The position numbers were made by a program, and so were the translations under genes. A stretch of DNA of 38,437 bases, from contig NW_021832060.1 in assembly GCF_006345805.1 (NCBI RefSeq), positions 1 through 38,437 on the forward strand, given 5' to 3'. The notes below the pieces were generated by a model, which did not search any database, was not told where the DNA came from, and saw only the letters and a program-made list of their open reading frames with translations. Numbering within the stretch: position 1 is the stretch's first letter; the number at the start of each line of letters is the position of its first letter. Shown here in pieces: positions 1-38,437 of the stretch. Source of the stretch: Octopus sinensis (Eukaryota).

Positions 1-1870
1 AATAATAACAAAACAAAAGAGGGACTCATGAAAACCAAAGACATCCCCATTAGAAGAGGAATATTCCAGGGAGACACGCTCTCTCCACTCCTTTTCTGCT
101 TGGCACTGTCACCTCTATCTGATATGCTAAATAGAACTGGATGCGGATATAAATGTTACGGCAAAACGATCAGCCACCTTTTATATATGGATGACCTAAA
201 ACTATACGCTGCAAATGACAAACAGCTGGAAACACTATTAAAGACAGTTCATGGATTTACCAAAGAAATAGATATGAAATTTGGATTAGAAAAATGCGCC
301 AAAGTAACCATGAAAAGAGGAAAACTAGTAAGAGTAACAACATCACACTAGATAAAACCAATGAAATAAAAGAATTAGACCAAAGCCAAACTTACAAATA
401 CTTAGGAATCCATGAACTAGATAAGACACAACACACACAAATGAAAGAGAAAAAAAAAAAGAATATTATAGACGAGTCAGATCAATACTAAAAACAGAGC
501 TCAATGCTAAAAACAAGATAATAGGTATCAACACTTTAGCTGTCCAGTTATAAGTTACAGCTACAATATCCTTAACTGGACACGAAATGAACTGAACTGT
601 CCAAAATAGATAGGAAAACAAAAAAATACTGACAGGATCTAGAATGCATCACCCAAAATCTGACATAGAAAGACTATATATACAACGTATAGAAAGTGGT
701 AGAGGCCTTATACAGCTGGAAAACTACTATAAAATAACCACCATAGGACTGCAAAAATGCCTACTTCAGAAGGAAGGAAAACTGATCCAGATAGCAGCAA
801 AACACGAGCAAAACAACAAACTGTTCTCAGTATTTAAGGAAGCTGACAAATACAAACAAGAAATCATGCCACCTAATAAACACAAAGAAGAAGAAGATGA
901 TGAAGAAACAACAAAAGCTATAAAACAAATGAAATCCAAACTAAAAATAGAACAGCAACGAGCCATGATAAAACGATGGCAAGAAAAACCCCTTCATGGT
1001 AAATACTGCACTAAACTAAACGCAAAAGAAATAGACAAAGAAAAATCCCAGCAATGGTTGAGAAGCTCAGGACTCAAAGCAGAAACAGAGGGATTTTTAA
1101 TTGCAGCACAAGACCAAAGCCTCCCCACCAGAAATTACCAAAAACATGTAATGAAAAGAAATATTACAAGTAACTGCAGAATATGTGGAGATGGACAAGA
1201 AACAATAAATCATATTATCTCTAGCTGCCCAGTCCTGGCTAAGAAGGAATATATTCACAGACATGACAGAGTTGGAACCTACATACATTGGAAGCTATGC
1301 CAACATTATGGAATAACAACAGAAAAAAGATGGTATAGGCACACACCAGAAAAGGTCACGGAAAACGAGAAAGCAACCATACTCTGGGATATGCCGATAC
1401 ACACAGATAGAGCAATTAAGGCCAACAGACCAGATATAGTTGTCAGAGATCATGAAGAAAAAAAATGCTTTCTAATTGATGTATCAATACCGGCAGATGA
1501 CAACGTGTCTCTAAAAGAAATGGAGAAACTCTCAAAATACAAAGACCTGGAAATAGAGGTAACTAGAATGTGGAACCTGAAAACAGAAAAATTCCTATCA
1601 TAGTAGGTGCATTAGGCATGATAAAAAAATATTCAGACAAATACATAACAAAAACACCAGGACTTACAAACACATATAACATACAGAAAATTGCACTACT
1701 AGGCACTGCACACATCCTACGCAGAACACTTTCCATACAATAACCATCAGAGCATCACAACAAATCACAGCACATACCCAAGGCACACAGAGCTGCGCTC
1801 AGTTGTGAAGTGAAAGCACGCTATAAAAATAAAACTACTGAATAATAATAATAATATTAATAATAACAAA

Positions 1871-1920
<50 letters not shown>
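1..1920 (+). mobile_element. R4/Dong-clade (RLE-type) non-LTR retrotransposon, 3' half, frameshifted
   Basis: RT motifs GIFQGDTLSPLLF and YMDD (28-351); CCHC knuckle CRICGDGQETINHIISSC; RHD motif and PD-(D/E)xK nuclease RPDIVVRD..LIDVSIP (644-1603). A shifted frame continues IPIIVGALGMIKK...IQKIALLGTAHILRRTLSIQ* to 1743, then a short 3' UTR and (TAA)n tail. Confidence 0.92.

Positions 1921-1922
<2 letters not shown>
1841..1922 (+). repeat. (TAA)n microsatellite, tail/target of the R4/Dong element
   Basis: Directly visible; Dong-type elements are known to associate with TAA repeats. Confidence 0.9.
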
Positions 1923-1923
<1 letters not shown>

Positions 1924-1929
1924 TAACTT

Positions 1930-2360
1930 CTACTAAAGGCAGAAGGCCTGAAATTTGGGGAAGGATGATTAGTCAATTACAATGACCCCAGTGTTTCACT
2001 GATAGTTAATTTATTGACCCCTGAAAGGATGAAAGGCAAAGTCTACCTTGGTGGAATTTGAACTCAGAAAACATAAAAGTGAATAAAATGCTGCTAAGCA
2101 TTTTGTCCAATGTGCTAAGTTTCTGCCAACTTGCCGCCATAATGATAATGATGATGATGATGATGAAGATAAAAATAATTTTGGTAAAGGTGGAATATAT
2201 AGTCCATTAATCAACCCCAGTACTCAACTGGTACCTATTTTACTGACCCTAACAGGATGAAAGGCAAAGTCAGCTTCATGGTAATCAGAATTTGGAATGT
2301 AAAGTCAGAAGAAATGCTACTAAGCGTTTTGCCTGATGTGCTCACATTTCCGTCACCTTA
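1930..2360 (-). mobile_element. Two degenerate SINE copies (same family as 34612-35465)
   Basis: Reverse complement of the ttctgagttcaaattcc..gactttgcctttcatcctttc.ggggtc core at ~2015-2070 and ~2245-2300. Confidence 0.7.
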
Positions 2361-2902
2361 GCAACAATAACAACAACAATACTAATAATAAAATGTGCTG
2401 TTTAGCCCTTGGTCAACCCTGACTGTGCAGGCCTGAGAACAAAAGCATTCTAGCTGTGACCATCCTGTCTTTTTCCTATTTGCAATGACCATATAACCAT
2501 GTGTGTTCACATGTCCTTGTTTTAAGATACGAGGCAGATGTGGCTGCTACATCTAACAGACCTAACCACCCCATACACGATCTCTCATTGGTTCATTATT
2601 AGCTTGTGCAAATAAATAGACAGGAACAGTTTGACAGGACCCTGCTTAGATTTTCAGTAGACGCATCAGATAGCATTTTTATCTGATGTACTTACTACTA
2701 CCACAGATAACTGTGGTTGTTCAATAGGATTGAGTATTGGGTATATCTATTGATGAGGGGGTCTATTCATATCCATTCCCTGTCGTCAGTCATCATATGT
2801 TGTCAGAATCATAAGGACGCCTTCCTCACACTCATATATGGGTATTTTAAACATGATGTAGCTAACCCCTCTCTCTGTCAAACCACAGTGGAAATCTTTC
2901 AA

Positions 2903-2906
<4 letters not shown>

Positions 2907-2950
<44 letters not shown>

Positions 2951-2958
2951 TGAGAGAG
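2907..2958. repeat. (AG)n microsatellite
   Basis: Directly visible. Confidence 0.95.
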
Positions 2959-3737
2959 TGCAAAATATAATGATGTATTCCTTTCAGTACCTGATGTTGT
3001 ATTGAAAGAATGAAAAAGCAAAGTTTGCGATGATGGGATTTGAACTCAGGGCACAGAATGCCAGAATGACTACTTCAATACATTCTAAGCAATCCGCTAA
3101 CAATCCTGTCGAATCCCCAAGTAACAACTGGCAGGTATTTAATGCATGGAACATGCTTGGATGGAGTTGAAAGGCAAGAGGAGGTAATCCCTGTTTTTCT
3201 TTACCAGTGAGTGTTGCTAATTAAACCATCACCCATGTTGCTAATTGCACTTTAATTTGCAGATCGTTCGCAGTCATTATCTCCTGTGTTAACATTTCCT
3301 TTATTTACATTTGACAGCAGTTGATTATAAAAAAATCTATTTGAAATGTCTCATCTTGTCAATCGGTTTCTACTATTTGGTTATTAATAACCAAATTTTG
3401 AATATGTTTTCATAATGATGCCTTTAATGACTTATCATTATTATATAACATTGAATTCTTCAGGCTGGAATTACCTATAAAAGATATTTATATTGGAGTA
3501 TTAGAGTGGATGCGGATGGGGGGGAGGAAGGATATTTTTAAGTCCTTCATTTACTGATGAAGTAATTTTAATTACACATAATTTTATGAGTTCAAATAAA
3601 CAAAAGACACTGGAACGCCATCCTTCTCCACCGCCATTAATACAAAGATAATGAAGAACATAATCCAACCAACATCTATTTCACAAAGACACAAATATTC
3701 AAGTAAACAATATTCTTGTAAAAAAATTTCTCCTTCT

Positions 3738-3784
3738 CATACATACTGATACATACGCTCATACTCATACATACAAATATATAT

Positions 3785-3841
<57 letters not shown>

Positions 3842-4026
3842 TACATACATGTATATATACATAAATATATACATGTATGTATGTATGTATATATATATAG
3901 TTATATGCATGTATATATATATAGATATATGCATGTATATATAGATATATATATACATACTTACATATATACATAAATACATATATACATACATATATAC
4001 ATACATGTATATATAATTATATATAT

Positions 4027-4057
<31 letters not shown>

Positions 4058-4088
4058 TAATATAATATATATATATATATATATACAT
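3738..4088. repeat. (TA)n/(TACA)n microsatellite
   Basis: Directly visible; source of spurious YIYI ORFs. Confidence 0.95.
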
Positions 4089-4405
4089 ATAATTAATCAA
4101 TTTAGGGTAGCAAAAAATTCAATAGAAATTTATCGCTACCAGCGGCCTAGTGGAAAAGAGAAAATAGTCAAAGACTAAAATATATAAATATAACAATTTA
4201 GGAGTGGCCTTAACAGGCCATTCGTCCACTAGAGAGAGCAGCCAGAACTCAAACCGCCAAGCAGTAGTAATTCAGAAATTAGGTGAAAATTTAAAAACGT
4301 TTACCCTAATTCATCTTTTAGAAGATGCATCGTTTCTGTGTTTTTAATGATAAACTAGCTTAATTAAATTAAATTAAACTAATCTATCATAGGTCACACT
4401 TCATC

Positions 4406-4492
4406 AACATTACACCGGGACACGTCAAAAAAGAAACTGACCACACAAAATTCAAGAAGTCTCTGGACAAATTCCTTCAAACAGAGCCGGAC
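4406..4492 (+). pseudogene. Inverted C-terminal fragment of a CR1/L2-group ORF2
   Basis: Translates NITPGHVKKETDHTKFKKSLDKFLQTEPD, resembling FNILPKSLRNLHKVDVAVFKSKLDIFL in ORF 13469-13729. Confidence 0.75.
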
Positions 4493-4612
4493 ATATAAAC
4501 TTATATTTACTGCTGATGGGTTGGCGCGAACACGTTGGTCTTGAAAATTTTAAGACAGATATTCCGGAGGCATTGATACAGACGCCTCGTGTATATTTGT
4601 CTCTCCAAGGTT

Positions 4613-4709
4613 TTTTACTGATGAAGTGTGACCTATGATAGATTAGCTTAATTTAATTTAATTAAGCTAGTTTATCATTAAAAACACAGAAACGATGCAT
4701 CTTCTAAAA
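4613..4709 (+). ncRNA. Type I hammerhead ribozyme-like motif with long stem II, possibly degenerate
   Basis: tttta-CTGATGA-a-gtgt..atgatagattagcttaatt/aattaagctagtttatcat..acac-a-GAAAC-gatgcatc-TTC-taaaa; mismatches at the bases of stems II and III. Confidence 0.6.
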
Positions 4710-4929
4710 GATGAATTAGGGTAAACGTTTTTAAATTTTGACCTAATTTCTGAATTACTACTGCTTGGCGGTTTGAGTTATGGCTGCTCTCTCTAGTGGA
4801 CGAATGGCCTGTTAAGGCCACTCCTAATTGTTATATTTATATATTTTAGTCTTTGACTATTTTCTCTTTCCACTAGGCCGCTGGTAGCGATAAATTTCTA
4901 TTGAATTTTTTGCTACCCTAAATGATTAA

Positions 4930-4987
<58 letters not shown>

Positions 4988-5116
4988 TGTATTATGTAGT
5001 ATATATGTATTTATGTATATATGTATGTATGTATATATATATATATCTATATATACATGCATATATCTATATATATATACATGCATATAACTATATATAT
5101 ATATACATACATACAA

Positions 5117-6310
5117 TTGAGATGAAATGATTGTACCGTATTGTTGTTATGAGATGCGATTTAGATTTTTGTTGTGGACGGATGGCACGTGGTCCAAGCC
5201 TTGGATGTATTTCGAAGGTGATGCCAGCATCATTCGGACAGTGCTGATGGAATATTTTCCACATCATACAGTTAATGTAGCGTTCACGGTGTCGTTGGAG
5301 TGAATACAGTTTCAGTTTCTCTAGTCTACCCCAGTAGTCAAGGTCTGACATGCCATCTATCTTTTTTGTGATTGACCTTTGGGGAGCTTCAATTCTCATA
5401 ATATTTTTTTCTGTGTAGGGAGACCACAGTGGACAGCAGTATTCAAGGTGGGGTCGGGCAAAAGTGGAGAAGAGAAGGATAATGGTGTGGGAATTGCTCG
5501 ACTGGAAGGTTCTGAGAATCCAGGAACACATTCTGCGGGCCATATCAACTTTGCTGCTTATATGTGTAGCCCAGCTTATGTTGTTGTCCACTGTTACTCC
5601 CAAGTCTCTGATGTTGTTAGACGCCATGAGAATTTCTCCAGAAGGAAGGGAGTATGGGAGTTTTAGAGCGTCCTCCCTTCCAAAGTGGATCAGTTCGAAT
5701 TTGTCTTCGTTTAGTAACATGTTATTCTTTTCCGCCCATTGGAGGACAGCCAGTAGGTCTGACTGAAGGCTTATTCGGTCATCCACGCGATTGATGACCT
5801 TCTGGAGCTTGGAATCATCAGCGAAAGTTCTGATGTTATTGTGTTTGATGGTGTCAGTAATATCATTTATGTAGATGATGAAGAGAAGTGGGTCCAACAC
5901 AGTGCCTTGTGGGACACCACTGCTGACTTTGGCTGGGCTGGATTTGACTCCTTCGACTACAACATGTTGGGTTCTGTTAGACAGGAAGCACTTGATCCAC
6001 TGCAGCAGCTTTCCAGTGACACCAATATTGGACAGCTTTCTCAAAAGGATCTTATGATCAACCCTGTCAAAGGCCTTGCTGAAATCAAGGAAGATGACAT
6101 CAGTGTTGGAGCCCTCTCCCAAGGCTCTCAAAATGACATCAAAATGATGCAGTAGCTGCGTCAGGCAAACTCTTCCATTACGGAATCCATGCTGTTTGGA
6201 GTTCAGCATATGACTCTCAAGGAAGTGAGTCATACGCGATCTCAGCACTCTCTCAAATACCTTAATGATATGAGAGGTGAGTGAGATTCGACGGTAATTC
6301 ACGGCAAGCG
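5117..6310 (-). mobile_element. CR1/L2-group LINE fragment, RT domain (uninterrupted ~395 codons)
   Basis: NYRRISLTSH, QHGFR, LDFSKAFDRV, GVPQGTVL.PLLF, FADD, RDLGV, RPHLEYCCPLWSP; cut at both ends by TA repeats. Confidence 0.93.
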
Positions 6311-6331
6311 ATTTGTTTCATACATATATAC

Positions 6332-6372
<41 letters not shown>

Positions 6373-6377
6373 TATAT

Positions 6378-6882
6378 ATTTATATACATAAATGCATGCA
6401 TTCATACATATAGACGTGTCTATACCCACATACGCATATATACTATCTAAAACAAAAGAAAACCCGATCATGTCCAAAGGGTAGTACTGGATAGGGTGAG
6501 TACTTTACATAGTTTTCGGGTGTAATTAAATGTAAATTATAATGTTTATTTGTTAAAGTGAACAGCAGAAAATTTGCATGTGTATGTTTGTCTCTTCTTG
6601 CAGGAATGCAAGCGTGCCCTTCGCATGCGAAAAACAAACGCACCTACATCTTAAACTGTCATGTCTTTTATTAATATGTCAAGGGAAGTAACTCTAAAAG
6701 TTGATTTTCAGTTATCTCCCTTAATTATGTAGTTAAGAGAATATAAACTTTTCTGGTTATTTTCTGTTTTGCACACTTAATTTTTCAATCATTTGACTGC
6801 GGCCATGGTGGAGCAATGCCTTTATTCGTGCAAATCGACACCAGGACTTATACTTTGTAGGCCTAGTATTTAAACTATCGGC

Positions 6883-6937
<55 letters not shown>

Positions 6938-7104
6938 CATGCCGCAGCAGCGCCTTTATTCGCGAAATTCGAACCCAATACTTATTTTTTGTAGGCCTAG
7001 TATTTAATCTATTTTTTCTTATGACGAAACGCTAAGTTACGGGGACATGAACACTCCAGCACCGGTTGTCAAGCGGTGTTGGAGGGATAAACAGGCATAC
7101 AAAC

Positions 7105-7110
<6 letters not shown>
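6378..7110. repeat. Copy 1 of a ~750 bp locally triplicated block (others 12667-13210, 17550-18370)
   Basis: Shared sequence tatacccacatacgcatatatactatctaaaacaaaagaaa...gtccaaaggg.agtact... followed by the same SINE-tail arrangement. Confidence 0.85.
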
Positions 7111-7139
<29 letters not shown>

Positions 7140-7352
7140 GCCCCCCCCCACACACACACACATATATGTATATATATATGTTTGTGTGAGTGTGTGTGTG
7201 TGTATGCTCCGCCTATCAGTTCCACTCACAAGGATTGGTCGGCACGAGTCTATAGTAGAAGACACTAGCCCAAGATACCATGCAGTGGGACTGAACCAAG
7301 AACACTGCGTTTCGTAGGGAAGCTACTTATCACACAGCCATTCCTACGCCTA
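6788..7352 (-). mobile_element. tRNA-headed CORE-like SINE with partly duplicated tail
   Basis: Reverse complement of the family at 35512-37710 (head ggcgtaggaatggctgtgtg..ggttcagtcccactgc; tail catggccgcagtcaaatga). Confidence 0.8.
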
Positions 7353-7353
7353 T

Positions 7354-7441
<88 letters not shown>

Positions 7442-7444
7442 ATA

Positions 7445-7645
7445 TCTCAGTGGGGGGTTACCTGCTTACCAACCACACGGTTCCTGGTGCAGTCCCACCG
7501 CGTGGCAGCTTAGACAAGTGTTTTCTTCTATCGTCCCGGGTCGACTAAATCCTTATGATTCGATTTCGTATCGGAAACTGAAAAAAGCCCGTCGTACAGA
7601 AGTGTATATATGTGTACGATTGTGTGCCTCTGTTTGTCCCTACTA
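7445..7645 (+). mobile_element. Degenerate CORE-like SINE 5' half
   Basis: tgcttaccaaccacacggttcctggtgcagtcccaccgcgtggcag...ggaaactgaaaaaagcccgtcgta. Confidence 0.7.
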
Positions 7646-7817
7646 CCATCAGAAAACTACATAAACACCTAACCCTGCTTCAAGCCAATAGCTTCTACGA
7701 AAAAATCAACAACTACAGTCAATCAAATATAATGACCAAATGATTTTCTCTTATCTATCGGTTCCAACTAGATTTAACAAACAAATGAGGCAAATTACTT
7801 GACTAGATCTGACTGCA

Positions 7818-8023
<206 letters not shown>

Positions 8024-8303
8024 AGGGCGGGGGAACGAATAGCTTATGACGAAACCATGGTATGCTTTGCTTTCTGACTTTTTAATCATCTCATAATAAT
8101 GACTTTTATTACTACCTCATCCCATCTAAAAGTATATATCTGTCGTTACCTTTCATAAAAAGCTTTTTCTTTTTTATTTACAATGTGCATTTTCGTTGAT
8201 TTTTTTTTATTCTCCCCTTAAATTTTCACGTGTATTTTATATTTTCCTTTTGTAACATATTTCAAGCTTAACTGTTACTGGCGGTGTGATCGAATGTGAC
8301 TTT

Positions 8304-12660
<4,357 letters not shown>

Positions 12661-12666
12661 ATAAAT

Positions 12667-13210
12667 TTATATATATAAATACATACATTCATACATATAC
12701 ACGTATAGATACCCACATGCGCATATATACTATCTAAAACAAAATGAAACCTGATTAAGTCCAAAGGGCAGTACTAGATATTGTTAGTAATTTATATTAG
12801 TTGTGGGGTGTAATTAAATGTAAATTATAAGCTAGTCAATGTTTATTCGTTTAAGTTAGCAGCAGAAAAGTTGCATATGTATGTTTGTCTCTTCCTGTGC
12901 GAATGCAAGTGTGTCCTCCGCAAGCGAAAACCAAACACACTTACATATTAAACTTTCATGATTATTTAGTTAAGAGAATACACACTTTTGTCGATATTTT
13001 CTATTTTACTCACTTCATTTTTTCAGTTATTTGACTGTGGCCATGGTGGAGCAGCGCCCTTTATTCGAGCAAATCAACCCCAGGACTTATACTTTGTAGG
13101 CCTAGTATTTAATCGATCAGTCTCTTTTCCAGAACCGCTAAGTTACGGGGACGTGAAAGCACCAGCACCAGTTGTCAAGCGATGTTGGAGGGATAGACGA
13201 ACAAACGTAT
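12667..13210. repeat. Copy 2 (more diverged) of the triplicated block, including SINE tail
   Basis: Colinear similarity to 6378-7110 with internal deletions. Confidence 0.8.
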
Positions 13211-13339
13211 ATATATATATATATATATTCATACACACACACACACACACATATATATATTATATATATACATACATACATACACGCACACACACGTATA
13301 TATATATATATATATATATATATACTTATATATTTATAT

Positions 13340-16046
13340 TTTTTCTCTTGTTTCAGCTCAGAGCTGCGGCCATGCTGATGCACCACCATTTTGTGCTACA
13401 TTGTTATTGCGAAGAACCTCGTCTAATATGTGGCACTTGGTGAAGAATGGAGTTTCATATTGCTACTCTCATTTGCACCTCTTGCCGTGAGGTAGGTTCA
13501 TCGGGGGACTCGGCAGGAAGATGTCCAGCTTTGATTTAAAAACCGCTACATCTACTTTGTGCAAGTTCCTCAGACTCTTTGGGAGAATATTAAAAAGCTG
13601 TGGGCCCTTGAAACCCAGGCTGTTGCAGAAGCTGGTCCTGAAGCGTGATGGCATTGCTGGGATCTTTGGCACTATGCAGTGTCGTCCCGTTCTAGCATTG
13701 GTGTAGCTTACATTGCCAAAATTTGACACAATTCCTTCCAGGATCTTCCAGACATATATTACTGCATACCTCTCCGTCTTCTCTCCAGGGAGTAGAGTCT
13801 TAGCTGTTTCAACCTTCCCCAGTAGCTGAACTGTTGCAAAGAGACGATCTTCTTTGTGAATCTTCTCTGGATTGCTTCAAGGTCCGCTGTTAATTTTACA
13901 CTGGTGGGTGACATAGTTGTGAGCAGTAATCCAGGCGGCAGAGGACGAATGTCCGCCAGAGGACCATCATGGTTTCCTTATCTCTGGTTCTGAATGTTCT
14001 TAGGGTTAGGGTTAGGGTTAGCCAGTCGTCTGCACTTTGTCGCCATCCTGGTAATGTGCACTTGGAAAGAGGTATCATCACTCATGTCGATACCCAGGTC
14101 CCTCACAGACTTAGGCTCTGGGATTGAAATTCCCTGTAGACCGGTGTATCCTGTAAGTTTAATATTCAGTTGGATGCTGGTAGCGCAGGGGACCTGGAAT
14201 TTTTCAGCATTAAACTGTATATTATTATCCTCAGCCCATCTGTAGATTGAGTCCAACTCCTGCTGCAGGTGTGCAACATCGCTGGGGTTCTGTATTTTCC
14301 GCGAGACTTTCGTGTCGTCTGCATAGCTGGCCAGAGTGGCTATCCGGGCATTTGAGGACATATCTGAGAGGGCCACTATAAAAAGCAGTGGTCCCAAGAC
14401 AGTGCCCTGTGGAACACCGCGCACTATTTGTGTGTTCATAGAGGTGGCTCCATTAAACACTACTGCCTGACTCCTATCTTTCAGGAAGTCATGTAACCAC
14501 ACTCCAAGTTTTCCAGCTATGTCGAGGTCACGCAGTTTGTGGCATATCATACCATTATCCACCTTGTCAAAAGCTTTTGCAAATCAAGGTAGATTACGTC
14601 CACATTTGATTTGTTGAGTAACTGCCAAACACCAGTCATAATGTTGTAAGAGCTGGGTCAGGCAGCTCCTAACTGGTCGATAACCATGCTGGGTATCACT
14701 CAACAAGTTATTTCCTCAAGGAATGCGATTAGTTTCTTTCTGACTATCCGTTCCATGACTTTCCTGATGTGTGAAGTCAGAGAGATAGGCCTATAGTTTT
14801 GGGTATCTGCTCTACTTCCCCCTTTATGTATTGGGCATATTATTCTCTCTTTCAGCTTGCTTGGCAGTTTGTCATTCGCAAGAAAGCTCTGGAAGAGAAT
14901 CTTGAGGGGTTTTGCCAGGGCATGCTTACACGCTATGAGGAGGATGGCTGGGAAACCATCTGGACCAGCAGCTGAGTTTGTGTCCACTTCATCTATGGCT
15001 AGTAGAACATCTTTTTCGCTAATATCAATACATTCTATTGTAACCGCCTCGCTGGTTATAGTTGAGGCGGCAAAGAAGTCCACTGGTTCATTCACTTGTC
15101 TGTGTTCCAACCGGATGGTAAAGACACTTTTGAACTGGTTATTCAGCATCTCACTGATCTTAGTTGAACTGTCTATGAGGGAGCCGTCCTTTTGGATGAG
15201 GGGTCCTATCTTGTAGTGCACTGAGACTGTTTTTCGCGTAATGAAAGAAGGCCTTTGGGTTTGATTTAATATTTTTATAAACCAGGCTTCTTTGTCTGCT
15301 TTCTCCTTCACATAGGATTGTTGCAGCCTTTTTTCGATCTCCATCAGTGTTGTTTTTAGGCGGGATGTTTCGCTACTTTTGGGATGTTGGTTGAGACGAT
15401 TTGCAACCTTCGTCCATCGTCTCATGAGGATCTTCCTGTCTCTTGGAATCTTGCTCCGATTTGTTTTCGCCTTGTGCTCTGGGACATATTTCTGGCATAC
15501 GGCTTGCACAGAAGACATGAAACCTTCTACTTTCATGTCAATGTCTGGTGTGGAGAGACATTCCGGCCAGTCTCTGGGGATCTCTTTTTGGATCGATTTC
15601 TAATCTGCTTTGTGGAAGTTCAGATTGGAGAGATTTCGGGTGCTTCCTTTAGGCTGTATGTCTCTGGTCACTTTTGGACCAAACATAGACAGCTCTATTA
15701 TGTTGTGATCTGAAACTGATGTCGGTGTCACTTTCACATCATGAATGATGTCCATATTGTTCGTGAAGCAGAGATCCAGAATGTTATTCGCCCTAGTGGC
15801 TTGAGTACAATTTGCTCCATGAATAAGGCATTGGTGAGGTTGAGCAGGGGCTCCACCTTTACTTTCTTGCAATGATTCATTCCTGAGAGTATGTGACCTT
15901 CGGGCCATTTGACGTTGGGGAAGTTGAAATCACCGATAAGAAATATGGTCATGTGGTGTTCCAGATTCATGAGGATTTCTTTAATTATTGTGAGGCAATC
16001 TTCAAACTTGCCTGTGTGATTTGGGGCATCCGGTGGGCAATATGTA
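13340..16046 (-). mobile_element. CR1/L2-group LINE, 5'-truncated within APE, intact 3' end, frameshifted
   Basis: YCPPD, IGDFNFP, NILDLCFTN, SDHNII (APE); SAAGPDGFPA, NYRPISLTSH, GVPQGTVLGPLLF, YADD (RT); GPQLFNILP; 3' stem-loop and A-rich tail at 13340-13387. Confidence 0.92.
14000..14021 (+). repeat. Interstitial telomeric repeat (TTAGGG)3+TTAG inside the LINE ORF
   Basis: ttagggttagggttagggttag interrupts the KCRRLA...LRTFRTRD coding sequence. Confidence 0.85.
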
Positions 16047-17400
16047 TTATGCTTCATTTCCTTTATTGCTGCTAAGACATCAGGAGCGCCAAAGGTTATG
16101 TCCGATAAAGTGTATTGGGGAGTAACATCACTGATACAGCCCAGATCAGTCATATCAGGATTGCTGAAAACAGAGCAGTATTGTTTCTGCAATATCTCTC
16201 CCATGGTTTTGGCATTGTCTTGAAGAATACCATTTTCATCAATCAGAGGGCCAACAGTAGAACCAGTGACTCTGTGTATTTTTGCAAATGAAAAGAACAC
16301 TTTGTGATTGAGTTTGATCTTCTCAATGGCCCAGGCCTCTTCAGCTCTTCTCTGACTATTGATGATAGACATCATGTTGTTTTGGAGTTTATGTTTTTTA
16401 ATCTCTAGCGACGAGATGGCAGTCAGGTTGGTGTGTTGCTGTTGACAGTATTTCAGCTCGTTGATTTTTTTTGTTAATTCTTTTAATTTTCCTGATGAGA
16501 TATTTTCTATTTCTAGGGATTCGACACTTAGATTTGTTTGCAGATCTTAATGGGGTGTGGTTTGCACATATGTTCGTAATGGTGTCTACAAATGACTGCC
16601 AGGACTTTTTGATGTTAGTGGGTGTGTATGTGTGCGTGAAGGACCAATCGACTTGTGCAAGATCATTATTGATCGCTTCCCAGTTTGCATTGTGGAAATC
16701 CATAGTGTCAAATGGATGAACAGGAGGGATGACATTTGTTTTGCATTTTGGCCGGTGAAATCTCAGATCACAGAGAACCATGTCATGGTCGGAGAGTAGG
16801 GTTTTCTCCACTGCAATATTGTGGATAGTATCAGTGTGATTGCTGAAAATTAAGTCTAAGACGTTTTTGTGACATCTCGTTGGTTCGAGCACCAGTTGGG
16901 ACAGGAAGAAATCATCCATGAAGTCAAGAAGCGATTCCACTGCCTCCCTGTCAGGGGTTGAGAGAGAAGAACCTGGCAGACTGTTTGTAGACCAGTCAAC
17001 CCCGGGAAGGTTGAAGTCTCCCGTCATTAAAATGTTGTCAGGTTGACACTGCTGAATGAAACACTTTATGTTGTTGAGGCATTCCTTGAAGCATGGTAGG
17101 GGCGTTTGGGGTGTGGTGTAGAGCCCAACTACTGTTAAGTTGTTGGTTTGACTGAATACAGCGACTGCTTCGCAGTATCCATTGGAAAGTATGTTCATAG
17201 CTTCTGTTGAGAATGAATCATGAACATAAATGGCAGTCCCACCCTTTCTTCTGCCAGCACGATCAGCACGAATGGCTTTGAATTTTTAACTTTCACCTCG
17301 GCTTCCAAGTGGAGGTCACTAAGATGGGTTTCAGTGAGGACGAAGAAAGGGATGTGGTTTGGATGGGCATCGATCCAGTCCTCCAGGGAATTTTATCTTC
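16047..17400 (-). mobile_element. Second CR1/L2-group LINE fragment (APE domain and linker)
   Basis: TETHL, RKGGTAIYV, TGDFNLPGVDW, VLDLIFSN, SDHDMV, KVFFSFAK..VGPL; abuts the neighbouring LINE at ~16046. Confidence 0.88.
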
Positions 17401-17408
17401 CATTTGAG

Positions 17409-17451
<43 letters not shown>

Positions 17452-17549
17452 TACATAGGTATATACACATATATATATATAAAATTATAAATTTATGATA
17501 TAATATATAAATACATATATATATATATATTATATATATATATATATAA

Positions 17550-18136
17550 TTTATATACATAAATGTATGCATTCATACATATACACGTGTATATACCCAC
17601 ATACGCATATATACTATCTAAAACAAAAGAAAACCTGATCATGTCCAAAGGGTAGTACTGGATAGGGTGAGTACTTTACATAGTTTTCGGGTGTAATTAA
17701 ATGTAAATTATAATGTTTATTTGTTAAAGTTAACAGCAGAAAATTTGCATGCGTATGTTTGTATCTTCCTGCGCGAATGCAAGTGTGCCCTTCGCATCAA
17801 AAACAAACGCGCCTACATCTTAAACTGTCATGCCTTTTATCAATATGTCAAGGGAAGTAACTCTAAAAGTTGATTTTCAGTTATCTCCCTTACTGATGTA
17901 GTTAAAAGAATATAAACTTTTCTGGTTATTTTCTATTTTACACACTTAATTTTTCAATTATTTGACTGCGGCCATGGTGGAGCAATGCCTTTATTCGTGC
18001 AAATCGACCCCAGGACTTATACTTTGTAGGCCTAGTATTTAAACAATCGGTCCCTTTTCCCGAACCGCTAAGTTCGGGGAATTGTACACACCAGCACCCG
18101 TTGTCCAACGATGTTCGAGAAATAAACAGACATTAC

Positions 18137-18184
<48 letters not shown>

Positions 18185-18370
18185 CATATATATATATATT
18201 CCATGCCGCAGCAGCGCCTTTATTCGCGAAATTCGAACCCAATACTTAATTTTTGTAGGCCTAGTATTTAATCTATTTTCTCTTTTGACGAAACGCTAAG
18301 TTACGGGGACATGAACACACCAGCACCGGTTGTCAAGCGGTGTCGGGGGATAAACAGACATACAAACGTG
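17550..18370. repeat. Copy 3 of the triplicated block
   Basis: Highly similar to 6378-7110, including the doubled SINE tail. Confidence 0.85.
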
Positions 18371-18484
18371 TATATATATATATATATATATATACATCAC
18401 TGTCAATAATATTCTTGTTTGGAAATACTAAATACATCATAAACTATGTACTACAGACATTACACAACATATGTACTATATTTT

Positions 18485-18846
18485 ATAAGCGATTTAAAAA
18501 ACCCCACAAAAACCGTTAGATTCACTTCAACATTTCATTTTAATTTGTTGAAATCTTTTCGTCACTTTCCGACCGTGACCTGTTCACTGACAAAGCTTCA
18601 TATGTATATATATTATATATATACATATATATATTACGGAGATGTACTTGCATAGCAAGTGACTTGATCTGAGATCGTGTGCTGGAACGAAATAATTGCA
18701 GCGTGGAAGGTGTTTATAGCGATTTAAGAAACACACAAAAACCGTTAGATTCACTTCAACATTTCAATTGAATTTGTTCAAATCTTTTCCTCACTTTCCG
18801 ACCGTGACCTGTTCACTGACAAAGCTTCATATGTATATATATATAT

Positions 18847-18879
<33 letters not shown>

Positions 18880-19058
18880 TACGGAGATGTACTTGCATAG
18901 CAAGTGACTTGATCTGAGATCGTGTGCTGGAACGAAAACAATTGCAGCGTGGAAGGTGTTTATAAGCGATTTAAGAAACACACAAAAACCGTTAGATTCA
19001 CTTCAACATTTCAATTGAATTTGTTCAAATCTTTTCGTCGCTTTCAAACGGCGACCTA
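18485..19058 (-). mobile_element. Three tandem ~200 bp Penelope-like/retrozyme-type units separated by TA tracts (last one truncated)
   Basis: Units at ~18485-18603, 18634-18830 and 18879-19058; reverse complement of 20420-21116; hammerhead-like motifs at 18544-18594 and 18773-18823. Confidence 0.7.
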
Positions 19059-20357
19059 CATTGTCCTGTCAGATTCAGGTGGATTGATCGGTTCTGCGAC
19101 CCCTTTCGGGTGAATTAGAGGTCGTTCTAAACACCCCTTGAAGAGAAAGACAGGCAGAGAGTATGGTAGAGCTGTCATGAGAGGGTGATAGGCAGCAGGC
19201 GATAGAGATAGAGTAAGGAATCTTATAGCAGCTAGAGAGGGTATTGGCAGTAAGAGAGGATGAGGGGAAGAGAGAAGAAAAGTAGTGAGAGAGATAGAGT
19301 ATAAGGCTAAGGGACAGATGTGAGGAAGAATTAGCAGTGAGAGAGGATGAGGGGGCAGAGAAGGACAGGCAGAGAGTATGGTAGAGCTGTCATGAGAGGG
19401 TGATAGGCAGCAGGCGATAGAGATAGAGTAAAGAATCAGAGAGCAGATAGAAAGGCTATAAGCGGTAGAGACAGAGGGAGATGAGGGAGTGGAAGTCAGG
19501 ACAAGGAAGTGAGGTTTTGGGCAGTGGGAGTCGGTCGTCAGAGAATCTTGGGAGCGAGCGATGGGATGCAGGAGTTTGGCAGGCTGGATTTAGCGGTACG
19601 GAGAGATGGAGGTGCAATAATGGGACGCTGGCGATTCAATTAGGAATTCAGGTATTTAATTGTATTGATACGTGTTACGATGTAAAAGAAAAGAAAGAGA
19701 AAAGAAGAGAGAAAAAGAAGGACTCTGATGTAGACGATAATGAACTTTGAACGACTAATACATACTAATACATACACCAACCCTATACATACACACGTCC
19801 AGACCTCTCATACGCACTTATACTCTCTCATACACACACACACACACACTTATACATACTAATACGTACTAATACATACTAATACATACTAATACATACA
19901 CCAACCCCATAGATACGCACGTCCAGACCTCTCATACGCACTAATACTCTCTCATACACACACACACACACACACCCTTATACATACTAATACATACTAA
20001 TACATACACCAACCCTATACATACACACGTCCAGACCCCCCCTACGCACTAATAGCTGGGCATTCAACCTATTATCAACCCTATTATCTCCCCTTATTTC
20101 GCTCTCGCGTCTCATGTTTGATCTTTGACCTCTGGCCGAAATCAGATCGCCATGTTCATTCGTTAGTTACTGCACGCATTTTTTTTCTCTCCTTCTTTCT
20201 GTGTTTTTTTTCTCTCTGTGTATCTTTCTGTTGAAGAGCGTAGGCTCGAAACGTTAAAGACTTGTTTTATTTATATTCCTGAGCGCCATACTAATACAAT
20301 TGTTTGTTTGTTTTCCACCTGCCTTCGTCTTTGTCTATATCATAAAGCTTCCCGTTA
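19059..20357 (+). mobile_element. Non-coding insertion ending in a Penelope-like pseudo-LTR; internal direct repeats (~19148-19230/19363-19445; ~120 bp units 19755-20050)
   Basis: T-rich terminal segment with a minimal hammerhead-like motif, ending at a TA tract; interrupts the third left-hand unit. Confidence 0.5.
20223..20260 (+). ncRNA. Minimal type I hammerhead-like motif with atypical CUGUUGA core
   Basis: tcttt-CTGTTGA-a-gagc(gtag)gctc-GAAA-cg-TT-aaaga. Confidence 0.55.
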
Positions 20358-20378
20358 TATATATATATATATCTATAG

Positions 20379-20419
<41 letters not shown>

Positions 20420-20424
<5 letters not shown>

Positions 20425-20607
20425 GCTTTGTCAGTGAACAGGTCACCGTCTCAAAGCGACGAAAATATTTGGACATCTAACGGTTTTTGTGTGTTTCTTA
20501 AATGGCTTATAAACACCTTCCATGCTGAATTGAATTGTTTCGTTCCAGCACACGATATCAGATCAGGTCACTTGCTATGCAAGTACATCTCCGTAATATA
20601 TATATTG

Positions 20608-20645
<38 letters not shown>

Positions 20646-20835
20646 CATATATATATATATATATGAAGCTTTGTCAGTGAACAGGTCACCGTCTCAAAGC
20701 GACGAAAATATTTGGACATCTAACGGTTTTTGTGTGTTTCTTAAATGGCTTATAAACACCTTCCATGCTGAAATTGTTTTCGTTCCAGCACACGATATCA
20801 GATCAGGTCACTTGCTATGCAAGTACATCTCCGTA

Positions 20836-20866
<31 letters not shown>

Positions 20867-20872
20867 TAATAT

Positions 20873-20918
<46 letters not shown>

Positions 20919-21116
20919 TAAGCTTTGTCAGTGAACAGGTCGCGGTCGGAAAGCGACGAAAATATTTTAACAAATTCAATTTAAATGTTGAAGTGAATCT
21001 AACGGTTTTTGTGTGTTTCTTAAATCGCTTATAAACACCTTCCACGCTGCAATTATTTTCGTTCCAGCACACGATCTCAGATCAGGTCACTTGCTATGCA
21101 AGTACATCTCCGTAAT
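20420..21116 (+). mobile_element. Three tandem ~180-200 bp Penelope-like/retrozyme-type units separated by TA tracts
   Basis: Units ~20420-20597, 20663-20837, 20918-21116, each starting aagctttgtcagtgaacaggtc. Confidence 0.7.
20924..20974 (+). ncRNA. Minimal type I hammerhead with G3-C8 variant core (best of five complete copies)
   Basis: tttgtca-GTGAACA-g-gtcgc(ggtcggaaa)gcgac-GAAA-atat-TT-taacaaa; stem II covaries to gtcac/gtgac in copy 18544-18594. Confidence 0.65.
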
Positions 21117-21364
21117 GTACTTAATTGCTACACAGAAATAAGTAAAAAAAAAAAAACAAGAAAAAACATTTTCTAGTAAAAAAATTGTTTTATTGAATTA
21201 GAAAAAAATTCATTTTAATTAACAAAAAACAAATCAGTAAATCCGGGAATCTTGTTAGTGTTTGTTGTATTGGTTGCAGTACTGGTACTATCAGTGGTAT
21301 TGTCTTGGGTAGTTGTTCCTAGGGATTCTCATGTTGCTGTAACTAGTAGTAGTAATTAGTTAGA

Positions 21365-21738
21365 TAATTAGTTAGTTAGTTAGTTAGTTCTTTTTTGGCT
21401 CAAAAAGCAAAAGCAAGGCCATGTAGGGGGGACATGGAGTTATGTACAGGGTGGTGTTCATGTAAAGAGTTCAGGCCATTTCTGGTCAAGGGAGACTTTG
21501 AACCGAGCGGTCGTCGTCAGCATCTTCACCATCTCGTCCGGAAGCTTGTTCCACGGATCCGCAACCCGGACGGAGAAAGACTCTCCTTCGACTGAGATGA
21601 GATCGTCGCAGATAGAGCTTTTCGGAGTGACCCCGCAACCTACGCTCTGGAGCAGGAGTGAAGAACAGCTCTTTCGAGAGGTTACACTTTCCGCTTATGA
21701 TGTTGTGAGCAAGAATGAGATCACAACGGCGTCGTCTA
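21365..21738 (-). mobile_element. CR1-group LINE 3' end (family B) with (AACT)n tail
   Basis: Translates RRRRCDLILAHNIISG..LRGHSEKL..FSVRVADPWNKLPDEMV..FKVSLDQKWPELFT*; tail seen as (agtt)n at ~21371-21389. Confidence 0.82.
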
Positions 21739-21740
21739 GG

Positions 21741-22886
21741 GGGTATGGAGAAAATCAGGTGTAGTGTTGGCGAATCTCAGGAAGCATGGAAGTTTTGAAG
21801 GATGCAGTGCTCCGACAACTAACAACTGATACCGGCAGTTTGTTCCATGCTTCAGCGTGTGTATGGAGGGGAGAAGATCAGGTGTGGTGTGGGCTAATCT
21901 CAGGAAGCATGGAAGTTTTGAAGGATGCAGTGCTCCGACAACTAACAACTGATGCCGGCAGTTTGTTCCATGCTTGTGTGTGTATGGATGGGAGAAAATC
22001 AGGTGTAGTGTTGGCGAATCTCAGGAAGCATGGAAGTTTTGAAGGATGCAGTGCTCCGATAACTAACAACTGATGCCGGCAGTTTGTTCCATGCTTCGTG
22101 TTGTATGGAAGGGCAAAATCAGGTGTAGTGTTGGCGAATCTCAGGAAGCATGGAAGTTTTGAAGGATGCAGTGCTCCGATAACTAACAACTGATGCCGGC
22201 AGTTTGTTCCATGCTTCAGCGTGTGTATGGAAGGGACAAAATCAGGTGTGTAGTGTGGCGAATCTCAGGAAGCATGGAAGTTTTGAAGGATGCAGTGCTC
22301 CGATAACTAACAACTGATGCCGGCAGTTTGTTCCATGCTTCAGCAACTCTCAGCGTGAAAAAATGTTTCCTGAAGTCATGGGAGCTGTGCTGTTTTCTGA
22401 CTTTCTAAATATGACCACGGGTGTTAGATGGGTGTGGTTTGAAAAGGTGCTCAGAGTTATTGTTTGTAAGATGGTTAATAATTTTATGGGTGTCTGCCAA
22501 GTCAGCTGCCAGACGTCGGAGTTTCAATGTATCCATGCCCAGGGAAGTAAGGCGTTCAGAATATGGCAAATTCCTGATGGAGGTTATTCTTTTGGTTGCA
22601 CATCGCTGAACGGCTTCCAGACGATTGATATCCTGGGCAAGAAAGGGGTTCCAGACCGGTGATGCAAATCCAGGTGAGATCTTACCATAGCTATATAAAG
22701 CCGCAGATAGATAGTCGGAGAGCGGCTCACAAAGGACTTGGTGAGTGATGCCAAGACACCCTCAGCTTCTTGGCAATTTTAGCAATGTGTTTTGTCCAAC
22801 ACGAATCTCTGTCGACAATAATACCCAGGTCACGTTCACAAGAAGACTTTTTGAGATTAGTGTTGTGGAGGGAGTAATTGGACGCT
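21741..22886 (-). mobile_element. CR1-group LINE 3' end (family A) with the terminal ~122 bp repeated five times
   Basis: ERDLGIIVD, SPVWNPFL..DINRLEAVQR, NTRGH, FFTLRVAEAWNKLPASVV; repeat anchors tcagg at 21755, 21878, 21999, 22119, 22242. Confidence 0.87.
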
Positions 22887-23054
22887 GAGTAGTAAAAAAT
22901 ATATATAAAAGAAGGAAGGAAAATCAATGTTTTTTCGTCCTCTCTTCCGTTGTCACTTTCCGTGATGAATATTTTAATTATTATTGTTGAAGCTGTTGTC
23001 ATCGTCTTAATTCTTGTTCTTGCATTTGTTGTTGTTGTTATAGCAATTGCTGCT

Positions 23055-26000
23055 GATTTTTTTGTGCGCCCTTTCCAAGCCTAGCCTAACCCTAACCCTC
23101 ATGGGCCCGGTTTCCCGGTTTCTGTGGCGTATGTGTTCCCCCACCCTCTGCGTTACCCAAGAAACAGGAAGAAAGTATGAGAGAAAGTTGGGGCGAAAAA
23201 ATAGAACAGGGGGTCGCCACCGACCCCTGCCGGAGCCTCGTGGAGCTTTTAGGTGTTTTCGCTCAATAAACACACACAACGCCCGGTCTGGGAATCGAAA
23301 CCGCGATCCTCCGACCACGAGTCCGCTGCCCTAACCACTGGGCCATTGGCCTCCACAAAATATTTTCGCCCTTTTCAAGCCTAGCCGGGCTCGTGGGCCC
23401 GGTTTCCCGGTTTCTGTGGCGTATGTGTTCCCCCTCCCCTCAGCGTTACCCAAGAAAAGAAAGAGAGAGTGAGAAAAAGTTGGGCAAATGAGTACAACAG
23501 GGGTCGCCACCGACCCCTGCCGGGGAGTCTCGTAGAGCTTTTAGGCGTTTCGCTCAATTGAAGCACTCCGTCGGTTACGACGACGAGGGTTCCGTTGATC
23601 CGAATCAACGGAACAGCCTGCTCGTGAAATTGACATTGTAATGGCTGAGCACTCCACAGACACGTGCACCCTTAACGGAGTTCTCGGGGATATTCAGCGT
23701 GACACAGAGGGGACAAGGCCGGCCCTTTGAAATACAGGTTAACAGAAACAGGAAGTAAGAGTGAGAGAAAGTTGTGGTGAAAGAGTACAACAGGGGTCCC
23801 CACAATCCCTGCAGGAGCACTCCGTCGGTTACGACGATGAGAGTTCCGGTTGATCCGAATCAACGGAACAGCCTGCACGTGAATTAACGTGTAAGTGGCT
23901 GAGCACTCCACAGACACGTGCACCCTTAACGGAGTTCTCGGGGATATTCAGCGTGACACAGAGGGTGACAGGCCGGCCCTTTGAAATACAGGTACAACAG
24001 AAACAGGAAGTAAGAGAGAGTGAGAGAAAGTTGTGGTGAATTGAAAGAGTAAAAGGGTCCCACAATCCCCTGCAGGAGCACTCCGTCGGTTACGACGAGA
24101 GAGTTCCGGTTGATCCGAATCAACGGAACAGCCTGCACGTGAAAAACGTGTAAGTGGCTGAGCACTCCACAGACACGTGCACCCTAACGGAGTTCTCGGG
24201 GATATTAGCGTGACACAGAGAGTGACAAGGACGGCCCTTGAAATACAGGTACACAGAAACAGGAGAAAGAGTGAGAGAAAGTTGTGGTGTGTGTGTGAAA
24301 GAGTACAACAGGGGTTCCCACAATCCCCTGCAGGAGCACTCCGTCGGTTACGACGATGAGAGTTCCGGTTGATCCGAATCAACGGAACAGCCTGCACTGA
24401 AATTAACGTGTAAGTGGCTGAGCACTCACAGACACGTGCACCCTTAACGGAGTTCTCGGGGATATTCAGCGTGACACAGAGAGTGACCAGGCCGGCCCTT
24501 TGAAATACAGGTACAAACAGAAACAGGAAGAAAGATGAGAGAAAGTTTGGTGAAAGAGTACAAACAGGGGTCGCCCCGACCCCCGCCGGAGCCTCGTGGA
24601 GCTTTTTTTGGTTTTCGCTCAATAACAATCACAACGCCCCGGTACAAACAGGTACAACAAAACAGGAAGAAAGAAAGAGTGAGAGAAAGTTGTGGTGAAA
24701 GAGTACAACAGGGATCACCACAATCCCCTGCCGGAGCCTTCGCGGAGCTTTTAGGTGTTTTCGCTCAATAAAAACACGCAACGCCCGCCGGTGTGGGAAT
24801 CGAAACGCGATCACTCCGACCACGACAAGTTTCCGCTGCCCTAACCATGGGCCATTGCGCCTAACCACATGGGTGTATATATATATAGGCTGGCTCTTGA
24901 AATACAGGTACAACAGAAACAGGAAGTAAGAGCGAGAGAAAGTTGTGGTGAAAGAGTACAACAGGGGTCGCCACCGACCCATGCCGGAGCTCGTGGAGCT
25001 TTTAGGCGTTTTCGCTCAATAAAACACACGCAACGCCGGTCTGGGAATCGAAACCGCGATCTACGACCACGAATCCGCTGCCCTAACCACTGGGCCACTG
25101 CGCCTCCCACAAAAATAAATTCGCCCATTTCAAGCCTAGCCGGGCTCATGGACCGGGTTTCCCAGTTTCTGTGGCGTATGTGACCCCCACCCCAGCAGGA
25201 CGGGACGTTACCCAAGAAACAGAAAGAGAGAGTGAGAGAAAGTTGTGGCAAATGAGTACAACAGGGGTCGCCACCACCCCCTGCCGGAGCCTCGTGGAAC
25301 TTTTAGGCGTTTTCGCTCAATAAACACACACAACGCCCGGTCTGGGAATCGAAACCGCGATCCTCCGACCACAAATCCGCTGCCCTAACCACTGGGCCAT
25401 TGCGCCTCCCCAAAATGAATTCGCCCATTTCAAACCTAGCCGGGCTCGTGGGCCCGGTTTCCCGGTTTCTGTGGCGTATGTGACCCCCACCCCAGCAGGA
25501 CGGGACGGCCAAGAAACAGAAAGAGAGAGTGGAGAAGTTGTGGAAAATGAGTACAACAGGGGTCGCCACAACCCCCTGCCGGCGCCTCGTGGAGCTTTTA
25601 GGCGTTTTCGCTCAATAAACAAACACAACGGCCCGGTCTGGGAATCGAAACCGCGATCCTCGACCACGAATCCGCTGCCCTAAACCATTGGGCCATTGCG
25701 CTCAAAATTGTGGATATATATATAGGCTGGCTCTTTTTGCAATACAGGTACAACCGAAACAGGAAAGTAAGAGCGAGAGAAAGTGGTGGTGTGAAAGAGT
25801 ACAACAGGGGTCGCCACCGACCCCTGCCGGAGCCTCGTGGAGCTTTTAGGCGTTTTCGCTCAATAAACACACACAACGCCCGGTCTGGGAATCGAAACCG
25901 CGATCCTCCGACCACGAATCCGCTTGCCCTAACCCACTGGGCCATTGCGCTCACAAAATAAATTCGCCCATTTCAGCCTAGCCGGGCTCATGGCCGGGGT

Positions 26001-26240
26001 TTCCCTGGTTTATGTGGCGTATGTGACCCCCACCCAGCAGGACGGGACGTTACCCAAGAAACAGAAAGTGAGAGTGAGAGAAAAGTTGTGGCAAATGAGT
26101 ACAACAGGGGTCGCCACCACCCCCTGCCGGAGCCTCGTGGAGTTTAGGCGTTTTCGCTCAATAAACACACACAACGCCGGTCTGGGAATCGAAACCGCGA
26201 TCCTCGACAACGAGTCCGCTGCCCTAAACCACCATTGCGC
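23055..26240 (-). mobile_element. 3.2 kb head-to-tail array of tRNA-derived SINE modules
   Basis: Minus-strand A box TGGCCCAGTGG and B box GGTTTCGATTCC recur about 7 times; ~255 bp headless units anchored at ~23562, 23816, 24078, 24335. Confidence 0.85.
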
Positions 26241-26384
26241 ATCCACTGCAGTTTTTTTTTTTTAGTGTTCTGCTATTGCGAGGTCGTCGAGAATTTCAAA
26301 TAGCTTTGTTGTTGTTGTTGTTGTTGTAGGTGTGTTTCAATGAAAATTCAATAAAAGTAGATGTGGAAGGAACATTGGTGGAGC

Positions 26385-26467
26385 TTAAAAGACTTCGTCC
26401 TGTTTCGGGTGCACAGTAAAGGCTCCGCGGCCCCGGAAGTACTTGGACCCTTATCGAGAGCAGTCGA
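26385..26467 (-). CDS. DCLK: DCLK-like kinase, terminal coding exon (STALDKG/SKYFRGRGAFTVHPKQDEVF*), probable 1 bp deletion
   Basis: Strong acceptor tttttgttgttttttgcag; STALDK matches TTALDK of vertebrate DCLK1 (recalled). Read as-is, the frame runs to TGA at 26348. Confidence 0.75.
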
Positions 26468-26569
26468 CTGCAAAAAACAACAAAAAAAAAAAACGAAAAT
26501 AAAAAAATAAATAAAAAGCAATAAAAAACGTAAAACTGTTTCAATTCCATTTTTTTAATGAAAAAAAAA

Positions 26570-27538
26570 ATCATTTCAGTCATTTCACTGCGGCCATGCT
26601 GGAGCACACCGCCTTTAGTCGAGCAAATCGACCCCGGGACTTATTCTTTGTAAGCCCAGTACTTATTCTATTCTATCGGTCTCTCTTTGCCGAACCGCTA
26701 AGTAACGCTAGGGGGGGACAAACACAGACACACAAACACAGACACACACACTTATATATATATATACATATATACGACAGGCTTCTTTCAGTTTCCGTCT
26801 ACCAAATCCACTCACAAGGCTTTATATATATATATATATACTCTTTTACTCTTTTACTTGTTTCAGTCATTTGACTGCGGCCATGCTGGAGCACCGCCTT
26901 TTTAGTCGAGCAAATCGACCCCGGGACTTATTCTTTGTTAGCCCAGTACTTATTCTATCGGTCTCTTTTGCCGAACCGCTAAGTGACAGGGACGTAAACA
27001 CACCAGCATCGACCCTGGGACTTATTCTTTGTAAGCCCAGTACTTATTCTATCGGTCTCTTTTGCCGAACCGCTAAGTGACGGGGACGTAAACACACCAG
27101 CATCGACCCTGGGACTTATTCTTTGTAAGCCCAGTACTTATTCTATCGGTCTCTTTTGCCGAACCGCTAGGTGACGGGGACGTAAACACACCAGCATCGA
27201 CCCTGGGACTTATTCTTTGTAAGTCCAGTACTTATTCTATCGGTCTCTTTTGCCGAACCGCTAGGTGACGGGGACGTAAACACACCAGCATCGACCCTGG
27301 GACTTATTCTTTGTTAGCCCAGTACATATTCTATCGGTCTCTTTTGCCGAACCGCTAAGTGACGGGGACATAAACACACCAGCATCGACCCTGGGACTTA
27401 TTCTTTGTAAGCCCAATACTTATTCTATCGGTCTCTTTTGCCGAACCGCTAGGTGACGGGGACGTAAACACACCAGCATCGACCCCGGGACTTATTCTTT
27501 GTAAGCCCAGTACTTATTCTATCGGTCTCTTTTGCCGC
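26570..27538 (-). mobile_element. CORE-like SINE fragments with seven tandem 94 bp internal units
   Basis: cgacc anchors at ~26916, 27010, 27104, 27198, 27292, 27386, 27480. Confidence 0.87.
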
Positions 27539-27608
27539 GTATGTACTAGCAAAAATGCGTGTGTGCAACAAACTAGAAAAAATTGCGAGGATTGTGAAAA
27601 GGATAATG

Positions 27609-27680
27609 TGGGACCTGCGCAGGTTTCAGATTTTTCAAGATATGTCTGCCCACATATACTTGATCTATCTTCATCAGCCA
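27609..27680 (-). ncRNA. Type I hammerhead ribozyme (sense to the DCLK pre-mRNA)
   Basis: tgg-CTGATGA-agat..atct-GAAAC-ctgcgcag-GTC-cca. Confidence 0.8.
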
Positions 27681-28282
27681 AACATATACCACGACAACCT
27701 TTCAGATGTTACCACATTAATGCCATTACACTCGACTGAAACGCCGAAACGCTAACAGCACGGGAACGGTGAAGAAGTTTCAATAAATTAGTAATGCAAT
27801 ACTAGAGTATTGCTTTCCAGTAAAGAATAGCCCGTGACGGGAAAATATACAAAGAAGTAAATATATGGCACAACGAAGTACCGATATTTACTGGAAATAG
27901 CGAACGTAATAATACGACGCTAATGTATAGCTTCACCGCGTATGTACTAGCAAAAATGTTCTCCCTGGAGGTAAGACAATTTTTTCTAATTTGTTGCACA
28001 CACGCATTTTTGCTAGTACATACGCGGTGAAGCTATACATTAGCGTCGTATTATTACGTTCGCTATTTCCAGTAAATATCGGTACTTCGTTGGGCCATAT
28101 ATTTACTTCTTTGTATATTTTCCCCTCACGGGCTATTCTTTACTGGAAAGCAATACTCTAGTATTGCATTACTAATTTATTGAAACTTCTTCACCGTTCT
28201 CGTGCTGTTAGCGTTTCGGCGTTTCAGTTGAGTTTAATGGCATTAATGTGGTAACATCTGAAAGGTTGTCGTGGTATATGTT

Positions 28283-28354
28283 TGGCTGATGAAGATAGAT
28301 CAAGTATATGTGGGCAGGCATATCTTGAAAAATCTGAAACCGGCGCCGGTCCCA
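28283..28354 (+). ncRNA. Type I hammerhead ribozyme, predicted cleavage after C28351
   Basis: tgg-CTGATGA-agat(agatcaag..atatg..catat.cttgaaaa)atct-GAAAC-cggcgccg-GTC-cca; palindromic stem III covaries with the minus-strand copy. Confidence 0.82.
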
Positions 28355-28538
28355 TATTATCCTTTTCTAGGTATTTCATCTTTCAGATGTTCTCCCTGGA
28401 GGTAAGACAATTTTTTTCAAGTTTGTTGCACACACGCATTTTTGCTAGTACATACGCGGTGAAGCTATACATTAGCGTCGTATTATTACGTTCGCTATTT
28501 CCAGTAAATATCGGTACTTCATTGTGCCATATATTTAC

Positions 28539-28599
<61 letters not shown>

Positions 28600-28600
<1 letters not shown>

Positions 28601-28812
28601 GTATGTGTGTGTGTTTGTGTGTCTGTGTTTGTTCCCCTAGCATTGCTTGACAACCGATGCTGGTTGTTTATGTCCCTGTCACTTAGCGGTTCGGCAAAAG
28701 AGACCGATAGAATAAGTACTGGGCTCACAAGGAATAAGTCCCGGGGTCGAGTTGCTCGATTAAAGGCGGTGCTCCAACATGGCCGCAGTCAAATGACTGA
28801 AACAAGTAAAAA
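28600..28812 (+). mobile_element. CORE-like SINE 3' half
   Basis: cttgacaaccgatgctgg...catggccgcagtcaaatgactgaaacaagtaaaaga. Confidence 0.85.
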
Positions 28813-28818
28813 GAAGAA

Positions 28819-29693
<875 letters not shown>

Positions 29694-31166
29694 ATGTTTC
29701 TTTATTAGCCACACAGGGCTGCACACAGATAGAACAAATTACAAGGTAGAGCTTTTCATTTGAAGGTTTAAAAAAAAAAAGAAAGGGAAGGGGGAGTTTC
29801 GATCAAAAGGGATCGTAAAAGGAGAGAAAGAGGACAAAAAAAGGGGGGTTAAAAAAAAAAGGGGGAGAGGAAAAAAAAAAATTGATCAATAGTGATCGTT
29901 ATCACAGAAATGTCAATATTAAGTGTAAAGGGGAGGACAGGTGAGGTTTACCCGTGGAAAGAAAAGCCTACGGAAAAGACCACGGTAACCTCGGTCAATG
30001 GAGTCACACGTTATATTTCTTTTTTTTTTTTGCAAATAAGCAACTCTCTGTTTTCAATTTCTGGGTTCATAGGATCATGCTCAAGGTGGCTTCGTCATTC
30101 ATACGTGCCATTCTTGCTACATTCACCCATCTTTTTTTAAAACATTCGCTAGACAAAACTTGCCTCTCTACTCTCACTTTCCTTTTCAAGTGGTACTTGA
30201 AGAAGTTGATGAGAGATTGACCAGAGAGGAAAGTGTTTGTCTCCAATCCTTTCAGACGCGTCCACCAGATACATTCTTTCGCCATAGCCACAATGATGAT
30301 GAAAATAGCTCTTCCTTCCCGTTTGAAGGAGGGAGGCGTGACAATATTGACGATAGACTCAGCTGATAAACCGACTCGTCCCACACGTGACAGCAGTTGT
30401 TCGACATAAGCCCACAGGTCGGAAATTGTTGGACACTGCACGAGTGCGTGCAGAACGGTTTCGTCGCTCTGACCGCATCTCGGGCAGGTCGGCCCCGTGT
30501 TTCTCGAGCCGTGTCTGTAGAGCTTATCCCGAACGGGTAGCGCTTCTCGGTAGCACTGCCAGGCCAGGGATCTCTGGAAGTTGTCCATGGGCCCTGGCCC
30601 GAAAGTCGTCCTGAACAGGCGGGTCAGGTACTCCTCGTCGACGTCCAGGTTCACCCCGAGCTCGTCGTCGTACCTCCCCTCCACTAAACCCCTATAGAAT
30701 GCTTTGGTTGTGTTGAAGTCACTCAAGGTCGACCCAGGACGGCAGAGTTGCTTGAGAGCAACGCGACACTCGCGGTGCCATTCGCCCTTCTTCGGCCTCT
30801 TTTTGATCCACGACTGCAGTTCGGTCATGGAGACGAGCTGCGGGAAAGCGTGCCTCACAAACGGCGACCACACCTGTTCACCGTCGTCTACATAGAGCCA
30901 GAGATGTCGCAGTCTCAGCGCGTGTCTGCGCATCATCAACCACGGCATGCCCAGCCCTCCTTTTAACGGGTGTTGTGACAGCAAATGGATCGCCTGACCA
31001 TCAGGACGCATCCTTTCCACAAGAAGCGAAAGAGAATGCGTTGTAGTTTGGTGATGGTAGGGTCGGGACAAGGTACGACGGTCAGGCGGTAGTAGATGAC
31101 GGACGCGATGTACGTGTTCGCCACCTCCGCCCGACCTTTTAGGGACAGTTTCCTCTCGGCCCATTG
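29694..31166 (-). mobile_element. Tx1/L1-clade LINE, 5'-truncated
   Basis: W..RKLSLKGR, KGGLGMP, zf-RVT-type CPRCGQSDETVLHALVQC; pyrimidine-rich 3' UTR ending aataaagaaacata at the microsatellite. Confidence 0.88.
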
Positions 31167-31316
31167 TTCTGCTATTAATTCCATTCCTAATTCATCCAGA
31201 CATATCCAAAAATTATCGTTCTATGAAAGATACACAGGATCGAACTCCGATCTCAGATTTTAAAAATATAAAAAAAAATTTGTCTTTTCACATTATTTGA
31301 AGAATTTTTCACTTAC

Positions 31317-31415
31317 TGCTATGACTGCCAAACCATCTTTTGGTTTTTTGGTACGTGTGAAATATTGGTTCAATTCCTTGGCCACATGTAATTTGTTATC
31401 TTTCGCAGTGTCATT
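31317..31415 (-). CDS. DCLK: DCLK-like kinase exon, C-terminal tail (NDTAKDNKLHVAKELNQYFTRTKKPKDGLAVIA)
   Basis: 99 bp, phase 0-0, acceptor ttttctcctaatttcctag, donor gtaagtga; resembles DCLK1 [27 protein letters not shown] (recalled). Confidence 0.82.
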
Positions 31416-31449
31416 CTAGGAAATTAGGAGAAAAGAAAATTATTATTTA

Positions 31450-33747
31450 CTAGCAGTATCGCCCGGCGTTGCTCGGGTTTGTAAGGGAAATAACCATATA
31501 AGCATTTTTAGAGAGTTATAGCCAAAAAATAGCAAGAAAATGCATTAAAAATGGGAAAAAATGATGGTAATGTTTTTAAAATCGTAGACTTATCGGAGTT
31601 GCGCGCTAATACCCAGAAGGGCTCGTTATGAAGTATCGCCCGGCGTTGCTCGGGTTTGTAAGGGAAATAACCATATAAGCATTTTTAGAGAGTTATAGCG
31701 AAAAATAGCAAGAAAATGCATTAAAAATGGGAAAAAATGATGGTAATTTTTTTTTTATCGTAGACATATCGTAGACGCGCGCTAATACCCAGAAGGGCTC
31801 GTTATGAAGTATAGCGAGGCGTTGCTCGGGTTTGTAAGGGAAATAACCATATAAGCATTTTTAGAGAGTTATAGCCAAAAATTTGCAAGAAAATGCATTA
31901 AAAATGGGAAAAAATGATGGTAATTTTTTAAAATCGTAGACTTATCGTAGACGCGCGCTAATACCCAGAAGGGCTCGTTATGAAGTATCGCCCGGCATTG
32001 CTCGGGTTTGTAAGGGAAGAAACCATATAAGCATTTTTAGAGAGTTATAGCCAAAAAATAGCAAGAAAATGCATTAAAAATGGGAAAAAATGATGGTAAT
32101 TTTTTTAAAATCGTAGACTTATCGTAGACGCGCGCTAATACCCAGAAGGGCTCGTTATGAAGTATCGCCCGGCGTTGCTCGGGTTTGTAAGGGAAATAAC
32201 CATATAAGCATTTTTAGAGAGTTATAGCCAAAAAATAGCAAGAAAAGCATTAAAAATGGGAAAAAATGATGGTAATGTTTTTAAAATCGTAGACTTATCG
32301 TAGTCGCGCGCTAATACCCAGAAGGGCTCGTTATGAAGTATCGCCCGGCGTTGCTCGGGTTTGTAAGGGAAATAACCATAAAAGCATTTTTAGAGAGTTA
32401 TAGCGAAAAAATAGCAAGAAAATGCATTAAAAATGGGGAAAAATGATGGTAAATGTTTTTTAAATCGTTGACTCATCGTAGACATTTTAAGAGAGTTATT
32501 TCCCTTGTATAATAATGAAAAAATGCATTAAAATGAAAAAAAATGATGGTAAATTGTTTTAAAAATCGTAGACTCATCGTAGACATTTTTAGAGAGTTAC
32601 TTCCCTTATATAATAACGAAAACATGAAATTAAAATGAAAAAAATAATGGTAAATTGTTTTAAAAATCGTAGACTCATCGCAGACGCGCGTTAATACCCA
32701 GAAGGGCTCGATATGAATCACGACTATAAGATACCCGCTTTTGGTTACACTGCACCGCAAAATGTGGGAGTAGTTAGGAATCTAAATCGTATGAGACAGA
32801 CAGCACACAACCTCACTTTTATATATAAAGAATAGCAGTATCGCCCGGCGTTGCTCGGGTTGTAAGGGAAATAACTATATAAGCATTTTTAGAGAGTTAT
32901 AGCCCAAAAATAGCAAAAAATGCATTAAAATGGGAAAAAATGATTGTAAATTTTTTAAATCGTAGACTCATCGTAGACACGCGCTAATACCCAGAAGGGC
33001 TCGATATGAATCACGACTATAAGATACCCGCTTTTGGTTACTCTGCACCGCAAAATGTGGGAGTAGTTAGGAATCTAAATCGTATGAGACAGACAGCACA
33101 CAACCTCACTTTTATATATAAAGACTAGCAGTATCGCCCGGCGTTGTTCGGATTTGTAAGGGAAATAACTATATAAGCATTTTTAGAGAGCTATAGCGAA
33201 AAAATAGCAAGAAAATGCATTAAAAATGGCGAAAAATTATGGTAATTTTTTTTAAATCGTAGACATCGTAGACGCGCGCTAATACCCAGAAGGGCTCGTT
33301 ATGAAGTATCGCCCGGCGTTGCTCGGGTTTGTAAGGGAAATAACTATATAAGCATTTTTAGAGAGTTATAGCGAAAAAATAGCAAGAAAATGCATTAAAA
33401 ATGGGAAAAAATTATGGTAATTTTTTTTTTAATCGTAGACGCGCGCTAATACCCAGACGGGCTCGATATGAATCACGACTATAAGATACCCGGTTTTGGT
33501 TAAATTGCACCGCAAAATGTGGGAGTAGTTAGGAATCTAAATCAGAGGAGACAGAGTCTGACACAACTTCATTTTTATATATAACTAGCAGTATCGCCCG
33601 GCGTTGCTCGGGTTTGTAAGGGAAATAACCATATAAGCATTTTTAGAGAGTTATAGCCAAAAAAATAGCAAAAAATGCATTAAAAATGGGAAAAAATGAT
33701 GGTAATTTTTTTTTCTTACATCGTAGATATATCGTAGACGCGCGCTA
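31450..33747 (-). mobile_element. Non-autonomous Helitron head-to-tail array with ~177 bp subrepeats
   Basis: Minus-strand 3' CTAG preceded by hairpin cccgagcaacgccggg, 5' TC end, CTAG|TC junction at 33124/33125 (degenerate at 32831, 33585); subrepeats at 31455, 31632, 31808, 31984, 32161, 32337, 33305. Confidence 0.78.
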
Positions 33748-33774
33748 TTCTCTCTCTCCCTCTCTCTCTCTCTT

Positions 33775-33834
<60 letters not shown>

Positions 33835-33847
33835 TCATTCTCTCTCC

Positions 33848-33878
<31 letters not shown>

Positions 33879-33961
33879 TCTCTTTAAGTCTCTCTTTCTC
33901 TCTCTTCTCTCTCTCTTTCTCTCTCCCTCTCCCTCTCTCTTTCTCTCTCTCATCTCTCTCC

Positions 33962-33992
<31 letters not shown>

Positions 33993-34468
33993 CCTCTCTC
34001 TCTCTCTCTCTTTCACTCTCTTATTCTCTATCCCTCTCTCTCTTTCTCTCCCTCTTTCTCTCTCCCTCCCTCTCTCTCTCTCTTTCTCCCTCCCTCTCTC
34101 TCTCTCTTTCTCTCATTCTCTCTCCCTCTCTCTCTTTCTCTCTTCCTCCCTCTCTCTCTCACTTTCTCTCTCACTTTCTCTCTCTTTCTCTCTCACTTTC
34201 TCTCTCTCTTTCTCTCTCTCCCTCTCTCCCTCTCTCTCTTTCTCTCCCTTTTTCTCTCTCTCTCTCTTCTCTCACCTTCTACTCTCTCTCTCTCTCTTTC
34301 TCTCTCCATCTCTCTCTCTTTCTCTCCTTTTTCTCTCTCTCTCTCTTCTCTCTCCTTCTCTCTCTCCCTTTTTCTCTCTCTCTCTCTTCTCTCTCTCTTC
34401 TCTCTCTCTCTCTTTCTCTCTCCCTCTCTCTCTCGCTTTCTCTCTCTCTTTCTCCCTCCCTCTCTCTT
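33748..34468. repeat. (CT)n-rich microsatellite
   Basis: Directly visible. Confidence 0.97.
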
Positions 34469-34511
34469 AACACAGAAAGCTGTATCTCAAAAAGGTTCTA
34501 AATAAACTCAC

Positions 34512-34575
34512 AGCAACCCAAGGATGGTCCAAAACCTCGGCAGCGGAGAACCTGAAGCATGTGTTCAATCAAGTC
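34512..34575 (-). CDS. DCLK: DCLK-like kinase exon, subdomain XI (DLIEHMLQV../RFSAAEVLDHPWVA), frameshifting deletion
   Basis: Acceptor tttttttttatacag, donor gtgagt; two frames match ELITMMLLV and RFSAVQVLEHPWVN of DCLK1; 64 bp versus 81 bp expected. Confidence 0.82.
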
Positions 34576-34611
34576 CTGTATAAAAAAAAAGAAAGAAAAT
34601 ATTTCAAATCA

Positions 34612-35465
34612 TTACGTTCTGAGTTCAAATTCCGCCGAGGTCGACTTTACCTTTCATCATTTCAGGGTCGATAAATAAAGTACCAGTTACGCACTGGGGT
34701 CGATATAATCGACTTAATCCGTTTGTCTGTCCTTGTATGTCCCCTCTATGTGTAGCCCCTTGTGGGTAGTAAAGAAATAGGTATTTCGTCTGCTGTTACG
34801 TCCTGAGTTCAAATTCCGCCGAGGTCGACTTTACCTTTCATCGTTTCAGGGTCGATAAATAAATTACCAGTTACGCACTGGGGTCGATAAAATCGACTTA
34901 ATCCGTTTGTCCCGTTTGTCTTCGGTGTTCCTTTTAGTAAAGAAATAGGTATTTCGTCTGCTGTTACGTCTGAGTTCAAATTCCGCAAAGGTGACTTTAC
35001 CCATCATTTCAGGGTCATAAATAAAGTAAATACGCAGGTCGATATAATCGACTAATCGTTTGTTGTCCTTGTTATCTTCTCGGTGTTAGCCCTTTGTGGG
35101 TAGTAAAGAAATAGGTATTCGTCTCTGTTACGTCCTGAGTTCAAATTCCGCCGGGTCGACTTTACTTTCATCATTTCAGGGTCGATAAATAAAGTACCAG
35201 TTACGCACTGGGGTCGATGTAATCGACTTAATCCGTTTGTCTGTCCCCTCTGTGTGTAGCCCCTTGTGGGTAGTAAAGAAATAGGTATTTCGTCTGTCGT
35301 TACATTCTGAGTTCAAATTCCGCCGAGGTCAACTTAGCCTTTCATCATTTCGTGGTCGATAAATAAAGTACCAGTCACGCACTGGAGTCAATATAATCGA
35401 ATTAATCCCTTTGTCTGTCCTTGTTTGTCCCCTCTATGTTTAGCCCTTGTGGGCAATAAAGAAAT
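34612..35465 (+). mobile_element. Five tandem 5'-truncated SINE units (~165-185 bp)
   Basis: Repeating ttacgt.ctgagttcaaattccgccgaggtcgactttacctttcatc...cttgtgggtagtaaagaaata (B-box-like gagttcaaattc). Confidence 0.85.
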
Positions 35466-35511
35466 ATACAATTATTACACATGGGATATTAATGTCTATC
35501 AAGTATACCTA

Positions 35512-35870
35512 GGCGTAGTATAGTCGTAGGAGTGGCTGTGTGGTAAGTAGCTTGCTTACCAACCACATAGTTCCGGGTTCAGTCCCAATGCGTGGCACCT
35601 TGGGCAAGTATATTCACCTAAAGCCTTGGGCTGAACAAAACCTTGTGAGTGGATTTGGTAGACGGAAACTGGAAGAAGCCCGCCGTATATATGTAATCGG
35701 GCGAAGGAGTGGCTGTGTGGTAAGTAGATTGCTTACCAACCACATGGTTCCGGGTTCAGTCCCACTGCGTGGCACCTTGGGCAAATATCTTCTACTAAAG
35801 CCTTGGGCTGAACAAAACCTTGTGAGTGGATTTGGTAGACGGAAACAGAAAGAAGCCCGTCGTATATATG

Positions 35871-35929
<59 letters not shown>

Positions 35930-36822
35930 TTGTGTGTGTGTATTTGTCCCCCCAACATAGCTTGACAACCGATGCTGGTGTGTTTACGTCCCCGTAACGT
36001 AGCGGTTCGGCAAAATAGACTGATAGAATAAGTACTGGGCTTACAAAAGAATAAGTCCCGGGGTCGAGTTTCTCGACTAAAGGCGGTGCTCCAGCATGGC
36101 CGCAGTCAAATGAATGAAACAAGTAAAAGAGTAAAAGAGTATATGTATATATATATATAAAGTCTTGTGAGTGGATTTGGTAGACAGAAACTGAAAGAAG
36201 CCCGTCGTATATATGTATATATGTATGTGTGAGTGTGTTTGTGTGTCCGTGTCTGTCTCCCTAGCATTGCCTGACAACCGATGCTGGTGTGTTTACGTCC
36301 CCGTCACCTAGCGGTTCGGCAAAAGAGACCGATAGAATCAGTATTGGGCTTACAAAGAATAAGTCCCGGGGTCGAGTTGCTCGATTAAAGTGGCGGTGCT
36401 CCAGCATGGCCGCAGTCAAATGACTGAAAGAAGTAAAATAAAATAACATATATATAGGCACAGGAGTGGCTGTGTGGCAAGTAGCTTGCTTACCAACCAC
36501 ATGGTTCCGGGTTCAGTCCCATTGGGTGGCATCTTGGCAAGTGTCCTCTGCTAGAGCCTCGAGCCGACCAATGCCTTGTGAGTGGATTTGGTAGACGGAA
36601 ACTGAAAGAAGCCTGTCGTATATATGGATATATATATAAGTGTGTGTGTCTGTGTTTGTCCCCCTAGCATTGCTTGACAACCGATGCTGGTGTGTTTACG
36701 TGCCCGTCACAAAAGAGACTGGGCTTACAAAGAATAAGTCCCGGGGTCGATTTGCTCGACTAAAAGGCGGTGCTCCAGCATTGCCGCAGTCAAATGACTG
36801 AAACAAGTAAAAGAGTAAAAGA

Positions 36823-36878
<56 letters not shown>

Positions 36879-37710
36879 CCTTGTGAGTGGATTTGGTAGA
36901 CGGAAACTGAAAGAAGCCCGTCGTATATATATATATGTGTAGGAGTGGCTGTGTGGTAAGTAGCTTGCTAACCAACCACATGGGTCCAGGTTCAGTCCAT
37001 GCGTGGCATCTTGGGCAAGTCTTATTCTGCTATAGCCCCGGGCCCGACCAATGACTTGTGAGTGGATTTGGTAGACGGAAACTGAAAGAAGCCTGCCGTA
37101 TATATGTATATATATATAAGCGTGTGTGTATATGTTTGTGTGTCTCTGTCCTTCTAGCATTGTTTGACAACCGATGCTGGTGTGTTTATGTCCCCGTCAC
37201 TTAGTGGTTCGGCAAAAGAGACCGATAGAATAAGTTCTGGGCTTACAAAGAATAAGTACCCGGGGTCGATTTGCTCGACTAAAAGGCGGTGCTCCAGCAT
37301 GGCCGCAGTAAAATGACTGAAACAAGTAAAATAAAATAACATATATATAGGCAAAGGAGTGGCTGTGTGGTAAGTAGCTTGCTTACCAACCACATGGTTC
37401 TCTGTTCAGTCCCACTGCGTGGCATATTGGGCAAATGTCTTCTGCTAGAGCCTCGGGCCAACCAATGCTTTGAGAGTGGATTTGGTAGACGGAAACTGAA
37501 AGAAGCCCGTCGTATATATGTATATATATATGTGGTGTCTTGTTGTCCCCTAGCATTGCTTGACAACCGATGCTGGTGTGTTTACGTGCCCGTCACAAAA
37601 GACACTGGGCTTACAAAGAATACGTCCCGGGGGTCGATTTGCTCGCTTAAAGGCGGTGCTCCAGCATGGCCGCAGTCAAATGACTGAAACAAGTAAAAGA
37701 GTAAAAGAGT
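35512..37710 (+). mobile_element. Tandem array of tRNA-headed CORE-like SINEs
   Basis: Heads ggagtggctgtgtggtaagtagc..gggttcagtccc at ~35528, 35706, 36462, 36942, 37356; CORE-like ggcaccttgggcaagt; tails ending (gtaaaaga)n. Confidence 0.88.
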
Positions 37711-38392
37711 ATATATATACATATATACACAAATATAAGAGGGTGACCACCATATGGTCGACTCTTGCGCTAAAAATAGATCCGCTATGGTATTAGCCAC
37801 TATATATATATATAGACTAAAGGCAGTGCTCCAGCATGGCCGCAGTCAAATGACTGAAACAAGTAAAAGAGTAAAAGAGTATATATATACATATATACAC
37901 AAATATAAGAGGGTGACCACCATATGGTCGACTCTTGCGCTAAAAATAGATCCGCTATGGTATTAGCCACTATATATATATATAGACTAAAGGCAGTGCT
38001 CCTGCATGGCCGCAGTCAAATGACTGAAATAAGTAAAAGAGTAAAAGAGTATATATATACATAAATACACAAATATAAGAGGGTGACCACCATATGGTCG
38101 ACTCTTGCGCTAAAAATAGATCCGCTATGGTATTAGCCACTATATATATATAGACTAAAGGCAGTGCTCCAGCATGGCCGCAGTCAAATGACTGAAACAA
38201 GTAAAAGAGTAAAAGAGTATATATATACATATATACACAAATATAAGAGGGTGACCACCATATGGTCGACTCTTGCGCTAAAAATAGATCCGCTATGGTA
38301 ATAGCCACTATATATATATATATATAGACTAAAAGCAGTGCTCCAGCATGGCCATAGTCAAATGACTGAAACAAGTAAAAGAGTAAAAGAGT
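37640..38392 (+). repeat. ~170 bp tandem repeat (SINE tail + 70 bp hairpin-rich spacer), four units
   Basis: gggtgaccaccatatggtcgactcttgcgc at 37741, 37911, 38081, 38249. Confidence 0.9.
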
Positions 38393-38421
38393 AGACGAGT
38401 ATGTGTATACGTGGGTCTTAC

Positions 38422-38437
38422 CTTCGCGGAACTCGAA
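38422..38437 (-). CDS. DCLK: DCLK-like kinase exon 3' end (..SSSAK), cut by the window edge
   Basis: tcg agt tcc gcg aag|gtaaga; phase-0 donor giving SAK|DLI, matching DSAK|ELI of DCLK1. Confidence 0.7.

Follow-up and report, generated by a model that had tools for sequence, protein, structure and literature searches.

The window, by which we mean the whole 38,437-nt stretch of Octopus sinensis contig NW_021832060.1 that was analysed, carries two clusters of short repeat units, one on the minus and one on the plus strand. These are listed in Table 1 together with the other features of the region. Six copies of a single motif lie within the units, five complete and one truncated, and we could confirm both their positions and the way in which the preliminary description had read them. 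Each complete copy consists of a 5' stem I arm, GUGAACA, one extra G, a 5-bp stem II, GAAA, AUAU or AGAU, UU, and the 3' arm of stem I. The motif is that of a minimal type I hammerhead whose core pair is G3-C8, where one more nucleotide precedes stem II and helix III is palindromic. U20967 is indeed the N17 position of the copy at 20924. The pattern GUGANCA-N-stem II-GAAA was found five times in the window, compared with a mean of 0.07 in 200 dinucleotide-block shuffles. As had also been anticipated, searches based on CUGANGA or on Rfam models are blind to the motif: an Rfam scan of the window returned 106 matches up to E = 10, with no hammerhead family among them.

The preliminary description had noted stem mismatches in several copies. 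The mismatches are real, but their extent had been underestimated, as none of the five complete copies is free of them. Each carries one to three mismatches in stem I, three are also mismatched in stem II, and the two complete minus-strand copies have a broken helix III palindrome (AAGAUU). In the window copies, the core is retained and the helices are mismatched. A strict motif scan of the window gave no match; the stem I mismatches of these copies adjoin the core. Nor did the covariation that had been seen in stem II (gtcgc/gcgac against gtcac/gtgac) stand, since within the window it amounts to two CpG-type transitions. When we inspected the same pair in 74 dispersed copies of the family, it was G-C in 62, G-U in 8, A-C in 3, U-C in 1 and A-U in none; both transitions together occurred in 0 of the 74, and one alone in 11. 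True covariation is found between families and not inside the window.

Table 1. Features of the window, in order of position
Feature	Position	Strand	Remarks
Non-LTR retrotransposon fragments	614-1603, 5091-6317, 8304-11769, 13469-17285, 30067-31191		zf-RVT matches in two fragments; remainder by motifs
Cassette	18390-21750		Flank, minus cluster, spacer, plus cluster, flank
pLTR fragment	18482..18599	-	3' end cut short
Hammerhead	18544-18594	-	Two stem I mismatches; helix III palindrome broken
(TA)n tracts between units	18600-18633, 18829-18878, 20597-20664, 20837-20918		
pLTR fragment	18634..18828	-	
Hammerhead	18773-18823	-	Additional G10.1-G11.1 mismatch; likely dead
pLTR fragment	18879..19057	-	Truncated at A9; without core 3-8 and stem I 5' arm
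Separate hammerhead-like motif, other repeat family	20221..20262	+	CUGUUGA core (A6 to U), extra A, stem II GAG/CUC, GAAA-CG-UU
(TA)n tract preceding plus cluster	20356..20421		
pLTR fragment	20422..20596	+	5' truncation 12 nt ahead of G3; hammerhead followed by an internal deletion; ORF start (ATG) at 20502
G3-C8 hammerhead, damaged	20427..20477	+	A-G mismatch at stem I base (4 bp left); A-C in stem II
pLTR fragment	20665..20836	+	Tandem duplicate of the 20422..20596 unit; same lesions; ATG at 20745
G3-C8 hammerhead, damaged	20670..20720	+	Identical to 20427-20477
pLTR fragment, best preserved	20919..21115	+	Extends to long 3' end (CATCTCCGTAA); mutated ORF start, ATC at 21024
G3-C8 hammerhead	20924..20974	+	Stem I 20924-30/20968-74, one C-A mismatch
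Core of the 20924 copy	20931-37	+	Extra G 20938; stem II 20939-43/20953-57; GAAA 20958-61
Palindrome AAUAUU of the 20924 copy	20961-66	+	N17 = U20967
Unrelated tandem arrays, 94-353 nt	21747-22341, 23562-25701, 26914-27537, 31455-33472, 34612-35872, 37648-38393		

The parent Penelope-like element

A connection to Penelope-like elements (PLEs) had been proposed, and this connection holds: the motif belongs to the pseudo-LTR (pLTR) of an autonomous PLE with a predicted RT and, at the C-terminus, a GIY-YIG domain. Walking upstream from the motif, we encountered a microsatellite-rich 3' UTR, then the GIY-YIG domain, and then the RT. The longest open frame comprises 1,042 aa and contains the motifs SMDVVSLYPS, YVDD and VYQIKC..YIGET, and a CX3CxxC linker, the GIY-YIG/CCHH residues and PLE-type RT motifs can be seen by eye in the ORF. 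A Pfam search of the family's own ORF returned no match. In the homolog P0118, the Pfam GIY-YIG model passes and RVT_1 appears only below the cut-off, and a profile built from 18 relatives gave weak matches to RTs in the PDB (E = 0.0008 and 0.02). The protein is thus assigned as a probable RT/GIY-YIG on its motifs, its homologs and the weak PDB RT matches. Its best named homolog is an Octopus protein with 56% identity.

We then compared the loci at which this ORF occurs. At the top eight, which share 95-97% identity, a perfect G3-C8 motif lies 0.9-1.05 kb past the stop on the same strand in six, whereas two have no such motif. The repeat unit continues straight into the 5' region of the ORF in 7 of the 9 loci listed, and the first in-frame ATG of the ORF lies inside the unit, 3' of the hammerhead. 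In one locus, L279, the pLTR-ORF-pLTR structure is complete, the ORF lying between motifs at 1558 and 5919, 4.36 kb apart; direct pLTRs flank the ORF both there and in L280. The ATG found at 20502 in the window is in frame with the ORF in L260, L261, L265 and L271, and the 20919..21115 unit shares 90% identity with the pLTR that ORF-bearing copies carry. The hallmarks of PLEs, namely 5' truncation, an inverted 5' partner and an optional 3' tail, are present, and the organisation is the same as that described for PLEs elsewhere (PMC8557442, PMC4209133, PMC11167929). Among the frames listed, no PLE ORF was found at the same-orientation pairs on C1 or at the C2:2.03 Mb tandem. A GIY-YIG fragment upstream of the L037 copy was dropped, as it is part of a different element.

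The CX3CxxC linker and the (TA)n targets suggest a Neptune/Nematis-type placement. Like the EN+ PLEs of this type (Craig et al. 2021, PMC8557442), the element appears to have a C-terminal GIY-YIG with CCHH residues, a CX2-5CxxC linker, (TA)n targets and inverted 5'-truncated partners, a likeness by features and not by tree. Penelope and Poseidon, in contrast, are without the CX3CxxC finger in the endonuclease linker. A 2026 repeat annotation of Octopus vulgaris lists 31 Penelope-like families, and its main text does not mention hammerheads (PMC13282606).

The family across the genome

In the 2.7-Gb genome, a 15-mer core of the motif has 7,496 matches, compared with 2 for its reversed control, and in 3,044 copies the core, stem II, helix III and the proximal part of stem I are all intact. 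Dispersed pieces of about 200 nt make up most of the copies. A (TA)n tract often comes after them, and they frequently stand head-to-head with a partial, inverted copy. In a sample of 101 copies, partly picked for an intact core, the 3' ends were bimodal, lying at +119 to +127 from G3 in 34 and at +177 to +180 in 52, and the 5' ends clustered 17-25 nt before G3 in 37. The 3-8 pair was G-C in 72 of 74 dispersed copies, a set part of which had been picked for an intact core. Intact copies possess stems I and II, U4, G5, A6, A9, G12, A13 and A14, the A15.1-U16.1 pair and an NUH site, and their AAUAUU is self-complementary in 6 of 6 pairs. Within this family, which we call family A, loop II differs between subfamilies, and the core and stems are constant.

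Published PLE hammerheads (PMC4209133) share much of this description. They too lie in the pLTRs of RT+GIY-YIG elements and are found mostly as dispersed truncated copies, with an additional nucleotide separating positions 9 and 10.1, a G10.1-C11.1 pair, and pairs of copies on opposite strands. The helix III palindromes are much alike, with AUAUAU in Drosophila virilis and AAUAUU here, and our 7-bp stem I is longer than in the published PLE hammerheads (PMC4209133).

The 3-8 pair in related lineages

Related ORF-linked families with the same architecture but other cores were found in the same genome: CUGAAGA in family B, CUGAUGC in family D, and UUGAAAA in family E. The 3-8 pair is therefore G-C in family A, C-G in families B and D, and U-A in family E. 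In an alignment of 22 rows, hand-picked from 39, it was G-C in 10, C-G in 9 and U-A in 3, covariation counts that reflect three lineages only. Two stem II pairs had changed on both sides in these rows, and 99.2% of 132 cells were paired, compared with 4.5-51.5% in slid controls; the measure "pairs changed on both sides" was no better than in shuffles (96/500). U4, G5, A6, G12, A13, A14 and A15.1 were invariant in all 22 rows. A tree of 23 C-terminal protein fragments resolved A, E and B+D as three supported lineages. Since these lineages are separate, the 3-8 pair has been retained through at least two double changes, and its Watson-Crick pairing, in a different form in each of the three lineages, speaks for a genuine minimal type I hammerhead.

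Natural U3-A8 cores have already been published (PMC3088659), and the variant is known among PLE hammerheads (PMC4209133). An engineered G3-C8 pair partly restores cleavage (PMC3884650), also in the PLE hammerhead of PAc, a Poseidon element of Anolis, in the form of the C3G/G8C double mutant (Frangieh et al. 2024, PMC11167929). In family A, by contrast, G3-C8 is natural and fixed. The swap is tolerated because position 8 works via its 2'-OH (PMC12192606). We found no natural G3-C8 core in the literature searched, where it is absent from the main text of PMC4209133 and from the 9 GUGA strings of its searchable supplement; published alignments or supplements beyond this literature may list one. 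A natural G3-C8 core has likely not been reported so far.

The other families deserve a short description. Family D, a sister PLE at 56% identity, has several long open frames and the fixed core CUGAUGC, with C in place of A9 (L199:6387-6437, L242, L243, L207, L245). That A9 to C is tolerated in this family hints at cores under possibly loose constraint. The family E PLE combines its U3-A8 core with a GUUGC/GCAAC stem II (L206:6828-6877, L239, L205). An older, decayed family has a UUGAUGA-type core and similar arms (L125, L126, L108, L130). Outside the window, a U3-A8 hammerhead-like motif with a UUGAAAA core and a CGCG palindrome lies in an inverted repeat insert of other cassette copies (L033, about 2600-2800; same segment in L031).

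We considered whether the G3-C8 motif might be a retained but non-catalytic structure, such as a site bound by the PLE protein or an element of the promoter or 5' UTR, in which 3-8 pairing would serve folding only. Pairing of positions 3 and 8 belongs to the catalytically active hammerhead conformation, and retention of the pair through the double changes, together with the seven invariant positions, argues against such a role. The data of PMC3088659 are consistent with the pair belonging to the active conformation. On the other side, fewer than 1% of copies start at the cleavage site (41 in a last-base-restricted search, against 6,489 similarly restricted anchors), and A9C and A6U are found in other local families. 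PLE hammerheads were described as cleaving poorly in vitro (PMC4209133), and according to the report on PAc, ribozyme mutants leave insertion unaffected and no RNA-seq reads end at the cut (PMC11167929). Taking both sides into account, we regard a non-catalytic role as unlikely.

Proposed working of the element

The reading that we favour, and hold to be probable, is that the window repeats are truncated and mutated pLTR fragments of the PLE, and that the intact pLTR carries a fixed G3-C8 minimal type I hammerhead fold, likely to cleave slowly and only as a dimer. Transcription would start 22 nt before G3, placing the ribozyme in the 5' UTR. Reverse transcription would be primed internally about 125 and about 179 nt after G3, usually into (TA)n, and priming in the 5' pLTR would yield the abundant solo copies of about 200 nt, in which the additional G would stem from copying of the cap. 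Through AAUAUU as helix III, two ribozymes may pair and cut after U17. As a consequence, either the cap and a 58-nt leader would be lost, or unit-length RNA would be freed from pLTR-ORF-pLTR transcripts. Cleavage would be dispensable for most insertions, and solo copies would be cDNAs of capped, uncut, linear RNA.

The 5' ends of the copies bear on the proposed start. In a hand count of the first 100 of 1,190 matches, which included about 4 duplicate rows, the base before the AG start (22 nt before G3) was G in 38 of 53 non-run-through rows, and a second count gave 19 of 28. The element itself has C or T at the position of this extra G, and bases further upstream are not conserved. In L1, such an extra G reflects the mRNA cap (PMC11702581); by analogy, the extra G found here is likely a cap footprint. 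The 5' hotspot might instead be a spliced junction, with an intron acceptor (...ACTAAC...TTTCTCAG/ATG) and with short copies derived from spliced RNA. A branch-point-like ACTAAC, a pyrimidine tract and an AG do lie ahead of the site, and the intron of Drosophila virilis Penelope ends at helix I (PMC4209133). However, only a single extra base, the G, is shared upstream of the AG, and positions -2 and -3 vary (-2: T in 9, A in 7, C in 3), so that exon 1 would be 3 nt long. We consider splicing an improbable source of the hotspot.

Folding calculations were used to assess cleavage by a dimer. With a 6-bp helix III, the dimer of the intact motif was computed at -27.2 kcal/mol; the cofold minimum reached -31.3 and a pair of monomers -29.4. 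The dimer fold is higher than the cofold minimum by about 4 kcal/mol in the intact motif and by 11.5-17 in window pairs. Because the dimer fold falls short of the minimum even in intact copies, these models would predict slow and conditional cleavage. At the predicted cut site, hand counting left 41 true breaks out of 53 matches; a control site located 3 nt upstream gave about 15 out of 66, and the comparison is confounded by microhomology. Fourteen of the 41 arose via the 7-nt stem I microhomology, 18 were other inversions or repeats, and 9 ran into flank, mostly TA-ambiguous. Few family copies thus begin at the cut site, and in PAc likewise, uncut RNA is the main insertion template (PMC11167929). 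At C7:20655452 and C27:7257157, the 5' end is a short repeat run from the predicted cut site, possibly reflecting RT slippage at a cleaved RNA end. Four putative-RNA contig sets cover the unit and contain no ends and no U17 back-joint, a result that counts for neither side.

PAc resembles the present element in other respects. Its ORF also starts inside the pLTR, its targets are AT-rich, and its two internal RT start sites, demonstrated in vitro, define a tail, to which the two 3' end points found here appear alike (PMC11167929). The tail measures about 55 nt here and 30-40 nt in PAc, and the hammerhead would lie within the 5' UTR here, whereas it overlaps the start codon in PAc (PMC11167929).

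Collectively, our analysis identifies a real motif of a known system, the PLE pLTR hammerhead, with a natural G3-C8 core backed by cross-lineage covariation and with predicted cleavage. Natural variation of the hammerhead core now extends to G3-C8, which is otherwise an engineered rescue mutant in the literature searched, and Rfam and CUGANGA searches overlook a family of thousands of copies. A single genome offers a natural core series of G3-C8, C3-G8, U3-A8, A9C and A6U. Moreover, the solo copies make the likely transcription start and both priming sites readable in the genome, which eases tests of the role of PLE hammerheads in vivo. A more far-reaching proposal can be made, though only tentatively. 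This may be the first natural fixed G3-C8 hammerhead, borne with its core pair reversed by a young, ORF-intact Penelope lineage. Located in the 5' UTR, it might serve as a decapping switch that depends on concentration, thousands of solo pLTRs might document where uncut RNA has its capped start and its two internal priming sites, and swapped cores may exist in PLE clades reported as hammerhead-free.

Origin of the arrays in the window

Both clusters in the window begin at one truncation, 12 nt before G3, after (TA)n. Such clusters were found in 12 contigs among 40 candidates scored, with up to 8 units per array, and the flanks were co-duplicated in 4 of 4 cassettes examined. From contig to contig, the arrays carry the same lesions at corresponding positions. 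Of 60 rows audited (2 of them duplicates), not one has all three helices intact. Since the lesions are shared across contigs, the arrays are best taken as DNA-level duplicates of damaged copies. One truncated insertion would have been followed by later tandem and inverted duplication at the DNA level in a multi-copy segment. The window locus represents decayed duplicates, and its arrays are likely inactive or weak.

The preliminary description had instead seen a tandem retrozyme family with an output of monomeric or circular RNAs. We found mostly dispersed pLTR fragments of an autonomous element and no intact row among the 60 array rows audited, and the dispersed copies, with a likely cap-derived G and an uncut ribozyme, point to linear RNA templates. 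That the arrays are non-LTR retrozymes, whose read-through transcripts would self-cut to monomers of 230-250 nt, circularise and be spread by PLE proteins, seems to us very unlikely: the 229-254 nt tandem units, each bearing a type I motif, the array of up to 8 units in another contig, the single mismatch of the 20924 copy and a proposed derivation of retrozymes from PLE pLTRs (bioRxiv 10.64898/2026.07.22.740005) would fit, but the lesions occupy fixed array positions in every contig and were not seen among dispersed copies in the loci examined, the units are joined at the truncation point plus variable (TA)n and not at the cleavage site, the flanks are co-duplicated, and dispersed copies look cap-derived. 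Retrozymes are recognised by two consecutive complete ribozymes (bioRxiv 10.64898/2026.07.22.740005, PMC7229834), which the arrays do not contain, none of the 60 array rows audited being intact. The definition of non-LTR retrozymes also includes a canonical type I ribozyme with loop 1-loop 2 tertiary contacts and expression as monomeric linear and circular RNA. The likeness to non-LTR retrozymes (Cervera and de la Pena 2020, PMC7229834; Li et al. 2026 preprint) lies in tandem units of 150-450 nt with a type I motif in each. Unlike these, the present family has a minimal PLE-type motif and an autonomous ORF-bearing form, all of its array copies are damaged, and its units, separated by (TA)n, were duplicated along with their flanks.

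Some further features of the region can be described. The cassette of Table 1 is present in about a dozen mostly small contigs, with a variable number of units. In L031 and L032, large ORFs lie between plus units and resemble, by motifs only, a non-LTR LINE insertion. The separate motif at 20221-20262 was absent from the preliminary description; the same motif occurs in L202, with an 89% match in L199, and the segment that carries it stands in place of a different insert of other cassette copies. Fragments of non-LTR retrotransposons are found on both sides of the cassette. The unrelated tandem arrays of the window reflect a general local tendency toward tandem duplication.

What the first reader, a model, noticed from the sequence alone, without database searches (positions are those of the whole stretch)
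27536..28540. Canonical hammerhead pair with compensatory stem III inside the DCLK last intron
Seen: both copies have complete CUGAUGA/GAAAC/GUC cores. Stem III differs by a double compensatory change (cggcgccg vs ctgcgcag), so the two arms are diverged copies that kept the structure. The 27609-27680 copy is sense to the DCLK pre-mRNA, and the ~420 bp inverted duplication would fold into long dsRNA. Inference: possible intronic self-cleavage competing with hairpin formation, and a candidate ADAR substrate given the high A-to-I editing known in coleoids. Stem I is only ~3 bp, so activity may need dimerisation.
Basis: partly seen in the sequence, partly recalled or inferred. Interest (0 to 1): 0.7.

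Follow-up and report, generated by a model that had tools for sequence, protein, structure and literature searches.

The report
Penelope-type hammerhead repeat in DCLK intron
The two hammerhead ribozyme motifs are real, but they belong to a short repeat scattered across the genome, likely a protein-less hitch-hiker of Penelope-like jumping genes, and this copy sits back-to-back in an intron of a duplicated DCLK kinase gene, where a long hairpin is predicted to keep the ribozyme from folding.

Summary
Both hammerhead cores are intact (C3 28286+, 27677-) and differ by a U-A/G-C swap in a palindromic helix III. They are two arms of one insert of a 431-bp repeat with 130 exact core matches genome-wide. 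Of 66 other loci, 40 are head-to-head like this one, 34 of those end at unit base ~162 on one arm and ~224 on the other, and 98 of 101 such ends run into (TA)n: Penelope-like hallmarks. The swap is a family polymorphism (43 G-C, 30 U-A of 79 copies), not a DCLK-specific adaptation. Read-through makes the antisense arm first, and the active fold costs about 99 kcal/mol against the hairpin, so cleavage here is unlikely. Stem I is 3+3 bp. The DCLK segment has 9-12 copies in the assembly; this one carries two frameshifts; three copies lack the plus unit, freeing the sense ribozyme. No autonomous partner was found; cleavage, expression and editing are untested. The scan earlier reported similar Penelope hammerhead inserts in shark and ray introns. 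Verdict: new member of a known kind, low interest.

The parts
27536..27958 (-). Left arm of the insert, 5'-truncated repeat copy (unit bases 49-411, a 10-nt replacement of the acceptor/ATG/donor stretch, then unit bases 21-71, cut off against the 94-bp satellite)
27606..27685 (-). Type I hammerhead sense to DCLK: C3 at 27677, cleavage site after C17 at 27612, U-A form of the palindromic helix III
27957..28387 (+). One full 431-bp repeat unit (38.7% GC); unit bases 1-48 (27957-28004) form the spacer of the hairpin
28278..28357 (+). Type I hammerhead antisense to DCLK: C3 at 28286, C17 at 28351, G-C form of helix III
28387..28403 (+). Acceptor-ATG-15 nt-donor (GT at 28402) motif 36 nt after the cleavage site, present in nearly all family copies; likely the remnant start and intron of the parent element (inferred)
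   Evidence: sequence
28388..28542 (+). Partial tandem unit (bases 1-154), the family's '162' 3' end eroded by a (CT)n run
28543..28590 (.). (CT)n(TA)n microsatellite, the family's usual insertion target
26914..27537 (.). 94-bp satellite (6.6 copies) abutting the truncated left arm
34512..34575 (-). DCLK-like kinase end exon, 64 nt here versus 81 nt in 6 of the 9 other copies: 17-nt frameshifting deletion
31317..31415 (-). DCLK-like penultimate exon, open for 33 codons
26385..26467 (-). DCLK-like last coding exon; 1 nt shorter than in the 8 other copies (frameshift or assembly error)

Best explanation
The feature is one head-to-head insert of a dispersed 431-bp hammerhead-bearing repeat, likely a non-autonomous Penelope-like element (non-LTR retrozyme), lying in an intron of a duplicated DCLK segment, where its sense ribozyme is predicted to be locked in a 363-bp hairpin and so would not cut the pre-mRNA. 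Shown: dispersion, two fixed 3' ends 62 nt apart, inverted 5'-truncated arms, short tandems, (TA)n flanks, conserved core, two helix III forms. Inferred mechanism: RNA from tandem source copies folds as a double hammerhead through the 12-nt palindrome and is cut to 431-nt monomers (possibly circularised); an unidentified Penelope-type RT/GIY-YIG protein nicks (TA)n DNA and starts reverse transcription at two internal sites (unit bases ~162 and ~224), one from each target strand, giving two outward-pointing arms. Here the two arms took different helix III forms (two templates or later conversion). The insert predates the 9-12-fold amplification of the DCLK segment and has since been eroded, flipped or partly deleted in paralogs. 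If the intron is transcribed the hairpin would be an ordinary ADAR target.
For: 130 exact matches of a core 22-mer on most large contigs, reversed control 0; 136 matches of a helix III pattern, control 1. Of 66 independent loci: 40 head-to-head, 34 of these with one arm ending at 150-164 and the other at 220-225; 101 of 106 3' ends in those two classes, 98 of 101 followed by (TA)4 or more within 30 nt; 18 of 20 further loci are family members with the same look (not tallied). These match the inverted 5'-truncated copy, one-sided tail and microsatellite bias in PMC8557442, dual motifs 100-700 bp apart on opposite strands in PMC4209133, and two internal RT starts defining the tail in PMC11167929. 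Helix III pair 386/391: G-C 43, U-A 30, broken 6 of 79 copies. Core substitutions 1 of 474 cells versus 596 of 20137 elsewhere in copies chosen by whole-unit similarity. Tandem copy L010: cleavage sites 431 nt apart, double hammerhead -139.3 versus two monomers -124.4 kcal/mol. Active fold in the full insert about 99 kcal/mol above the hairpin. Paralogs: 3 of 11 lack the plus unit, 1 lost the sense ribozyme, 1 has a flipped spacer, C29 has a broken U16.1 in the plus core.
Against: No autonomous partner found: the unit matched none of 30 GIY-YIG loci and, in 8 longer ones, only one 33-nt stretch at E 0.023; tblastn with 3 ORFs from two local PLE families found no ORF continuous with a unit, but only 150 of 5029 GIY-YIG candidates were scored. 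The tail is 62 nt, not the 30-40 nt in PMC8557442. At column level the core's lack of shared variants is not significant (0 of 12 versus 76 of 420, p 0.14) and 39 of the 66 loci were picked by an exact core match, which inflates core conservation. The DCLK-sense core is kept intact with the U-A helix in 8 of 11 paralogs, and its arm has lost the acceptor and donor motifs, which could reflect selection. Isolated monomer active-fold probability is only about 1e-4 by nearest-neighbour energies, and in the tandem the double hammerhead is still 15 kcal/mol above the MFE, so activity of the family is itself unproven.
Confidence: 0.86

Rival explanations
1. Domesticated intronic ribozyme switch: the sense hammerhead cuts DCLK pre-mRNA in competition with the hairpin and tunes DCLK output.
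For: Intact sense core in 8 of 11 paralogs; splice-like motifs deleted only from the sense arm; in three paralogs without the plus unit the active fold is only 6.5 kcal/mol above the MFE (one tested, L147).
Against: Antisense arm is made first and the active fold costs about 99 kcal/mol in this copy; no cis dimer partner on the same strand; the window's DCLK copy has a 17-nt and a 1-nt frameshift; over a hundred other copies sit in (TA)n runs elsewhere; arms 91-99% identical to the family are young enough to keep an intact core without selection.
Confidence: 0.04
2. The hairpin is kept as a functional ADAR substrate that affects DCLK splicing, retention or nearby recoding.
For: 363-bp, 98% duplex; young repeats are the main A-to-I targets in animals and octopus has the highest editing rate among the species sampled (10.1101/2020.01.19.911685, passages).
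Against: The hairpin is a by-product of the insertion geometry shared by 40 of 66 loci; it is cut to about 106 bp in 3 of 11 paralogs and nearly lost in a fourth; no locus-resolved editing was seen.
Confidence: 0.05
3. Same family, different history: two separate insertions (a G-C form copy landing on an older U-A form copy), not one two-armed event.
For: Arms carry different helix III forms, whereas 11 of 12 independent multi-hammerhead loci carry one pair type throughout (the twelfth has a decayed A-C); the left arm has its own junction deletion.
Against: Junction geometry (arms abutting at 5' ends, 2-nt overlap) is that of single events; another independent locus, L162, also has U-A on one arm and G-C on the other with otherwise the same haplotype; both arms here share a mixed haplotype at unit bases 248-357, pointing to conversion between arms.
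Confidence: 0.2
4. The many DCLK copies are assembly redundancy, so the window is just a noisy read-out of the single true DCLK gene.
For: Copies are 92-98% identical with many homopolymer indels and lie on small unplaced contigs; only C29 is a large contig.
Against: 9-12 copies of four different exons with clean structural differences (loss of exactly one unit in 3, spacer inversion in 1, different repeat lengths) exceed two haplotypes.
Confidence: 0.2

Closest known systems
Metazoan non-LTR retrozymes (Cervera and de la Pena 2020, PMC7229834; Li, Clavereau and Pollet 2026, 10.64898/2026.07.22.740005)
   Same: Protein-less 150-450 bp low-GC unit with one type I hammerhead, dispersed monomers and short tandems, frequent in introns (about 43% of Xenopus copies per the preprint), dimer-prone ribozyme, proposed PLE origin.
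   Different: Mostly one-and-a-half units with an inverted arm rather than long arrays; long interrupted stem II (43 nt region) and 4-bp plus tetraloop helix III rather than canonical 4-bp stem II and 1-2 bp helix III; the window locus fails the preprint's 'two consecutive units' criterion; circRNA not tested.
pLTR hammerheads and truncated copies of endonuclease-bearing Penelope-like elements (PMC4209133, PMC8557442, PMC11167929)
   Same: Inverted 5'-truncated copy next to a partial tandem, tail on one end only, (TA)n target, palindromic helix III, large helix II, splice signals beside the ribozyme, two 3' ends downstream of an ATG.
   Different: No RT/GIY-YIG ORF in or beside any copy examined; tail 62 nt instead of 30-40 nt; clade of the partner unknown.
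Conserved intronic hammerheads of amniotes (HH9/HH10, RECK and C10orf118 introns; names recalled, not from a call)
   Same: Type I hammerhead in a host intron, sense to the gene.
   Different: Those are single-copy, deeply conserved and free of an antisense arm (recalled); this one is a young repeat copy masked by its own complement.

Membership tests
Type I hammerhead ribozyme | Core C3 U4 G5 A6 N7 G8 A9, G12 A13 A14, A15.1-U16.1, H17 | tested here: met
   Both copies complete; core letters in 77-79 of 79 family copies, partly by selection of loci
Type I hammerhead ribozyme | Three helices around the core, stem I open | tested here: met
   Stem II 4+5+6 bp, helix III 4 bp plus loop or 12-bp palindrome, stem I 3+3 bp with a 2-nt bulge; predicted, covariation only at one helix III pair
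Type I hammerhead ribozyme | Loop 1 / loop 2 tertiary contact | not tested
   Stem II is long and its loop varies between subfamilies; contact not modelled
Type I hammerhead ribozyme | Self-cleavage after H17 | not testable with these tools
   Needs an in vitro assay or raw stranded reads; only contigs were offered
Non-autonomous Penelope-like element | 5'-truncated inverted copy adjacent to partial tandem (pLTR-type structure) | tested here: met
   40 of 66 independent loci head-to-head; tandems in L009, L010, L016, L019, L021, L028
Non-autonomous Penelope-like element | Tail extension on one end only | tested here: met
   34 of 40 two-armed loci end at ~162 and ~224; 62 nt, longer than the published 30-40 nt; the window's own tail end is deleted
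Non-autonomous Penelope-like element | Insertion into AT-rich or microsatellite DNA | tested here: met
   98 of 101 canonical ends followed by (TA)n
Non-autonomous Penelope-like element | Sequence shared with the pLTR of an autonomous RT plus GIY-YIG element | tested here: inconclusive
   No convincing match in 38 GIY-YIG loci of 5029 candidates; no continuous ORF beside family copies
Non-autonomous Penelope-like element | Spliceosomal intron signals in the pLTR | tested here: inconclusive
   Acceptor, ATG and GTAAG donor motif conserved after the ribozyme; splicing not shown
Autonomous Penelope-like element | Own RT and GIY-YIG ORF | tested here: not met
   Longest stop-to-stop frame wholly inside 27536-28542 is 76 aa
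Non-LTR retrozyme | 150-450 bp, low-GC, non-coding unit with one type I hammerhead, in tandem | tested here: met
   431 bp, 38.7% GC, cleavage sites 431 nt apart in L010; met by the family, not by the window locus whose two motifs are inverted
Non-LTR retrozyme | Expressed as linear and circular monomer RNA | not testable with these tools
   No run on record as RNA was listed
Domesticated intronic hammerhead | Single copy, conserved at an orthologous intron, free to fold | tested here: not met
   130 or more copies, variable among paralogs, masked by 99 kcal/mol; other species not available

The most novel reading that the evidence does not exclude
An amplified DCLK cluster carries a copy-variable ribozyme switch: in copies with the full insert the sense hammerhead is sealed by its antisense arm, while in the three copies that lost the plus unit (C4560, C9271, C172) it is free, cuts the last intron during transcription (alone or by pairing palindromes with another transcript), and so silences or truncates those paralogs; recombination between the insert's direct repeats would flip copies between the two states.
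Probability: 0.06. Interest if true: 0.6.

Novelty: new member of a known kind. Interest (0 to 1): 0.2.

Why it matters
As an ordinary insert it matters little for DCLK. I found no paper describing it (searches: hammerhead + Penelope + octopus, 5 papers; hammerhead ribozyme + cephalopod, 4 papers; listings only, apart from PMC8557442 passages). Repeat libraries and paper supplements were not seen and may already hold it. The 9-12 copies of the DCLK kinase region are a separate lead (doublecortin-like kinase + octopus: 0 papers).

Tried and rejected
Rfam scan: no hammerhead family at E<=1; probably the long stem II (inference). Expression: no RNA holder listed. Laying four contig-only runs gave short pieces from many family copies, so nothing is locus-specific; one low-depth contig set in X5 had T>C at 7 places of the left arm, 4 of them absent from X15 and seen as G in 0, 1, 0 and 0 of 47-49 genomic copies, but that contig has 17 differences in 195 nt, no matched DNA and an unverified RNA label, so it is not counted as editing. 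Splicing of the DCLK intron remains unexamined. Search for the autonomous partner failed: unit versus 30 GIY-YIG loci and 8 longer ones; tblastn of 3 ORFs against family loci hit only separate fragments, the nearest (L120) beyond the (TA)n flank. The 33-aa penultimate exon had no PDB hit, so DCLK identity rests on upstream exons of the C29 paralog and on recalled likeness of the C-terminal exons. DCX domain search (9 hits, none on C29; translations) did not settle whether the DCLK copies are full length. Whether 5' truncations pile up at the cleavage site could not be judged because most loci were chosen for holding the ribozyme. Rejected: local hairpin duplication (family is dispersed), miRNA/snoRNA (Rfam hits are microsatellite-driven), DNA transposon with terminal inverted repeats (arm lengths vary, 26 of 66 loci are not two-armed, ends differ by 62 nt). 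My checkpoint note said no independent locus had mixed arms; later showed one (L162), and L130 differs at the palindrome centre. Rows dropped before the counts: five overlapping loci (L014, L023, L024, L071, L077) and all DCLK-segment paralogs.

Full report
Observation. The window is a whole 38,437-bp contig (C8531) of a 2.72-Gb animal assembly. Two complete type I hammerhead cores are present, C3 at 28286 to C17 at 28351 on + and 27677 to 27612 on -. They lie in inverted arms of 363 bp, 27596-27958 and 28005-28367, 98% complementary, 46 nt apart. Nine positions differ over that span and two of them are one helix III pair, G-C on + and U-A on -, each giving a perfect 12-nt palindrome. The + arm continues into a partial direct repeat, which defines a 431-bp unit (27957-28387, 38.7% GC). 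Rfam finds no hammerhead at E<=1.

Ribozyme anatomy. Stem II is long and interrupted (4+5+6 bp). Helix III is 4 bp with a tetraloop as a monomer (-1.8 or -3.3 kcal/mol) or 12 bp as a homodimer (-23.5 or -26.5; mixed duplex -14.1). Stem I can be 3 bp, a 2-nt bulge and 3 bp; these pairs are present in 73-76 of 76 family copies but hardly vary, so they give no covariation support. In a tandem copy (L010) cleavage sites are 431 nt apart, the palindromes pair even in the MFE, and the double hammerhead (-139.3) beats two monomers (-124.4) though not the MFE (-154.3). So the family likely works as a dimer, because of helix III, as described for metazoan type I motifs (PMC4209133, parts 1-2 of 4 read).

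The element is a dispersed repeat. The unit has 138 matches among the 40 best of 1359 candidates; an exact 22-mer over the 5' core occurs 130 times, reversed control 0; a helix III pattern 136 times, control 1. I mapped 66 independent loci (27 single core hits; five overlapping loci and the DCLK paralogs dropped). Forty are head-to-head; in 34 of them one arm ends at unit base 150-164 and the other at 220-225. Of 106 3' ends, 59 and 42 fall in these classes, and 98 of those 101 run into (TA)n. Eighteen of 20 more loci look the same (not tallied). An inverted 5'-truncated copy beside a partial tandem, a tail on one end only and microsatellite bias are the stated marks of Penelope-like insertions (PMC8557442, passages); two internal reverse-transcription starts produce the tail in vitro, and hammerhead cleavage was not needed for insertion there (PMC11167929, passages). 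Opposite-strand hammerhead pairs 100-700 bp apart were already noted. Unit size, GC and lack of an ORF fit non-LTR retrozymes (PMC7229834, passages), argued to be non-autonomous PLE derivatives (10.64898/2026.07.22.740005, parts 1-2 of 5 read). The genome has many RT plus GIY-YIG elements, but none of the 38 loci examined shares the unit, so the mobilising partner is inferred, not shown.

The compensatory change. Across 79 hammerhead copies at independent loci the pair is G-C in 43, U-A in 30 and broken in 6, and it tracks other subfamily sites. It is a family polymorphism that probably reflects selection on source elements, possibly a single event, and palindrome correction during copying cannot be excluded. 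Eleven of 12 independent multi-hammerhead loci carry one pair type; the window and L162 carry both, which suggests two templates per event or conversion between arms. Core conservation is suggestive (1 of 474 versus 596 of 20137 cells) but not significant per column (p 0.14).

Host gene. Three minus-strand exons at 34512-34575, 31317-31415 and from 26467 flank the insert. The syntenic C29 copy continues upstream into kinase exons whose best PDB hits are DCLK1. Four exons occur in 12, 10, 9 and 10 copies. The window copy has a 17-nt deletion in the kinase end exon (64 nt versus 81 nt in 6 of 9 others) and a 1-nt deletion in the last exon (versus 8 of 8 others); the latter may be an assembly error. 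All 9 copies with the last exon carry the insert, so it predates the amplification. Among 11 copies with insert sequence, 3 lack the plus unit, 1 lost the sense ribozyme, 1 has a flipped spacer and a damaged sense helix III, 1 has a half-converted helix III, and C29 has a broken plus core; 8 keep the intact U-A sense core. Three further contigs (L144-L146) gave no insert match and no last exon in the stretch fetched, so no clean empty site was seen.

How it most likely behaves here. Because the arms point outward, DCLK transcription makes the antisense arm about 600 nt before the sense ribozyme; the same holds for the other strand (from the layout). Forcing the active fold costs about 99 kcal/mol on the DCLK strand and 106 on the other. 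Only one core is sense per strand, so no cis dimer is possible. Cleavage of this pre-mRNA is therefore predicted to be negligible. In a short paralog the cost drops to 6.5 kcal/mol (L147), close to the isolated motif (about 4.5); this is the basis of the novel case. ADAR editing of the hairpin is likely if the intron is transcribed, since young repeats are the main targets in animals (10.1101/2020.01.19.911685, passages), but the data available were contigs from many family copies and cannot show it.

Verdict. Observation largely right, interpretation mostly not. New member of a known kind; interest 0.2. Not found in print (listings); supplements and repeat libraries were not seen. Two earlier scan notes describe comparable Penelope hammerhead inserts in introns of other genomes; none for this genome or sequence.

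Noticed in passing
window 26385-34575; G000 C29:1,151,600-1,184,200 and about ten small contigs: The DCLK kinase and 3' region is present in 9-12 copies with different repeat lengths and several damaged exons; the C29 copy reads APD instead of APE. True amplification or assembly redundancy is open.
   Followed up: partly
window 27586-27595 versus 28368-28408: The arm that is sense to DCLK has lost the family's acceptor, ATG and donor motifs, replaced by 10 nt; all 10 full matches are DCLK paralogs. One event; could be selection against a cryptic 15-nt exon.
   Followed up: partly
L038, L047, L050-L053, L058, L060, L082, L043: Autonomous RT plus GIY-YIG elements in this genome carry a different hammerhead with the U3-A8 core variant and a short palindromic helix III (10 of 38 loci by a strict descriptor), like the Schistosoma variant in PMC4209133.
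   Followed up: partly
L085:374-4074, L086, L087: A young 4.8-kb Penelope-like family (98-99% identical copies) has a 479-aa upstream frame with 138-bp repeats and no Pfam match in front of a 781-aa RT plus GIY-YIG frame.
   Followed up: no
L162 (C1:8,387,437-8,388,272) and L130: Independent insertions whose two arms carry different helix III palindromes, as in the window.
   Followed up: partly
L152 (C1360): The 48-nt spacer between the arms is inverted relative to the other paralogs, a sign of recombination between the inverted arms.
   Followed up: no
window 4198-4827: Another near-perfect inverted repeat (209-nt arms, 99%, 212 nt apart) with a CTGATGA at 4618; possibly another Penelope-type fold-back.
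   Followed up: no
window 18482-21119: A 229-247 bp repeat in tandem and inverted arrays separated by (TA)n runs, a similar microsatellite-targeting layout.
   Followed up: no
window 614-1603, 5091-6317, 8304-11769, 13469-17285, 30067-31191: Broken LINE fragments (RVT_1, endonuclease, zf-RVT domains); the last lies in the same DCLK intron and is absent from the shorter paralogs by spacing.
   Followed up: no
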